From Candidatus Bathyarchaeia archaeon (GTDB lineage Archaea > Thermoproteota > Bathyarchaeia > Bathyarchaeales > Bathycorpusculaceae): a stretch of DNA of 64,000 nucleotides. The DNA lies in assembly GCA_049521795.1 (NCBI GenBank), contig JBEKOM010000001.1, positions 608,001 through 672,000 on the forward strand. The letters run 5' to 3'. The notes below the pieces were generated by a model. The model had not been told where the DNA came from. It searched no databases and saw only the letters and a program-made list of their open reading frames with translations. The position numbers and the translations under genes were made by a program. Below, one piece after another: positions 1 to 64,000 of this stretch. Every line of letters begins with the position of its first letter. The first letter of the stretch is position 1.

Positions 1-853
1 GTGGATAAGTTAACCTAGGTACCAATCCAGTATCATTAAATAGCTCTCCGTTCTTTGCAAATGCTCTATAGATATCGTCAAAACCTACAAAAAGTCTGCT
101 GGCAATGGCAGGGTCGTCTACAGTAGTTCCATACACAACTCGTTTGAAATCAATATCATCTGTACCGTATTGCCATCTCTCAACATCTATGACCCAAAAA
201 ACAAATTGCTCGGACAAGAATTGGTGCATCTTGTCCCAAAAATCTTTAAAGACTTTTTTCCTAAGCGGCTCAAAAGGTATTATGATTGCTTCTTTCATTG
301 TTGAAATTACTCCTGTTCTTTCCGAACCAAGAGTTTTTTTCTTCTGGATTGTTATGTCAGTATCGTCAAGCGAAAATGAACCAGTTTGTTGGCTCTTGAT
401 TTTTGCGGTGACAAATTCTATTATCGTATCGACTTTCTCTTTGTCCAACAAAGCATACTCAACTGTTACCATGAAATCTGACGGTATAGCCCAGAGTTCT
501 TTATAGATTCTACTAGCTTCATCAGTGTCAGCGAGTAATTTCACTTCGAAAAAAATACTCTCTCCATTCAGAGTTATTTTCAAATCTGGTCTATTCTCTG
601 CCTGAATGAACTCAGGGTTCAAGGTCTTTATGCTTCTTGCAAACTCAAGTTCGGAAATAGTGCTTTCAAAGTTTGAGGCATCCTTCAGTATCTTGATTTT
701 GCTAATCAAGTTTGGGACAGAATCTAACTCACCAAGAAGTTTGTCAAAATACGTTTTGTATTCAGAATTCAATTCAAAAGAAATTAGTAGAGGATGGTCA
801 TCGCCAAAAGAGTTAAGATATTTCTCAAGGTAGGTATTTGAAGAAAAATCCAT
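1..853 (-). CDS. PD-(D/E)XK nuclease-like hypothetical protein, 3'-truncated by the window edge (element cargo)
   Basis: Manual translation from ATG at 853 (MDFSSNTYLEKYLNSF...) stays open to position 1 (~284 codons). It contains SELEFA...NRPDLKITLNGESIFFEVK, the E...PD...(D/E)xK pattern. AT-rich; not in the ORF track. Confidence 0.7.
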   Translation of the reverse strand, partial: MDFSSNTYLEKYLNSFGDDHPLLISFELNSEYKTYFDKLLGELDSVPNLISKIKILKDASNFESTISELEFARSIKTLNPEFIQAENRPDLKITLNGESIFFEVKLLADTDEASRIYKELWAIPSDFMVTVEYALLDKEKVDTIIEFVTAKIKSQQTGSFSLDDTDITIQKKKTLGSERTGVISTMKEAIIIPFEPLRKKVFKDFWDKMHQFLSEQFVFWVIDVERWQYGTDDIDFKRVVYGTTVDDPAIASRLFVGFDDIYRAFAKNGELFNDTGLVPRLTYP

Positions 854-897
854 ACTTTCACAAAATAGTGCTGATTGCCCTTCGTTCTCTTATATTT

Positions 898-1369
898 TGT
901 GTGATATGTGTCTGTGTGATATGTCTGTGTTGTATGTAAGTAGTTAAGAAGAAGAAGAGAAGAGAGAGAAAGTGTGTGTTTGGGGGCAAACTTTACATCT
1001 TTTTCTTCTTCTTCACTTCTCTTATTACTATTAATTATCTCTCTTACTTTCTACACCTTGACACAAACAAAAAAACAAAAACAAACAAAAACAGCGCGCG
1101 CGCTCTAACATCACGAGAATAGTTGAGATTGCCAACATCCTAAATCCAGCAAGAACTGGCAGAAGGAAATGGACAGTTCAAGAAGTTGAAAAAATCATGA
1201 AGTGATATCCCTTTCTGTGTGTCTGTCTGTGCGTGTCTGTTTGTCTGTCTGTGTGTGTCTGTCTGACTGTCTGACAGAAGATAGTAGTAAGTAGGTAGTA
1301 GTAAGGGGAAGGAAGTAGTCGTAGTCGTAAATAAATAAGGAGAGAGAAGAAAAAGGGTAAACTTTACCC
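898..1369. repeat. Low-complexity arm/core repeat array: cores GGGCAAACTTTAC (984-996) and GGGTAAACTTTACCC (1355-1369) with graded TG/GTA/GA arms
   Basis: Read directly: TGTGTGATATGT at 898 and 913, (GAA)n and (TTC)n tracts, (GTCT/GT)n at ~1214-1275, (GTA)n at ~1282-1330, and the perfect inverted repeat GGGTAAA-C-TTTACCC. Confidence 0.8.
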
Positions 1370-1371
1370 GC

Positions 1372-2328
1372 TTATATTCCCAATTTAGGAATACACGCCA
1401 AATATGCACGCTTCAATTCATAGTGGTCTATGTGGTCGTATATGTCCATGGCTTCTTTGCGCCTGTCTCCCCTCAACTCCTTGACGAACTCTCGTGGCAT
1501 ACCGTTCCTTCGGAGCCACGTTGTGAACCAGTGCCTGAAGCAGTGTGGGCTGAAGTGGTCTTCTAGTCTAAGAGAATTTGGATTGTGGAAACCCAAGCTC
1601 GTTGCATATTTCACTATGGCTGTGTAGAGGCCGTTTCTGTCAAACCTCTTCAGACTTTGATAGCTGACAAACAAAGCCTTTGTACGTGGATTCAGCTTCT
1701 CTCTAACCTTCAGCCATCTCTTCAAAACGATAGCACACTCATCATCGAAGAACACGACTCTGTTGCTTCTCTTAGGCGTGCGTTTCAACGTAATAAAATA
1801 CTCAATCCAATTGATGTCGTCAACGTCTAAACTTAGTAGTTCGTTTCTTCGGATTCCGGTCTTCGCAAACAACACGGCGATTGCTCTGTCTCTAGGATCT
1901 AGAATAGAGTTAACTAGCATGCTCATCTCTTCAACGGTCAACAGCTTTCTTCCGGGATCATTGGCGTCATCTTTGTAGTTTCTCAAGTATCTCTTTCTGA
2001 ATGATGGCACAGGATTCATTTTCAGCAAGTCCTCAAAGATGAGATAATCATAGAAAGCTGATATAGAGGAAAAATAGTTTTCAACCGTTTTCTCCTTCAC
2101 ATGCCTGTCACCCCGAACGTAATGTAGAAATTCTTTCAGAACCCATTTATCAACTTCTCTAATGGACGCACCTCGACCACCTAAGAAGTCTCCGAATATT
2201 GATAAGCAGGACTTGTACCGTCTTACGCTTTCAACGGTCATGTTCCTCAACCTGCAATCATCACAAAATCCTTCAACCAGCCTGCTCATATCAGGAACAA
2301 GTACCAAGTTCAACCTTTCCACCTCCAT
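1372..2328 (-). CDS. Tyrosine recombinase/integrase, SNJ2-like
   Basis: N-terminal SAM-like core-binding domain; catalytic motifs TGIRRNEL (R), PHCFRH (HxxR), LRGD and DIYDH (Y). Confidence 0.92.
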   Translation of the reverse strand: MEVERLNLVLVPDMSRLVEGFCDDCRLRNMTVESVRRYKSCLSIFGDFLGGRGASIREVDKWVLKEFLHYVRGDRHVKEKTVENYFSSISAFYDYLIFEDLLKMNPVPSFRKRYLRNYKDDANDPGRKLLTVEEMSMLVNSILDPRDRAIAVLFAKTGIRRNELLSLDVDDINWIEYFITLKRTPKRSNRVVFFDDECAIVLKRWLKVREKLNPRTKALFVSYQSLKRFDRNGLYTAIVKYATSLGFHNPNSLRLEDHFSPHCFRHWFTTWLRRNGMPREFVKELRGDRRKEAMDIYDHIDHYELKRAYLACIPKLGI

Positions 2329-2849
2329 CCGCGTCCACTGTACGCAACTAGTCCGTAAGCTTCCAGCACTTCAAGCTGATTGCTTAACGCCTTGGCCAAT
2401 TCTGCATTTGCCCGGTCGATACCGAGACGAACCAGAATCTCCTCCGAGCTGTAAGACTTGCCCTTCTTGAGCAGTTCGATAAGCTCTTGGTCATACTGTC
2501 GAGTTCCCTCAAAATCCTTGACCAGAAAAGGTTCTGACCTGTAACGCTTCAGCTCTGTCTCCTGGTTCTCCACAAGCTTTTTCAACATTCTATTCTCTTT
2601 CGTCAATCCGTTGAATTCATCCTCTATCGTCTTTAGTCGCTTGACCAATTCCAGTCGACTCAGATACCCTTCTTCTCCTTCATCTCTCCTGATAGAATCC
2701 TCAACACGATCAATAACAAACTTTGACAGGGATGTCTTGGCAGCCTCAGATCGCTTCCGCCAATCATTAACCATCTCAAGTGAAGGCAAGTAGATGTAGA
2801 CGGTCCTTTCTTTGATAGTCTTAGTCTTGGGAAGAACACGCCCCGACAT
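2310..2849 (-). CDS. Integrase-associated DNA-binding protein (RHH-like N-terminus, coiled coil, C-terminal wHTH)
   Basis: RTVYIYLP...SLSKFVIDRVE is RHH-like, followed by a heptad region and LEVLEAYGLVAYSGRGWRW (winged helix). Overlaps the integrase start. Confidence 0.7.
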   Translation of the reverse strand: MSGRVLPKTKTIKERTVYIYLPSLEMVNDWRKRSEAAKTSLSKFVIDRVEDSIRRDEGEEGYLSRLELVKRLKTIEDEFNGLTKENRMLKKLVENQETELKRYRSEPFLVKDFEGTRQYDQELIELLKKGKSYSSEEILVRLGIDRANAELAKALSNQLEVLEAYGLVAYSGRGWRWKG

Positions 2850-2888
2850 ATCTTATCAATAACGTAGAAAGCATGGGACCTATTTAAG

Positions 2889-2902
2889 ATTTACCGGTAA
2901 AT
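2889..2902. promoter_or_regulatory. Perfect 14-bp palindrome ATTTACCGGTAAAT abutting the putative BRE/TATA of the accessory-integrase operon
   Basis: Palindrome read directly. On the minus strand it is followed by CTTAAATA, ~30 nt upstream of ATG 2849. Confidence 0.5.
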
Positions 2903-2905
2903 TAG

Positions 2906-2990
2906 TGCGGGGGGTGGGATTTGAACCCACGAACCCCTGCGGGATAGGCGCCTCAGGCCTACGCCTTTAGCCATGCTTGGCAACCCCCGC
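2906..2990 (-). tRNA. tRNA-Leu(GAG)
   Basis: Reverse complement GCGGGGGTTGCCAAGCATGGCTAAAGGCGTAGGCCTGAGGCGCCTATCCCGCAGGGGTTCGTGGGTTCAAATCCCACCCCCCGCA: acceptor stem, anticodon loop CT-GAG-GC, long variable arm, GGTTCAAATCC T-loop. No intron and no encoded CCA. Confidence 0.95.
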
Positions 2991-3090
2991 CCTTGTGAAC
3001 CGGTCGCTCTATCTCGTAACCTTTAGTCTGAATTAAATCTTGCCCATTGTACGTTGAACAATAAAAAGGAATAGTTGAGCGTTTGGTTCT

Positions 3091-3534
3091 TTAGATTATG
3101 CGAAAATCTTCTTTAATCGTGGTCAACACGACATGCGTGTTCGTTCGTTCCACGTTAGCTAGTGACAAGAGACGTTTTGTGAATCTGCTGAGGTCTTCGC
3201 GGTTCTTGAATTTTGCGATTATCGCGGCGTCTGACAGGCCGGTCAGGTCGTAAACGCAGCACACGTTAGGAATGCGGGCGATCTCGTTTTCCATCTCTAG
3301 AAGTCTTCCCTTGGAAACAGTTATTTCTGTCACAACCGTCAGCTCGTAGCCGAGTTTTTCTTGGTCGAGGAGCGCTGTGTATCCCTTTATTATGCCTTCG
3401 TCTTCCATCTTCCTTATTCTTGACAGCGCCGTGCCCACAGAAACGCCACATTGCTTGGCTATCTGCCTCGAGGAAAGCCTCGAGTCCAGGGTCAACGCCC
3501 TTAAAATTTTGACGTCTGTTTCGTCCAACTGCAT
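3091..3534 (-). CDS. Lrp/AsnC family transcriptional regulator
   Basis: LDETDVKILRAL...RIRKMEDEGIIKGY HTH plus C-terminal RAM domain. Confidence 0.93.
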   Translation of the reverse strand: MQLDETDVKILRALTLDSRLSSRQIAKQCGVSVGTALSRIRKMEDEGIIKGYTALLDQEKLGYELTVVTEITVSKGRLLEMENEIARIPNVCCVYDLTGLSDAAIIAKFKNREDLSRFTKRLLSLANVERTNTHVVLTTIKEDFRII

Positions 3535-3715
3535 ATTTCATCACAGTCATTGTGCATTTATCCAATTGCTGCAAGAAAGACTTAACATTTGCCTTCCAAA
3601 TCAGTAATGAAGTATAACTTTGTACAGACGGCTTCGACTCTCATGTAAGCTCCACAAGGCAGTTCCAATGGGTTTGCTGGGCCTAGACGACCCATATGTC
3701 ATTTCAAATTGATTC

Positions 3716-4474
3716 TCACACTTTAGGTTTCTCAAGCAAATCTTTCATTTTTGCTTCTTTCAGTAGTTTAACGTGTCTAGCAAGTTCTCTGACAACTGCT
3801 TCGAAGTCCTTTCTGCCCTTCGCGACAGAAGCTGTTGAAGTTTTACCGAAAGCGCCCGAGCTCGTTTCATCCACGGTCCCTAAGGGAAGCGTTATGCCAG
3901 CGGCCTCCAGTTTGTGCTTGCCTGGTTCTTCATCTACCGCTCTACTCATGTTCACCAAATGCGGGTGCATGGCAAGGTTCAACGAGGTCTCCTCAGCAGC
4001 CGCGTGCCTTCTCTCGTCCTCTGCGAAAAGCTTGGGCAAAAGTTTGCCCGTGGCCGTCCACCATTGAAAGACAGACACGAAAACTCCGTCTTCTCTCAGC
4101 TCTCTCGCCATCTCGGTGAGCGCAGCCAGGTTGCCTCCGTGGCCGTTGACGATCACTATTCTGCGTACTCCGTAGTATTGTAGTGCCAGACAAGTTTCTT
4201 TAACGTACTTCTTGAAGGTTCTGGCAGAAACAAAAATCGTCCCCCAGAACTGCTTGTGATGAGGGCTCACGCCAAACGGTATAACTTGAAGGCACATCAC
4301 CCCTGTGCGTTTGGCCACTTCCTCAGCAATGCCTTTGGCAATCAGGTGGTCCGTGCCTAAAGGGTTAGGAGGCCCGTGCTGTTCGTTTGACCCTACTGGG
4401 ATAATGGCGATGTCGCTCTTAGCAAAATATTCCTTGGCTTCCTGCCAACTCATCTCATGAAGCAAGACTTTCAA
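3716..4474 (-). CDS. Creatininase family amidohydrolase
   Basis: PVGSNEQHGP, GTD, NGHGGN and HAAAEET motifs. Start reassigned to TTG 4474 after a GGTGA SD-like motif. Confidence 0.9.
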   Translation of the reverse strand: MKVLLHEMSWQEAKEYFAKSDIAIIPVGSNEQHGPPNPLGTDHLIAKGIAEEVAKRTGVMCLQVIPFGVSPHHKQFWGTIFVSARTFKKYVKETCLALQYYGVRRIVIVNGHGGNLAALTEMARELREDGVFVSVFQWWTATGKLLPKLFAEDERRHAAAEETSLNLAMHPHLVNMSRAVDEEPGKHKLEAAGITLPLGTVDETSSGAFGKTSTASVAKGRKDFEAVVRELARHVKLLKEAKMKDLLEKPKV

Positions 4475-4553
4475 GTCGTTCACCTTTTCACGAAACGGTT
4501 TTATTATGAGCCAACTGAATATAAGTCTGCACTCTGGACTCAGGGGAAAAAAT

Positions 4554-5639
4554 TTGAAGGCAGTAATCCTCGCTGGCGGGTTCGGCACAAGACTCAGACC
4601 TCTAAGCTGCACGCGCCCGAAGATTCTTTTTCCAATACTTAACAAGCCACTGCTCCAGTGGACTTTCGAAAGACTCGCGATGAACAATGTTAAAGACGTA
4701 ACACTTGCAGTCTTCTATCAAACCGAAGTCTACATAAAACATCACAGGGTTCCAAGGTCTGGGGTACACGTCAACTATTCTCACGATCCACTGAGAAAGC
4801 CGCTCGGAACTGGCGGGTCAATCAAGAAGGCTGAAAAGCGAATTGGACACGAATCCCCGTTCATAGTCCTTAACGGTGACATATTCGCCGACGTTAACTA
4901 CAGAGAAATCCTGAGTCTACACGAGAAGAAAAAAGGTGTGGCAACCATAGCGCTTCACAAAGTGCAGGACCCAAGCAGGTACGGAGTTGCAGAGCTGTCA
5001 GAGGGCGACCGCATTTCGAGATTCATTGAGAAACCCCCGGCGGGAAGCGTTTCCCCCGCCCTAATCAATGCTGGAGTCTACGTTTTCAGCCCGAAAATCT
5101 TCGACTATATTCCGGAAGGGCGAGCGGTGTCGATCGAACGAGAGGTTTTTCCAAGGCTTGCGCAAGAAAAAGCACTCTATGGTTACGTTTTCGATGGTTT
5201 TTGGGCGGACATAGGCAAGCCAGAGGACTATCTGGAACTGAACAAGATCATGCTCAATCATGCTGGTAGTCAAAGAAAGATGAAAGGCGGAGACAACGTT
5301 GAAATCAAGAATGCTGTGGCTTTCGGCAAGAACATCTCGATAGGGAAACAGTCGGTTATCGGTCCATACGCTGTTCTAGGATCAAAAGTTGCAGTTGGAA
5401 GGAACGTTCGCATTCAAGACTCCATTGTTCTGTCTGGAACAGTGATATCCGATTTTGCCACGATAGATGGCGCCATAATCGGCGAGGGCGTTCATGTTGG
5501 AAAGAGTGTCTGCATTCCGAAAGGCTGTATAATCGGCGACTACGCTGAAATAAGAGACGACGTTTCATTAGCCCCGGGAACTTCGATCTGCCCAGCGAAG
5601 GAAGTCAGTGAAAGCGTGTTGATTTCCAATTCGGCTTAA
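4554..5639 (+). CDS. NDP-sugar pyrophosphorylase (mannose-1-phosphate guanylyltransferase-like) with left-handed beta-helix
   Basis: LAGGFGTRLRPL...PK, GD and FIEKP motifs, plus hexapeptide repeats. Confidence 0.92.
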   Translation: MKAVILAGGFGTRLRPLSCTRPKILFPILNKPLLQWTFERLAMNNVKDVTLAVFYQTEVYIKHHRVPRSGVHVNYSHDPLRKPLGTGGSIKKAEKRIGHESPFIVLNGDIFADVNYREILSLHEKKKGVATIALHKVQDPSRYGVAELSEGDRISRFIEKPPAGSVSPALINAGVYVFSPKIFDYIPEGRAVSIEREVFPRLAQEKALYGYVFDGFWADIGKPEDYLELNKIMLNHAGSQRKMKGGDNVEIKNAVAFGKNISIGKQSVIGPYAVLGSKVAVGRNVRIQDSIVLSGTVISDFATIDGAIIGEGVHVGKSVCIPKGCIIGDYAEIRDDVSLAPGTSICPAKEVSESVLISNSA

Positions 5640-5661
5640 AGGCAATAGAGGAAGTTTGAAC

Positions 5662-7038
5662 ATGTTAAGTGCGAGACGCTTGTTCGGCACGAACGGCATC
5701 CGTGGGCTTGTCAATGAAGAATTGACACCTGAAATGGCGGTGAAAGTTGGATGCGCAATAGGCACGTTCTTTAAGAATGGGACTCTCTTGGTGGGCTATG
5801 ATGCCAGAACCAGCGGGCCAATGCTTGAAAAGGCTGTTGTAGCCGGGTTGACAGCAACAGGATGCGACGTGCTTCTAGCAGGGATGGCACCTACACCAGC
5901 GCTGCAGTACGCAGTCAGGTACAACAGGCTCAGAGGCGGAGTAATTATAACGGCATCGCACAACCCGCCAGAGTACAACGGGATAAAAGTTATCTGGAAT
6001 GATGGCGTGGAAATCTCGCGCGAACAGGAAATTGCGGTCGAGGACGTATATTTCAACGAAAGGATCAGGTTTTCGAAATGGAGCGATGTCGGAGAGACGC
6101 GCGACCTGCCTGGAGTAATCGACGACTATGTCAACGCTGTAGAAAAGCACGTGGACACTGCAGCAATATCTCGGAAACACTTCCACGTTGTGGTTGATGC
6201 AGCAAACAGCGTGGGCGCGTTGGCTGCGCCGCGATTGCTTCGCGAACTAGAATGCAAGGTTACAACCATAAACGCAAACATTGATGGAACATTTCCCGGT
6301 AGGCCTCCTGAACCCCGCCCTGAGAACCTCAGGGACTTGGCTTTGACCGTGAAAGCCATGAGAGCAGATTTGGGCGTGGCATACGACGGTGACGCTGATC
6401 GGTCCATTTTCGTCGATGAAAAAGGACATATCCACATGGGCGATGAGAGCTTCGCTCTCGTAGAAAAATACTTCCTGAAAGACAACCCGAATGAAGAGGT
6501 TGTCACTCCTGTGAGTTCTTCAAACTTGATAAAGGACATAGCCGACGCGTACAAGGGAAAAATCGTGTGGACCAAAGTGGGAAGCGTCACAGTTGCGCAA
6601 ACCATGAAGAAGTTGAAGGCCAAGCTCGGCGGAGAAGAAAACGGCGGAATCTTCTACGGACCTCATCAGCCAGTTCGAGACGGGGCAATGTCTACCGCTC
6701 TAATATTACAGATAATGGCCAAAACTGGGGAGAAGCTTTCAAGACTAATTCAAGAGCTGCCACAGTACTTCATTAAAAAAGACAAAGTCGAATGCAAAGA
6801 GGAACTCAAGGAAAAGGTTCTGGAAAAGCTGATCTCACAGGTGAAAGAATTGAACATAAATACCATCGACGGCGTCAAAATTTGGTTCAAAGACGGGCAA
6901 GCCATCCTGATCAGACCAAGCGGGACAGAACCTATCTACCGACTGTACGCAGAAGCCAAGACAGAGCGAAAAGCCCAAAAACTCGTCAAAGAGTACACTC
7001 TAAAGCTTAAGAAAATAGTTTCCAGCCTGAACCGTTAA
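5662..7038 (+). CDS. glmM: Phosphohexomutase (phosphoglucosamine mutase/PMM-PGM)
   Basis: FGTNGIRG, TASHNP, DGDADR, GEENGG and RPSGTEP motifs. Confidence 0.88.
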   Translation: MLSARRLFGTNGIRGLVNEELTPEMAVKVGCAIGTFFKNGTLLVGYDARTSGPMLEKAVVAGLTATGCDVLLAGMAPTPALQYAVRYNRLRGGVIITASHNPPEYNGIKVIWNDGVEISREQEIAVEDVYFNERIRFSKWSDVGETRDLPGVIDDYVNAVEKHVDTAAISRKHFHVVVDAANSVGALAAPRLLRELECKVTTINANIDGTFPGRPPEPRPENLRDLALTVKAMRADLGVAYDGDADRSIFVDEKGHIHMGDESFALVEKYFLKDNPNEEVVTPVSSSNLIKDIADAYKGKIVWTKVGSVTVAQTMKKLKAKLGGEENGGIFYGPHQPVRDGAMSTALILQIMAKTGEKLSRLIQELPQYFIKKDKVECKEELKEKVLEKLISQVKELNINTIDGVKIWFKDGQAILIRPSGTEPIYRLYAEAKTERKAQKLVKEYTLKLKKIVSSLNR

Positions 7039-7070
7039 ACCTCCAATACCTTCTGGGAGACAAGAATCAC

Positions 7071-8450
7071 ATGTCGTTGCCGATAATGAACGCAAAACCT
7101 GAAGACCTCAACACCGTCGAGAAATGCGGAAAATACACCGTGTGCATAGTAGGCTGCGGACAGGTCGGACTTCACCACGCTGCACTCTTCGCCGAAGCTG
7201 GTTTCAAAGTCGTATGCTTTGACGCAGACCAGATCGTGGTCAACAACGTTGCCAGAGGAAGAACTCCGTTTTCACAAAGCGAAACAGAGGCGAAGATAAA
7301 AGAGCAGGTGAGAAAAGGCCGCTTGACTGCAACAAGCGACATTAAGAAAGCAGTCTCCCCGAGTGACATAATCGTGTTCACAATTCCAGTGCGAACTGAC
7401 GGTAGGAAAAAGCCTGACTACTCAAACGTGGAGGGTGTGTGCAAACGAATAGGCTCAAGTCTTCGACTCGGGTCGCTTGTCATCTTCGTGAAGCTAGCTG
7501 GGATAGGCATCGTCGAGGGCACTGTTAAAGAGGCGCTTGAAAACAGTTCCGGTTTCAGGGTTGGTACAGACTTCGGATTGGCATACAGTCCGTTCCACGG
7601 TTTATCCAGTCAGGGTCAAGCAACAACCGCAGACCGCCCCCGACTAGTGGCGGCAACTGAAGGAAAGAGTCTGAACGCTGCCTCAGCCGTGTTGGCTCTA
7701 GTCTCAAGAGGCGGTCTAGAAAAGACTGCAAACATGAAAGCAGCAGGGGCGGCTTCCCTCTTCCAAATTCAGCAAAAAGATGTCGCCGTTGCCCTTGCAA
7801 ACGAGCTAGCCCTCTTCTGCGAGAAAATCGGCGTTGACTATTTTGAGGCAAACGAGCTCTTGGCTGGAAGTGTAAGCAGTCTTCTCGAACCGCCCGTCTT
7901 TTCCAACGAGAACATCCAAGAAGAACCATATCTATTGCTGGCGGACGCCGAGAATCAGAACGTGAAGTTGCGGATTCCAGCAATCGCCAGAGAGATAAAC
8001 GAACAGATAGCAAAGCACGTTGCCAACTTGGTGAAGGATGCTTTGAGAAGCTGTGGAAAAACGCTTAGAAGGTCCAGGGTTTCTCTCCTTGGGCTGTCGC
8101 AGATGCCCAACACAAGGAGCCATCCGAAGAGAATCGTGAAGCAAATCGTACAGATTCTCACTGCTAGGGGGGCCAGGATAAGACTCTACGACCCATACTT
8201 CTCGGAGAACGAGCTGGGCGACTTGAAACCGCTATTCAAGAAAAACCTTACCGAAGCCCTTGAGGCCGCAGACTGCATCGTGATACTCACAGGCCACGAC
8301 CAGTTCAAGCGGCTAGGTCTCAACAAACTGAAGGTCATGATGAAAAAGCCAAGTGCTATTGTTGACTTAGAAAGAGTCGTAGAACCAGCGAAGGCAGAAA
8401 AGGAAGGTTTCATATACCGTGGCCTGGGAAGAGGGGTGTGGACAAAATGA
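7071..8450 (+). CDS. UDP-glucose/GDP-mannose (WecC/WbpA-like) dehydrogenase homolog with degenerate catalytic motifs
   Basis: GCGQVG Rossmann motif, DFGLAYSP, ALANELA and C-terminal YDP...LTGHDQF. No GGxC motif. Confidence 0.85.
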   Translation: MSLPIMNAKPEDLNTVEKCGKYTVCIVGCGQVGLHHAALFAEAGFKVVCFDADQIVVNNVARGRTPFSQSETEAKIKEQVRKGRLTATSDIKKAVSPSDIIVFTIPVRTDGRKKPDYSNVEGVCKRIGSSLRLGSLVIFVKLAGIGIVEGTVKEALENSSGFRVGTDFGLAYSPFHGLSSQGQATTADRPRLVAATEGKSLNAASAVLALVSRGGLEKTANMKAAGAASLFQIQQKDVAVALANELALFCEKIGVDYFEANELLAGSVSSLLEPPVFSNENIQEEPYLLLADAENQNVKLRIPAIAREINEQIAKHVANLVKDALRSCGKTLRRSRVSLLGLSQMPNTRSHPKRIVKQIVQILTARGARIRLYDPYFSENELGDLKPLFKKNLTEALEAADCIVILTGHDQFKRLGLNKLKVMMKKPSAIVDLERVVEPAKAEKEGFIYRGLGRGVWTK

Positions 8451-9394
8451 AAAAGCTAGGCGTAGCAGTCGTCGGGACTGGTTTCTGGGGGAAGAACCAC
8501 GCCAGAGTCTACAAGGAACTGCAGGAGACGGAGCTTCTGGCCGTCTGCGACATAGACGCTGAGAGGGCAAGAAGCGTGGCCGCCCAGTTTGGGGCAAAAC
8601 CTTACACGAGCTTTCGAAAGATGCTTCAGGACAGAAACATTGAAGCTATCAGTGTGGCAACGTGGTCAACGAGTCTTGCTAAGGTAGCGACCGAAGCGGT
8701 GAAAGCTGGAAAACACGTTCTAGTGGAGAAGCCCATGGCTGCAAGCGTCGGACAGGCTGAGAAACTGCTTGAAGCGGCGAAGAAAAAACAAGTGCATGTG
8801 AGTGTTGGTTTCTTGATGCGTTTTATTCCGGGGCTTCAGCACATCAAGAAGGCGGTTGAGGACAAAACAATCGGTGAACTCGTGTGCGCTACGGCGAAGA
8901 GAGTTTCTCAGTGGCCTGAGCGGATCGGCGACGTGGGCGTGGTCAAGGACACAGCGATCCACGATATCGACGTTATGCTGTACCTCTTCAATAAGGACCC
9001 CATAGCCGTTTACGCGAAAACCGGAAGCATGAGGTACAAGAAGTTTGAGGACTACGCGCAGGTTATGCTCACGTTTGAAGGCGGGAAGACCGCTTTTATA
9101 GAATCCAACTGGCTTACGCCTTACAAGACCAGGGTACTCATAGCTACGGGAAGCGAGGCCATAATGAACCTTGACTACATCACTCAGGAGCTGAAGATCG
9201 AGAATGCAAAGGAAACACTGCAGCCGAGATACCCAATGCAAGAACCGCTGAAGCTTGAACTCCGCCACTTTGCAAACTGCGTTCTGGAAAAAGAGAAACC
9301 TCTGGTCACAGGGTTAGACGGCCTGCGAGCCCTCAGAATAGCTGAAGCAGCTCTGAAATCTTCAGCAACAGGCAGAATAATCAAGCTCAAGTAG
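8447..9394 (+). CDS. Gfo/Idh/MocA oxidoreductase (UDP-GlcNAc(A) 3-dehydrogenase-like)
   Basis: GTGFWG, VEKP and DTAIHDID motifs. ATGA overlap with the upstream gene. Confidence 0.88.
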   Translation: MKKLGVAVVGTGFWGKNHARVYKELQETELLAVCDIDAERARSVAAQFGAKPYTSFRKMLQDRNIEAISVATWSTSLAKVATEAVKAGKHVLVEKPMAASVGQAEKLLEAAKKKQVHVSVGFLMRFIPGLQHIKKAVEDKTIGELVCATAKRVSQWPERIGDVGVVKDTAIHDIDVMLYLFNKDPIAVYAKTGSMRYKKFEDYAQVMLTFEGGKTAFIESNWLTPYKTRVLIATGSEAIMNLDYITQELKIENAKETLQPRYPMQEPLKLELRHFANCVLEKEKPLVTGLDGLRALRIAEAALKSSATGRIIKLK

Positions 9395-9408
9395 AAGCGT
9401 GTCCGACG

Positions 9409-9684
9409 CTAGCTTTTCCCGAGGTTGAAGGGTTTTCCCTCTGAAAGAATCTTATCCGGAACCTTCTCCTTCCATTTCTTCAAGAAGGGCAAGTCTTCCT
9501 TCTCTTTCCGCAATTCGTCGGGCAACATTTCCGGAATCTCATCACGAATCGGATACCACCTCAAACATTTCGTGCACACGATCAGGCCTTCAACGATTTC
9601 CTCTTTCTCCTCAAAAACATGCAGCTCAAGCGGGTAGTACTTATCAATCGGACACGCGAGTATGTCCATCAGCTTCTTTTTTAT
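9409..9684 (-). CDS. Trm112 family methyltransferase activator (start uncertain)
   Basis: LMDILACP...CTKCLRWYPIRDEIPEML signature. Confidence 0.88.
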   Translation of the reverse strand: MKKKLMDILACPIDKYYPLELHVFEEKEEIVEGLIVCTKCLRWYPIRDEIPEMLPDELRKEKEDLPFLKKWKEKVPDKILSEGKPFNLGKS

Positions 9685-10077
9685 AATGTCACTCCCCAAC
9701 TCTATTTTTGCCCTAAACATTAAAGCTTTTTCATGAAAGTGGTGATTGTCTGTTGCGCGCGCAACCTGAGGCGTTTCGCGTCGCGCGCTACAGATGCAGG
9801 AACCGACGGGCTACCGCGAAAATGCGCGGTCGCCAAGCCATATTTCAGGGCACCCCTCTGTCTTTTCAACGCCAAAAAACGACCGGGTACCCGAACGTTA
9901 CCAAGTGCACGAGTCTTCAAAGTTCCTCCACCTCCCATTTTGAGATTAAGACGACCAAGCAAGACGAGCCTGCCAGCTTCCACCTAAGGACTAGGTCAAC
10001 AGTACCCTCTGGAGAAAAACCTAGGAGGAGGGGAGTGAGCGTGTCAGACGGGTCAAAACACGAAGCAGGTAATGTTC

Positions 10078-10953
10078 TCAACCTAGCCATGTACGCGCGC
10101 CACCGGGCTTGGCTTTGATGTCCAAGACTACTTGGTACCAGTTTGGGCCAGTTTCTCTCACGACACGACCGAATGGAATCTCAAATGAGGCGCAAATGTC
10201 CAGAAGTTTCTCAGACACTTTCGCCCTAACCTTGTCAACAGCGTCCTCGTCCTTCGCGGCATGTTCAAAATCATAATAGTGCACCCATCCCCCTTTCTCC
10301 CTGAGCGCCAGCAGAGCATAAGGAAGATACTCAAGGGCTTTCGCGGGCAGAGGCATGAGAACCCTGTCAGCCACATGGCACAGTCTCTCTTCAACAACGT
10401 CTCTTGCATCGCCAAGCATCGGGACAACCCTCCCATATGCTCTGTTCACCCTGATGTTTTCCCGCATCTGCTGAACCGCGTCCAGATTAACGTCTATAGA
10501 ATACACCTTTTCGACCTCAGCATGCTTTGCCATCACTATCGAAAAACATCCCACGCCCGCAAACATGTTCACAACCGTCTCCCCATCCTCAGTCAGCCTT
10601 GCAATACGCATTCTTTCATAGAAGAGCCTCGGCGAAAAATAGCACTTCTCAACGTCAACGCTGAACAGGCATCCTGACTCCGTGTAAACAGTAAGCGTTT
10701 TCTTTTCACCAGCAACATACTCCAGGCTGCGAAGCCTAAACTCTCCGTGAACAGCGCCTGCTTGCGCCAAGACGGTTTTGACGTTTTTGTGAACAGCCAT
10801 GATGGCGTCTGCAATCTTTTCAGAATACTTTCTTGATCTTTCTGTCAAGCGCACGATTGCGATGTCACCGACAACATCGTAAGAATTACAGACGCACGCA
10901 GAATCTTGTGGAGAAGGAATCTCCGTGAGCGTTTTACGCAAACGTTTCCTCAA
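10078..10953 (-). CDS. Trm5/Taw2-family tRNA methyltransferase
   Basis: YDVVGDIA, YFSPRL..ER, NMFAGVG and DRVLMPLP motifs. Confidence 0.9.
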   Translation of the reverse strand: MRKRLRKTLTEIPSPQDSACVCNSYDVVGDIAIVRLTERSRKYSEKIADAIMAVHKNVKTVLAQAGAVHGEFRLRSLEYVAGEKKTLTVYTESGCLFSVDVEKCYFSPRLFYERMRIARLTEDGETVVNMFAGVGCFSIVMAKHAEVEKVYSIDVNLDAVQQMRENIRVNRAYGRVVPMLGDARDVVEERLCHVADRVLMPLPAKALEYLPYALLALREKGGWVHYYDFEHAAKDEDAVDKVRAKVSEKLLDICASFEIPFGRVVRETGPNWYQVVLDIKAKPGGARTWLG

Positions 10954-11037
10954 GGCCCGTCATTCCGCGGATAGGATAACAATGGTCGGAAACGTTTAAA
11001 AGCAAAATGGCTTTCCTCAGTACGAAGAGGGAAACTC

Positions 11038-11202
11038 TTGGAAAAGTCGGCAGGCATAGTCTACGAATGCGTTAGATGCGGAGCAAAGGTTCCATCGGAC
11101 GAGTTGGACATGCGCGGCGGAGAAATAAAATGCATCGTCTGCGGCTACAGGATTCTGAAAAAGGTAAAGCCGCCGGTCGTCAAACGCGTTCCTGCCAAGT
11201 AG
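11038..11202 (+). CDS. rpoP: RNA polymerase subunit Rpo12 (RpoP)
   Basis: Manual translation MEKSAGIVYECVRCG...IKCIVCGYRILKKVKP... (54 aa, below the ORF-track cutoff). Confidence 0.9.
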   Translation: MEKSAGIVYECVRCGAKVPSDELDMRGGEIKCIVCGYRILKKVKPPVVKRVPAK

Positions 11203-11272
11203 AAACAAAAAAGAGAAGATAAACCAGCTGAGGCTGGCTCAGCCTTGAACGCTAAAGGCGTCACTTGTCCCA

Positions 11273-11560
11273 CTAGAAGATCTCTTTTTCTCCAATCTTG
11301 CGGAGAGCTCTGCCGCGGAGTTTTATCGCCGGTCCAATGACCTCGTCCGGAGGCTTTTCAACAGTCTTCCTCTTTATGGTCTCTCCGCAGATTCCTTTTG
11401 GCAGCAGTCGTCTTTTCACGCAGATAGCATAGGTGCAGTCTGCAACGTTGCACGCGTCTTCAGTCCATCTGCACCAAACACCGTCCTGACGCTGCAGGGT
11501 CGCGTTTTTTGCACACTTGAAGGCTTCACATTTTTGAGAACAAGTTTTGACCTGTGCCAA
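11273..11560 (-). CDS. Small Cys-rich hypothetical protein
   Basis: Eight Cys in CxxxCxxxxC...C-x6-CxxxxCxxxxC...C spacing, then a basic C-terminus. Confidence 0.7.
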   Translation of the reverse strand: MAQVKTCSQKCEAFKCAKNATLQRQDGVWCRWTEDACNVADCTYAICVKRRLLPKGICGETIKRKTVEKPPDEVIGPAIKLRGRALRKIGEKEIF

Positions 11561-11662
11561 CACATGCACAACCTTTGATCAGTTCTTTAATAAAACTTCA
11601 TCGTTACGAGTCTCGCTTCTCTCAACAATACTTCTACAGAGTTTTCATATAAACTTTTTTCC

Positions 11663-13741
11663 CTAAGACTCCTTATTTGAACTCTCAGTCTCACTCTTCT
11701 CCGTCTTCAAACGTCTAAACCTGTACACTTCCAATGCCAGAATAAACACGATTGCCAACACAATCACGAGTACCGTGGCGAACTCGCTTGTTTCAACTAG
11801 CAATCCTCCTAGGACTATGTACTTGTCTATTCTGACTTGAATCGTCGTTGAATTCTGGACGGTTAATCCTTGGGTCACGATCGGCTGGGCTGAATCACCT
11901 ATGTACAAAGCAACTTCCAAGGTTCCTCCAATCACGTTGTTGAACGTCGCAGTTCCGTCCCCTTGCGTCGACGGTGCAGACATCGTAGGCTCCCCTTCCC
12001 TCAGCAGTTTCACGTTCACGTTTCCAATGCCCTGACCAAAGTAATCAACCACCTTCACGGAGAGTGTTAAGCCGTAGAAGTCGCATTGCACCAACGTGCT
12101 CTGGTTCTGGAACACATCTACAGTTGTTTCGTTCAGTGTTATCCCGCTCTTGTCGACCACCATTACATAATACCTGCCCAAAGGAAGGTTAAACGTAGCA
12201 CTCCCATTTGCGTCAGTATACTGTGTGTCAAAAAGAGGTTCACCAGACAATTCTTGAACCCTTACTAGCGTGTTATTGAACGGTTGTCCGCCTGACTTCG
12301 TGGCGTTGACCTGCAACGTCAAAGTGGGAAGGCTGACCGTCACGTTATACCACGCCACAGCCGTTTTGTTCACTAGAAGCTGCGATATCGACGTCTCGTT
12401 AAACAGTGTACCGTAGCGGGTTACGTTCAGATCATACTGCAAATCGGGCAGAAGAGAGCGAATTATGGCAGTGCCGTTGATGAGTGTAGTCACTGAATAG
12501 CCACCCGGGTTCAAGGATACTCCAGCATCAGGAATACCTATCTCAGTTCCATTCACGACGTATACGACTTGAACATTTAAGTCGGTGAGGTTGCAGACGA
12601 GGTTCAACGAAGCAGTGTCATTGACCTCTATCTTCAGTTCCCCAACGTTCTCGTTCTGCGCGTACGCCTCGCAAGTGTAGTTTCCAACCTCTAGGTTCAG
12701 AGTTGCCAAGCCTGTTGCGGAAGTTGTTTCATTGTCCGCAACGTTCCCGTTCTCAAGCGCGTTGATGTTCACGTTTGGAACAGGTTCTTCTGCAAGATTC
12801 CTCGCAGTGACGTTGACTGCGAAGCCGGGCACTGTGAAGTTTTGGGTGTCGGGCGGGTTCTTGACAGTGTGTCCAGATAACGAAAAGACATTGACAGTGT
12901 AGTTGCCTATCGATGCGTTTGCGGGCACAAGCCAGTCATAGTTAATCAAGCCTGAAGGATCCGTCAGGTTCACAGAGTTGTAAATGTTGTTTCCTGCTAT
13001 CGTGACGTTGACATTTTCGTTCGGCTCATAGGCAGCCTTGATGTTCACTGTCTGGGTCCTGTGATACTGAGTAGAGTTTGTCAAACCCACTGAGAAAGTC
13101 TGATTACCCATCGTGGTGTTAAACGATACCGCATAGTTACCCACGAAGCTCGTGTTGGCGCCCGCCGAAAAATCGCTTGGATAGTTTGCAATTGCAGTCC
13201 CGTTTCCCAGAGTCGACGTTCCAACGTTAAGCATGTTCACGTACGACACATTGGTCGGAGCTTGAACAGTGACGTTTGCGACATAGGTCTTGCCTGATTC
13301 GCCGCCAGTTATGTTGATAGAAATCGGTATCGAGTCATTTTCCTGTAACGGTTTTGCCATTGCAGGTATGACAAGCGAGTATGACGTTGTAACTGTGAAA
13401 GTTGCAGTGGCGTTGTCATGAGTTGCAACGTCAATGACTGTAACATTGTGGTCGCCTGCAGTGGTTTGAGGGACAATAAATGTTGCGCTTACGCTGCTTG
13501 CGTTGGCAGTGCCGCTCGCTCTGAGGTCTTGGTCAAAATACACATCATAATTGCCGTTCGCCGTGGTCACGTTTGCAGTTACAGCTACTAGTGTTCCAAC
13601 GTTTCCAGTATTAGGGTTCACTCCTAATATCGACATTCCGGCAACCGCTTTGGGCAAGAGTGAAAGGGTGATCAAACCCGATGTCAAGATGAGAATTAAG
13701 CATGTCAATAGTTGAATAGTTTTGAGGCGAGTTTTCAACAA
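11663..13741 (-). CDS. Membrane-anchored cell-surface glycoprotein with tandem beta-sandwich (carboxypeptidase-regulatory-like) domains
   Basis: Signal peptide, many N-x-S/T sequons, repeated T...G.A.F.L..G.Y units, C-terminal TM and basic tail. Confidence 0.82.
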   Translation of the reverse strand: MLKTRLKTIQLLTCLILILTSGLITLSLLPKAVAGMSILGVNPNTGNVGTLVAVTANVTTANGNYDVYFDQDLRASGTANASSVSATFIVPQTTAGDHNVTVIDVATHDNATATFTVTTSYSLVIPAMAKPLQENDSIPISINITGGESGKTYVANVTVQAPTNVSYVNMLNVGTSTLGNGTAIANYPSDFSAGANTSFVGNYAVSFNTTMGNQTFSVGLTNSTQYHRTQTVNIKAAYEPNENVNVTIAGNNIYNSVNLTDPSGLINYDWLVPANASIGNYTVNVFSLSGHTVKNPPDTQNFTVPGFAVNVTARNLAEEPVPNVNINALENGNVADNETTSATGLATLNLEVGNYTCEAYAQNENVGELKIEVNDTASLNLVCNLTDLNVQVVYVVNGTEIGIPDAGVSLNPGGYSVTTLINGTAIIRSLLPDLQYDLNVTRYGTLFNETSISQLLVNKTAVAWYNVTVSLPTLTLQVNATKSGGQPFNNTLVRVQELSGEPLFDTQYTDANGSATFNLPLGRYYVMVVDKSGITLNETTVDVFQNQSTLVQCDFYGLTLSVKVVDYFGQGIGNVNVKLLREGEPTMSAPSTQGDGTATFNNVIGGTLEVALYIGDSAQPIVTQGLTVQNSTTIQVRIDKYIVLGGLLVETSEFATVLVIVLAIVFILALEVYRFRRLKTEKSETESSNKES

Positions 13742-13949
13742 CAGTTTTCCCTCGCAGTTTATATGAAAGGTGTTAACAACTCTAACGCTGAGACCATTTT
13801 AAACTTTACCTTTGTTTTCTCATGCTACAACGATCTGCCCGCGGCATGAACATTTCGAGCGCAAACAATATGAGCTGTTGTGATGGGAGTTGCCGAAAGA
13901 TGAATTAAGGTCGCTTAGCGATATTACTGCCTAATCTGGGTTGCTAGGT

Positions 13950-15131
13950 ATGATCGATGAGATTCTAGAACTCGTTCAGAGCCATGAAGAGTGGCGTGGA
14001 AAGCAATGTTTGAACTTAATACCCTCCGAGAACGTCATGAGTCCGGCTGTTAGAGCCCTGCTCTCATCCGAGCTTGCACATCGCTACACGGCAAGAGACC
14101 GTTTCTACATGGGCACACGTTTCACGGACCAAATCGAGCAGTACGGTGAGAAGGTTGCGAGGGAACTCTTCAAAGCTGAAACTGCGGATTTACGCCCTCT
14201 CTCAGGCCACATTGCCGACCTGATCGTTCTAGCTAACCTGACGAAACAGAATGAAACATTGATGTGTGTTTCTCCGGATGACGGCGGGTACCCTGGAATG
14301 TGGAAAGACGGCCTAGCAGGCCTCCTTAGGCTCAACGCGACACCTTTCCCGTTTTCGAAGAAAGACATGAACATAAAAGTTCAGGCGGCCCAAGAAATCA
14401 TGCCTAAGGCAAAGCCAAGAGCCGTTATCTTCGGTGCAAGTCTGATCACCTTTCCCCATCCCGTCAAAGATCTGGCCGAAGTTGCACGCGAAAATGGTGC
14501 AATCGTTGGGTTTGACGGTTCGCACGTTCTGGGACTGATCGCCGGCGGCCAGTTTCAGGACCCCTTGAGAGAAGGCGCACAGGTTCTTTTCGGGTCGACT
14601 CACAAGAGCTTTTTTGGTCCTCAAGGAGGCATAATCCTGGCAAACAAGGAAACTGGAGAGTTCCTGAAAGAAAAAATATACCCGGCCTTCGTTGACAACG
14701 CTCACTGGAATCGAATCGCCGCACTGACCCTGGCTCTGGCTGAGATGAGAAACTTCGGCAAAGACTACGCTTTACAACTCGTTCGGAACTCAAAGAGTCT
14801 GGCCAAGAGTCTGCATGACCTCGGCTTTCCAGTTATTTGCAGCCATCTTGGCTTCACTAAATCGCACCAGGTAATCTTGGACTATGGAAACGTTAAAGAA
14901 GCAAGAAGCGTCGCTGAAAAACTCCAGCGTGCAAACATAATCGTTGACTGCGTCATCAGAGTCGGCACTTGCGAGGTTACAAGGCGTGGAATGAAGGAGG
15001 CTGACATGCTGAGAGTAGCTGAATTACTGAGAAGGGTAGTCATAGACGAGGAAAGGCCAGAAGCGGTCAAGAAAGACGTGGCTAAACTGTGCAGTGAATT
15101 CCAGACAGTCGAATACTGTTTTGCTCAGTAA
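13950..15131 (+). CDS. glyA: Serine hydroxymethyltransferase
   Basis: LIPSEN, DGSHVLGLIAGG and STHKSFFGPQGG (PLP lysine). Confidence 0.95.
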   Translation: MIDEILELVQSHEEWRGKQCLNLIPSENVMSPAVRALLSSELAHRYTARDRFYMGTRFTDQIEQYGEKVARELFKAETADLRPLSGHIADLIVLANLTKQNETLMCVSPDDGGYPGMWKDGLAGLLRLNATPFPFSKKDMNIKVQAAQEIMPKAKPRAVIFGASLITFPHPVKDLAEVARENGAIVGFDGSHVLGLIAGGQFQDPLREGAQVLFGSTHKSFFGPQGGIILANKETGEFLKEKIYPAFVDNAHWNRIAALTLALAEMRNFGKDYALQLVRNSKSLAKSLHDLGFPVICSHLGFTKSHQVILDYGNVKEARSVAEKLQRANIIVDCVIRVGTCEVTRRGMKEADMLRVAELLRRVVIDEERPEAVKKDVAKLCSEFQTVEYCFAQ

Positions 15132-15194
15132 AACTCTTTATCTTGCGCGTTGCTGGATTTCCAAAGGTTCACACGGTGTTTAAGAGTGACAGCA

Positions 15195-16157
15195 ATGGAG
15201 ACACTGGCGCCTTCTTCGCTCATTGATGCTCTGAAGAGGCAGAAGTATCACTTTGTTGGCAAGCATTCGGCAGTGAAAAGGTGTAGATGGTTCCATGAAA
15301 CCCTGGTCCACGATAGAGTGTGCTACAAGCAAAAGTTCTACGGTATCAAGACGCATCAGTGCATACAAATGACGCCCGCAGCGTTCTATTGCACTCAACA
15401 GTGTCTTTTCTGCTGGCGAGCTCAAAGCGGAGAACTTCGAGCCTCATGGGAAGAAACAAAAATGCCAACGTGGGATTCTCCGGAAGAGATCGTGCAGGAA
15501 AGCCTCAAAGCCCAACATGCGATCTTGAGTGGATACAGAGGGAACCCTGGAACAAACTGGCAGAAATACGCGGAAGCATTGAGGCCCAAACACGTAGCCA
15601 TAAGCCTGACTGGCGAGCCGACTCTCTACAAACCTCTTGGAGAGTTGATCCAAGTCTTCCACAGGAAGGGGTTCACCACATTCCTGGTTTCAAACGGGAC
15701 TCTTCCTTCCGCTTTGGCAGAACTGACCGAAGAGCCCACTCAGCTTTACATTTCCGTCTGTGCTCCAGACGAAGAAACATACAAGCGTGCATGCCGTCCC
15801 CAGATCTCGCGAGGCTGGGAAAAACTAAACGAAACCCTTTCGCTGTTGCCCAGCTTCAAATGTCCAACAGTAATGCGAATAACGTCAGTCCGCGGCCTAA
15901 ACATGAAAAACCCAAAGGGATACGCTGCACTTATCGAGAAGGCAGACCCGACCTACGTTGAAGCTAAAGCCTACATGCACGTAGGCTTCTCCAGACTTAG
16001 ATTAGATCATGAAGCCATGCCGAGCCACCGCGAGATGCAACAGTTTTCGGCGCAGTTGGCGAGCGAAACAGGCTACAACTTCATCGATGAATCGCCAGAA
16101 AGCCGCGTCGTACTGCTGAGCAGGCTTCAAAACCCGATAAAATTCTGCAACGATTAG
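15195..16157 (+). CDS. taw1: 4-demethylwyosine synthase Taw1/TYW1 (radical SAM)
   Basis: HSAVKRCRW, CYKQKFYGI, CxxxCxxC, SLTGEP and YVEAKAYM motifs. Confidence 0.95.
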   Translation: METLAPSSLIDALKRQKYHFVGKHSAVKRCRWFHETLVHDRVCYKQKFYGIKTHQCIQMTPAAFYCTQQCLFCWRAQSGELRASWEETKMPTWDSPEEIVQESLKAQHAILSGYRGNPGTNWQKYAEALRPKHVAISLTGEPTLYKPLGELIQVFHRKGFTTFLVSNGTLPSALAELTEEPTQLYISVCAPDEETYKRACRPQISRGWEKLNETLSLLPSFKCPTVMRITSVRGLNMKNPKGYAALIEKADPTYVEAKAYMHVGFSRLRLDHEAMPSHREMQQFSAQLASETGYNFIDESPESRVVLLSRLQNPIKFCND

Positions 16158-16298
16158 ACCGCGTTGCAAGCAATTCATGTTCAAATAGCCTTGAAGTAGT
16201 TGAATGTGTTTCTTTGAATTAAGTGAGAACAAATCTTAAATATTCCCTCGTTCATTAGCCTTGACCTTGAACTGAAAATTGAATCGAGGTGTTAACAA

Positions 16299-16490
16299 AT
16301 GGTTTGTGATGGAAGAGGCCGCTTGTTCCGAAGAAAGGACGGAAAGTACTTGATCTACCTGCCCAAGGACTTTGCAGAAGACAGCATGTTTCCGTTCAAA
16401 GGCTCTGACTCCGTGTTTGTGAAAGTAGCCTTCAAGCTCGGGGACAACAAGCTGCTGATAGAGAAATGGAAAGAACCCGCGGTCGAATAG
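16299..16490 (+). CDS. Small AbrB/MazE-like DNA-binding protein
   Basis: GKYLIYLPKDF...V.V....NKLLIEK swapped-hairpin pattern, preceded by GAGGTG SD. Confidence 0.6.
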   Translation: MVCDGRGRLFRRKDGKYLIYLPKDFAEDSMFPFKGSDSVFVKVAFKLGDNKLLIEKWKEPAVE

Positions 16491-17009
16491 AGAAAGACTC
16501 TTCGAGAACAATGACTCCTAATCCCCATTCTAAGATGGTGACATTTCATTTTGAACAATTGAAGATAGCGCGTTTTCCCATTCTAGAATTCGAGCGCGGT
16601 GTGGGTTGTACTTCTTGAGTTGCTTCGTTTGCAGCTGATATTGTGTCTCGGGAAACGAGAAGCATCGTTTGGAGGGCGTGACTCAACCTTTACAATACTT
16701 CAGGAAAGAAATTTGAGGACATAGATGCGCTCCGGTCAATGATTCTCGGGTTTCCGGTGCTTTTGCGCTTACGCCCTCCCCCTCCCGTTCACAATATGAT
16801 CCAAATATGATTCAGCAAAAACCTTGATGCGTATCTGTGCGACCTGACTCTCAACTTGACAGAGGAAACTCGGGAATACAATTGCGCAAATCCGCCAAGT
16901 ATCATTGAATAAAATATCACAGCCGAGCGTTTATCTTCAATTGTCCCCCTCGACACCAAACATTATATTCTGATTTTCGCATTGTTAACTGTGAACAGGT
17001 GCTGTTCCT

Positions 17010-17654
17010 ATGCCAACCCTAAAAGCTGTCTTGAACGCCGTAAGAAAGGAACTCATCCTCAGAGACGAAATGCGCGAGAAGTCCCATGGAGACATGAGGA
17101 AAGCGACAAGCCTTTCGAAGCAGGCGATACTTTTGATTCATCAGAAACGGTTGGAGGAGGCCGAGAAGCTTGTCGCGAGAGCAAGTGAGACTCTTTCAAG
17201 GCTTTGGGACACTTCAGCTGCTCATCCAGACATCATTTACACTGGCATGTTTAGCGCTGCGCTTCAAGAGTATTCTGAGGCAAACATTTTCTTGAAGCTT
17301 GTCGAGGAATCTAAATTCTTAACCCCTAAAGAAATCCAAGTGCCCCCAGCAGACTATGTCCTGGGGTTAGCAGACGTCATAGGCGAGTGCAGGCGCCTAG
17401 CGCTCGACGCCCTGCGTGAAGGGAACACTGAAAGAGCTGAAAAATGTTTGCAGAAAATGGACGAAATCTACATTGAACTTATGCGTATGGACGAGTCTTA
17501 CATGCTGGTTCCTGGTTTGAGAAGAAAATGTGATGTCGCGAGAAAGATCATTGAGATCACGCGGGGGGACGTAACCCAGGAAATTCGAAGAAGCATGCTT
17601 GAAGAACACTTGAAACAAGTCGAAAAAAGCCTGAGAAAACGAATACGCACTTGA
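17010..17654 (+). CDS. Translin/Trax (C3PO) family protein
   Basis: DEMRE, ALQEYSEA, YVLGLADVIGECRR and GLRRKCD motifs. Confidence 0.92.
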   Translation: MPTLKAVLNAVRKELILRDEMREKSHGDMRKATSLSKQAILLIHQKRLEEAEKLVARASETLSRLWDTSAAHPDIIYTGMFSAALQEYSEANIFLKLVEESKFLTPKEIQVPPADYVLGLADVIGECRRLALDALREGNTERAEKCLQKMDEIYIELMRMDESYMLVPGLRRKCDVARKIIEITRGDVTQEIRRSMLEEHLKQVEKSLRKRIRT

Positions 17655-17661
17655 GACAATT

Positions 17662-18372
17662 ATGAAAGATAGAATGACACGCACCAGACTGAAACCCGTG
17701 TTCTCAGCGAAGAAGGCTCATGAAGCTCAGAGGCGCCTATCTGAACACATAATTTCTGAGGACAAGGTTCCACAGAGAATCCAGTTGATAGGAGGCGTTG
17801 ACGTTGCTTATGTTGAAGGCGCCTCAATCGCTGCTGTGGCAGTTTTGGATTTTGGTTCCTTGAAGCTGAAAGAGTCACAAACAGCTGTCTGCCGGACACG
17901 TTTTCCTTACGTTCCAACATTGCTTGCCTTCAGAGAAATCCCTCCAGCTATCCTGTGTATTCAAAAGCTGCGTGTTCAGCCTGACGTCTTGCTTGTCGAC
18001 GGACATGGTTTTGCTCATCCAAATCGCTGTGGATTTGCGAGCCATCTCGGACTCGTGATGAGAAAGCCTACGATAGGAGTTGCAAAAGAGATTTTGGTCG
18101 GGGAGGTTGAGCGAACGAAGGTTGAAGGAGACGTTGCCTTCATAAGTGACAAGGGAGAAGTGATCGGTGCTCAGATCGTCTCAAAGCGTGGACTCAAACC
18201 CATCTATGTCAGCGTTGGGCACATGATTTCGCTGGGGACAGCCATAGAGATCGTTAAGCGATGCACACTCCACAACCGTCTTCCGGAACCAGTCTCACAT
18301 GCTCACAGAATAGCCACAGCTGAAAAAAGAAAAGTCAATATCTCCACTACAACAGTAACAAGTAGCGAGTGA
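17662..18372 (+). CDS. nfi: Endonuclease V
   Basis: GVDVAY, PYVP..LAFRE, VDGHG..HP, GVAK, YVSVGH and RLPEP motifs. Confidence 0.95.
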   Translation: MKDRMTRTRLKPVFSAKKAHEAQRRLSEHIISEDKVPQRIQLIGGVDVAYVEGASIAAVAVLDFGSLKLKESQTAVCRTRFPYVPTLLAFREIPPAILCIQKLRVQPDVLLVDGHGFAHPNRCGFASHLGLVMRKPTIGVAKEILVGEVERTKVEGDVAFISDKGEVIGAQIVSKRGLKPIYVSVGHMISLGTAIEIVKRCTLHNRLPEPVSHAHRIATAEKRKVNISTTTVTSSE

Positions 18373-18379
18373 ATGAAAA

Positions 18380-19087
18380 TTGCTGAACCCACAACTTAGA
18401 GAGTTGGCGAACAAGATCCGTGACAAGTCTCTTCGAAAGAAAACCATCGCTTTGCTTGAGGCACCAACATTCGAAGCAAACGGCAAAACGTACTCGGGAA
18501 TGCCTCTTGAAATCTCGCCGGCTGGGAGAATCCGCCATCATTCCTACCCTGGAGGTTACATGGAGCATGTTGTTTCAGCGACAAACATCGCATTAGCAAT
18601 GTGTGAATCTGCGGAGAAGATCTACCGTGGGAAAGTGAACCATGACCTCGTCATAGCTGGGATGTTGTTGCATGACGTTTTCAAGCCGGCAACATACTTC
18701 GTGAACAAGGACGGAAGTTACGGGTCGACACCTCTGGCAGATTATCTGGATCACCTGTTGATTGCAACTTCAGAGCTTGTTCGAAGAGGTTTCCCGCTGG
18801 AGTTGATTCACATAGTGGCCGCCCATCACGGAGAGTACGGCCCGATTAGGCCTCGAACGCTTGAAGCCTTGATCTGCCACCTAGCAGACTTTGCGGACTC
18901 GCGACTTAACGGTGAAGTCTTGAGCGCGGCGGCCTACCTGACGAGAAGGGTTGCCGGTCAGGAACTGTTTGGAATGACTTCGAAGGAAGCCTTCGAAATA
19001 GTCCATTCGAAGTCTGTCGAAGGTTGGGAAGGCGTTGCAAGAACTGTGGAAAGGTTAAGCCGCAAGAAGAAAGGGCGCAAGCCTTAA
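18380..19087 (+). CDS. HD-domain phosphohydrolase (YhaM-like HD domain, no OB fold)
   Basis: HHSYPGG..EH, LLHDVFK, AHHG and EALICHLADFADS motifs. Confidence 0.88.
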   Translation: MLNPQLRELANKIRDKSLRKKTIALLEAPTFEANGKTYSGMPLEISPAGRIRHHSYPGGYMEHVVSATNIALAMCESAEKIYRGKVNHDLVIAGMLLHDVFKPATYFVNKDGSYGSTPLADYLDHLLIATSELVRRGFPLELIHIVAAHHGEYGPIRPRTLEALICHLADFADSRLNGEVLSAAAYLTRRVAGQELFGMTSKEAFEIVHSKSVEGWEGVARTVERLSRKKKGRKP

Positions 19088-19128
19088 TAGTTGACTCAAA
19101 TGAGAAGAGCCAAAAAGGTGATTGGCAG

Positions 19129-19455
19129 ATGGAGATATCGTTTGAGGAGTTTCAGAAGCTTGACATTCGCGTCGGGAAAATCTTGGAAGCGAATCAGATT
19201 CCAGGCTCCCGAAACCTCATTAGAATAATTGTTGACTTTGGAACTGAAAAGAGACAGGCGGTTGCAGGGCTGCTGCAATGGTACAAGCCTGAACAGCTCG
19301 TGGGCAAGAAATGCGCCTTCATCCTCAATTTACAAAGACGAAAACTCATGGGAATAGAATCACAGTGCATGATCTTCGCGGCCGAAGACGACAAAGGTAA
19401 TGTTGTGATCCTTCAACCAGAGAAGGATATTGCTGAAGGCAGCAAGGTACACTAA
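19129..19455 (+). CDS. Stand-alone tRNA-binding OB-fold protein (Trbp111/CsaA/MetRS C-terminal-like)
   Basis: ISFEEFQKLDIRVGKI and NL..RKLMGIESQCMI motifs. Start at ATG 19129 after GGTGA. Confidence 0.9.
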   Translation: MEISFEEFQKLDIRVGKILEANQIPGSRNLIRIIVDFGTEKRQAVAGLLQWYKPEQLVGKKCAFILNLQRRKLMGIESQCMIFAAEDDKGNVVILQPEKDIAEGSKVH

Positions 19456-19470
19456 TCTGGGCAACTTTTC

Positions 19471-20730
19471 TTAGCCAGTCAATTTGGTTATTGCCTCAGC
19501 TTTTTCTTCGCTTCCAGCTACGTATTCAACCATTTCCTGGTCTAGGTCAAGCCACTTGGCAAGTCCAGCCGCCATGTTCACGTTGTTATTGAAGATGATT
19601 TCCAAGTAGGGAAGTACCTCTTTCGATGCTCTGACAGCTGAAATGTGGCACCTTCGCTTGATCTTGGCTCCTATGCTGCGCTGAATCGCACGTTCAGCCC
19701 TGGACCTGGACAACATCTGTATGCGTTGGGGAAACTTGAACGGTATCCACCCAGATGTTTTAGTGCCCTGTCTAGCCATGGCCACGCCGGCGGTCATGAA
19801 GTCAACTACATAACGCAAGAAGCTCCAGTCTCGAGTTGCACGGATTCTGCCACGATAGACATCCGCCACTGCCAATGCATCCATGGCATTAGCGAGGTCA
19901 TGCGGGTCTGTAAAGTGAGCTGGAACGTTCTCATAGATCCATTCAAAAAGCATGTCAACGTCAACGTCAGCCATGTCCACTGCCTGCTTTGCGCCGAAGC
20001 ATGTTTTACCGTAGAAGATCATTCTTAACACGTTGAAAATGCTGTCTTGTCGGTCGCGGTAGCCAAGCCACGAAACATCTTCGTAGGTTAGCCTCTTTTT
20101 ATCCTGTCCGAGAGCCTGAAGGTCGTTCACTGCTGAACGTATGTCGCCTCCAGAGCGTTGAGCTATTAACTTAAGCGCGTTTTCATCTGACTGTATTCCC
20201 TCTTTTTCGCAGATCTTTTTCAGGTGTTTCGCGACTTCGTTTGCAGGCGGTTTCTTGAACTCTATGAGAAGGCAATAGTTGCGAAGGCTAGAAAAACGAG
20301 GCTCGTACGCGTTGTTGGCGGTCAGAACGATAGGGCACTGTGCAGTTTTCACGACATCAGTTATCGCTTTGACGCCTCCCCGGTCTGCAGTTCCAGTTAA
20401 ACCGTCTAGTTCGTCTAGAAGGATGATTCTTTTTCCGCCGAACAAAGATCCATACTGCGAAGCGAGGCCAGCAAAGCGGTTTATCGCTTCTTCGGTTCGG
20501 TAGTCGCTGGCGTTGTTCTCTACAAACTCCATTTTATAGTCGTTTGCGGCAGTTTCCACGGTGACAGTTTTTCCAACGCCTGGCGGTCCATAGAGAAATG
20601 CGCATCTCTTTTTTGGTACGCCTTTTTCCCATGATTTTTTCCAGTTGACAAACTGCTGGATGGCTTCAGCGTTTCCTACGATTTCGGTCAGTGATTTTGG
20701 TTTATGTCTAACGGTCCATGCGTCGTACAA
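19471..20730 (-). CDS. rfcL: Replication factor C large subunit
   Basis: W...HKP, GPPGVGKT, NASDYR, DELDG and GDIRSAVNDLQ motifs. Confidence 0.95.
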   Translation of the reverse strand: MYDAWTVRHKPKSLTEIVGNAEAIQQFVNWKKSWEKGVPKKRCAFLYGPPGVGKTVTVETAANDYKMEFVENNASDYRTEEAINRFAGLASQYGSLFGGKRIILLDELDGLTGTADRGGVKAITDVVKTAQCPIVLTANNAYEPRFSSLRNYCLLIEFKKPPANEVAKHLKKICEKEGIQSDENALKLIAQRSGGDIRSAVNDLQALGQDKKRLTYEDVSWLGYRDRQDSIFNVLRMIFYGKTCFGAKQAVDMADVDVDMLFEWIYENVPAHFTDPHDLANAMDALAVADVYRGRIRATRDWSFLRYVVDFMTAGVAMARQGTKTSGWIPFKFPQRIQMLSRSRAERAIQRSIGAKIKRRCHISAVRASKEVLPYLEIIFNNNVNMAAGLAKWLDLDQEMVEYVAGSEEKAEAITKLTG

Positions 20731-20739
20731 GTCTAGCAC

Positions 20740-21711
20740 CTATTCTGCGTTCTTTAGTTTGTCACCTTCTTCAACAAGCTTGGCCAATAGTGCGCTCAAC
20801 TGCACTTCTTCGTCCGCGCCCTCGACAAGTCTATAGTCCACTTCACCAACGATGTCGGCGAGCCTGATCTTCCACTTTTCAGGCGTGTCTGATCTGAAGA
20901 TTTCTGTGTGGATTTGGCGAATGAGGTCACTTCCAGACACGCCGTATTTCTGGATCATTTCGCGCAACTGCTTTCTCGATTCCACAAAATCGCCGTCTAT
21001 AGCAACCTTGATCATTTTTTGCACGTCTGCCGGACTGGCCCTTCCAGTTATTGAGTACACGATTTTTGCATCTATGGGTTTACTCAACGACGCGGCTGAC
21101 TGCAGAGTGTTGATTGCCTTTCTCAAGTCTCCGCCACAGACTTCAAAGATAGCGTCTAAGCCATCGGATGAGATCTTCAATTTTTCTTTTTCAGCAATCT
21201 CCTTCAAGTAACGGTCCTGCTCTTCTCTTGGCAAATGAGTGAAACGAAAAGGTGCGCATCTTGATTGAATGGGTTCTATTATTCTTCCGCTATAGTTTGC
21301 GCACAGGACGAAGCGGCATGTTTCCGTGAAGCGTTCCATCGTCCGCCTGAGAGCTTGCTGTGCGTCTGAGGTCATGTTGTCCGCTTCGTCTAGAATCATT
21401 ATCTTAAACGGGATGTCTCCGATGGATCTCACTCTAGCGAAAGTCTTCACAGTTTCTCGAACAACATCAATTCCTCTTTCGTCACTTGCGTTTAACTCCA
21501 TAGTGTGCTCTCTGTACGCGTCTCCGTAAAGATCTCTTGCTAGGCAGAGAGCAGCCGTTGTTTTTCCCGTTCCAGGCGGGCCAGCAAAGATGCAATGCGG
21601 CACGTTTCTTGACTTAGTGAAACTCTTTAAGCGTTCGACAATCTCCTTTTGATCGACCATCTCGCTTAACTTTTTGGGCCTGTACTTTTCAGCCCACATC
21701 TCAAAACTCAA
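20740..21711 (-). CDS. rfcS: Replication factor C small subunit
   Basis: WAEKYRP, GPPGTGKT, LNASDERG, DEAD and SRC motifs. No intein. Confidence 0.97.
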   Translation of the reverse strand: MSFEMWAEKYRPKKLSEMVDQKEIVERLKSFTKSRNVPHCIFAGPPGTGKTTAALCLARDLYGDAYREHTMELNASDERGIDVVRETVKTFARVRSIGDIPFKIMILDEADNMTSDAQQALRRTMERFTETCRFVLCANYSGRIIEPIQSRCAPFRFTHLPREEQDRYLKEIAEKEKLKISSDGLDAIFEVCGGDLRKAINTLQSAASLSKPIDAKIVYSITGRASPADVQKMIKVAIDGDFVESRKQLREMIQKYGVSGSDLIRQIHTEIFRSDTPEKWKIRLADIVGEVDYRLVEGADEEVQLSALLAKLVEEGDKLKNAE

Positions 21712-21925
21712 CCTGAATTATCCTCCTGGCTTATACCTAGTTTTCATGTGCTAATAAAAGTATATTTGAGCAGAAAAGCCTGCATTCCTCTGTTTTCGTG
21801 GCTTTGTGTTGGAAAAATCGTTGGTTCTGAAGGATGTTTTCTTTCCCGCCTAAAGTAACGCTTAAATGCTGACTGATTTTACTCACTGTGCGCTAAAAAC
21901 TGGAAATTTGAAGGGAGAGAGAAAA

Positions 21926-23533
21926 ATGTCGGAACGTGTGCATAAAAACAGTGCTTATCTGAACGGCAAGTCAACGTGTGGAACGCAAACGCGTGTCAAA
22001 GATACAAGCCCGACTAGCGGAATGTGCCCAATTTGCATTCGAGACTGTCCATTCTTGTGCGAAATAAGCATGTCAGCTTTCAGAGGAAGAGAGGCACTTT
22101 ATCCGGAACCGGTACAGTTTGGTTACAGCACCGCTGGTGCGCTGAAAGACTTCGGTTTGGACTGGTCGCACTTCAACGTACAAGCAGGCCTTTTCGATGC
22201 GCAGGGCATTGAGCCTAACTCGGACCTGACCGTTTTCCCGAACGTGAACATAGAGACCAAAGTAGGCGGCATACCGTTGAAAGTGCCGATCCTAAATGGT
22301 GCATTCGGTTCAACAGACGTTGCAAGACTGAACTGGGAAGGCTTGGCCGTCGGAGCTGCGCTCTCTGGTGCGTCCGTAATCGTTGGAGAGAACGTTTGTG
22401 GTATGGACGCTAACGCCCAGATCACAGGTGGAAAAGTCACCCATTCGGAAGAGTTGAAGCGAAGAGTGGATCTGTTCCGAAAGTTCTGGGACAAGAAGTA
22501 CGGAGAAGTGGTGGTTCAAACAAACGTGGAAGATCAGAGGCTTGGCGTCGATGTCTACGCTATCTCGAAGCTGGAAGTGAACGTCATCGAGAGAAAGTGG
22601 GGACAGGGTGCGAAGGCAATTGGCGGCGAAGTGCGAGTCAGAGACTTGGAAAAAGCCATACTGTTGAAGAAGAGAGGCTACATCGTGATTCCAGATCCGG
22701 AAGACAAGGCTGTTCAAGAAGCTTTCAAGGATGGAGTATTCAAGTCCTTTGAAAGACACAGCAGAGTGGGCATTCCAAAGGAGAAAAGCTTTGTCGAGGA
22801 CATAGAGTGGCTGAGAAAGCAAGGCGCAAAGCACGTAACGCTGAAAACAGGGGCCTACAGGCCTTCAGCCGTCGCATGGACTATGAAGATAGCGTCTGAG
22901 GCAAAGATCGATTATGTGTCATTCGACGGTGCAGGCGGCGGAACAGGCATGAGCCCTGTGCCGATGATGGACGAAATGAGCATACCGACAGTCTACCTGG
23001 AAGCTCTGGTTCTAAAATGTGCACAGATACTGAAGAAGAAGGGCCGCTATGTTCCAGACTTGGTTATGGCAGGAGGCTTCATAGAAGAGACATCGATCTT
23101 CAAGGCGATAGCGATGAGCAACTTCGGAGAAGGCCCGTTCATCAAAGCAGTGCTTCTCGGACGCTCGCCGATAACTGCAGCTTTCAAAGGAAGCTACTTC
23201 AAGCAGCTGGCTGAAGAGGGGAAGCTGCCAAAAGCATTCGCAGACAAGTTCGGAGCTACACCGGACAAATTCTTTATTGCCGCACCAGATTTGAAGACCA
23301 AGTACGGAGCACGCTTCAAAGATATTCCATGGGAAGCCGTAGGAGTCTACACCTACCTAACTGACAGAATAGGCGTCGGGCTCAAGCAAATGCTGGCTGG
23401 AAACAGAAAGTGGAAGCTGGATCTCATCAGCAGAAACGACCTGATGAGCCTGTCTGAAAGAGCTGCAAGAGTTACAGGCGTACCGATGCCAGACGAAGTA
23501 GAAAAGGATGCAGTCGAAAAAATCCTCGGCTAG
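21926..23533 (+). CDS. Stand-alone FMN-binding glutamate synthase family protein
   Basis: KWGQGAKAIGGE, DGAGGGTGMSP and MAGG motifs, with an N-terminal CxxCxxxCxxxC. Confidence 0.88.
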   Translation: MSERVHKNSAYLNGKSTCGTQTRVKDTSPTSGMCPICIRDCPFLCEISMSAFRGREALYPEPVQFGYSTAGALKDFGLDWSHFNVQAGLFDAQGIEPNSDLTVFPNVNIETKVGGIPLKVPILNGAFGSTDVARLNWEGLAVGAALSGASVIVGENVCGMDANAQITGGKVTHSEELKRRVDLFRKFWDKKYGEVVVQTNVEDQRLGVDVYAISKLEVNVIERKWGQGAKAIGGEVRVRDLEKAILLKKRGYIVIPDPEDKAVQEAFKDGVFKSFERHSRVGIPKEKSFVEDIEWLRKQGAKHVTLKTGAYRPSAVAWTMKIASEAKIDYVSFDGAGGGTGMSPVPMMDEMSIPTVYLEALVLKCAQILKKKGRYVPDLVMAGGFIEETSIFKAIAMSNFGEGPFIKAVLLGRSPITAAFKGSYFKQLAEEGKLPKAFADKFGATPDKFFIAAPDLKTKYGARFKDIPWEAVGVYTYLTDRIGVGLKQMLAGNRKWKLDLISRNDLMSLSERAARVTGVPMPDEVEKDAVEKILG

Positions 23534-23544
23534 CACCAACCCTA

Positions 23545-23561
23545 TTTTTCTTTTTTGATTT
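23545..23561 (+). terminator. Putative oligo-T archaeal terminator
   Basis: TTTTTCTTTTTTGATTT shortly after the stop codon. Confidence 0.4.
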
Positions 23562-23616
23562 CTAAGCGACGCGCAACATTAATAACGTCAAGCAGACCTG
23601 AGGATCGCTGGAGTAA

Positions 23617-24873
23617 TTGTCTATGGTAGGGACGCAGACAGCCTTAGCAGTCGCATTGGAGCAGTTGAGAATAGCTGCTGAGAAACTTGACCTTGACCCC
23701 GGATTGCACTGTATGTTAGCACGTCCCAAGAGATCCCTTATAGTCTCCATCACGGTGAAAATGGACGATGGCAACATTAACGTTTTTACCGGTTGTCGAG
23801 TGCAGCATTGGGATGCGAGAGGCCCGTTCAAGGGTGGAATAAGGTATCATCCGAACGTCACGTTTGATGAGGTCACTGCCCTAGCGATTTGGATGACGTG
23901 GAAATGTGCGGTCGTGGACATTCCGTACGGCGGCGCCAAGGGTGGAGTGTGCTGCAACCCGAAAAAAATGTCGAAAGGCGAGCTGGAACGGCTCACTAGA
24001 CGATTCACGACGCTTCTCTATGATTTTATAGGGCCGTACCGCGACGTGCCCGCACCGGACGTGTACACCGACGCTCAAACCATGGCTTGGATAATGGACA
24101 CCTACAGCCAGATCAGAGGTTACAGCGTCCCAGAATGTGTCACGGGGAAACCCATAAGCGTCGGCGGTTCAGAAGGCAGAGCTGAAGCCACCTCGCTCGG
24201 CGTGGTAGTGTGCGCAAGAGAAGCAGCGAAGCAGATGGGCCTGAAGCTCAGAGGAGCCACGGTCGCGGTGCAAGGCTTTGGCAATGTGGGCTGGAACGCT
24301 GCCAAGATAGCCTATGACCTTGGCTCCAAAGTCGTCGCACTGAGTGATTCAGTAGGAGGAATCTACTCTGCAAGGGGTCTGAACCCTTACGATGTCTACA
24401 AGCACAAATCGAAAACGGGTTCGGTGATCAACTACAAGGGGAGCCAGAACATAACGAACGAGGATGTCCTTGAAGCAAAATGCGAAATACTTATCCCCGC
24501 AGCCTTAGAAAACCAGATAAAGAAAACGAACGCAGACAAGATCAAAGCCAAAATTGTTGTTGAGGGTGCAAACGGGCCGACATCGCCTGAAGCCGACAGG
24601 GCTCTTCACGAGAAGGGAATCGTTCTCATTCCTGACATCTTGGCAAACTCTGGGGGCGTTGCCACAAGCTATTTTGAGTGGGTTCAGAATCTGACGCGAG
24701 AACATTGGACGTTGGAGGATGTGAACCGGAAACTGGAAGGCAAGATGATCAAAGCCTTCAATGACGTTCACAAGACGGCCGAGAAAGAGGAGAGTGACAT
24801 GCGAACAGCCGCATTAATGCTCGGTGTGGGAAGAGTAGCTGAGGCGATTAAGACGCTGGGTCTCTGGCCGTAA
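23617..24873 (+). CDS. gdhA: Glutamate dehydrogenase
   Basis: GPFKGGIRYHP, GGAKGG, DVPAPD, QGFGNVG and EGANGP motifs. Confidence 0.95.
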   Translation: MSMVGTQTALAVALEQLRIAAEKLDLDPGLHCMLARPKRSLIVSITVKMDDGNINVFTGCRVQHWDARGPFKGGIRYHPNVTFDEVTALAIWMTWKCAVVDIPYGGAKGGVCCNPKKMSKGELERLTRRFTTLLYDFIGPYRDVPAPDVYTDAQTMAWIMDTYSQIRGYSVPECVTGKPISVGGSEGRAEATSLGVVVCAREAAKQMGLKLRGATVAVQGFGNVGWNAAKIAYDLGSKVVALSDSVGGIYSARGLNPYDVYKHKSKTGSVINYKGSQNITNEDVLEAKCEILIPAALENQIKKTNADKIKAKIVVEGANGPTSPEADRALHEKGIVLIPDILANSGGVATSYFEWVQNLTREHWTLEDVNRKLEGKMIKAFNDVHKTAEKEESDMRTAALMLGVGRVAEAIKTLGLWP

Positions 24874-25032
24874 TGGCGCAGAAACACTTTCAGTCCTCTT
24901 TTTTCTCTGAAGAGCAAGAGATCGGATGCAGTTTCCAACTTTGTTATGCTCTTTAATCTAAACTTTTAAACTGCTCTTCTTATATCTGCTCTAAGGACTT
25001 GCTTTAGAGTCAAGCGCTAGAAGGGACAGGAG

Positions 25033-25599
25033 ATGGCGAAGACAGCTTCGATGAGAATGGGCAGTCTGGACTTCATATTCATGAATTCGCCCGTGAGAAT
25101 TGTGGCCAACAGAAATTGTGCAGAGATCAAGCTTGCGGGGTTGAGTATTGGGCCCTTCGAGGAAGGAAACGAGTACGAGGTTAGTTATTGGGTGGCTTCA
25201 GAGCTTGCAAAATCTGGAATTGTTCACTTTCACGCGGAAGACCAGCTTGACACTGGTAGGTTGGGCAAGATTCAGTGGACAGAGCGTGTTCAAACGGCTG
25301 GGCAGGTGTCTAAGCTTCCTGAGGGTTTTTATCCGAGGCTTCGGCGGTGTCTTGCAGAGCTGCGAGAAGGCGCTGCCAACAACCCGGAGAAGATGAGGGA
25401 GTATGAAAGAGCTGATCAGTTGGCGACGGACATCGTTAATTCAAGGTTGAGGAAGGTCGTGTCGATCGCGTCGGCGCCGGCGCAGACTGAGAGCAGGCTG
25501 AGAGACTTCACTGCAGAGGAGAGGCTTCTGTACGAGCGGCTTTTCAGCGTTATCAATCATTGGAAGACGAAGATACTGAAGCGCGCGGAAGGGGAGTAG
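25033..25599 (+). CDS. GINS23 (Psf2/3-like) subunit
   Basis: N-terminal B domain with WVA, then LPEGFY, RLRKVV and TAEER..Y. Directly upstream of MCM. Confidence 0.85.
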   Translation: MAKTASMRMGSLDFIFMNSPVRIVANRNCAEIKLAGLSIGPFEEGNEYEVSYWVASELAKSGIVHFHAEDQLDTGRLGKIQWTERVQTAGQVSKLPEGFYPRLRRCLAELREGAANNPEKMREYERADQLATDIVNSRLRKVVSIASAPAQTESRLRDFTAEERLLYERLFSVINHWKTKILKRAEGE

Positions 25600-27636
25600 A
25601 TGGTGGAAGAACTGGAAGTTGGAGACCCGCAGGAGCGTTTCCAGAATTTCTTGAAGACTGAACAGTACCGGCAGAGGCTTTCGCAGATGGCTATGTCTGG
25701 AAAGACATCTTTGACGGTTGATTTTGAAGACCTCTTGGCTTTTGACCAGAAGCTGACTGAAGAGCTTCTTGAAAGGCCCGACGAGTACTTGAAGCATGCT
25801 AGCAACGCGGCCTATGCGCAACTGCAGATTGAAGACCCTGAGTACGCAGAAAAGATCGAGGGGTTAGTTGTCCGAATTGTGAAGCTCTTAGAAGCGGCGC
25901 CGCTGCGAAAGCTCGGCTCAAAGCAGATAGGCAAACTTGTCATGGTTGAGGGCATAGTTGTTCGCTCGTCGCCGGTGCGGCCGATGGTGATGCAGGCCGT
26001 TTTCAAGTGTAAGAGGTGCGGGACGACGAACCCGGTGAACCAAGTAGGCACCTTTCTCCGAGGGCCTTTTGCTTGCACCAGTCCAGACTGTGGGTCTAAG
26101 GGTCCTTTCGAGTTCGTTCAGGAGGAATCCACTTTCATAGACTCACAAGACCTGCGGATTCAGGAGAGGCCAGAAGACCTTCCGCCGGGGCAGTTGCCCC
26201 GAACGTTAGGCATCAAGCTTGTCGGAGAGGAGATCGTTGACATTGCTAGGCCCGGTGACGATGTCTCCTCTGTGGGTCAGGTTCGTGCTCAGGCATCGAC
26301 GCTTCCGGGGGTTGGGAAGCTTCGCACGTTCATTCTTCACTTGGAAGCTAACTCGATCGAGGTGTTGGGCAAGGAGCCTGAGACTGCTATGCCGTCGCCT
26401 GAGGAGGAGGAGAAGATCGTTGCGCTTGCGAAGGACCCTTGGGTGCATCGAAAAATAGTGAGTTCGATTGCTCCGTCGATTTATGGTTACGATCACATCA
26501 AGGAGGCGATTATGTACCTTCTCTTCGGCGGAGTGCCCAAGACTCTGCCGGACATCACGATACGAGGTGAGATGAACGCCTTGTTGGTTGGGGACCCTGG
26601 GACTGCCAAGTCTCAGCTGTTGATGTACGTTGCGCGGATCGCGCCGCGCGGATTGTACACTTCTGGCCGTGGCACGACCGCTGCGGGCTTGACTGCTGCG
26701 GTGATCAGGGAAAAGGGCGGCGGGATGAGTCTTGAAGCCGGGGCCTTGGTGCTGGCTGACAAGGGAATCGCCTGCATCGATGAGATGGACAAGATGCGCC
26801 CAGAGGACAGGGTGGCCATTCATGAGGCTATGGAGCAGCACACGGTTTCAGTGGCGAAGGGCGGCATCGTTGCTACGCTTAACGCGAGGGCGGCTATACT
26901 TGCAGCGGCGAACCCTGCGTTGGGGAGGTACGAGCCGCATCGCACGGTCGCTGAGAACATCTCACTGCCGGTTACGATACTTTCCAGGTTTGACCTGATC
27001 TTTGTTCTGAGAGACGTTCCGAACAAGGAGTCAGACAGCAAGATGTCGCTGCACATCCTTGAGCTTCATAGGAAGGGTTCAAGCCCGGTTGAGCCGCCGA
27101 TCTCTGCGGAGCTACTGCGGAAGTACATCAGTTATGCTAAGAGCGTCAAGCCTGTGTTGACTGATGAGGCTTTGAAGCGTCTGAACGATTTCTACTTGGC
27201 TATGCGAGCGGCAAGCGAGACTGAGGGCTCGCCCGTTGCGATCACCGCGCGTCAGTTGGAGTCGCTTGTTCGCACGGCCGAGGCAAGAGCCCGCGCGGCT
27301 CTAAGAAAGGAGGTGCTGGCTGAGGACGCTGAGGCTGCGGTTGCGATAATGAAGAAGTCGCTGGAGGAAGTTGGGATAGACTTGTCTTCCTACAAAATAG
27401 ACATAGACATCATAATGACAGGAAAGTCCAAGAGCATGAGGGACAGGCTGCAAGTGATCCTGACCACGCTGATGGACATGGAAAAGCAAACGGGAATGGT
27501 TGAAAGGGCCGCGTTAGAAACTGAGCTTGAAGAGAAGTACAAGGTTTCGAGGAATGACGCGGAGCGCCTTCTCGGACAATTGCTACGGGAGGGCACGATC
27601 TACGAGCCCAGGGAAGGCTACCTGAAGAAGACATAA
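25600..27636 (+). CDS. mcm: Replicative helicase MCM
   Basis: Zn finger, GDPGTAKSQ, IDEMDKM, SRFD and C-terminal wHTH. No intein. Confidence 0.98.
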   Translation: MVEELEVGDPQERFQNFLKTEQYRQRLSQMAMSGKTSLTVDFEDLLAFDQKLTEELLERPDEYLKHASNAAYAQLQIEDPEYAEKIEGLVVRIVKLLEAAPLRKLGSKQIGKLVMVEGIVVRSSPVRPMVMQAVFKCKRCGTTNPVNQVGTFLRGPFACTSPDCGSKGPFEFVQEESTFIDSQDLRIQERPEDLPPGQLPRTLGIKLVGEEIVDIARPGDDVSSVGQVRAQASTLPGVGKLRTFILHLEANSIEVLGKEPETAMPSPEEEEKIVALAKDPWVHRKIVSSIAPSIYGYDHIKEAIMYLLFGGVPKTLPDITIRGEMNALLVGDPGTAKSQLLMYVARIAPRGLYTSGRGTTAAGLTAAVIREKGGGMSLEAGALVLADKGIACIDEMDKMRPEDRVAIHEAMEQHTVSVAKGGIVATLNARAAILAAANPALGRYEPHRTVAENISLPVTILSRFDLIFVLRDVPNKESDSKMSLHILELHRKGSSPVEPPISAELLRKYISYAKSVKPVLTDEALKRLNDFYLAMRAASETEGSPVAITARQLESLVRTAEARARAALRKEVLAEDAEAAVAIMKKSLEEVGIDLSSYKIDIDIIMTGKSKSMRDRLQVILTTLMDMEKQTGMVERAALETELEEKYKVSRNDAERLLGQLLREGTIYEPREGYLKKT

Positions 27637-27860
27637 AACACGTGAAACGGCTGACGCTACATCCCTTTATTCGCGTTTTTCCCCTTCTATTTTACCCCCC
27701 TCCCCCCTAGGGTACTGGTACTGCATATAGCCCTCGTTGAAGGACCTCGGGGCTAAGCGCGGGTTCCAGGCCGACCGTTTGCAAAGCGCTCGGCAGAGGG
27801 TCTGGGCAATAGTCGTAACTTTCAATGCGCTTGCCGGTAATCGCATGAACCCGCATACGC

Positions 27861-29246
27861 TTAGGCCATTTTCTTGGGGGCGAGCAGTCTGTCTAGGTCT
27901 CCCTTGATCTTCATGTTTGTGTCCTCTATGACTTGTTTTATGGTTTTGCCAGTCTTCGCCGCGATCAGTGCAATTTCTGAAGCTTTGTCGTAGCCTATTA
28001 TCGGAACCAGGTTTGTGGCGATCATCAGGTTGCTTTCAAGCTGGGATCTTATGTGCTTCTTGTTTGCTTTCAGCTCGTTCAGGCAGTTTTTCACGAAGGA
28101 ATGAATCCCGTTCGTGAGAAGTTCAATCTCCTCGATGAGGTTGATGATCATTAACGGTTTGGTCACGTTCAGGTCGAGTGTGCTGCCGAAGGCTTCGGCA
28201 AACGAGATGGTTGTGTCGTTTCCCACGACTTGCAGGCAAACCTGTATCAACGCTTCGGCCTGAGTGGGGTTGACCTTGCCGGGCATCATAGACGAGCCCG
28301 GTTCGTTTGCGGGAAGTGTGAGTTCTCCTAAGCCCGCACGTGGACCGCTTCCCATCCAGCGGATGTCGTTGGCCATCTTTAAGGTCGAAAGGGCTAGGAG
28401 GCGTAGTTCGCCGCTTGCTTTCACGATTGAGTTGTGAGATGCGATTCCTTCAGCCTTGACCGGGTTGAGTCTGAAAGGAAAACCTGTGATCTGTTTCAAG
28501 TGGGTGACCGTCAGCTTGCCAAAGCTTTTGTCAGCGTTCAATCCTGTGCCGACTGCCGTTCCCCCGATGGGGACGAAATAAAGCTCGTCGCAAGCGTTTT
28601 TCAGGCGTAGCTGGCTCAGTTCAACCTGTCTTTCATAAACCTCAAACTCTGTGGACAGGCGGATAGGTACTGCGTCTTGAAGGTGCGTCCTGCCGACTTT
28701 CACTACGCCTCTGAATTCCGCTATTTTTCGTCGAAGGCTCTTCCTTAAAGTCTCCAGGGCGGGAAGCAGCTTAGAGTTCATAAGCTCTAAGGCACACAGG
28801 TGCATGGCCGTTGGTATCACGTCATTCGAGGACTGACTCCTGTTCACGTGATCGTTCGGGTGGACGGGAAACTTGTTTCCCAACGGATGCCCCAGGATCT
28901 CATTGGCTCTGTTCGTTAAGACTTCGTTCATGTTCATGTTTATCTGAGTCCCGGAACCCGTTTGAAAAACGTCAAGCGGAAACTGATCCAACCACTTGTC
29001 TTCTTCTACGAGTTCATCAATCGCTTGAACTATGGCGTTCGCTCTGCCTTCGTCTATTTCGCCAAGTTGAACGTTTGTCTTCACGCACGCCTTCTTCACC
29101 TTGGCCAAAGACGTGATGAAAGACTTCGGGAACCTTCTGCCGCTTATCTGGAAGTTTTGAATCGCTCTCTGCGTGTTTATTCCCCAGTACGCGGCCTTTG
29201 GAACCGGCATTTCCCCGAGTACGTCTCGTTCTTTTCTCGTCTTCAT
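27861..29246 (-). CDS. fumC: Class II fumarate hydratase
   Basis: QTGSGT, HPND, QSSND, GRTHLQDA and GSSMMPGKVNPTQ motifs. Confidence 0.93.
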   Translation of the reverse strand: MKTRKERDVLGEMPVPKAAYWGINTQRAIQNFQISGRRFPKSFITSLAKVKKACVKTNVQLGEIDEGRANAIVQAIDELVEEDKWLDQFPLDVFQTGSGTQINMNMNEVLTNRANEILGHPLGNKFPVHPNDHVNRSQSSNDVIPTAMHLCALELMNSKLLPALETLRKSLRRKIAEFRGVVKVGRTHLQDAVPIRLSTEFEVYERQVELSQLRLKNACDELYFVPIGGTAVGTGLNADKSFGKLTVTHLKQITGFPFRLNPVKAEGIASHNSIVKASGELRLLALSTLKMANDIRWMGSGPRAGLGELTLPANEPGSSMMPGKVNPTQAEALIQVCLQVVGNDTTISFAEAFGSTLDLNVTKPLMIINLIEEIELLTNGIHSFVKNCLNELKANKKHIRSQLESNLMIATNLVPIIGYDKASEIALIAAKTGKTIKQVIEDTNMKIKGDLDRLLAPKKMA

Positions 29247-29369
29247 AGGTATCACAGCTCTTTTGTCGAACCTTCTCGGATACAAATGTTTCTACGAGCC
29301 GTAAATGAGCGCGAACTTGAAAAACGCTCTATATAAGGCGCGGGCGTGCCATCTAAGCTTGGGGAAGTC

Positions 29370-29780
29370 ATGAGGGTACTGTTTGTGTGCTCTGGAAACG
29401 CTCACCGCAGTCCGTTAGCAGAAGCACTGCTGAAGAAGCTGAGACCCGACTTAGAAGTAGAGTCAGCCGGAATAAGCACTTCCATTCCGATCTCAGAAGA
29501 GGTGAAGGAATACTTGGCAAAAGAGAATGCGGGAAAATATCTTAAGAGAGTTCCCGAAAACTTGACGAGCAAGCGACTCAAAGATTACGATCTGATCGTA
29601 GCCATGGAGCAACGTCACAAGGACGCCGTTGTAGCCATGTGTGCAGAATGTGAACAGAGAATAGTTGTGTGGAGTGTTGAAGATCCATACTTCTTAGGTC
29701 ATAAAGATGCGGAGAGAATCTACAAACAGGTTGAAGATAGAGTTAGAGAACTAGCCAAATCATTGCCACCCGCACGTTAG
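29370..29780 (+). CDS. LMW protein-tyrosine phosphatase/ArsC family protein
   Basis: CSGNAHRS P-loop and EDPY motif. Confidence 0.88.
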   Translation: MRVLFVCSGNAHRSPLAEALLKKLRPDLEVESAGISTSIPISEEVKEYLAKENAGKYLKRVPENLTSKRLKDYDLIVAMEQRHKDAVVAMCAECEQRIVVWSVEDPYFLGHKDAERIYKQVEDRVRELAKSLPPAR

Positions 29781-29851
29781 CCAAAGTTACATATTCGCGT
29801 TGTTTGGTTTAGAGTCGCTTTTTTTCTGACTGAAAGTGGTCTAGATACCTG

Positions 29852-30277
29852 TCAAAGACGCATTTTACTCTGGTCTAAGAATTTTCTTATCTTGGCTGCA
29901 ACCCTGTCCAGTTCGTTCTGTTCAACGGTTTCACGGGGTCTGTGTGAATCCTGTCCCTCATATCTGGGAATGATGTGAACGTGAAAGTGAAATACGATTT
30001 GATGAGCAGCCTCTCCGTTGTTCTGGACTATGCTTATTCCATCAGCTTTTTCGCTGTTCGAAATGCCGTAAGCCACCTTCTTCACGATCTTGAAGAGATT
30101 TGCAACCTCTTCTTCTGGAACCTCGAAAATATCTTCATAATGCTTTCTCGGTACTACGAGCGTGTGACCTTCATTAACCGGTCTCGAATCCAAGAATGCT
30201 ACGACATCTTTGTCTTCGTAAACAAAACTCGCATGCTCTTCTTTTCTGCCTATCCTGCAGAATACACAGTCTTCCAA
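29852..30277 (-). CDS. HIT family nucleotide hydrolase
   Basis: DCVFC, GHTLVVP and HFHVHIIPR motifs. Confidence 0.95.
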   Translation of the reverse strand: MEDCVFCRIGRKEEHASFVYEDKDVVAFLDSRPVNEGHTLVVPRKHYEDIFEVPEEEVANLFKIVKKVAYGISNSEKADGISIVQNNGEAAHQIVFHFHVHIIPRYEGQDSHRPRETVEQNELDRVAAKIRKFLDQSKMRL

Positions 30278-30408
30278 AGGGCAGCCGCTCCTTTCTACGT
30301 ATCAGAGCGCAAACTGCATTTTAGTTTTACTTGACTTCTTGCGTTTTCCATCTTCGCGCCTGCTGAGGTAAATCATAAAAGTTGAAGGGCGATCACAGTA
30401 GTGAGAAC

Positions 30409-31884
30409 ATGAAAGACGATAAGAATCATGGGCTTTACATAGACGGTGCGTGGGTCGATTCTGTTTCTCATGAAACATTTGCAAGCGACAACCCTTCTAG
30501 GCCGAAACAAGTTCTTGGAATCTTTCAGAAAGGGTGCAAAGAAGACGTTGACAAGGCTGTGGAGGCTGCAGAAAAAGCCTTTGAAAGATGGAGTGAAACA
30601 CCGGCGCCGAGAAGAGGGTCAATTCTTCTCAAGGCTGCCCAGTTGCTACGAGAGAACAAGGAGCAATTTGCAAAGGAAATGACTATGGAGATGGGAAAGG
30701 TCATCCTAGAATCCAGGGGAGACGTTCAGGAAGCGATAGACATTACGGAGTATATGGCCGGTGAGGGCAGGCGCCTGCTGGGCTTTACAACGCCGTCAGA
30801 ATTGAGGAAGAAGCTCTGCTTAACCGTGAGGATGCCGGTTGGCGTAAGTGGGTTGATAACCCCATGGAACTTTCCTATGGCTATTCCAGCGTGGAAGATC
30901 ATGACTGCGCTGATCTGCGGAAACACTGTGGTTTTTAAGCCTTCGTCTGACACGCCGCTCTGTGCAACGAGACTCGTAGAGATCTTGGAGAAGGCTGGGT
31001 TGCCTAGAGGCGTCTTGAACATGGTTACGGGCTCAGGTGATGATGTGGGAATGAGCCTTGTGAGGCATGAGAAAGTCGGAGCGATTTCATTCACGGGGCA
31101 CAAAGACACTGGCGCCTTGATTCTGAGAGAAGCGGGTCTAAAGAAGGTCGGTCTGGAATTGGGCGGAAAGAACGGCATCATAGTGATGGATGATGCTGAC
31201 TTGAGCCTTGCCTTGGAGGGAGTGATATGGGGCGGGTACGGCACAACGGGACAGAGGTGCACTGCAGCTTCTAGGGTAATAGTTCATGAGAGGGTCAGAA
31301 GCAAGTTTGAGGAGATGCTGATAAACAGAATAAGAAAACTGCGGCTGGGTGATGGACTACGAGCTGAAACAGACGTTGGTCCCTTGGTAAACAGGGCCGC
31401 GCAGGAAAAGAGTGCGAAGTACGCTGAAATCGGAAAAGACGAGGGCGCCAAACTGGTGATTGGCGGTGGAATTCCAAAGCTGGACGGCTTCTTCTTCGAG
31501 CCAACGTTGTTTACGGACAGCACGATTGACATGAGAATCGCACAGGAGGAAATATTCGGTCCGGTTGTCTCGCTCATCTCTGTGAAAGACTTTGACGAAG
31601 CAATAGACGTGATGAACTCGGTCGAGTATGGATTGAGTTCCGCGATCTACACCCGTGACATAAGCAGGGCATGCGAGGCCATCACGAAAATCAGGGCAGG
31701 GTTGACCTACATCAACTCGAGCACGATTGGATCAGAGGTTCACCTTCCCTTCGGAGGAGTCAAGCACACAGGCATCGGAACAAGGGAAGGCGGAATTCAA
31801 GGGATAGACGAGTTCTCTGAAACCAAAACGGTCTACATCGACTATTCTGGAAAATTGCAAAAGGCACAGATTGACCTAGAATGA
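30409..31884 (+). CDS. NAD(P)-dependent aldehyde dehydrogenase
   Basis: [19 protein letters not shown] and EEIFGP motifs. Confidence 0.95.
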
Positions 31885-32054
31885 CATTTCCTAAATCAGG
31901 CTCATCCAGCCGCCCAGGCTTTACGGTCTCTTTCGGTTAGAATGCCGAATCCTAATAGATCCAGCACTCCCAAGTAATTAGCTTGGAAATCTTCAGTCAG
32001 TTTCCCCATTGGTTATTCAGGTCCGGGGAGTCATTAATCTTCATTGCGGGTTTT

Positions 32055-32756
32055 TCAAAAGCCCAGAAACTTCTCAGTCTTGATCTGCTTCTCGGGAACG
32101 TCAAGCTCCTTGAGTAACTTTTCCATAGCTTCGACCATCACTAGAGGTCCGCACGTGTAGAACGTCGTTTCCACGTAGTCTGGAATCTCCTTTCTTATCA
32201 TGTCAGCGTCGATTCTTCCAGTGTAACCAGTCCATCTATCGTTTGCCTCGGCGATTACAAACGCGACTCTAAAGTTGCTGTTCAGTTTCTGCATGTCCTC
32301 AAACTCGTCTCTGAACACAATATCTTCTTCTGCGCGGTTGCCGTACAGAAGCGCTATCTTTGTCCTTGACCTCGTGTCCAAACAATATTTGCATATGCTT
32401 CGCAATGGGGTTATTCCAATCCCGCCTGAGAGAAGGCCGATTTTTTCAAATTGGCCTTCGAACGTGAAATCTCCGTAAGGACCATCTATAGACGCCCAGT
32501 CACTAACTCTTAACGCGTTCAGCGCTCTGGAAAAGGGGTGATCCGTGAGTTTTTTCGTAAATTCTAAGACCTCTCGCTCGGTTGGGCTGCTTGAAATCGT
32601 AAAATGCTTCTTCAGGAGTTCGTCTTGTTCGCTTTTGATCGTGATGAACATGAATTGTCCAGGTTTATATTGGAACGAGGCGGGCCTAGGAAACCTCACA
32701 CTTTTCACGTTGTAGGTCCTCTGTATTATGTCCGTGACTTTTGTTTCGAATTTCAT
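32055..32756 (-). CDS. FNR-like FAD/NAD(P)-binding oxidoreductase
   Basis: PGQF, FTISS, GPYG, GGIGITP and TCGP motifs. Confidence 0.9.
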   Translation of the reverse strand: MKFETKVTDIIQRTYNVKSVRFPRPASFQYKPGQFMFITIKSEQDELLKKHFTISSSPTEREVLEFTKKLTDHPFSRALNALRVSDWASIDGPYGDFTFEGQFEKIGLLSGGIGITPLRSICKYCLDTRSRTKIALLYGNRAEEDIVFRDEFEDMQKLNSNFRVAFVIAEANDRWTGYTGRIDADMIRKEIPDYVETTFYTCGPLVMVEAMEKLLKELDVPEKQIKTEKFLGF

Positions 32757-32868
32757 ATTGACCGTTTTGAAAAACGGTATTTTTCCAATTATAAAATTTT
32801 CCTCTGTCTTTCAGCTAGGCCACACGTTATCCTAAATCGAAGTCAGTGTTGTCCGTCTTATCCAGTTG

Positions 32869-33417
32869 TCAGGGTATGTTAGGCATTTTCTTTGCTGAGC
32901 GCTTCGTCCTGTAGGCTACGGCTGCGACTGTGGTGGCTAAGATGAACAGAGGGAGAATCAGAAATGGCGAGAATTCAGGAACCGCTTGCTGCACAACCAG
33001 TGTCCCATACAACGTCGTCGGATGAACGCTGCATCGATAGGTGAAGTTTCCGCTTGTGGTTGCGTTAAACCCGAAAACAGTTGTTGCTGTGAACGGAGTG
33101 GACGCGGGTTCGCTCCCTGTGTCAAGTGCGCTGTTGTTGTTGTAATCGACGAAGAATTGATGTAGCACACTATCGTAACTGATCAGAGTCAGGTTGAGGT
33201 AATCGTATTGGTTGATGGTTATTGTTGGTCCTGGGCTAGTTATGCTTGTATTCGAGAAGCCCCAGCCGTATGGATTATTATACCCGTAAGAGCTTGCTGA
33301 AGCGTAAAGCGTTTTGTTTACTGTAGTTGCCGCTCTCGCTTCTTGAATCCTGATCGAAGCCGTAGATATTCCGATGAGGAGCACGATGATCGTTGCGAGG
33401 ATTATTTTTCGAGGCAT
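32869..33417 (-). CDS. Secreted cupredoxin-domain protein with PEF-CTERM sorting signal
   Basis: Signal peptide, PGPTI, LHQF and YRCSVHPTTLYG (type-1 Cu ligands), then VPEF + TM + basic tail. Confidence 0.8.
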   Translation of the reverse strand: MPRKIILATIIVLLIGISTASIRIQEARAATTVNKTLYASASSYGYNNPYGWGFSNTSITSPGPTITINQYDYLNLTLISYDSVLHQFFVDYNNNSALDTGSEPASTPFTATTVFGFNATTSGNFTYRCSVHPTTLYGTLVVQQAVPEFSPFLILPLFILATTVAAVAYRTKRSAKKMPNIP

Positions 33418-33575
33418 ATGATCACACTACTTTGCTTTGCTGTTCTTTGAATATTAGAGTTTCGAAGATATAAAAGTGTGTGATTGTTGCGTTGCAGCTT
33501 GCTTTCAGGGCATGAGGATAGCCCGCGCTGATACTTGTGCTAGCAAGATTTAATTGCTCTTGCGGATGATCTGTT

Positions 33576-34001
33576 TTGAAGATTATGCACGTCGTCAAAG
33601 AGATGATGCGGGATGTCGTTAAGATAGGTTCGCAGCAAACGGTTCTAGAAGCTGCGAAGCTCATGAGAGACTGTGATCGGAGCAGCTTGGTCGTCATGGA
33701 GGGGAATATCGCCGTTGGTATTGTGACCGAGAAAGACTTTATTACGAGAGTCGCGGCGGAAAACCTGCCTTGCACTACTCTAGTTTCGCAGGTTATGTCC
33801 TCGCCTCTCAAAACGGTTGATGCTAGCACGCCTCTGAAGGAAGCTGCTCGAATCATGTGCGAATATAAGATAAGGCGGCTACCAGTCGTGGAGCGTGGAG
33901 CTTTGGCAGGAATCATAGTTGCATCAGATTTTCTGACCCAACTGTCTAAGAAAACCCTCACGGAGGAAATCTGGGGGGCGCTGACTAGCTCTACCCTCTA
34001 A
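33576..34001 (+). CDS. CBS-domain pair protein
   Basis: VGIVTEKD, VMSSP and RRLPVV motifs. Confidence 0.9.
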   Translation: MKIMHVVKEMMRDVVKIGSQQTVLEAAKLMRDCDRSSLVVMEGNIAVGIVTEKDFITRVAAENLPCTTLVSQVMSSPLKTVDASTPLKEAARIMCEYKIRRLPVVERGALAGIIVASDFLTQLSKKTLTEEIWGALTSSTL

Positions 34002-34314
34002 ATTCGATACTGGAACAGCCAACGAGGCCAGAGAACTGGCTCGGATTCCCATAAAACAGTCCGTTCGAGCACGCGCGCTGGGCGCACGACGACCACTTTG
34101 TCTGGCACATTTGCAGAACTGGCTGCTACCCAGTTTATCGATGCGCGCCAAGCGTCTATGAAACTCTTTTGAGTAAGTGCAAGCAGGCTGCCGTTGTTTG
34201 TCCAAACGGATGGGCATTCTGCGAAGTCTGCCTTGTGTCGAAAGTCATAAATAACGGTTGAAGACACAAAAAGAGTTTCTGCAAGGGCTCCAAAGGTTTG
34301 AGAGAGGAAAGAAG

Positions 34315-35556
34315 ATGTCCGTAAATTCTGGAGACATGTCATGGGTAACAATGGCTACGGGGCTCGTAATGTTGATGACGCCTGCCCTTGGGTTCTTCTA
34401 TGCAGGACTGGTTAGAAAGAAGAACATTGCCAACACAATAGTGCAATGTTTTGCAATTTTCGCCGTCGTGAGCTTGGTCTGGGCTCTTTGGGGCTACAGC
34501 CTTGCCTTCGGTGCATCTAATAACGGATACATAGGAAACCTGGACAAAGTGCTGTTGAACAACGTTGGCGTAACGACACCACTCGCCATCCAGCCAGGAA
34601 TCACAGAACTGCTCTACTTTGCTTTTGAACTGATGTTCGCAGCTATCACACCAGCCTTGATTGTGGGAGCATTCGCAGGAAGAATCAAGTTTCGTTCATT
34701 GCTCATCTTCATCGTACTCTGGTCAACCTTCATCTATTCTCCAATCGCGCATTGGGTCTGGAGTCCTAACGGCTGGTTGGGAATCAAAGGGTTAGGAGCT
34801 ATCGACTTTGCAGGCGGCACAGTCGTGCACGTATCGGCTGGACTGTCTGCTTTGGCCGCGGCGATCGTTGTAGGCCCGAGAATGAATCGTGAGAAAATAG
34901 AGCCAAAACCAAGCAACGTTCCATACGTTATTTTAGGAGCAGCATTGCTTTGGTTCGGATGGTTCGGTTTCAATGCAGGCAGTGCCCTGCAAGCAAATGC
35001 GATTGCGGCAAGCGCCTTTGTCGTGACCAGCTTGTCAGCGGCGGCCGCAACAGTCAGCTGGATGGTCATCGACACGTTGATGAAGGGTAAACCTTCTGCA
35101 ACTGGCATGGCAATCGGCGCGGTCGTTGGACTAGTTGCAATCACTCCAGCTTCGGGTTATGTCACTCCGACTGCAGCAATTATCATAGGTTTGATTGCAG
35201 GTGTTCTGTCCAATTTGGTTTCAACATGGCGAAGTCGCACACGTCTAGACGATACTTTGGACGTTTTTGCATGCCACGGAGTCGGTGGAATATGGGGCTC
35301 AATAGCCACAGGCTTGTTTGCAACAACCGCCGTGAACCCTGTAGCAACTGGTGGTGCGAACGGACTGTTTTATGGAAATCCAGGCCAGTTGCTCGTTCAA
35401 ACCGAGGCTGTGTTAGTAGTCATTGCCTTTGCCTTCATCGGGACATTTGTGCTCTTAAAAATCGTCAATCGCTTCTCCAAGCTGAGAGTGACACCGGAAG
35501 AGGAAGCCCAGGGACTTGACTTAAGCCAAAATGGGGAAGAAGCCTACTCCTCTTAG
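34315..35556 (+). CDS. amt: Ammonium transporter
   Basis: FYAGLVR, DFAGGTVVH, WFGWFGFNAGS and DDTLDVFACHG motifs. Confidence 0.96.
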   Translation: MSVNSGDMSWVTMATGLVMLMTPALGFFYAGLVRKKNIANTIVQCFAIFAVVSLVWALWGYSLAFGASNNGYIGNLDKVLLNNVGVTTPLAIQPGITELLYFAFELMFAAITPALIVGAFAGRIKFRSLLIFIVLWSTFIYSPIAHWVWSPNGWLGIKGLGAIDFAGGTVVHVSAGLSALAAAIVVGPRMNREKIEPKPSNVPYVILGAALLWFGWFGFNAGSALQANAIAASAFVVTSLSAAAATVSWMVIDTLMKGKPSATGMAIGAVVGLVAITPASGYVTPTAAIIIGLIAGVLSNLVSTWRSRTRLDDTLDVFACHGVGGIWGSIATGLFATTAVNPVATGGANGLFYGNPGQLLVQTEAVLVVIAFAFIGTFVLLKIVNRFSKLRVTPEEEAQGLDLSQNGEEAYSS

Positions 35557-35722
35557 ATATAGCTTCAAAAGACACTTCCATGATTTATCAGAAGTCCTCA
35601 GAAGCGCGAGCACGGGCTGCTAGGCTCGCAAATCATCTCTTCAAGAATGTAGAATCCGCGCACTTGGCAGGATGTTCTGCGGGGGCGTTATTTTTATTAG
35701 CTTAAGAGAACACGCTATCGGT

Positions 35723-36115
35723 ATGAATCAGGGTTACGTTTTCCCATGCGTTGGGGAATCTCTTAAGAATTGTGTGAGAAGCAGACTGTTCACCTGTTCA
35801 GGCGAGGCTGCTCGCGAGATAGGACCAGGCTATCTGGTCTTCTTCTTTAATACCGGTTCAGACACGCTTGTGGGGCCATTCACGGCCTCAGGTTCATCTA
35901 AAACAGGACCAGAGCCTGGAGCGTGGACCCAAGCCATAGATCCGCACACTTTCTCTGGCAACTTCAAGGTTGAATGGGAAGAACTGCATGAGTTGAATCA
36001 TGCTCGAAGAAAGTTTCCTTTTTTGAAAGACCTCAACGCTTGTAAGCTCTCTCCGCTTCAAGTTGAAGATGTGATCAGTGCTTTGAAAAAGGCTCCGTTG
36101 TTTCATCAAACATAA
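35723..36115 (+). CDS. DCD/EVE (PUA-like) domain protein
   Basis: GYVF.C......C...LF.......I.PG..VFFFN.....L.GPF.A pattern. Confidence 0.55.
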   Translation: MNQGYVFPCVGESLKNCVRSRLFTCSGEAAREIGPGYLVFFFNTGSDTLVGPFTASGSSKTGPEPGAWTQAIDPHTFSGNFKVEWEELHELNHARRKFPFLKDLNACKLSPLQVEDVISALKKAPLFHQT

Positions 36116-36619
36116 AGTCTGCTCATAAGCATAAACAAGATTCAAAGTGAAGAGATCCTTGGGCACTGAACAAGGTGCGAGCTAGCAAGCTCACGCGCTC
36201 ACTCCGATCTTTCCGAGAATGCAGTTGCTTCAAACATTGCAGGCAGCTCGGTCTTTGTTGCCGGCTCTTCTTCCATACGCCTGTCTGCTTCTTCAAGAAA
36301 TGTTACCACACAACATTACCAAAACCGTTACTTCTGAACAGGGGGGGTCAAACGCGAAACACCACGCCTAGACAAACTCTCACAGTCTCACAGGAAAACA
36401 AGGCACAGCATAGGACTCGTGTGTTACTGTTTCCGTTCCTTTCTCTTCAGCATGCGTGCGCATAAACAAGCCACGATGCTTGTCAGAGAATTGGGAATTA
36501 AGAGCTGGTTAAACGCGCGCGCTCCGATGTCGATATTCGCATGGCCTGCAAAGCCTAGATACAATTCTTCATGTTCTAACAGGAGAAACGGTAAACCTTA
36601 AACGTGCGCGTTTTCGGTT

Positions 36620-36790
36620 TTGGGTGGGAAAACGTTGGAGCTAAAGAGGACTCCGAACTTTTCTGATGCAGCAGCAATCAGCATCGGAGCAATAATCGGC
36701 GAAGGAATCCTTGCCGTGCTGGGCGTTGCTCTGGGCTATGCAGGGACGGCTGCTGTGGTTCGATGGTTATTGCGGGGACGGTTGCGCTGT
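36620..36790 (+). pseudogene. 5' remnant of an APC-family amino acid permease
   Basis: LELKRT...DAAAISIGAIIGEGI...GYAG resembles TM1 of APC transporters; similarity is lost after ~45 codons. Confidence 0.55.
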
Positions 36791-36885
36791 TCGGCGCGAA
36801 GTCTGTCAGAGTGCGCGGGTTCAAAAAGTATTAAACTGAACTGGAGCCAATTATTCCTAAGGCAAATGACTAGAGGTTGGATTTC

Positions 36886-37731
36886 ATGGAGAATAAAGCG
36901 TTCATAAAGAAAATTCTGGTTCCCGTGGACAAATCTGATTCAAGCCTTATGAGCCAAGAGACAGCCGCGCTGATAGCGAAGAAAACACATGCGTCCGTCA
37001 CGGTTCTGCATGTTGTACCCCGCATGTCGTACGGTAAGCCAGAAACAGCCGCTCTGATTCTGAGCGGCTTAGACCAAGAGGGGCAGAAGATAGTCGGCGA
37101 GGCTAAGGGACTTTTCATGGAGGAAAAGGTGGAAGTGAAAGGGGAAGTTCTCCATGAAGAGGATGTTGCTGAGGCTATTCTTGAATTCTCAGCAGATGAT
37201 TTTGATCTAATCGTCATCGGGAATCGTGGGGAGAACGAGAAAGGTCTGCGCGCACTTGGAAGCGTAACGAAGAAAGTTATAATGCACACAAGTTGCCCAA
37301 CGATGATCGTCAAAAAGACTTCGACTCTGTCAAACATGCTCGTGTGTGTGGACGGTTCTGACCATGCAATGAAAGCCTTGAATTATATCTTAGGCCTGGC
37401 CGAAAAAACGGGTTCAAGAATCACGTTGTTGAATGTCCAAGAAACACGCCTGCATAAAGCCTCGCCTGACGCTGCAATGGACCTTGGCGGGCGGATTCTG
37501 ACAGAATCGTTAGACACGGTTGAGAAACGGAAACTTACGGCTGACAGAAGACTCGAGTATGGCGTTCCATCAGATGTGATAGTTGACGTGGCTGAAAAAG
37601 GAAATCATGACTTGATCGTCCTTGGGAGCAGAGGGTTGGGAACAGTCAAGAGGTTTTTGCTGGGAAGTGTAAGTGATGACGTCAGTTACAAAGCGAAGTG
37701 TTCGGTGTTGATAGTTCCAGCAAAACTGTGA
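36886..37731 (+). CDS. Tandem universal stress protein
   Basis: Two USP domains: KILVPVD, LIVIGNRG, LGSV and LIVLGSRG...LLGSVS. Confidence 0.93.
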   Translation: MENKAFIKKILVPVDKSDSSLMSQETAALIAKKTHASVTVLHVVPRMSYGKPETAALILSGLDQEGQKIVGEAKGLFMEEKVEVKGEVLHEEDVAEAILEFSADDFDLIVIGNRGENEKGLRALGSVTKKVIMHTSCPTMIVKKTSTLSNMLVCVDGSDHAMKALNYILGLAEKTGSRITLLNVQETRLHKASPDAAMDLGGRILTESLDTVEKRKLTADRRLEYGVPSDVIVDVAEKGNHDLIVLGSRGLGTVKRFLLGSVSDDVSYKAKCSVLIVPAKL

Positions 37732-37875
37732 AAAACGCACACCCGAAGGAATTTCAAGGCTCGCGCTGCCATCTCACAAGTGTCAAGGTCTTCTGCGAAA
37801 AATGCTAAGAGACCAAAAACTTAGTAGCCTGCAAGGATGCTTATATGCGCTACATTAAGTGGAGGCTGAATCGTA

Positions 37876-38655
37876 GTGTCGTACGTTTTCAACATACCGT
37901 TTCGAGAGAACCTTAAGCTGAAGCACGTTATCGATGAAGTCAAGAAAGATGTGAAACTGCAGACTCTCTGGCGATGCTCAAACGTTATGGCTATCGACCG
38001 AATGGGCTTCACTGACCACGGTCCAACGCACGTTAAAATCGTGTCCAACTCAGCGTTGAAACTCTTGAGAATCCTAGTTAAGAATAAAGTCGTGCCCAGC
38101 ATTGTGAAGAACTACGGAATGAAAAACGAAGATGCAGAGATCGTTGTCGTTCTGGGTTCACTCTTTCATGACTTAGGCATGATTGTCGCGAGAGACAGAC
38201 ATGACTGGTTCGGAGCTCTGTTAGCCCTAGGCTTCCTTGAGAAGTACTTGGCACCGATCTACTCTGAGGAGGAACGTACGATAATCTGTTCAGAAGTGTT
38301 GCACGCTATAGTGTCTCACGAAGATCCGAACAAACCCTTGACTGTGGAAGCCGGCATAGTGCGAGTTGCAGACGCCTTAGACATGGAAGAGGGCAGAGCT
38401 AGAATTCCGTTTCAGGCTGGAAAAGTGGACATTCACTCGGTCTCTGCGCTGTCAATTGAGAAGGTGGACATTCAAGAGGGCGAAGAGAAACCGGTGGTCA
38501 TAAGAATAACGATGTCGAACTCCGCCGGTATCTTTCAAATAGATGAACTGCTTAAGCCGAGAATCGAAAACTCTGGGCTGCAGAGCTACATACACGTTGT
38601 AGCGGAGATAACCTGGGAAAAAGAGAGGAGAATAATAGAAAAATTCGAGATCTGA
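37876..38655 (+). CDS. HD-domain metal-dependent phosphohydrolase
   Basis: DHG..H, HDLG, SH and ADALDM..GRAR motifs. Confidence 0.9.
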   Translation: MSYVFNIPFRENLKLKHVIDEVKKDVKLQTLWRCSNVMAIDRMGFTDHGPTHVKIVSNSALKLLRILVKNKVVPSIVKNYGMKNEDAEIVVVLGSLFHDLGMIVARDRHDWFGALLALGFLEKYLAPIYSEEERTIICSEVLHAIVSHEDPNKPLTVEAGIVRVADALDMEEGRARIPFQAGKVDIHSVSALSIEKVDIQEGEEKPVVIRITMSNSAGIFQIDELLKPRIENSGLQSYIHVVAEITWEKERRIIEKFEI

Positions 38656-38719
38656 CTGCTGCAAAGGTCTTGCAGACTGAATGATCTGTGCGATCTTATT
38701 ATGCGCGGTCTGAAGGGAT

Positions 38720-39277
38720 ATGATCTTGAGCAATGCGAACAAAGTCTTGAAGGAAATTGAAAGCATGAGCGAGAGGAAATTTCTACCCATCGTGGGACCC
38801 GACAAGGGTCGCGTACTAGTGAGAGTCATCCATGAAATAAAGCCCAAGCGAGTATTGGAGGTCGGAACACTAGTCGGCTACTCAGCAATCCTTATGGCAA
38901 AAGAGCTTGAAAGCGACGCGCATCTGATCACCATTGAAATTCACGCAGATGAGGCTGAGATGGCAAGGGAGAACATAAAGAAGGCAGAGGTGTCCCACAG
39001 CATAGATGTTCTCGTTGGCGACGCGGTCGAAGTTATACCGAAACTAGCTGGCAAGTTCGACATGGTCTTCATCGACGCAGAAAAGACAGAATACCTGCGC
39101 TATCTGCAACTTGTCCAGCGAAAACTCCATCGAGGAAGCGTCGTCGTAGCGGACAACGCAGGCATCTTTGCTGATCAAATGAAAGATTACCTGAATTATG
39201 TGAGGTCTTCAGGAAAGTACCGCAGCGAATACGTGCCTTTCGGTGAAGACGGGGTAGAAGTGAGTGTCAAACTGTAA
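38720..39277 (+). CDS. COMT-like O-methyltransferase
   Basis: LEVGTLVGYS, FDMVFIDA.K and VADN motifs. Confidence 0.92.
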   Translation: MILSNANKVLKEIESMSERKFLPIVGPDKGRVLVRVIHEIKPKRVLEVGTLVGYSAILMAKELESDAHLITIEIHADEAEMARENIKKAEVSHSIDVLVGDAVEVIPKLAGKFDMVFIDAEKTEYLRYLQLVQRKLHRGSVVVADNAGIFADQMKDYLNYVRSSGKYRSEYVPFGEDGVEVSVKL

Positions 39278-39435
39278 CGAGCGCGCGCTAGGTAAAACGC
39301 ATATGCAAAACGTATATACAAAACGTATAAGCTTTCACTTTCGTTTTTTTTGGCGAATTTAAGGATAAGCCAGCCGGCCTCAAGGTCTTTTCGTCGCTGG
39401 AGAATGAACTGCGCTGTGGATGGAGAGCGCAAGTT

Positions 39436-40209
39436 CTAGGAGATGTACGTGACTTTCTTGTCCTCTTCTTTTCGTGTTTCTTCGGCCTGAAGGACTCTTT
39501 TTTCTTCGATCTTCTGCAGTCGTGTGACCATCTTTTCGCCCTTCGCTATCTCTTCATCCAAGCCTGCGAGGTTAGCGTCAAAATCGAGCATCAACTGCAG
39601 TATTTCTAGCACGCTCTTGGCAGACCTCGGGTCGGGCAGGTATCCTCTGGTCTCACCTAGAAGGCATAGAGCGTCTATTCCCCTGAAATGAGAAAGTCCT
39701 AGAATCAGGCCTGCCGTGCCGACGATGGGGCTTCCAGTCGGACTCACTTCTGCTCCGGCCTTCAAGGCTTTGTTCAGGAGTTCTTGGTCCGTGGCTGCTG
39801 CGACGACTTTCGGCTTGTCCTTGGCCTCCATTCGGTATCCGCCGATCGTTATTATCAATTTCACTTCATGCTGTTTGGCGAAGTTCAGTATCCGGTCAGA
39901 AATCTCGTACTGCCCCTCAATCGTTTGCGCTTGACTGTCACCTGTGAACAGGATCAAGTCGTTCTTTCCGTTCTTGTTCTTCCAGAAGTGGAATGCTCCT
40001 CGCAGAAGCCTGACGTTTCCCTTCTTGCTGACGATCACGAAATATGGAAAGTGTGGGGAGTAGAGGTAAGCGAACTTTTCAGCCTTCAACTGCTTGACCA
40101 GGTGGCGTATGGCAATTTTCCCGACGAGTCCCAGGCCTGGGAGTCCTTCGATCAAAATCGGATTCTTCAACTCGGCTTTCGCGACTTCTTTAATGAACGT
40201 CTCTTTCAC
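39436..40209 (-). CDS. PAC2 family proteasome assembly chaperone
   Basis: EGLPGLGLVG, GDSQ and DPRSA motifs; conserved position after nop10. Confidence 0.92.
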   Translation of the reverse strand: MKETFIKEVAKAELKNPILIEGLPGLGLVGKIAIRHLVKQLKAEKFAYLYSPHFPYFVIVSKKGNVRLLRGAFHFWKNKNGKNDLILFTGDSQAQTIEGQYEISDRILNFAKQHEVKLIITIGGYRMEAKDKPKVVAAATDQELLNKALKAGAEVSPTGSPIVGTAGLILGLSHFRGIDALCLLGETRGYLPDPRSAKSVLEILQLMLDFDANLAGLDEEIAKGEKMVTRLQKIEEKRVLQAEETRKEEDKKVTYIS

Positions 40210-40376
40210 CGTGTTGAACTCTCCTGTTTGAGGGCCATCCTGTACCTGAGATACTTGTCATCAGGCGAGAACTTTGGTGGGTGTGGCACGAGAACTTTTC
40301 CTCCGCAGTATGGGCACTTGTCATTCCTCAACGTGTAGCTTTGACAGTTCTCGCATTTTCGCAGAAGCCAGACCAT
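40206..40376 (-). CDS. nop10: H/ACA RNP protein Nop10
   Basis: Manual translation MVWLLRKCENCQSYTLRNDKCPYCGG...HPPKFSPDDKY (56 aa, not in the ORF track). Confidence 0.93.
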   Translation of the reverse strand: MVWLLRKCENCQSYTLRNDKCPYCGGKVLVPHPPKFSPDDKYLRYRMALKQESSTR

Positions 40377-41164
40377 CACTTGTCCCTTCTAAACGTGCCC
40401 TGACCTCCGGCTTTGGAGACGTTCGAGACAACATTCTCCGCAACTTTCTGCAAGACGTCTTCAGCATGCTTGTAATCTTCAGCCAACACCTCGATGCTGT
40501 ACTTCGGTGCAGCGGTGACGTAGAAGCGAAGCTTTGCGCTGCCAAGTTTCTCACCCTTCTTGGCGCTTGCGAAGGCTTCTTTAATTATTTTCACACCATT
40601 CGGCTTCACGCAGCGCAGCTCAACCGTGCCCTTGACTTTGACCATGGGAATGCGTATTCTTTCTTGGACGACTTCAATGATCACCTTGGCAACGTCTTCG
40701 GGCACGCCTACCTTTGTCAGGACATCTGGGCCCTCTTTCACCGCTCTTTCAAAGCCTTCGTACAACCCGTATTCGGCCTCCAAGGGTTTTCCTGCTTTTT
40801 CATAAATCTCCTCAAGCGGCATGCGAGTTTTCTCAGCGATGTCTCGAAGCAGGGCTTCTGCCTTTCTCTCTTTTTTCCAGAACATTATCTTCTCGATTCT
40901 TTCTCTTTTCGTTACTCGTCTCAATGACAAATCTATGTGTCCCTTTTCTGTGTCGACGCGCAAGACTTTCAACACGATCTTCTGGCCTTCACGGACGAAG
41001 TCGCGAATGTTTCGAATCCAAGAAGAAGATATTTCAGAAACGTGCAGCAACCCCTTCTTGCCATACTCATCCAGCTTTACGTAGGCACCGTAGTCAGTAA
41101 CAGTCTCCACCGTGCCCATGACTAGGTCACCGGGTTCAGGCCATTCCTGCTTATTAAGCGCCAT
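40376..41164 (-). CDS. eif2a: Translation initiation factor aIF2 alpha
   Basis: S1 domain GAYVKLDEY...KGHIDLSLRRV and APKY motif. Confidence 0.96.
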   Translation of the reverse strand: MALNKQEWPEPGDLVMGTVETVTDYGAYVKLDEYGKKGLLHVSEISSSWIRNIRDFVREGQKIVLKVLRVDTEKGHIDLSLRRVTKRERIEKIMFWKKERKAEALLRDIAEKTRMPLEEIYEKAGKPLEAEYGLYEGFERAVKEGPDVLTKVGVPEDVAKVIIEVVQERIRIPMVKVKGTVELRCVKPNGVKIIKEAFASAKKGEKLGSAKLRFYVTAAPKYSIEVLAEDYKHAEDVLQKVAENVVSNVSKAGGQGTFRRDK

Positions 41165-41176
41165 TAGAACTCATCC

Positions 41177-41374
41177 CTATTCAAAAACCGCGATTATTTC
41201 ACCCTTGATCTTTGCCTTTCCACCAGAAGGCTCTGCAAGGATGATTCCACAGACGTTGCAGCTTACCTTGTTAACCGCGCTGCTGAACACCATCTGCTCA
41301 TTGCCACATTTCAAGCATTTGACTCGGATGAAACTGCTTCTCGGCCTCGGAATAAGTTTTTCCCACTCTGACAA
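41177..41374 (-). CDS. rps27e: Ribosomal protein S27e
   Basis: PRSSFIRVKC..C...C..C...P.GGKA. Confidence 0.96.
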   Translation of the reverse strand: MSEWEKLIPRPRSSFIRVKCLKCGNEQMVFSSAVNKVSCNVCGIILAEPSGGKAKIKGEIIAVFE

Positions 41375-41389
41375 GATCTTCCCTCCTCA

Positions 41390-41668
41390 TCAAGCGATGA
41401 CCAATTTTCTTAACCGCATGCCATCCTTGTGTCTCATGAAGCCGCAAACCTTGCATTTCAACTTCAAAGTCTGCTTCTTCGTTGTCTTAGCAAACTCTCT
41501 TTGAAGCGGATACTTTTGTCCGCCGTACCCCCTCTTTTCTCGCAGTTCATGGCGACGTTCACCCTTCGCTAGGGGTCTGCGCTTGCCAGCCTTGTACAGA
41601 GTAACCGAGTGAGCCTGATGCTGCTTACACCTCGGACAGTATGTCCTTACTTCTTTTGGAACATTCAC
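41390..41668 (-). CDS. rpl44e: Ribosomal protein L44e
   Basis: RTYCPRC, GYGGQ and KTTKK motifs. Confidence 0.96.
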   Translation of the reverse strand: MNVPKEVRTYCPRCKQHQAHSVTLYKAGKRRPLAKGERRHELREKRGYGGQKYPLQREFAKTTKKQTLKLKCKVCGFMRHKDGMRLRKLVIA

Positions 41669-41860
41669 TATGACACAACCGACTTTGCATAAGGAAGCCG
41701 TACATGTTCTTATACTTTTTCGCGATCAAGCGTGCGTTACATTTCATCTGAATGGTCAACGTAGCGCGCAAGACAAATACCACCAAACAAATATTTGCTG
41801 CCTTGCATATTTACCTCCTTGAAAAGAGCTAGTTAGAATGGGCACGGATAGAGGGTCAGA

Positions 41861-43012
41861 ATGACTGAGATCCCGCGGGCAAATCGGAGATACGTCAATA
41901 TCCTTATGAAATGCTTGCCTATTCTGGCGTTTGTCGTTCCACTCAGCATATTGTACTACTTGGATCCTGGCTCGTTCGATAGGACTTGGGAGGGTAGAAC
42001 ATACTATTTATTCTTCGTGTGGCTCATGATGCTGGAAACGATTCTGAACTGGGATAAGCTGCAGCCAAAGAGGTGGAGGTTGAGATCTGCGTGGACCATT
42101 TCCTTCATAATAGCGCTCTTTGTTCCAACAATCTACGTTATCGGATCCAACTATTACGGGTGGAATGTGACCTTTCTGAATTTCGCTGGAAGATACATAG
42201 GTGATCCTAGTATTTCGCAGTTCATGCCGCTTTCGTTTGAATACCTGGTTTTTACAGTGCTCTTTGTTGCGATTGCCTTTGCGGCATTCGGAGTTGCCAG
42301 CCTCAAAAACTACTCAATCACAGCCGTTTTTCTTGGATTAGTTGGGCTAGTCTACACCGTCAACAATTTGTATCCATATGGGCTTTTCACTCCTTTCCAA
42401 ATTCTTGTTCCAACGACAACGGTTCTTGCGGCTGGGATTCTAAGTATGGTCGGGTACACAACATCCATTGCTTACTCAACAAACTCAAGTCAAGGTTCGA
42501 TGCCAGTCTTGACAGCCACGTCTTCAAGTGGACAATCTGCGCAGTACGCTGTTGCTTGGGCATGCTCAGGTATCGATAGTCTTCTGATATATTCGGTCAC
42601 AATCCTTCTGTTCTTGAAGAGCAGTGCTGTTCCTTGGAAACAAAGGATAGTCTACTTCATTTTCGGGGCTGTCATCACGTACCTCATCAACGCGGCGCGG
42701 ATCGCAACCCTCTTCATGATCGGAGCAGGCGGCGGCAACATCGGTCCTTTTCATGATTATCTTGGTCCGCTCTATTCCATATCTTGGATAATCTCCTATC
42801 CTCTCATAATAATCGCGACTCGAGGTCTGTGGACCAGGATTGTGCCAGAAAGAGCTGGTCTGAATCAAGGTCCAGGGACCTCACAACCGAGGGCTATGGC
42901 AGGGTCTAAGGCTACGGTCGAATCTACCCTGTCTCCACGTTTTCAGCTAAGCCTTGCTTCCTTAAGATCTTGGTGTTCTCGACGGGCAGGGAAGCTACAT
43001 CCTCGGTCTTGA
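41861..43012 (+). CDS. Archaeosortase/exosortase family membrane transpeptidase
   Basis: Multi-TM protein with the Cys-Arg-His triad in context: VAWACSG, INAARI, FHD. Confidence 0.85.
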   Translation: MTEIPRANRRYVNILMKCLPILAFVVPLSILYYLDPGSFDRTWEGRTYYLFFVWLMMLETILNWDKLQPKRWRLRSAWTISFIIALFVPTIYVIGSNYYGWNVTFLNFAGRYIGDPSISQFMPLSFEYLVFTVLFVAIAFAAFGVASLKNYSITAVFLGLVGLVYTVNNLYPYGLFTPFQILVPTTTVLAAGILSMVGYTTSIAYSTNSSQGSMPVLTATSSSGQSAQYAVAWACSGIDSLLIYSVTILLFLKSSAVPWKQRIVYFIFGAVITYLINAARIATLFMIGAGGGNIGPFHDYLGPLYSISWIISYPLIIIATRGLWTRIVPERAGLNQGPGTSQPRAMAGSKATVESTLSPRFQLSLASLRSWCSRRAGKLHPRS

Positions 43013-43472
43013 AAGGACCATAAGTCTTCATATCAGCGCCGATTATTGCTGGAACATCCTTCAAGAAGCGAAGAATAGCCCTTCTATGCTCACCTTCGAT
43101 CTTGATTTTGGGAACGTGTCCCCTGACGATTTCTTTCGCAAAGCCTTGGAAGGCTTCTGCAAGAGGTGAGAGTCTCGAATAAGCCGTTTTCTCCTCAGGT
43201 GCCGTGAGGTCAGGAGGGATTTCTTCGCCTTTGGCCACTTTGCTTATTATTTTTCTGTATCGCGTTTGAATCAGTCCATGAACCATGCGTTTTGCGTTTC
43301 GCATCTCTTCCTCGAGCAGGTTTGTCTTTAACGTTCTCTTGTCTAACATTCGACTCTCTTCTCTGAGCCTTTTCATGTACTCAGCGGCTCTGGAGTAGAA
43401 CTCTGGGGGAAGCTTCTCCAACTCGATGTTCTCAAGCTCAAGCTTCCAGGTCTCGTACAGCTCGTTATACAT
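42924..43472 (-). CDS. GINS51 (Gins15) subunit
   Basis: LPPEFY, R.RKI and C-terminal B domain RFLKDVP...YGPF..EDVA.LP; follows priS. Confidence 0.9.
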   Translation of the reverse strand: MYNELYETWKLELENIELEKLPPEFYSRAAEYMKRLREESRMLDKRTLKTNLLEEEMRNAKRMVHGLIQTRYRKIISKVAKGEEIPPDLTAPEEKTAYSRLSPLAEAFQGFAKEIVRGHVPKIKIEGEHRRAILRFLKDVPAIIGADMKTYGPFKTEDVASLPVENTKILRKQGLAENVETG

Positions 43473-44700
43473 CTTGTACTATTACCTCCGCTCTTTTCTT
43501 GCAAATCAGCAGTAGGGCAGCCGCGTTCGGTAACTCGACCCTTTCATTCCTGTAGGGGCCAAATTCTTCATCGCCTAATCGAAATTCGGGTGCCTTGGAA
43601 ACAAGAACGGTGGTGCAGCCTCCTCTAAAGGCTAGTGCGTTCTTGAAGGGGTCGAAATCGTCTAGGGCTGCGATGGGAAACTCAGTTTTCTTCAAGCCCG
43701 TTTTGCCGTGCAACGTTCCAGGCAGTCTGATCAGGCGGTGAATGTCCGTGGTGACAACCGTGTCCACCTTTGCGGATTGGGACTTTCTCGAGTATTCAGA
43801 AAGTTTTCTGTACGTCTGAGGGCCCACTCCTCTAGGCATTCCCAACGGTTTGGATTCGTTCAGGTTCTTCAAGATTGTATCCTTGTTCTTCATCATGGCC
43901 TCGGCTACGTTCTTCGTCAGCCCCATTTTCTCATAATCTTCCGTCTTAGCGTTGAGAACGATGTTGTTTATTCCTCGGGCAATTCGTCCACGCCAACCAA
44001 CATCTTTCAAAGCCAGAGTTCCAGGACTCTTGTCATCTAGTCCGTGCAAAGCAGCATCAAAGCCCAGGCCGCAAACATAATCAACAATTTCCTTGCGAGC
44101 AGTAGCGTCAAGACTCCCAACTGCTTCGCCTTCGACGTGAACGTGATACCCACGATGGCCTGAGAAGAACAGGTGCACCTCCTTTTCCGAAAAGCCAAAG
44201 TCTCTCATCAGAACATCCAAAAGCCTAGTCGTTTCCAGCTTTGAAGAGGCTAGGCACAACTCACACGGCCAAGTGGTGTTGTCAAACTTTTCTCCCCCGC
44301 AAGACGGACATTTTTCCGGCAGCTCCCCTCTTCCCTTAATCCCGCACTTGCCACAGGTCCACTCGTCATGAACCTTATCACACGACGTGGGGATGTGGTC
44401 AGCGTCAATGTCAAAAACAAGGTCAGCGCCGATCCATCCCTTCGCTGTCATTTCTGGGGCATCGGGCTGCTGGTAGTAGGCACCTGAGTAGTACACATCG
44501 GATGGCACTTCACCACTCAGGAAGTCTTTCAGTTCTTCGACAGCTGCAAAACTTTTGTGCCTAACCATGATCTTATTTCTAAGAAGAAAAACAGCAAACT
44601 CACGTTTCTCAAACGAATGAGGGATACTTATCTCATGAAAACAGTTGGAATAATAACTGAAAAACATCCTCTGTATGAGGTCACAAGTGTTTGCGTACAT
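43465..44700 (-). CDS. priS: DNA primase catalytic subunit PriS (start uncertain)
   Basis: REF, DLVFDIDAD, FSGHRGYH and D..RLIRLPGTLHGKTG motifs. Confidence 0.95.
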   Translation of the reverse strand: MYANTCDLIQRMFFSYYSNCFHEISIPHSFEKREFAVFLLRNKIMVRHKSFAAVEELKDFLSGEVPSDVYYSGAYYQQPDAPEMTAKGWIGADLVFDIDADHIPTSCDKVHDEWTCGKCGIKGRGELPEKCPSCGGEKFDNTTWPCELCLASSKLETTRLLDVLMRDFGFSEKEVHLFFSGHRGYHVHVEGEAVGSLDATARKEIVDYVCGLGFDAALHGLDDKSPGTLALKDVGWRGRIARGINNIVLNAKTEDYEKMGLTKNVAEAMMKNKDTILKNLNESKPLGMPRGVGPQTYRKLSEYSRKSQSAKVDTVVTTDIHRLIRLPGTLHGKTGLKKTEFPIAALDDFDPFKNALAFRGGCTTVLVSKAPEFRLGDEEFGPYRNERVELPNAAALLLICKKRAEVIVQDV

Positions 44701-45066
44701 TCCGCTCATTAAGGAAGTTACGGTGGGCATTTAAAACTCTTCTTCTGAGAAGATATTTTCGGGTACACATCGAATATAGTCAAGAAACGGACTTCACTGG
44801 CAAGATCCACGAAGAAAGTTCATTGCTGCCGCTTGATCAACAACACTGTGTTAAGTGTGTCGGATGGAATGTTTTCAAGTTGCACTTGGGCCTTAAGAGG
44901 ACGTTTGAGAAATAGGGAATAGATTTAAATGACTAAAGCAAGAAAAGGAAATGCGGCATAGTTTGGCGGAGTCGGAAACTAATCACTAGCCGTTCGAAAT
45001 GACGGGAGATCCATGGTTGAAAGCTTGTTAAATGAGCCCACGTTTCAAGAGGCTGAGTGCAGAAAT

Positions 45067-46074
45067 ATGGATTTTCCAGAAGTCACGATAGTAGTACTAA
45101 ACTATAATGGGAAAAAGCACATTCACAGATGCTTGGACTCAATTTTCAAAATGAATTATCCCCAGTTCAAGGTAATCGTGATTGATAACGCCTCTAGCGA
45201 TGGCTCATTGGACTCTGTGAAAAAGCAGTATCCTCAAGTAAAGACGATAAAGTATGATAAGAATCACGGTTTCGCCAAGGCGTACAACATTGGCTTGCAG
45301 AAGATTGAAAACGATTTTATGGTCCTTATGAACAACGATGTTACTGTGGAGCCAGAATGGTTGAGCAGGCTGATGCCTTACATCGTTAACAACAGGGGGG
45401 TCTCAGCGGTCACGCCTAAAATGCTTTTTGTGCAGGATCGAGAGGAAATAAATGCTGCAGGAGGCAAATGCGACATTTACGGTTCCGGCTGGAACCGTGG
45501 AAACGGAGAGGCAGATAACGGTCAATACGAGAAGGTCGAGGAGGTTTTCTATGCCAATTGCGCCGCAATTGTTATTCGCAAGAGTGCATGGGAAGACGTC
45601 GGATCGTTCGATGAGGAGTATTTTCTTTACGGAGAGGACTTAGACTGGTGTTGGCGAGCGAGACTAAAAGGGTATAGAATATTCTATGTTCCAAGTTCCA
45701 GAATCTATCATGAATGGCATGCGTCAAATGGTGAGATGGTGCCGTTTATGGAGCGTTACTGGCTAACAACAATGCTCAAGAACTACGACTCGAAAACCCT
45801 TGCGAGGCTAGGTCCGAAATTACTAGTGTTGAAAGGCTTGGTAGGGGTATGGCTTCTTCTAAACGGTAGAGGCGTGCGTGAAAAACTTGCGGTGTTCGAT
45901 AGCTTCATATGGAACTTGAACATGTTCAAGAAAACGTGGAAAAAGAGGCTTTCAATACAGGCCTCAAGAAAGATTGATGATGGAGAAATTCAGAGACATA
46001 TGTACAAGGGTAGCCTCGAGCTCTCCCTCGGGCTCAAGACGATGAACCACCCGATAACAAAAGAGTGGGCTTGA
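45067..46074 (+). CDS. GT2 glycosyltransferase
   Basis: VVLNYNG, DNAS.D, NND and EDLD motifs. Confidence 0.93.
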   Translation: MDFPEVTIVVLNYNGKKHIHRCLDSIFKMNYPQFKVIVIDNASSDGSLDSVKKQYPQVKTIKYDKNHGFAKAYNIGLQKIENDFMVLMNNDVTVEPEWLSRLMPYIVNNRGVSAVTPKMLFVQDREEINAAGGKCDIYGSGWNRGNGEADNGQYEKVEEVFYANCAAIVIRKSAWEDVGSFDEEYFLYGEDLDWCWRARLKGYRIFYVPSSRIYHEWHASNGEMVPFMERYWLTTMLKNYDSKTLARLGPKLLVLKGLVGVWLLLNGRGVREKLAVFDSFIWNLNMFKKTWKKRLSIQASRKIDDGEIQRHMYKGSLELSLGLKTMNHPITKEWA

Positions 46075-46097
46075 ACTAATACTGAATCAACCGAGCC

Positions 46098-47231
46098 TCA
46101 TTTCGAGCAGGCAATATCAATTGCTTGCTCAAACCTCTTAGCACTTTCTTTCCAAGTGAACCTTTGCGCCGCGATCCTTCCTCTACGTCCAATTCTTCTG
46201 CGCAGCTCAGCATCTTCAACTAGCGAACGCAGACGACGAAGGAACTCAGACGTGTTCTCGACAAGAAACCCAGTTTTCTCATTTAACACCACTTCTCGGT
46301 GGGCACCAATGTCATAAGCGATAACAGGCTTTCCGTTTGCCTGAGCAGCAACAACCGGCAAATCAAAACCTTCCCACTTTGAGCACGTGCAGTAGATATC
46401 GCACGCTGCAAAGCAGAGCTTCAGTGTCTCAAAAGATACATTCGACAATGTTTTCACATTCCCCATGGGACTCTGAATTCCTAAGCTATGAATTGGGCCT
46501 CTCCCAACCAGCAAGAGAACAACGCCAGGGTTTTTCTTCTGAACCACATCAAAAATCCTTGCGATCTCGGTCATTCCCTTGTAAGGAGTGGAAAACCGGC
46601 CAACAGACAAAATCAAAACCTTGTCGTCGATGTGGAGTTCTTCTCTGAACTTCGTAGCTTTTTCATGGTCATGGCAGACAAGATGCTCGATACCGTGGTA
46701 GTTTACGATCGTCCTTTTCTCTTGATACGAAGGGAGAGATTTTCTTGTATGGAAACTGTTGGACATCAAGCAGTCGCAGAAAAAGAAGGACAGATTCCAC
46801 AGGATGGTCTGCCTGAGGGATTCCGTTTTTCTTTCAAAAGAGTCTAGGATCTTCGGGGGTGGCACTCCGAAATAGTACATTATTACCTTTTTCTGTAGGC
46901 GTATCTTGGCTAAAGCGCCTACTATGTGCATGGGATCAACGGTTACGATTATGTCGAAGTCGTCCAAGATTTTGGCTAAAGGGGCGTACGAACGAAAATC
47001 TGTCAAGAAATGGTCGTTCCAGAATTCATTCGCGAAAGGCAAAGAGGCTACATTGTACGCTATTGTCTTGTAGCCGCGGTCTGAGTATTCGTTCTTGTTT
47101 GCGAGCACCGTAATATCATATCCCTGCCGCGAAAGCTCTTTAGATAGGAAATTGACTATTTCATCGACGCCGTACCCTATGAGCATGCTTTTTGCTACGA
47201 TGGCTATTTTCGGATGTCTCACAGTTTGCAC
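46098..47231 (-). CDS. GT4 glycosyltransferase
   Basis: VGRF..YKG and EGFDLP...A..GKPVIA motifs. Confidence 0.92.
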   Translation of the reverse strand: MQTVRHPKIAIVAKSMLIGYGVDEIVNFLSKELSRQGYDITVLANKNEYSDRGYKTIAYNVASLPFANEFWNDHFLTDFRSYAPLAKILDDFDIIVTVDPMHIVGALAKIRLQKKVIMYYFGVPPPKILDSFERKTESLRQTILWNLSFFFCDCLMSNSFHTRKSLPSYQEKRTIVNYHGIEHLVCHDHEKATKFREELHIDDKVLILSVGRFSTPYKGMTEIARIFDVVQKKNPGVVLLLVGRGPIHSLGIQSPMGNVKTLSNVSFETLKLCFAACDIYCTCSKWEGFDLPVVAAQANGKPVIAYDIGAHREVVLNEKTGFLVENTSEFLRRLRSLVEDAELRRRIGRRGRIAAQRFTWKESAKRFEQAIDIACSK

Positions 47232-47244
47232 CTTAGCTTTCTTC

Positions 47245-49182
47245 CTACGGGCTTTCCATGTATACTACAATGGATTTCAGGTACACGTCAGCTGACGTTG
47301 AAGGGTTCAACACGTAAAACATCACTTCGGTGGTCGAAGAAACGATGTTGACAGTGAGTGTGTAGTTCCCAAGCGTCGGTTCTGAGCCGTTGCCTCCGTA
47401 TAGATCTTGTGATTGCAGAATCGTGGCACCTTGAGTCAGTTCGATGGTGCACGCAGATTCTATGCTGGAGTTTGAAATGTTCATTTGATAGGTCACAACA
47501 TACGTACCTTTTGGGAAGACAGAGCTGAACATGATTCTATTGGTTACAATGGGCGTTTCGTAGCTCAGTCGCAAGAGGAAGGGTTGATACATCGCCAGTT
47601 GTCCATGATATCCATGCCTGTACACAAAGATGCCATCAACCGAGGCATAAAGACCATAGCTGCCCTCAAGTCTTTGCAAGTTTTCGAAGGCATACAAGAA
47701 TGTGACTCTAAGCGCGTCCGTGCGCACGTCAGGATTAAGATCCAGTATCACAAAGTCAGGTGTCAAGTTGAATAGTGATTGGACATATTCATCATAGTAT
47801 GACTTGTTGAAGGCAGAGAAGAGTGGGGGAATAACATAGGAATTCAAGCTCGCTGAAACATGGGGGAACAGATCGTACTGCGTGAGAATTGAAGCATTCG
47901 GAAAATCTCTCTGTATCTGCGTTATCAAGGCGTTTAGTCTTTGATCATGCGGACTAATTATTGCCTGCAGGTTCGAAGGCAAAGTTTGAAGAGTCATAAC
48001 AAGCGAAACAAGAACGCATGCTATAAACAGCCTTCGAGCGAGTTTGTTCGCCCTTGCCGCATCTACGTTGAGAATTCGCCGAATCCTGCTGAAGCCTTCT
48101 ATCGCTGCAAGGATGACAAAAGGGGTAACTACGGCGGAGTATTGGTAACCTGTTTGATAGTATGGAGGGTAATTTGACAAGAAAGCCAATAGAATCCAAA
48201 GTAGCACAGGTAACATTCTATTTATTTTGAAAACAGGGAGAAACGCAAACGGAGCAAGGATCATGACCAGATAGAAAAGCTTAGACTGGAGATCGTACTC
48301 GACAGCCTGCAGGATGTTTAAGTACCCCAGATGGATCCAAGACGTTGGATCTAAGGGATTAACACCTAGAATAGACCAGGAAGAACCCTGTCCAAACCCT
48401 TGAGGAGGAGAAGGATTGAAAAAACTGATGAATAGCTTTGCCAAAATGTACCAGCACACTGCAACAGCAATCGTTCCGAAAGCTACGAGTACCCTTTTTG
48501 AAGGGTAACTCTTGGACTTAAACGCACTGATTATCTCCTGTCTGGAAACCAGTAACTCTCCAAAAGCGAAGACTGCAAAAACAATCGGCATGAACTCTTT
48601 CGTGGACAAAGCCAGCAACATGAAAGCAAAATACGGTGTCCAACTGCTCTTTATGAAGAAGTATAGCGCAAATAACGTGAACGGGACAAAGAAGGCATCG
48701 GGATGAAAATCAAATATGTTCACCCCGTAAGTTAGAGGGTAAAGGAGATACAGAAGCGAAAAAAAATAGCCGTATTTTCGGTTTCCTAACACTCGTTGTG
48801 CAATCAAGAAAACCGGATAAGCGCCTACCCCGATAACTATCGACTGAATTACCAGCAAAGTCCCAGCGTTTTGGAAAAGCGCGTACAAAGGGACAACCAC
48901 GAAGAGTATTGGACTGAAATGCACTCCGAAAATTGAACCACTAGGATTCGCATAGAGTTCAGGAGTATAATAGAATAATCGCCCTCTCAGAGTGCTATAG
49001 CATGCCTGATCAAAAATGCCGAGATCCCACGCTGAAGTTTGAAATGAATAATGTTTGACCAAGGATGTAAAGCTCAACAGTATTACATACGTGAGAACCA
49101 TAGCGTGAAGCGGCCAGTGTTTGAACAAGAGTTGAGAACAAGCAGTTCTCAGCCTTTGCAGAGTTGTCTTCTTGTCCTCCAT
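47245..49182 (-). CDS. DUF2079-like polytopic membrane protein (putative GT-C glycosyltransferase)
   Basis: WDLGIFDQ, GVHFSP, DFHP, TKE and QY motifs, many TM segments. Confidence 0.8.
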   Translation of the reverse strand: MEDKKTTLQRLRTACSQLLFKHWPLHAMVLTYVILLSFTSLVKHYSFQTSAWDLGIFDQACYSTLRGRLFYYTPELYANPSGSIFGVHFSPILFVVVPLYALFQNAGTLLVIQSIVIGVGAYPVFLIAQRVLGNRKYGYFFSLLYLLYPLTYGVNIFDFHPDAFFVPFTLFALYFFIKSSWTPYFAFMLLALSTKEFMPIVFAVFAFGELLVSRQEIISAFKSKSYPSKRVLVAFGTIAVAVCWYILAKLFISFFNPSPPQGFGQGSSWSILGVNPLDPTSWIHLGYLNILQAVEYDLQSKLFYLVMILAPFAFLPVFKINRMLPVLLWILLAFLSNYPPYYQTGYQYSAVVTPFVILAAIEGFSRIRRILNVDAARANKLARRLFIACVLVSLVMTLQTLPSNLQAIISPHDQRLNALITQIQRDFPNASILTQYDLFPHVSASLNSYVIPPLFSAFNKSYYDEYVQSLFNLTPDFVILDLNPDVRTDALRVTFLYAFENLQRLEGSYGLYASVDGIFVYRHGYHGQLAMYQPFLLRLSYETPIVTNRIMFSSVFPKGTYVVTYQMNISNSSIESACTIELTQGATILQSQDLYGGNGSEPTLGNYTLTVNIVSSTTEVMFYVLNPSTSADVYLKSIVVYMESP

Positions 49183-49277
49183 CTCAGTCACTTTGACGAG
49201 CAAGGAATGCGGCAATGGACGATCTCTTCGCCACACTGGCACAAGCTTTATGCAGAATGTTCGCGGTTGCCTAGCAC

Positions 49278-50021
49278 TTAGTATTTTCGGTCAAGATTGA
49301 AAATGTAAGTGAGGAAGTCTCTTATTTCGTTGATTGACAGTTTGGATTTGCCTTTTTTTCTGCTGATGAACGTTATAGGTACATCTTTGATTCTGTAATT
49401 TCTTACGTTGGCAAGTCTTATTGTTTCAATCTGTATTTCATAAGTCTGGCTGTGCAAGTCTTTTATTATTCCTCTAACCAGCCTGGTGGAGTAACAGCGC
49501 ATTCCGCTGGTGTAGTCTGATATCTTGGCGTCCACTCTTATTCTCGTAATGAGGTTTGCGACCTTGCTTATTAGCAAGCGCGCTATACTCCACTCTTGCG
49601 TACCGCCACCTTGACAGTACCTGCTTCCAACAACGAGGTCGCATCCTTCTTGCATAGGCGCCAACAGCTTGGGTATCTCTTGAGGGTTATGTGAGTAGTC
49701 AGCGTCCATCGTGACTATACAATTGGGAGGTTTCTTGACCGACAAGAAGATCCTAAACCCGTCAGTAATTGCAGTCCCAAGCCCTAGTTTCTTGCTCCTA
49801 ACGAGAAGCAAAATGTTGCTGTATTTCCTTTGGAGCTTTCTGATAAGGTCGGCTGTCCCGTCTGGACTCGAATCATCGATAACCAGTATTGAGACGTTCA
49901 GGCTTGAATTCTCCAGTTCAAGAATCAGCTTTTCAATGTTAGCCGCTTCACAATACGTCGGGAGTATAATCCCGATTTCAGAACTAACCTCGAGGTTTCC
50001 TTCTACGTGCGAAGACAGCAT
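49278..50021 (-). CDS. Polyprenol-phosphate mannose synthase-like GT2
   Basis: PTY.E, DDSSPDGT, MDADYSH, GSRY and GKSK motifs. Confidence 0.92.
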   Translation of the reverse strand: MLSSHVEGNLEVSSEIGIILPTYCEAANIEKLILELENSSLNVSILVIDDSSPDGTADLIRKLQRKYSNILLLVRSKKLGLGTAITDGFRIFLSVKKPPNCIVTMDADYSHNPQEIPKLLAPMQEGCDLVVGSRYCQGGGTQEWSIARLLISKVANLITRIRVDAKISDYTSGMRCYSTRLVRGIIKDLHSQTYEIQIETIRLANVRNYRIKDVPITFISRKKGKSKLSINEIRDFLTYIFNLDRKY

Positions 50022-50102
50022 TGGTGTCTATTCACCTTTCAAAGATAGCGTTCATTTATCGCACTGGATATATAAGGTATACTGCACTCAAGTCTGCTTC
50101 GA

Positions 50103-51110
50103 CTAGCTCTTTCCAGCGCTCTTAAGCCTGATGCGGTAGTAAGCTAACGGGTGGTGTACTCTTCTGCACACTTCGTCTGGGTCTGTGCATATGCCATGTG
50201 TTTGCAGAGTGTCACATCTCGGTGGGATGTACCGCGTTCTTGAGCCTGTTTCGCCGGCGATGTGTTCCACTTGGTAACGGGTCATTTTTTCGTTGAAGTC
50301 TGAAATGTTTTTGAAGAGGTCAATGACGTTTTCCGAGGGCATTCCGATGTTTATGAGGAACGAGGTCAAAGCGAACCTTCCTACGTGTGAGATGTGGCGT
50401 CCAGATGAGAAGGCCAAGTACAGCGCTGCTATGCATGGTGGGAATGCTGTTTGCACCATGACCTTCGGAAATTCTTCTACCTCGGCCTTGCCTATCTTCT
50501 CGGCTGTGAGCTTCACTATTCTTTCTGCCACGTTCAATATTTTCCTTGGAAAGTCAGGCAGTTCCTTAACTTCCAGCCTTTCTTCTATATGTCTGCGCGC
50601 TTCTTCGCTCAACAATCTCGAAGTCTCGTTTCTAGATAAGAAAACTGTTCCGCTAGACAAGACCCGGTTAACTAGCTTCCACTTCTTGTCGCGCAGATGA
50701 GTTGTGGTTCTCAGATAATCTTGAAACCTGACTGCGAATTCAAGCGGGGACACGTTTCGTTGATTGAGGGTCAGTTTCCATCCCAAGTCCGTTGCGGTTT
50801 CGAGAATCTGCTCTTTGTCTTCTTCTTTGAGGTCTTCGTAAATCCGCTTTGCTTCGGCGAGAGCGTACCTCTTCTTGATGAAGGAATTTCCAGTTGCAAC
50901 CGTCAGCATTATTGCGGCTGGAAAGGACAAAATTTCGATTTCTTCGTTGCGTGTCTTTCTGCCAACAAGCGTGTACAAAATGGCGTCTTCAACTCTCTCT
51001 TCCGCACGGTCGAGGACTCTTTCAAGTTCAGGGCTTGCAAGGTCCTCAATCTTCACGTTGAGTCTCTTAATGTATTCCGCGGTTTCCTTGAGAAAAGGAT
51101 ATTTTGCCAA
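50103..51110 (-). CDS. priL: DNA primase large subunit PriL (true start probably further upstream)
   Basis: AKYPF, FPPCI, H..R, YQVEH and C....C...C Fe-S domain. Confidence 0.93.
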   Translation of the reverse strand: MAKYPFLKETAEYIKRLNVKIEDLASPELERVLDRAEERVEDAILYTLVGRKTRNEEIEILSFPAAIMLTVATGNSFIKKRYALAEAKRIYEDLKEEDKEQILETATDLGWKLTLNQRNVSPLEFAVRFQDYLRTTTHLRDKKWKLVNRVLSSGTVFLSRNETSRLLSEEARRHIEERLEVKELPDFPRKILNVAERIVKLTAEKIGKAEVEEFPKVMVQTAFPPCIAALYLAFSSGRHISHVGRFALTSFLINIGMPSENVIDLFKNISDFNEKMTRYQVEHIAGETGSRTRYIPPRCDTLQTHGICTDPDEVCRRVHHPLAYYRIRLKSAGKS

Positions 51111-51159
51111 GTCGCTTTTTGTGAATCTTCCCGTGGTTATCTGCTCTTCATTTTTCGTC

Positions 51160-51915
51160 TCATTCTGTTTCTATTCTCGGCGCAAGGAAGAACGTTAGCT
51201 TTCCTTCTTTTGCCTGCTGAAAATCCAGCCTTATGGGCATGTCCGAAGAGAATTCGAGCGTAGCTATGTCCGACGTTGCTGATGCAGCCTTTATTATCTC
51301 TGTCAGGTAACTAAGGCTGAAGGTTGCTTTCTGCGCTTCCTTGGCTTCTAGATCCAGCAGCATGTCACTTCCTTTTTGCAGGGTGATCGTCGCACCCATT
51401 AGGTCGCCCGAAGCGTTGAAAACCAGTTTTTCGGGGTCTGCTTCGATCTTAACATGGTCGCTTACGAGTTGAGCGTCCTCTATCGCCTGGCTCAAGCCTT
51501 CGGTCGTAGCCTTTGCTTTTACGTTGAAGGTGATCTTTGGCGTTGGCACCTCTTCCTCTGACGCTTCAAGCGTGGGCATCGTAAAGTTTCGCGTGTATTT
51601 TCCAGCCATTGCGACCTGCAGACGCCCCGTTTTTTCGTCCAGAGAAAGCTCCACTGTCTCGTCCTTGCCTGCTCTCTTGAGAAGTTTCAGCAGTTCCGTT
51701 ATGTTGATGCATATTTTTGCCGGCTCAGTGCACACGTATTCTTCGAAGACATTTTTAGGCCATTCGAAGTCGATCATTGCGACGCGTGATGGATCCATCG
51801 CTCTGAGCTTCAAGCCGTCCTGGTCAAGCTTGAACGTTGCTTCGTCCACGAGGATGGAAATAGACGTGATCATGTCCCTCAATAACTTGGCATCAGCCAC
51901 TTTGAGTTTGAACAC
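51160..51915 (-). CDS. pcn: PCNA sliding clamp
   Basis: RAMDPSRV and FFLAPRIE motifs. Start GTG 51915 after GGTGA. Confidence 0.97.
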   Translation of the reverse strand: MFKLKVADAKLLRDMITSISILVDEATFKLDQDGLKLRAMDPSRVAMIDFEWPKNVFEEYVCTEPAKICINITELLKLLKRAGKDETVELSLDEKTGRLQVAMAGKYTRNFTMPTLEASEEEVPTPKITFNVKAKATTEGLSQAIEDAQLVSDHVKIEADPEKLVFNASGDLMGATITLQKGSDMLLDLEAKEAQKATFSLSYLTEIIKAASATSDIATLEFSSDMPIRLDFQQAKEGKLTFFLAPRIETE

Positions 51916-52110
51916 GGAGATCACCTTTGTATCGGATATGCTCGGTGGCTAATAAAAGACTTTACACACTTAAGGCTGACGCTGAACCATGAAATCACGC
52001 TTTAGTCGCCTCATTATTGGACTCAGGTAGCTGTCAGCGATGTTATAGAGGATTTATCCGCAACCGTTAATTTCTTCATTACACCATTTTACATTTGGGA
52101 AAGGAGACCC

Positions 52111-54132
52111 TTGAAGAGAAGAGCTTCTGAAATCTCTGCGTCATTCTTGATGATCACGTCAATCTTGGTTCTTTTCGTTCATGCAGACGGATTGTATGGG
52201 GCCGGTGGTTTAAAGGCGGGACAGACTGATTATCAGACGAGCTTAGGGGTCGCCGATAACTTGACTCTCGCTCAGACGTTGCAATCGATCACCCAAAGAG
52301 TGGATTGGACGCAAGCGGTCTATGCTGGAATGGTTTTTAACAACAAGGCTAAGGCAGATTTGGAAGCTTTGATAGATGGCTACGCCTCCAGCGCAGACTG
52401 GCTAGATGTTTTGCAATGGTCGGCTATCAGCGAAAAGCTAGGAGTAGAGCGAGAGAGCGCCATCGAAGCGGCGTTGGACGGCTTGCCGATGGTCGGTCCC
52501 TTACCGTGGACAATCAATTACAGCGGGGTTGGTTATTTCTGCGTTGAACGAAAGTTCGCCTTGCTAGGTTATTCCTATGCGGAGAAGTACCGTTATCGGC
52601 TTGACAAGTGGAACATAACCAGCGCCTACGCCTTTTTCGAAAAAGCCGTCCAAGACGCGGGGCACCCAGTGTTATTCGTCGATTCCAATGGTGGTACGTG
52701 GACGATAAGCTACGGACCGCGTTACTACGATGAATCAGCTTCGACGCTTCAATGCTTCCTCATTTTCTACGAGATGGGGATAACAAGCGCCCTCGATGAC
52801 GCTCTGCAATGGTGGAACTGGATCAACAACAACCTTTGGTATCAGGGTACGCATTACAAATATGCTGTAAGTTGGCCTGACTATGAATGTGAAGCAGGCT
52901 TTTTCGCCAAGACAATTGCCAACTTGAAGTATTACGTCAGTGATCTGGGAAACTGGTCGCGAGTCCTGGCTGACGTGCAAAATCGATTCTTGACCGATGG
53001 ATGGAACAGTCCGCAATGGCTGGATGCAAGTGGAACTACGTATGTTGTCGTTCATGATTATCCAGACAACCCGGAAACGCGTTTGGTAAACACCATCGGC
53101 GCATGGACCAGTCTTCTTGGGTTATATGGAGCGCTGGACAGTTCGTCCGAAAACAGCATGCAAAACTTGCTGGAGGGACAAAGTGGACCGGACCCGGCTT
53201 GGAAACTCCTTATGAGTGCAACAGCCGATCTTTACGACAATATAACTGGAAAATTCAAGTGGGCAAGTGACGACCTTTTTGCATCTGACCAGGCCACAGC
53301 GTACGCTTTAACACTAATGTTTTTTATGGGCATTGTTCCCAAGACGGCAACGCTTGCGTTCCCATTAGAAGACTATACCATTGACGATTTATACGATATC
53401 GACCCTGAGTTGTTCAACATAAACCTGGAGAATGCGTCCATTCGTGTTTCAGTCGTGAATGGTGGGCAACTGGAATTCATCTACGGCACGTCTCCTGTTT
53501 TGTGCGATTTTCCCTCAAGCGGAGTCTACGAGCTGACTTTTTCAAACGACTGGAACAGCCTAGTGAACGTCTCAAAAATCGAGAATTTGCCAAACGAAAG
53601 AAGATTTCTTTTTGCTGCACCAGGTCTGGTGAACGTACAGGTAGCCAAAATCACCATTTATAGGCACATGGTTGGACAATGGTTGACTTTTCCCATAGAC
53701 GTAACAACAGTGGAAAATCAGGGTTCAGGCCCTGAGACCTTCAACGTTACGCTGTACGCAAACTCTACTGCCGTCGACGCACAGACAGTCACATTGGCAG
53801 GCGGAGGCTCGAAAACCGTGTTTCTTGTTTGGAACACATCTGGCTCCCCCATGGGAGGCTACAACATAAGTGCCTGCGCTTCGTCTGTACCAAACGAGAC
53901 GAAAACTGTCGACAGCTCCTTAAGTGGTGGCATGATCTACGTTAGCATGCCAGGGGACCTCAACGGTGACGGAGTGGTTAACATCTTGGATGCTATAATA
54001 CTTAGTAATGCCTTTCTCGCCACGCCTGGCAGTTTAAACTGGAATCCTAACGCAGACCTGAACGGAGACGACGTCGTCAACATACTCGACTGCATAATCT
54101 TCGCAGAGTATTTCATGACAGTGAGCCCTTAG
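52111..54132 (+). CDS. Secreted protein: helical aromatic-rich (glycoside-hydrolase-like) domain + CARDB-like domain + C-terminal dockerin
   Basis: Signal peptide, W/Y-rich core (RYYDE, YECE), NQG...ETFNVT.Y.N, and duplicated GDLNGDGVVNILD/ADLNGDDVVNILD. Confidence 0.75.
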   Translation: MKRRASEISASFLMITSILVLFVHADGLYGAGGLKAGQTDYQTSLGVADNLTLAQTLQSITQRVDWTQAVYAGMVFNNKAKADLEALIDGYASSADWLDVLQWSAISEKLGVERESAIEAALDGLPMVGPLPWTINYSGVGYFCVERKFALLGYSYAEKYRYRLDKWNITSAYAFFEKAVQDAGHPVLFVDSNGGTWTISYGPRYYDESASTLQCFLIFYEMGITSALDDALQWWNWINNNLWYQGTHYKYAVSWPDYECEAGFFAKTIANLKYYVSDLGNWSRVLADVQNRFLTDGWNSPQWLDASGTTYVVVHDYPDNPETRLVNTIGAWTSLLGLYGALDSSSENSMQNLLEGQSGPDPAWKLLMSATADLYDNITGKFKWASDDLFASDQATAYALTLMFFMGIVPKTATLAFPLEDYTIDDLYDIDPELFNINLENASIRVSVVNGGQLEFIYGTSPVLCDFPSSGVYELTFSNDWNSLVNVSKIENLPNERRFLFAAPGLVNVQVAKITIYRHMVGQWLTFPIDVTTVENQGSGPETFNVTLYANSTAVDAQTVTLAGGGSKTVFLVWNTSGSPMGGYNISACASSVPNETKTVDSSLSGGMIYVSMPGDLNGDGVVNILDAIILSNAFLATPGSLNWNPNADLNGDDVVNILDCIIFAEYFMTVSP

Positions 54133-54170
54133 ATGCGCCTTAAGGGCCTTTTGCCAAAACCAGTTGATGT

Positions 54171-54524
54171 CTAGCTGTATTCTCTGAATGTGTAGTTGCA
54201 TTTTGTGCAGCGCAAGAATTGGGTTGAAGATTCGTCTGCGCCTCTTGTCTGAACTTGCCAGACGTATGCTAGGTTGTTTCCGCACTTGGGGCATTCGATC
54301 CTGACGGTTGGCAACGTTCTCAGTTTCTGTTCTTCTTTTCCTATTACTGCTACAAGCTGCTGTGGCCTGTGCTGGATCACCTTCGCAACTTTTGGTTCCA
54401 CTTTCTTGCTGGAAGCGTGTTTTCTATAGCCGCATTTGGGGCAAGTCAACGTTAGTGATCCTTCTTTTCCCGTCTTGGCTTTTCTCGGTGCGAGTCGGGA
54501 ACCGCATTTTGGACAAAATTCCAT
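54171..54524 (-). CDS. tfs: Transcription elongation factor TFS
   Basis: MEFCPKCG and C-terminal Zn ribbon QTRGADE (acidic hairpin intact). Confidence 0.93.
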   Translation of the reverse strand: MEFCPKCGSRLAPRKAKTGKEGSLTLTCPKCGYRKHASSKKVEPKVAKVIQHRPQQLVAVIGKEEQKLRTLPTVRIECPKCGNNLAYVWQVQTRGADESSTQFLRCTKCNYTFREYS

Positions 54525-54604
54525 CGAATGTTCCACCGCTGTCCGTTTCATTAGCCTTAGCAGAGTCTCTTTTAAATCTTTTCTCGTTGGAATCAATACC
54601 AAGA

Positions 54605-55192
54605 CTATAGTCTGTTTATGCCAGAGGCGATGAGATGGGCCACCCGAAGGGCTTCTGGAACGCTGCTTCGAGTGGAGGTCAGCTGCACTATCTTCCTCGC
54701 ATCGTCTTCGAGAATTCCGCAGATTTCCACGAATGCCTTTTCGCCTTTTCTTCTAGTGCTCACTTCAAAAATCTCTCCTGCGTTCATAATGGCTTTCCAC
54801 CGTTTCTCGGGTGATCGCAGATTGTCCAACGCCTTGCGTATATCATCAAAGTCAGGTTTGTCCCTCGTAACGGCGATTACTGGAAGCTTTGTCTCAGCAT
54901 TGAGCTTCTTCATGTCAACCACGTTGAAACCTCCAAACGTTATTCCATCGAGCATTATGACTCTTAGCTGCTCGTGATGCGGAGAGTTGACTATCATCGT
55001 GGCTATCTTGTCTGTAGCGTCGAAGCCATCGACTTCGACTTTCGTGCTCAATACTCCGTCGAGCCAGTATCCTCCGCGAAAAACGACGCCGATGACGGGG
55101 GCGAGCCCTCGTGAGTGGGGAATGAAGACTCCGTCATCAACCCCTAGAACACGAATCTCCTGTTTGATTACACGGAATTTCTTCGGGGGCAA
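54605..55192 (-). CDS. DUF99 family (EndoV-like) nuclease
   Basis: LGVDDG, VDG.DAT, LDGITFGGFN and PEALRVAH motifs. Confidence 0.88.
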   Translation of the reverse strand: MPPKKFRVIKQEIRVLGVDDGVFIPHSRGLAPVIGVVFRGGYWLDGVLSTKVEVDGFDATDKIATMIVNSPHHEQLRVIMLDGITFGGFNVVDMKKLNAETKLPVIAVTRDKPDFDDIRKALDNLRSPEKRWKAIMNAGEIFEVSTRRKGEKAFVEICGILEDDARKIVQLTSTRSSVPEALRVAHLIASGINRL

Positions 55193-55280
55193 AACGATTC
55201 CTCAAGAGAAGCTCGTGGAAATATGAAAGAAGGAGGCGTTATAAGCTTAGTGAAGGATACTCCTGCCGGGAGGCTGAAAC

Positions 55281-55676
55281 CTGACCAGACATTGTCCAGC
55301 CTATTGTTTTGCATGGACTCGCAGAAACCTTAACGAAGTCCTGATTGACCACGCGTTGGCGTCCCTTGGTGATTCATACGTGAATTTTGTTTACTCGCTT
55401 GCAATATCCAACAGAAAGGGCAGCCCCTTTGGCACAAAGGTGAAAGGAAGCGTTCTCGCCGAGGCTCTGAGGAAAGCTGGGCTTAGAGAGTGTTTGCCGT
55501 CAAGAATGTCAAGACACAGCTTGGCTGATGCAGCAGAAGCATTGATAGTTTATGCTTGGCTCAGCCGCTGGGTCAGCTTGGACGAAAGCGTGGCGATGAT
55601 TGGGAAGAAGGGGGATCCTATTGACGGCCTGGGCGAGCTGCTCGCAAAGATAAAAGGGAGAATCACTTTTCCTTGA
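55281..55676 (+). CDS. Archaeal RNase III-like small protein (start uncertain)
   Basis: D..LASLGD..VN and ADAAEAL motifs. The frame is open upstream of TTG 55356 to CTG 55281. Confidence 0.75.
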   Translation: MTRHCPAYCFAWTRRNLNEVLIDHALASLGDSYVNFVYSLAISNRKGSPFGTKVKGSVLAEALRKAGLRECLPSRMSRHSLADAAEALIVYAWLSRWVSLDESVAMIGKKGDPIDGLGELLAKIKGRITFP

Positions 55677-55947
55677 GACTCTTGGCAAGCTCTTTGCCGA
55701 ATTCTTTGTTTATGGTCCGCGTCTTTTCTATGGCGTTCCACAAGACCTGCTCAGGCTTCACTTTGCCCTTCGTGCGCACATAGATTACTGAGTTTGAAGC
55801 CAAAGGATGCGGAATGTCATAACCAGCCATGTCTACATTGTCCTCTTCCAAGAGCTCTTTTTGCAGCAGGTTGCAAAGCGTATGGCCGACGCCTTCCACT
55901 TCGATCTTTAGCTCGTTTGATGTCTTTTTGAGCACGTTAACTTTCAT
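55663..55947 (-). CDS. rpoL: RNA polymerase subunit Rpo11 (RpoL)
   Basis: G.GHTLCNLL and AGYDIPHPL motifs. Confidence 0.95.
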   Translation of the reverse strand: MKVNVLKKTSNELKIEVEGVGHTLCNLLQKELLEEDNVDMAGYDIPHPLASNSVIYVRTKGKVKPEQVLWNAIEKTRTINKEFGKELAKSLKEK

Positions 55948-56551
55948 TTTCCTCTTCACCCTTCCCGCGCTCGAGTAATCCTCTTCCATAGTCTGCCGCA
56001 GTCTTGCGTCTCTCAAGCCGCCCACACTTTGGGCAGTGCATGCCTTGTCTTCTCTGTTCGAGTAGCGTTCCACAGTTCGAGCAGAAAGCATAGATCACGC
56101 CCAAGTTTCTGTCCTTCGTCGACAGATGGTAGGTTCTGTTCTTTTCGCTGATCACCTTTGCCCTTACGATGTCCCCAGGCTTGCACACGTCAAACATCGA
56201 ATCGACGTACCTTATGTGAGCATCTGAGATGTGCAGTATGCCCATGAAACCGCTGGTAACTTCCTCGGCGCCTATTTCAAAAATGCGCATTCCTGCGGTT
56301 TCAGACTGTGCACTTGAAACTTGTCCCACAACTGTGCTTCCCGTGATGGGTACCTTTGCCCCGTGGGTCAATTGATGGACTGTGACGCGTTTGTGTGCCA
56401 GATCGATCAAGACGCGGCCGACGACCTTGGAATAGATCACTCCGTCTTTCACGAACGTTCCGGCATCTGGAGTGAACTCTTCGATCACGCCTAGGCGTTC
56501 GCCTGGCAAGGCCAGTTGACCAGTCTTAGGTTCGGTGGACTTTGTACTCAT
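55937..56551 (-). CDS. csl4: Exosome subunit Csl4
   Basis: PGERLG..EEF, S1 domain GDIVRAKV, Zn ribbon and RK motif. Confidence 0.94.
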   Translation of the reverse strand: MSTKSTEPKTGQLALPGERLGVIEEFTPDAGTFVKDGVIYSKVVGRVLIDLAHKRVTVHQLTHGAKVPITGSTVVGQVSSAQSETAGMRIFEIGAEEVTSGFMGILHISDAHIRYVDSMFDVCKPGDIVRAKVISEKNRTYHLSTKDRNLGVIYAFCSNCGTLLEQRRQGMHCPKCGRLERRKTAADYGRGLLERGKGEEENES

Positions 56552-56668
56552 TGGAAATCCCCGTCATCGTTACGTTGGCTTGCCCGTCAGATGCTTGCGC
56601 ATTGCTGGGCGCGCCGTCAACTAAACAGTTATAACTGTTCTTTCTACGCTTATCAATAAACCTTTTGA

Positions 56669-57376
56669 TTAGCGCGCATCATGAGCAGGTTGCCTTCTGT
56701 GCACGACGTATAGGTCGACTAGAAACTCATGCTTCTTTTCTGTGTGGAAGCTGAACATGTGTGGGAGAGTCATTAACAGGGCATAAACAGCTTTTATTCT
56801 TCCTCCTCTTTCTTCGATGAACTTTTTCATGAAAGAAGACGGGGGAACCGCGACGGCGCCATCGCTGCTCTTCCTCAGTCTCTTGGCAAACGTCGAATCT
56901 CCGTGAGGCCTCTTGTGAAGCGAATAGGTAACTGTTCCCAATTCTAAGGCTTTGGCTAGAAACTTTCTGTCAGCGCCCCTTTTTTGAACTCCGAAGGGTG
57001 GGTTCTCTAGAACCGTGTCAAAACATCCACGAACTGAATCAACATCTGCAACAACCCACTGCGTCCTCTCTTTCACACCTGTTGCCACAGAGCTTTCAAA
57101 GGCCGTTTTCACTCCGGTTTTGTCCACGTCCACGCCCACAACCTCTTTCGCGCCCAATAGAGCAGCTCCTATTGCCAGCCTGCCCGTGCCGCAGCCTAGG
57201 TCTAAGACGGTTTTGTCAATGATATCTCCGTTTGAGTAGGCAGCAATGTGAAGCATCGTTGCCGCAGTGTCAGCTGAAATGGTGTACTGCTCAAGGTTAG
57301 GCGTGGGCGCAGGGTGAGGCTTGATTTTTGAGAGCATCATCTCTAATTCTAGTTTTCGAGCAAACCTCTTTTGCAT
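56669..57376 (-). CDS. METTL5-family rRNA m6A methyltransferase
   Basis: LEQY, DLGCGTG, NPPFG and FH motifs. Confidence 0.92.
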   Translation of the reverse strand: MQKRFARKLELEMMLSKIKPHPAPTPNLEQYTISADTAATMLHIAAYSNGDIIDKTVLDLGCGTGRLAIGAALLGAKEVVGVDVDKTGVKTAFESSVATGVKERTQWVVADVDSVRGCFDTVLENPPFGVQKRGADRKFLAKALELGTVTYSLHKRPHGDSTFAKRLRKSSDGAVAVPPSSFMKKFIEERGGRIKAVYALLMTLPHMFSFHTEKKHEFLVDLYVVHRRQPAHDAR

Positions 57377-58350
57377 AATTCTTCCCATGACAGCTCACCA
57401 ATGGCGACTAGGGTTTCATTTCTGGTCAAGATTGGCTTTCGAAAATTGGCGGAGTCATCAAGAGAAATTCTTGGGCAGGCCGTGTTGACGAACGCGTCGA
57501 TCGTTGGAAATTCCATGAGTGCTTCAGGAGTGATCTCTCTAGCTGCTAGGAGATACGCCATCTTCCCATTTTCTTCAAGCTTCTTTTTGACATTCAATGC
57601 TTCTTCGAGTCTTTTCTGTCCAGGCTTTATCCCAAGCAGAACACCGAAGGTCTTCGCTTCCATCGCTTCTTCTATCCCGGCCCATCGCTGCTTGAAGATT
57701 TTCTCCGCTTCTTTATCCACAGAAAACGAAGTGCCATCAAAGGGGTCAGCAACGACTGTTGGCTTTGAGGTTGAAAGAGCCATACCCAAAGCGTGGAACC
57801 GCCCTCCGCCGACGAAGAGAAAAGCTTCAACATCCTTCGCAATAGAGATCGCGTTGCTGTAGTCGCACCCTATGACCTGGCCAGGATAGCTTAAGCGTGT
57901 GGTGTCTCCTATCATGACGGTTTTGCCTGCGCGGACGAGGGTTTCTCTGACTTCGTCGAGGGTTTGAACGTGTTGAACGGTTGTAGCCAGCCCTATCTTG
58001 TGCCATTTTTCCAGCAGAGGCAGGGCCTTTTCGACAGCTGAGTTCACGTTAATGGTCGCACGGGCTTCAACGTAGAGTGTTGGAACGCGTTCGTACGTAA
58101 CTCTCTTAGAGTGTCCATAATGGATTATCAAGTCTACGCCCAAGCTTTCGGCTTCAGCTATCGCCAAATCACACGCGCCATAGCACGGGTCTGCAGAGAC
58201 GATGGGTAGCACACCGAGTTTTTCTATGGTCTTAGCGATGTGTGGGGCTTCGGGCTTCAAGCCCTCTGGAAGCTGGATCAGGACCCGTTTTGCGCCAAGT
58301 TTAAGAATTTCCTGTTTGACCCTCTCTTCTTCTAGGTCAAAATGTCTCAT
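57349..58350 (-). CDS. dph2: Diphthamide biosynthesis enzyme Dph2
   Basis: QLPEGLK, CYGACD, GQVIGC and ACPR motifs. Confidence 0.95.
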   Translation of the reverse strand: MRHFDLEEERVKQEILKLGAKRVLIQLPEGLKPEAPHIAKTIEKLGVLPIVSADPCYGACDLAIAEAESLGVDLIIHYGHSKRVTYERVPTLYVEARATINVNSAVEKALPLLEKWHKIGLATTVQHVQTLDEVRETLVRAGKTVMIGDTTRLSYPGQVIGCDYSNAISIAKDVEAFLFVGGGRFHALGMALSTSKPTVVADPFDGTSFSVDKEAEKIFKQRWAGIEEAMEAKTFGVLLGIKPGQKRLEEALNVKKKLEENGKMAYLLAAREITPEALMEFPTIDAFVNTACPRISLDDSANFRKPILTRNETLVAIGELSWEELCKRGLLEN

Positions 58351-58395
58351 ATGGAGGCATCCTAAATCGTGGGGAGGAATGCGCCGAGGCTATTC

Positions 58396-60846
58396 CTACG
58401 GTGTCCATTCCCAAGGTTGAACTGGTTTTCGCCTTTCGTGCCCAAGGGCTTTTTCGCTGAGGTCAGCAAGTCGTTCTAGAATTATCTTTTGCTCTATGCT
58501 TGCGACAAGTTTCCTAGTGGCTACGACTGCATCGTTGTTTACTGAGATGCTGTCGATTCCGTTTCTCACGAGGAATTCTGCGAAGTCGGGCAGGTTTGAT
58601 GGGCCTTCCCCGCATATGGATACGGTGGCCCCGTTCTCATGGGCAACTCTGATTAGGTGCGCGATTATTCTTTCCACGGCTGGGTCTCTCTCGTCGAAGT
58701 ATCCCATCTGTCCCAAGCGTTCTGAGTCTCTGTCGATCATCAGTATGCCTTGGGTCATGTCGTTTGAGCCTATCGAGAACCCGTCGGCAAGTTTTGAGAA
58801 TTCATCAGCCATTATGGCGATTGATGGTGTTTCAGCCATGAACCAGACTTTGAAGTCTTTCGATCTTTCCAGACCTTCTTGTCGCATGATTTCAAGAACT
58901 GCCTTGGCTTCCCACAGAGTGCGCACGACTGGAAGCATGACCCACACGTTCTTCAATCCCCACTCTTTTCTGCATTTGATTATAGCCTGGCATTCGAGTC
59001 TGAACGCCTTTTCATACCATTGGCTTACGTAGCGGCTGCAGCCTCTCCAGCCCAGCATAGGATTTGCTTCAATGATCTCGTATTTCTCGCCGCCTTTCAG
59101 TTCTCTGTACTCGTTGGTCTTGAAGTCGCTGAAGCGTACCACCACTGGACGTGGCTGTATTGCCCTTGCGACTGCCGCTACCCCTTCTGCGAGTTTGTCG
59201 ACAAATTGTTGGCTTTTTCCAGTTTCCACAAATTGCATTGGGTGTTCTCCAATGTAGCTAGCAAGGATGAACTCTATGCGCATCAGTCCGATGCCCTCGA
59301 AGGGAAGGTCTTTGTACTCCTCAACTTTCTCCGGCACGCCCAAGTTCATGTAGATCTTGGTCGCCGTTGTTGGCACGGCTTGGAATGTGCCTGCGCCGAC
59401 AGCAGCTTGACCCGCAGCAGCGGTGCTCGCAGATGAAAGCTGTGCAGTTAATGTTTGAAGCGCCCCTTCGTAGACCACACCGCCTCTTGAGTCCACCGTG
59501 TACTCTTTTCCTGTGACCATTACCTGGGTGGCCTTCTCGGTTCCCACAACGCATGGGATGCCCAGCTCACGGCTCACTATAGCCGCGTGACAGGTTACTC
59601 CACCCTTGTCGGTGACTATCGCGCCTGCCAGTTTCATGAACGGCACATAGTCAGGGTTAGTCATGTCCGTGACGAGTATGTCGCCTTTCTTCATGACTTT
59701 GGCAGCTTCCTGCGGGTTCGCCACGATTTTGGCGATGCCTATGCCGTAGCCTCGTTTGCCAGCGGCGATTCCTTTGACAACGACCTTCAATTCCGGCTTC
59801 ACTTCTGCTGCCTCGCTTCTTGCTGGGGCCTCCGACAACTTCGCGCTCCAGACTGTTTCAGGCCTTGATTGAGTCATGAACACGTTTTCCGGAAACTCGA
59901 TGTCTCCATCTATGGCAAACTCGATGTCTTGCGGTTTCCCATAATGCTTCTCGATCCGTTTGGCCAATTCTGTAAGCTTGGCTATTTCCTGATCGTTAAT
60001 ACAGGGTAGCTGTTGTTTTTCCAAAGGCACCTCTTCATGTATCGTGTGCCCCGTCTTTAGATCCCTAACATACTGGACAGTTTTCTTGACTATCCGTCTC
60101 TCAATTATCTTCATCGACTCCTTGTCAACGACGAAGTCGTCCGGCGTAACGGACCCTGAAACAACTGCTTCGCCTAGACCGTAGTTGCCCTCGATAACTA
60201 TCTGACTTGTGTCGCCCGTTACAGGGTTCAGCGTGAAGATGACGCCTGCAGCCTCGGAATTCACCATCTTCTGTACTCCGACGCTTATGAAGACTTTCTC
60301 ATGCGCAAAACCTTTCTCGTTGCGGTAAAAGATTGCGCGTGGAGTAAACAGGCTGGACCAGCATTTCACAGTGTTTAAGAGAACGCTTTTAGCTCCCCTC
60401 GTGTTCAAAAACGTTTCTTGCTGTCCAGCGAAAGACGCGTCAGCCAAGTCTTCAGCTGTGGCGCTTGACCTGACGGCAACGAAGGGCTCTTTAACGTTGA
60501 TCTTCTTGCTCAGTTCTTCATAGGCAACTCTGATCGCGTTTTCAATCTCTTTAGGCATTGACGTTGCTTCGATTAGCTCACGGATTTTCTTTGAGGCCAA
60601 CTCGTATTGCCCAGGGTCGTTCACGTCGGTTACTGTTTCGTCTATGATCTCATAGATCTTTGCAGCAATCTTTGTTTCTTCAATGAATTTCTTGTAGGCG
60701 TAGGCCGTTATGGCGAATCCGGGTGGGACAGGCATGCCTGCGCTTATCATTTCGCCTAGGTTTGCGTTTTTTCCTCCCACGGACGGGATGTCTGTCTTTC
60801 TCAGGTTTTCAAACCATATCACTAAGTCTTTTCTCATTTCAGTCAA
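58396..60846 (-). CDS. ppsA: Phosphoenolpyruvate synthase
   Basis: GGKNANLGE, RSSATAED, TCHAAIVSRE, SIGSND and CGE motifs. Confidence 0.96.
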   Translation of the reverse strand: MTEMRKDLVIWFENLRKTDIPSVGGKNANLGEMISAGMPVPPGFAITAYAYKKFIEETKIAAKIYEIIDETVTDVNDPGQYELASKKIRELIEATSMPKEIENAIRVAYEELSKKINVKEPFVAVRSSATAEDLADASFAGQQETFLNTRGAKSVLLNTVKCWSSLFTPRAIFYRNEKGFAHEKVFISVGVQKMVNSEAAGVIFTLNPVTGDTSQIVIEGNYGLGEAVVSGSVTPDDFVVDKESMKIIERRIVKKTVQYVRDLKTGHTIHEEVPLEKQQLPCINDQEIAKLTELAKRIEKHYGKPQDIEFAIDGDIEFPENVFMTQSRPETVWSAKLSEAPARSEAAEVKPELKVVVKGIAAGKRGYGIGIAKIVANPQEAAKVMKKGDILVTDMTNPDYVPFMKLAGAIVTDKGGVTCHAAIVSRELGIPCVVGTEKATQVMVTGKEYTVDSRGGVVYEGALQTLTAQLSSASTAAAGQAAVGAGTFQAVPTTATKIYMNLGVPEKVEEYKDLPFEGIGLMRIEFILASYIGEHPMQFVETGKSQQFVDKLAEGVAAVARAIQPRPVVVRFSDFKTNEYRELKGGEKYEIIEANPMLGWRGCSRYVSQWYEKAFRLECQAIIKCRKEWGLKNVWVMLPVVRTLWEAKAVLEIMRQEGLERSKDFKVWFMAETPSIAIMADEFSKLADGFSIGSNDMTQGILMIDRDSERLGQMGYFDERDPAVERIIAHLIRVAHENGATVSICGEGPSNLPDFAEFLVRNGIDSISVNNDAVVATRKLVASIEQKIILERLADLSEKALGHERRKPVQPWEWTP

Positions 60847-61357
60847 CTGTTTTCGCCTCTTCAGTTTCAAGTTTTTCAATCACGATTCGGCAGGGCATTG
60901 GAAGTTTTGCGCTTCCACGCTTTAGAGATTCTTTGGCGAGTTCAACAGCGTCCGCGTTCACGAAGACGCTGATGATCGTCTGGTTGGGTCTGACGCGTGC
61001 GGCTGTGCCTATTGGTTTTCCGAAAGACCTGCGCATACCATCTTGAAGACGGTCTGCGTGTGCGCCGAAAATCATCTTGTTCTCCCGAAGTATGGTGTGC
61101 GGGTAAGGATTAACCCGTAACATATAATTGTTAACCAGCTTCTCCATCAACAAACGGTTTGTTGCTATGCGAGCAGCTTCTAGAGCGTTGTGACGAATCT
61201 GGGCTGCTTGGAGGGATATGAGTTTTCCCTCGTATCCAAAGCTGGATTTTGTGTCGCCCATGGTGAACTTGGTTATTTTGGGCTGGGGAAAACCCTTTAT
61301 GAACTCTCTTCTCGTGTAAGCTTGTCCTTTAACTGGTCTGTAGTTCTTTGCTTTCAT
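60839..61357 (-). CDS. rpl10e: Ribosomal protein uL16 (L10e)
   Basis: ALEAARI, RENKM..ADRLQDGMR..FGKP and KLP motifs. Confidence 0.96.
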   Translation of the reverse strand: MKAKNYRPVKGQAYTRREFIKGFPQPKITKFTMGDTKSSFGYEGKLISLQAAQIRHNALEAARIATNRLLMEKLVNNYMLRVNPYPHTILRENKMIFGAHADRLQDGMRRSFGKPIGTAARVRPNQTIISVFVNADAVELAKESLKRGSAKLPMPCRIVIEKLETEEAKTVD

Positions 61358-61529
61358 GGTGATTCCCTTTAGCTTACCTTAAGCCGCTATATTTAAACAT
61401 TTAACAGTCTATTCAGAACATTATTCTATAAATGATCAACGTGTTGTCTGGTTCACTGACGCAGATTTTGAGTCTACTTTGCCCCTGTAATCTGTTTCTC
61501 TTTCGCTCTAGAGCACGATGGTGCAAAAC

Positions 61530-62051
61530 TCACGGCAAGAGCCTTTTGTTCTTGAGCCATGTTTTGGCGAGTTCCTCATAGTCCGGAAAGACTTTCTTCA
61601 GAGTTGGAATATACATCTGCATTTCTTCCTCTCTCATGTACTGAAACTGGTATTCTCCCATGTACGGTGAGGGCTGGCCTTCTCTGGTTACGAATTCCAC
61701 GTGCATGAAAGGGTCTCCTCTCTTGATTGTTATGGGGTGACGGTCGTTGCTGAGGTTCACTAGTTCAAGGGCTAGTCTGCCGATGAATCCGCTGTGCACC
61801 TTCGCGGCGTTCAGGAAGGACAGGCCCATTCTACCATACTTACTCTTTGCAGTCAAATGAGCAACATAGTTTGGCGGGACGAAGATTATTTCGTGAGAGA
61901 TCAGGTTTTTGTGCTCCATATAGTGGAGGGTTGTTTCTTCCCTGACCGTTAGAATGTAACCGTCCCCGTCGAGTAGATTGTAATCGTAAGGGTAGACGAC
62001 TTTGTAACTGTCGATGAGTTCCTTCAACTTGTCTTTGCCCAAGACACACAT
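61530..62051 (-). CDS. dCTP deaminase/dUTPase superfamily protein
   Basis: KSKYGRMGL...VHSGFIGRLALE.. N and Y.G.YQ.Q motifs. Confidence 0.8.
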   Translation of the reverse strand: MCVLGKDKLKELIDSYKVVYPYDYNLLDGDGYILTVREETTLHYMEHKNLISHEIIFVPPNYVAHLTAKSKYGRMGLSFLNAAKVHSGFIGRLALELVNLSNDRHPITIKRGDPFMHVEFVTREGQPSPYMGEYQFQYMREEEMQMYIPTLKKVFPDYEELAKTWLKNKRLLP

Positions 62052-62141
62052 TTGCTGAGACCTCTGAGTGCTTTCCTAGCAATACTGAAGCTTGTTGTTA
62101 TATAGTTTTTTGATAGAACAGTAGAATGGGAAGAGTAACAT

Positions 62142-62741
62142 ATGAAGTGCCACTACTGTCGCGGAGATGCAGTGTTCAAGTGCGGCTTGTGCGGGAAGTT
62201 TCTCTGCGAAGAGCATGCGCAACTCAGACCCGTCTGTCCCGAATGCGTAAAGAAAACCAAACTCGAATACGCCATTGGCAGAGTAACTTCTGATGAAGAA
62301 GGGAAAGAGATCGGAGGGCTTGTTAGAGGTTTTTGGGGAGAAGAAGAGCAGCTGACCTTTGACCGGAAATTCAAGGTTACAGAACTGCCTGCGTACGTTG
62401 CGAGATTCAAAGACAGCATAGTTGGCTTCATCTCTGCCGCAGAGGTAGACGATGCCATCATTATCGTGGCGTTAGGGGTCTTGCCCGAGTTTCAAAGCGC
62501 AGGCGTTGGCAAAGGACTTGTTAAAAAGGTCGAAGACGATGCTATCCGAAGAAAAAAGAAAAGATTGCTTGTTTCAACTTCGAACGATGATTTACCTGCA
62601 TTGGCCTTCTACCAGTCTGTTGGCTTCCAGATCTACGAAGTGAAGCCTAACGTTATAGCTGAAAAACACGGAAAAATCCTTATGGGCATAGGAAACCTGC
62701 CGATAAGAGACGAGTTGAGGCTTCAGAAACGACTAGGATGA
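62142..62741 (+). CDS. Zinc-finger-GNAT acetyltransferase fusion
   Basis: CxxC...CxxC...CxxH...CxxC followed by Q..GVG..L, N..A..FY...GF. Confidence 0.85.
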   Translation: MKCHYCRGDAVFKCGLCGKFLCEEHAQLRPVCPECVKKTKLEYAIGRVTSDEEGKEIGGLVRGFWGEEEQLTFDRKFKVTELPAYVARFKDSIVGFISAAEVDDAIIIVALGVLPEFQSAGVGKGLVKKVEDDAIRRKKKRLLVSTSNDDLPALAFYQSVGFQIYEVKPNVIAEKHGKILMGIGNLPIRDELRLQKRLG

Positions 62742-63251
62742 TCAGTTTTCCTGAGAGAAAGTCTCAACCAGGGTTTTCGTGATCTTCTTAGCAACGGCGT
62801 CAACTTCTGGCGAAAGCCCCTCTCCGAAATCGGTGTTTTCAGGTTCTATGAGTAGTAGCGCGATCGTCGCTTTGGTTGTCTTGGAAAGGTACTCGCAGAA
62901 TACGCGTAGCGGAAGCATATGGGTTGAGAACGCAGGCGTGGCCATCAGGTTTTCGGGTTCACGAAGCTCAGAGTCGCCGGGTTTTAATCCTAGAACTGCT
63001 GCGTCTATGAGGAGAATGTGTGTCGGGTTGAAGTCGATTATTTGCTCGATGTAGCTTTCCGGAACCGTTTCGCATTCGACTAGAAAGACTCTTTTTGAGA
63101 CTCTTCCCTTTAGGTTCTGGACGATTTTGACCCCGACGAAGTCGTCTCCGCGTATTGGATTTCCGATTCCTGCTAGAACAAGCCTTTCAGCTCTTCCTAA
63201 CCACTTGCTCAACTCTTCTCGGACATTGTGTTTCCCAGTTTTGTTTGGCAT
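62742..63251 (-). CDS. Hydrogenase maturation protease (HycI-like)
   Basis: GIGN..RGDD..G, PE, IDAA and STH motifs. Confidence 0.92.
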   Translation of the reverse strand: MPNKTGKHNVREELSKWLGRAERLVLAGIGNPIRGDDFVGVKIVQNLKGRVSKRVFLVECETVPESYIEQIIDFNPTHILLIDAAVLGLKPGDSELREPENLMATPAFSTHMLPLRVFCEYLSKTTKATIALLLIEPENTDFGEGLSPEVDAVAKKITKTLVETFSQEN

Positions 63252-63297
63252 TAGAAATCGCCGCGGAACTAGAAAATGAAGGAATGAGAAAAGGGGT

Positions 63298-64000
63298 TTA
63301 CCTTTTCACGATTTTGATTAGTTTCTTCTCGTGGTCGTAGATCTGAACCGTCAGCGGCATCTGTCCAACTGCGAAGTGTGTTGCGCATCCGAAGCAGGGG
63401 TCGTAGGCTCTGAAAGCCATTTCTACCATGTTTAGTAGGCCTTGGTTCACTTCGCCACCGTGAATCAGGCCTTTGGCTGCGTCACGGATCGACATGCAGA
63501 TTGCTGGATAATTGTTGGTCGTGGCAACGATCAAGTTGACGTCCTTGACCAATGCATCCTTATCCAACACGTAGTGGTGGTAGAGCGTACCTCTTGCTGC
63601 TTCGACGACGCCTACGCCCTCACTGGGTTCACCTGGTTTGGCGCGTATGTCCGTTCCCGTAATCTCTGGGTCTTTCACCAGCTCTAAAGCTCGTTCAGTC
63701 GCGTAAAGCAACTCAATCAGCCGTGCCCAGTGAAAAGCCAGGGTGCCGTGCACGGGCTTGCCGCCCAGCGTCTTGTACATTTCGTCGTGCTCGGCTTGAG
63801 CCAGCGGTGTGGCCATGCCGCTCGAAGCGTTCAGTCTTGCAAGCGGGCCAACTCGGTAAACTCCGCTGTCAGGTCCGTAAACTAGACCCTTCCATCCCAC
63901 CTTCTTCAAGTATGGAAACTTCGCGTAAGTCCACTCTTCCACGTGTTCGGCGACGTGAGTAAGATAGTCTTTAGGTTCAAACTTGAGAAATTCTTTCCCA
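63298..64000 (-). CDS. mvhA: [NiFe]-hydrogenase large subunit, MvhA-like (5' part outside the window)
   Basis: GPLAR, EAARGTL.H, RAYDPCFGCATH L2 motif and a cleavable C-terminal extension. Confidence 0.9.
   Translation of the reverse strand, partial: GKEFLKFEPKDYLTHVAEHVEEWTYAKFPYLKKVGWKGLVYGPDSGVYRVGPLARLNASSGMATPLAQAEHDEMYKTLGGKPVHGTLAFHWARLIELLYATERALELVKDPEITGTDIRAKPGEPSEGVGVVEAARGTLYHHYVLDKDALVKDVNLIVATTNNYPAICMSIRDAAKGLIHGGEVNQGLLNMVEMAFRAYDPCFGCATHFAVGQMPLTVQIYDHEKKLIKIVKR

Follow-up and report, generated by a model that had tools for sequence, protein, structure and literature searches.

The window analysed here is a stretch of 64,000 nucleotides from the genome of a Bathyarchaeia archaeon (G000 below; 2.44 Mb, 98.75% complete), and the features of interest lie close to its beginning. 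On the minus strand, orf339 occupies positions 1 to 853, with its start at 853, and runs past the window start (full ORF C1:607837-608853, from the ORF list); within the module that lies left of core 1, described below, it comes first, and it encodes a hypothetical protein. It had been annotated at the outset as a nuclease, a call that finds no support: no family match was obtained in Pfam, NCBIfam or PADLOC, and the Atlas returned hypothetical-protein clusters only. Also on the minus strand lie a tyrosine recombinase gene (1372-2328; 318 aa, XerA/pNOB8-like by Pfam and NCBIfam), which is the integrase of an island, orf179 (2310-2849), known from the ORF list and from a paralogue on contig C8 as a conserved partner gene of the integrase family, and a tRNA-Leu(GAG) gene (2905-2990; ARAGORN, and Rfam tRNA with 52.1 bits). 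The integrase carries the Pfam Phage_integrase domain (8.1e-24) and SAM-like N-terminal domains; its best NCBIfam model is recomb_XerA_Arch, at 152.9 bits and thus under the 220-bit cut-off. No curated family match was found for orf179, whose paralogue (42% identity) adjoins the paralogous integrase on C8. A direct repeat of the tRNA's 3'-terminal 15 nt (2905-2919) lies at C1:599441 and marks the far end of the 11.5-kb island, which is absent at tRNA-Leu in the relatives G001 and G002. Repeat comparison further placed the palindrome TTTACCGGTAAA just inside the tRNA-proximal island end (2890-2901), with a second copy beyond the window at C1:599468, just within the far end. Among 80 related integrase loci, 38 have the palindrome TTTACYRGTAAA, as a rule some 560-570 nt ahead of the integrase start codon, and the TTTACYRGTAAA/TTTACCGGTAAA palindrome is the integrase family's own conserved site, next to the tRNA.

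Between orf339 and the integrase lie three graded, low-complexity tracts (arms) and two short cores. Arm A (898-983, plus strand, delimited by composition) is C-poor, with C at 2 of its 86 positions, and passes from TG-rich through GTA-rich to GA-rich sequence into core 1; on the minus strand it is the G-poor tract that leads from core 1 to the start codon of orf339, about 130 nt away. Core 1 (984-996, minus strand), first given as GGGCAAACTTTAC, is a hybrid site recognised from its sequence and from alignment with C3:184327: its minus strand reads GTAAAGTTT, corresponding to positions 3-11 of the family consensus described below, and then GCCCCC in place of TATCC. Arm B (997-1093, plus strand), delimited by alignments, is a G-poor tract that leaves core 1 and grades from TC-rich through TA-rich to AC-rich sequence. 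It belongs to a sequence-conserved subfamily of arms, being 92% identical over 116 nt to C3:184224-184337, 78% to C1:487354-487511 and 75-81% to copies in G001 and G010. Over 997-1103 its minus strand contains 6 C among 107 nt, and five of these fall in GCGCGCGCGC at the outer end (1094-1103). This sequence copies an intergenic motif spread over the whole genome and is better handled as separate from the arm; GCGCGCGC occurs 417 times in the genome against 29.5 expected, and 305 of its 361 non-overlapping copies lie outside ORFs. The insert that follows (1104-1213, plus strand) is probably a gene remnant: translation shows an open frame of about 35 codons (1098-1205) that ends at 1205 and has no ATG, GTG or TTG start, and tblastn in the genome and the fetched loci returned the sequence itself and no paralogue. 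Arm C (1214-1354, plus strand, delimited by composition) runs from (TCTG)n through GTA-rich to GA-rich sequence into core 2, with C at 14 of 141 positions, most of them within the TCTG repeats, and is 77-78% identical to C3:187733-187830 and C3:47569-47650. Core 2 (1355-1369, minus strand), first given as GGGTAAACTTTACCC and located by sequence and scan, is 2 nt away from the stop codon of the integrase gene; it is perfectly palindromic about a single central base, and its minus strand, GGGTAAAGTTTACCC, is the family consensus minus one T and with a T>C change.

The architecture drawn in the initial annotation is confirmed in the sequence. A common order of composition in the three arms is borne out both by thirds, the A fraction toward the core being 0.14/0.36/0.37 in arm A, 0/0.37/0.59 in arm B and 0/0.32/0.51 in arm C, and by global alignment against 200 shuffles (z = 4.1 for B-C, 2.8 for A-C and 1.0 for A-B), all three pairs aligning far better than with the partner reversed. 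Two near-palindromic cores do lie at 984-996 and 1355-1369, the ends of the unit 984-1369 do form an imperfect inverted repeat (22 identical positions, 3 mismatches and 1 gap), and AAA-C-TTT was confirmed on the plus strand in both cores, which are therefore in direct orientation. The pattern GGGYAAASTTTAC of that annotation gave three matches at two places in the window against 0.19 expected (1 of 100 shuffles reached three), and none in the rest of the 2.44-Mb genome. Stretches of 70 nt with at most three C or at most three G number 87 in the genome, and 17 of them touch a core, near which about 0.4% of the genome lies. The region is free of assembly artefact, since a 1384-nt contig of run X1, possibly the source sample, spans 444-1827 with 0 differences; runs X2 and X3 also contain it, in contigs that end at 1045 and 1104, inside the A/C tract, and no RNA run was found to contain the region. 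In Rfam, the tRNA aside, the region matched plant and animal miRNA hairpin models below threshold (27.2 bits at best, where the gathering score is 73), matches that reflect a long imperfect hairpin and not a family.

A genus-wide family of junction elements

The stretch from 898 to 1369 is a local piece of a genus-wide repeat family, whose members we name junction elements. The family core is a 16-nt near-palindromic motif with the consensus GGGTAAAGTTTTATCC, which G000 matches 26 times at one mismatch or fewer and 43 times at two or fewer. All 10 genomes of the genus have the motif, in 1-38 copies each, and a reversed-pattern control gave none there. Across 401 sampled genomes of the class the exact 16-mer was found in 17, patchily by genus (control matches: 1); most genera are without it, including the largest, in which none of 40 sampled genomes has a copy. 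The exact 16-mer is also present in 30 IMG/VR contigs, of which only seven (L142, L145, L156, L160, L161, L163 and L165) show flanks of the family type. A viral origin was considered and rejected; Pfam scans of two of the contigs showed genes for MEDS and for type I R-M, and none of 10 ORFs had a viral hallmark.

What marks the family beyond its core is the composition of the flanks. In 94 non-redundant sites C falls to 1-6% at positions -8 to -1 and G to 1-13% at +1 to +10, the flank consensus being GGGTTTGG-core-CAAACCC, so that on either strand the sequence 5' of the core is C-depleted (G/T- or G/A-rich) and that 3' of it G-depleted. Arm length varies from about 10 to 140 nt. The long graded arms are these flanks in expanded, microsatellite-like form, and they fall into sequence subfamilies. 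Core and inner flanks of the 94-site consensus fit two inverted arms of about 11 nt, GGTTTGGGGGTA and TATCCCAAACC, around an asymmetric 6-nt centre, AAGTTT, with variable outer arm positions. The half-units of junction elements assort independently: the 14 members of one arm class have a wide variety of flanks as partners, and left and right flanks are symmetric at a mean of 3.85 of 12 positions within a site against 4.12 between sites, 1905 of 2000 permutations reaching the within-site value. The same flank symmetry test rules out selection for a hairpin as a general feature, and since the two flanks around a core show no complementarity to each other beyond their composition, the hairpin is not what is conserved; the strict conservation of the core implies that it is recognised by a protein.

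The cores are intergenic and about 1 kb apart, with 8 of 60 falling 'inside' ORFs that were called by a length heuristic and not by a gene finder. Among 48 pairs of neighbouring cores no more than 5 kb apart (median spacing 1075 bp), 32 are direct and 16 inverted (p 0.03). Relatives have arrays of the form core-ORF-core-ORF in which ORF orientation is mixed; a fixed orientation of genes relative to the core was looked for and is absent, genes following the core either way. Of the model first proposed for this locus, the general idea stands: units are joined at a shared core, in what behaves as a set of cassettes with recombination sites, cores recurring genome-wide between small ORFs and homology between genomes breaking there. 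The specific form of the model, in which the array is part of this island and the adjacent integrase acts on it, does not stand.

Homology breaks and gene modules at the cores

The cores mark the borders between small modules of accessory genes, and homology between genomes repeatedly begins or ends at a core. A module of G000 (C3:179598-180255) is 95% identical over 662 bp to C21:28379-29040 of G002, and in both genomes its two ends lie at cores and the DNA outside is unrelated; a family-level search with one genome per genus found a conserved gene fragment of this module only. A 542-bp module on C11 (94% identity) likewise has both ends at cores, C11:89038 and C11:89565: the left flank is common to G001 as far as the first core, the inter-core module is exactly common to G009 (94%), and G005 shares the gene of the module up to the second core. 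At C3:62986, G000 and G001 are alike to the left of the core and diverge at it, and G002 has an empty spacer of 97 bp. The module at C6:85538-85989 of G000, which lies in a core-less context, still has AAGGTTTTTGCC on the left and GGGCAAAGTTTTAT on the right, half-cores that would be the residue expected of a central crossover with a secondary site. At the locus itself, arm B and half of core 1 match C3:184327 through GTAAAGTTT and diverge beyond it. The breaks observed fall at GGGTA|AAG and after AAGTTT.

When the arrays of relatives were compared with G000, 13 of 64 HSP ends lay within 20 nt of a core, six of these within 1 nt, against a baseline of 3% of bases within that distance; after removal of 32 ends that derive from an unrelated dispersed repeat of about 180 bp, the count is 13 of 32. 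Modules shared by G000 and G009 are 91-94% identical, compared with 67-80% for conserved flanking genes, and the exchange of modules between species is recent. Some module boundaries lie at GCGCGCGC or in plain intergenic DNA and not at a core, and the polymorphisms take in genes together with cores, not the bare unit. Because breakpoints are expected in intergenic DNA anyway and a shared 16-mer forces alignments to end at its margin, the breaks fit site-specific and short-homology recombination alike. Most of the genomes compared are MAGs, in which chimeric joins at repeats are possible, and the closed, single-contig genome G001 shows the same pattern.

No enzyme gene recurs near the cores: an all-against-all comparison of the 91 ORFs within 400 nt of a core gave families of 3, 3, 2, 2, 2 and 2 members. 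By eye, two of these small families appear GNAT-like and Lrp/AsnC-like, and one pair is a spurious ORF over arm C. G000 has no integron integrase, the best genome-wide score being 32.5 bits against a cut-off of 265, and no XerA equivalog above 220 bits; its best XerA scores, 159.8 and 152.8 bits, are those of two tRNA-linked element integrases, neither of which lies at a locus conserved in the genus. More divergent tyrosine recombinases are encoded on C4, C1, C6 and C7. In G001, only 1 of 25 cores is within 1 kb of a tyrosine recombinase gene.

Candidate crossover sites and the alternatives

We propose that the cores are dif/lox-like crossover sites, used in trans for the shuffling of gene modules, and give this reading a probability of about one half. 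A recombinase encoded elsewhere would cut and rejoin DNA within the AAGTTT centre; we infer site-specific cleavage at the edges of this centre and action in trans, and the long arms may have a role of their own. One end of each module would bear a right half-core and its arm, the opposite end a left half-core and its arm, and modules would be excised, inserted and shuffled between cores, with occasional entry into a secondary site. At the locus, the unit 984-1369, in which core 1, arm B, the remnant, arm C and core 2 follow one another between direct cores, would be a module that is empty or has decayed; the neighbouring orf339 module would include arm A together with the right half of core 1, and the left half of core 2 would abut the stop codon of the integrase for no other reason than that the island's variable cargo begins at that point. 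The negative recombinase searches, the inverted third of neighbouring core pairs, the module boundaries away from cores and the resemblance of the core to the BRE/TATA words of this genome count against this reading, and nothing in it explains the graded composition of the arms. A fuller version is more tentative: a genus-level exchange of chromosomal modules, akin in its working to integron cassettes or Acinetobacter dif modules and different in construction, at an 11-6-11 site with AAGTTT at its centre and obligatory strand-asymmetric microsatellite flanks, in which a recombinase acting in trans, neither IntI nor a recognisable XerA, would move modules between species and occasionally into secondary sites.

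The initial annotation had the neighbouring integrase (1372-2328), possibly together with orf179, recombine the sites of an array like that of an integron, or of a module open to excision or inversion. The place of core 2, 2 nt from the stop codon of an integrase that is Xer-like, invites this, as do the half-sites GGTAAA/TTTACC of core 2, which resemble TTTACCGGTAAA in everted order, but the model is very improbable and is largely refuted by distribution. The consensus core, expected to recur beside homologous integrases, was found at 0 of 80 such loci; arms were present at one of the 20 loci read, which is the 100%-identical contig, and are absent at the paralogous integrase on C8. Recurrence along the island failed as well, core 2 being the only match in its 11.5 kb (C1:599300-611000) at up to four mismatches, and most cores lie far from any recombinase gene. 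The homologues of the integrase number 3418 and are very widespread, whereas the core is limited to a few genera, and the integrase scores 42.7 bits with the integron integrase model TIGR02249, for which the cut-off is 265. The predicted circle, deletion or inversion joints at 984-1369 were not seen in the contigs that cover the region, contigs being apt to drop rare forms; the three joints listed (1563/1738, 1920/2880 and 2990/3089) are in single contigs, with short sides, and away from the cores. The integrase is not the partner of the cores, and no link between the two was found. Still less probable, to the point of being scarcely credible, is an origin from which the integrated element would replicate or be transferred, which had been named as the main alternative: the AT-richness of the region, the long imperfect inverted symmetry around core 1 and the low-GC 3-kb stretch of the island in which it lies would suit an origin, but the same core is dispersed in 26-40 copies per genome, in arrays spaced at about 1 kb, which makes an origin unlikely, and no Rep, Orc1/Cdc6 or relaxase was found among the scanned island ORFs.

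Two further readings dispense with site-specific crossover and, unlikely as they are, deserve more weight. In one, the core is a strong BRE/TATA element (AAAG + TTTTAT) that is mobile with accessory genes, and/or a bidirectional terminator; the G-poor arm would serve as an unstructured leader, with the C-poor arm as trailer; selection for expression would account for the conservation, and unrelated processes for the mosaicism. Motifs of the type AAAG-CTTAAAT or CTATAT do stand upstream of tRNA genes in G000, and TTTAT, TTTTA and TTATA peak 35-45 nt upstream of 1132 long-ORF starts, with GAAAG just ahead. Around 52 intergenic cores, moreover, the upstream neighbour ends toward the core in 26 cases and starts in 16, and the downstream neighbour starts in 23 and ends in 15; seven of the 23 downstream starts are 24-38 nt from the core and the remainder 48-153 nt. 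Core 1 itself lies about 130 nt upstream of the orf339 start, across a G-poor tract. A promoter would not, however, be expected between two gene ends, where 8 of the 52 cores lie, nor to be followed by genes in either orientation, nor to be absent from most genera of the class and from all 40 genomes sampled in its largest genus. The near-invariance of the 16-nt motif over unrelated genes, and in species 10-30% different elsewhere, far exceeds the conservation of tRNA promoters, and half-cores that travel with modules are left unexplained. Somewhat more doubtful is that the core is a passive selfish or structural extragenic palindrome of the REP/BIME, BOX or MITE type, which spread in the genus and is now a mere patch of short homology; DNA would be rearranged there by ordinary or illegitimate recombination and replication slippage, and the arms would be slippage products at a palindrome that stalls forks. 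Its dispersed, intergenic copies confined to a few genera are what such a repeat would leave, as are the microsatellite-like arms of variable length and a gene of G009 that has cores and inner flanks where its G000 homologue has none. The local unit also folds modestly better than shuffles: 890-1110 can form a single long, imperfect hairpin, with a z of -2.06 for DNA and -2.30 for RNA (equalled by 6 and 4 of 200 shuffles). Against a passive repeat, PF01797, the Y1/RAYT transposase family, has 0 matches in this 98.75%-complete genome, no target duplication is visible by eye at 984/1369, and the breaks recur with precision although homologous recombination would have little to work on in 16 bp.

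Relation to known systems and significance

The layout of the sites recalls dif, which is described as 11-6-11 with cleavage at the ends of the spacer (PMC8371274). Closest in kind are the dif modules of Acinetobacter plasmids (pdif, XerC/XerD), which share with the junction elements small modules bounded by short sites of seemingly Xer type (inverted arms and a 6-nt centre), the presence of the same module in different contexts with homology ending at the sites, and the lack of an adjoining dedicated recombinase, use in trans being presumed (PMC6449649, PMC13141974, PMC12907356). The present sites differ in lying on archaeal chromosomes and not on bacterial plasmids, in their unrelated sequence, in their strand-asymmetric, low-complexity flanks of up to 140 nt, and in that G000 has no XerA equivalog above cut-off. 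Whereas pdif sites alternate in inverted orientation, neighbouring cores here are mostly direct (32 of 48).

The resemblance to integron cassettes lies in arrays of single small ORFs split by a repeated recombination-type site, in the sharing of these units between genomes in differing contexts with occasional insertion at secondary sites, and in variable parts that are conserved in form more than in sequence. The conserved part is nevertheless central here and the variable part outside, the reverse of attC with its outer R''/R' boxes; the two flanks of a core are not complementary, so that no folded, attC-like hairpin is indicated; IntI is absent from G000, and ORF orientation is mixed. Archaeal integrons have been reported with bacterial-type attC sites and IntI (Ghaly et al. 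2022; PMC9668308), in an article whose main text does not contain the string 'Bathyarchae' and whose supplements may list Thermoproteota classes.

REP/BIME-RAYT systems and the MITE-like BOX and Correia elements resemble the junction elements in being short, extragenic and nearly palindromic, in numbering tens of copies that often directly follow stop codons, in their modular make-up and as hot spots of recombination. They differ in that no Y1/RAYT gene accompanies the present family, whose copies are in the tens and not, as in REP/BIME, in the hundreds; in addition, homology here breaks inside the core, half-sites move with genes and the flanks are strand-asymmetric microsatellites. Graded tandem-repeat arms are also a property of the eukaryotic foldback elements, which have long inverted arms of degenerate short tandem repeats, the unit changing along the arm, with their conserved ends outermost; in the junction elements the conserved core is central and the arms fade outward. 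We know of no described prokaryotic repeat with a strand-asymmetric, graded arm layout, and literature searched on integrons and mobile elements in these archaea gave no description of one.

Strand-asymmetric graded microsatellite arms are unusual in themselves, and the locus shows that adjacency to an integrase is not evidence of partnership with it. Should the core prove instead to be a promoter or terminator, the family would illustrate cleanly, in nature, how a regulatory element spreads along with genes gained by horizontal transfer. As genuine crossover sites, if that is what they are, the cores would represent a cassette-type shuffling of genes without an integron integrase in uncultured archaea of sediment and peat, a platform that would explain how these genomes build their accessory islands, and would provide a short, searchable marker for mobile modules in MAGs, in which such islands are usually fragmented or ignored.

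Arms and cores within a tRNA-Leu island

The layout of graded low-complexity arms and near-palindromic cores described at 898-1369 by the initial annotation was confirmed in the sequence. Arm A (898-983) leads into core 1 (GGGCAAACTTTAC, 984-996), from which arm B (997-1093) departs to terminate in GCGCGCGCGC (1094-1103); an insert follows for 110 nt, in which an open frame of ~35 codons, lacking a start, runs to 1205, and arm C (1214-1354) then leads into core 2 (GGGTAAACTTTACCC, 1355-1369). Only 2 nt separate core 2 from the stop codon of a tyrosine recombinase gene (318 aa; 1372-2328, minus strand). Read towards the cores, the arms are strongly C-poor, with 2 C in 86 nt, 6 in 107 and 14 in 141, and their A content climbs towards the core. 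The compositional order said to be common to the three arms is real, as judged by alignment against shuffles (z of 4.1 for B-C, 2.8 for A-C and 1.0 for A-B), and alignment scores collapse in every pair once one partner is reversed. The ends of the 984-1369 unit are inverted repeats, as had also been noted, with 22 matching positions, 3 mismatches and 1 gap. A public contig that may derive from the source sample spans 444-1827 with 0 differences; two other runs contain the region, and their contigs break at 1045/1104, in the A/C tract.

The last 15 nt of the tRNA-Leu(GAG) gene (2905-2990, minus strand) recur 11.5 kb leftward, outside the window (C1:599441, on the same contig), and a 12-nt palindrome, TTTACCGGTAAA, lies just inside both ends of the interval. 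Since these repeats bound an interval that is missing from two genomes of the same genus (G001 and G002), the arms and cores are part of the cargo of an integrated island. In the comparison with G002, homology picks up again 77 bp past the tRNA, at C1:598501. G001 carries at the same tRNA-Leu a different 3.6-kb insert without integrase (its C1:1787900-1791500; locus L114:12407-15994), which holds an att-like remnant and an ORF similar on visual inspection to orf339, the 339-aa hypothetical protein left of arm A (E-x-x-FAR ... PD ... EVK pattern). The nuclease label given to orf339 is not supported, as no family match was found in four libraries; the remaining cargo includes GH130, CBS, glycosyltransferase, SnoaL and transglutaminase-like genes. 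In the gap separating the transglutaminase-like gene from the orf339 end, ~200 nt left of the window start (C1:607770-607805), GCGCGAGCG comes after a short run rich in TG; together they look like the outer portion of an arm, but lack a core. Accessory islands containing cores also hold ~83-bp fragments like tRNA 3' halves, with a T-arm-like GGACTCGAACCC (L117:2077-2159, i.e. C3:183077-183159; C3:187970-188040; and G001 C1:2291018-2314825, with 5 copies within 24 kb), which resemble what repeated integration at tRNA genes would leave behind.

The island integrase and its own site

The integrase is XerA/pNOB8-like, scoring 152.9 bits with recomb_XerA_Arch, below the 220-bit cut-off, and 42.7 bits with the integron integrase model, against a cut-off of 265. 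From 3418 relatives at E<=0.001, 80 loci were taken, and in 20 of these the 330 nt past the stop codon were read. Arms followed the stop codon in one of the 20, the 100%-identical contig, and integrases 88% identical have unrelated DNA right from the stop codon. What the integrase family does conserve as its own site is the palindrome TTTACYRGTAAA, present in 38 of the 80 loci (L005-L084), typically ~560-570 nt upstream of the integrase start and adjoining the tRNA. In these loci it lies beside the tRNA-derived att repeat, and its distance upstream of the partner gene (orf179 in the island) is fixed; it is probably a binding site of the integrase or orf179. The genome holds 4 exact copies (window 2890-2901, C1:599468, C9:79364 and C10:57312), where by our own estimate ~0.15 would be expected.

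A second, minimal element at C8:52000-53790 (L172) consists of an orf179-like paralogue and an integrase (53% identity); it directly follows a tRNA-like gene, seemingly intron-containing and missed by ARAGORN, has its far att-like site in inverted orientation, and is missing from the other genomes of the genus. Neither integrase copy is conserved in the genus. The proposal that the adjacent integrase serves the cores did not hold, given that the consensus core occurs at 0 of the 80 related loci, that of the 20 loci read only the identical contig has arms, and that the C8 pair has neither core nor arm: this integrase is not their partner. The further cores expected along the island were likewise absent when it was scanned.

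A genus-wide family of cores and probable module exchange

A composition scan of the whole genome under study (G000) revealed further graded arms, each running into a core closely akin to these, and the cores and arms form a repeat family present throughout the genus. The 16-nt consensus, GGGTAAAGTTTTATCC, has 26 matches in G000 at <=1 mismatch and 43 at <=2. At <=1 mismatch, a search of G000 and 40 relatives found it in 20 of the 41 genomes, among them 10/10 genomes of the genus with 1-38 copies each, where the reversed control had no match. Sampling across the class found the exact 16-mer in 17/401 genomes, clustered in few genera, and in 0/40 genomes of the largest genus. Core 2 is the consensus minus one T, plus a T>C change, and core 1 agrees with it only as far as GTAAAGTTT. 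Arm B has 92% identity with the arm at C3:184224-184337 and 75-86% with other copies in G000, G001 and G010, and arm C is 77-78% identical to two C3 arms; because arms B and C align to other arms, arms form sequence subfamilies beyond their common composition. At least one long arm accompanies 15 of 45 G000 cores, and 17 of the 87 extreme low-C or low-G stretches in the genome touch a core. Across 94 non-redundant sites, G and T dominate the 8-12 nt preceding the core (C 1-6%), and A and C the 10 nt following it (G 1-13%), the commonest flanks being (TTTGGG)n, (GGTT)n, (TG)n and (GA)n, with complements on the opposite side; this asymmetric flank is universal, and the long arms resemble expanded copies of it. 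A few IMG/VR contigs filed as viral (L163, L165, L156, L145) hold 1-3 family-type cores with typical flanks, and the two that were Pfam-scanned encode MEDS-domain and type I restriction-modification genes, not viral hallmark genes.

Cores are intergenic (52 of 60 examined lie between heuristic ORFs), often 18-80 nt past a stop codon or 24-90 nt ahead of a start, and some relatives show clean core-ORF-core-ORF arrays. Neighbouring cores have a median spacing of 1075 bp, a figure biased, unlike orientation, by the choice of relatives' loci for core density; 32 of 48 neighbouring pairs are direct, including that at 984-1369. A distinct word, GCGCGCGC (window 1094-1103; also L179:1688-1697, i.e. 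C3:180488-180497), is ~14-fold over-represented (417 copies vs 29.5 expected). Of its 361 non-overlapping copies, 305 lie outside ORFs, though ORFs make up 82% of the genome, and 79 lie <=40 nt past a stop codon; it stands at the outer end of several arms and falls on some inter-genome mosaic boundaries.

That units are joined at a common core, as the initial annotation had proposed, is upheld by modules ending on cores in several genomes. G000 C3:179598-180255, by eye a GNAT-like ORF, matches G002 C21:28379-29040 at 95% over 662 bp, with both ends on cores in both genomes and outside DNA without common sequence. At C11:89038 and C11:89565, the left flank is common to G000 and G001 up to the first core, G009 has exactly the inter-core module (94%), and G005 has the gene up to the second core. 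At C3:62986, G000 and G001 are alike on the left and part at the core, and G002 has an empty 97-bp spacer. One-sided homology begins at a core in eight pairwise comparisons. When relatives' arrays were compared with G000, 13 of 64 HSP ends fell within 20 nt of a core, or 13 of 32 once the 32 ends contributed by a ~180-bp dispersed repeat unrelated to the cores are removed; for six of the 13 the distance is at most 1 nt. Half-units form classes, each joined to many different partners, and the left and right flanks at a given site show no greater symmetry with each other than with the flanks of other sites. Between G000 and G009, modules are 91-94% identical and conserved genes 67-80%, which indicates recent exchange.

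The ~180-bp repeat itself has at least 10 copies in G000 at 80-89% identity (C1:551120-551302, C3:175758-175938, C11:33123-33307, C2:171675-171857, C6:34103-34285 and others), and in G002 lies at L099:1395-1575 and 2760-2940. A creatininase-like module forms an inverted duplicate in G009 (C10:112185-113067 and 114213-115095; L132/L135), 91-92% identical to G000 C3:183227-184115, and each copy has a core at its inner end; in the G000 gene the corresponding core is decayed, and an extra arm and canonical core lie 210 nt further out.

Proposed crossover position and alternative explanations

Breakpoints would be intergenic in any event, and where two sequences have a 16-mer in common an alignment has to end at its edge; recombination between short homologous stretches, with the core as a passive repeat, is therefore also possible. 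Some module boundaries moreover lie at GCGCGCGC or elsewhere in the spacer rather than at the core, the third of neighbouring cores that is inverted counts against module shuffling, and the comparison rests mostly on MAGs. Searches of G000 found no IntI, no Y1/RAYT and no XerA equivalog above its cut-off, and no recurrent enzyme gene was recognised near cores; in the closed genome G001, a tyrosine recombinase gene lies no more than 1 kb away from 1 of 25 cores and no more than 20 kb away from 3 of 25. A mobile promoter or terminator is a serious alternative, as the core resembles local BRE/TATA words and often lies at a promoter-like distance from starts, and it could coexist with recombination. 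A replication origin is unlikely at such a core copy number.

The closest systems in behaviour to core-bounded modules are integron cassettes (archaeal integrons, PMC9668308) and Acinetobacter dif modules (PMC6449649, PMC13141974, PMC12907356). The core system falls outside the integron family by its integrase and site architecture, and outside REP/RAYT by the transposase; the core layout would fit Xer/dif. A word-based search of the literature on integrons, mobile elements, Xer/dif and dif modules, which cannot prove absence, found neither the motif nor such arms described in these archaea. We have filed the core system as a gene-module junction site, best read, with moderate confidence, as dif/lox-like crossover sites used in trans.

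The crossover may be placed within the core. A module bounded by cores in G002 stands in core-less surroundings in G000 (C6:85538-85989), where its left end retains AAGGTTTTTGCC and its right end GGGCAAAGTTTTAT; recombination between the centre of the single core of a circular module and a secondary site would be expected to leave these ends. Arm B together with core 1 agrees with the C3 relative as far as GTAAAGTTT, beyond which the two part. With flanks, the consensus site reads GGTTTGGGGGTA-AAGTTT-TATCCCAAACC, which we infer to fit the 11-6-11 layout with cleavage at the spacer ends described for bacterial and archaeal dif sites in the review PMC8371274. In this model, 984-1369 would be an empty or decayed module, composed on the minus strand of the right half of core 2 with arm C, a remnant, and arm B with the left half of core 1; arm A, with the right half of core 1, would belong to the orf339 module, and the left half of core 2 would abut the integrase stop codon because variable cargo starts there.
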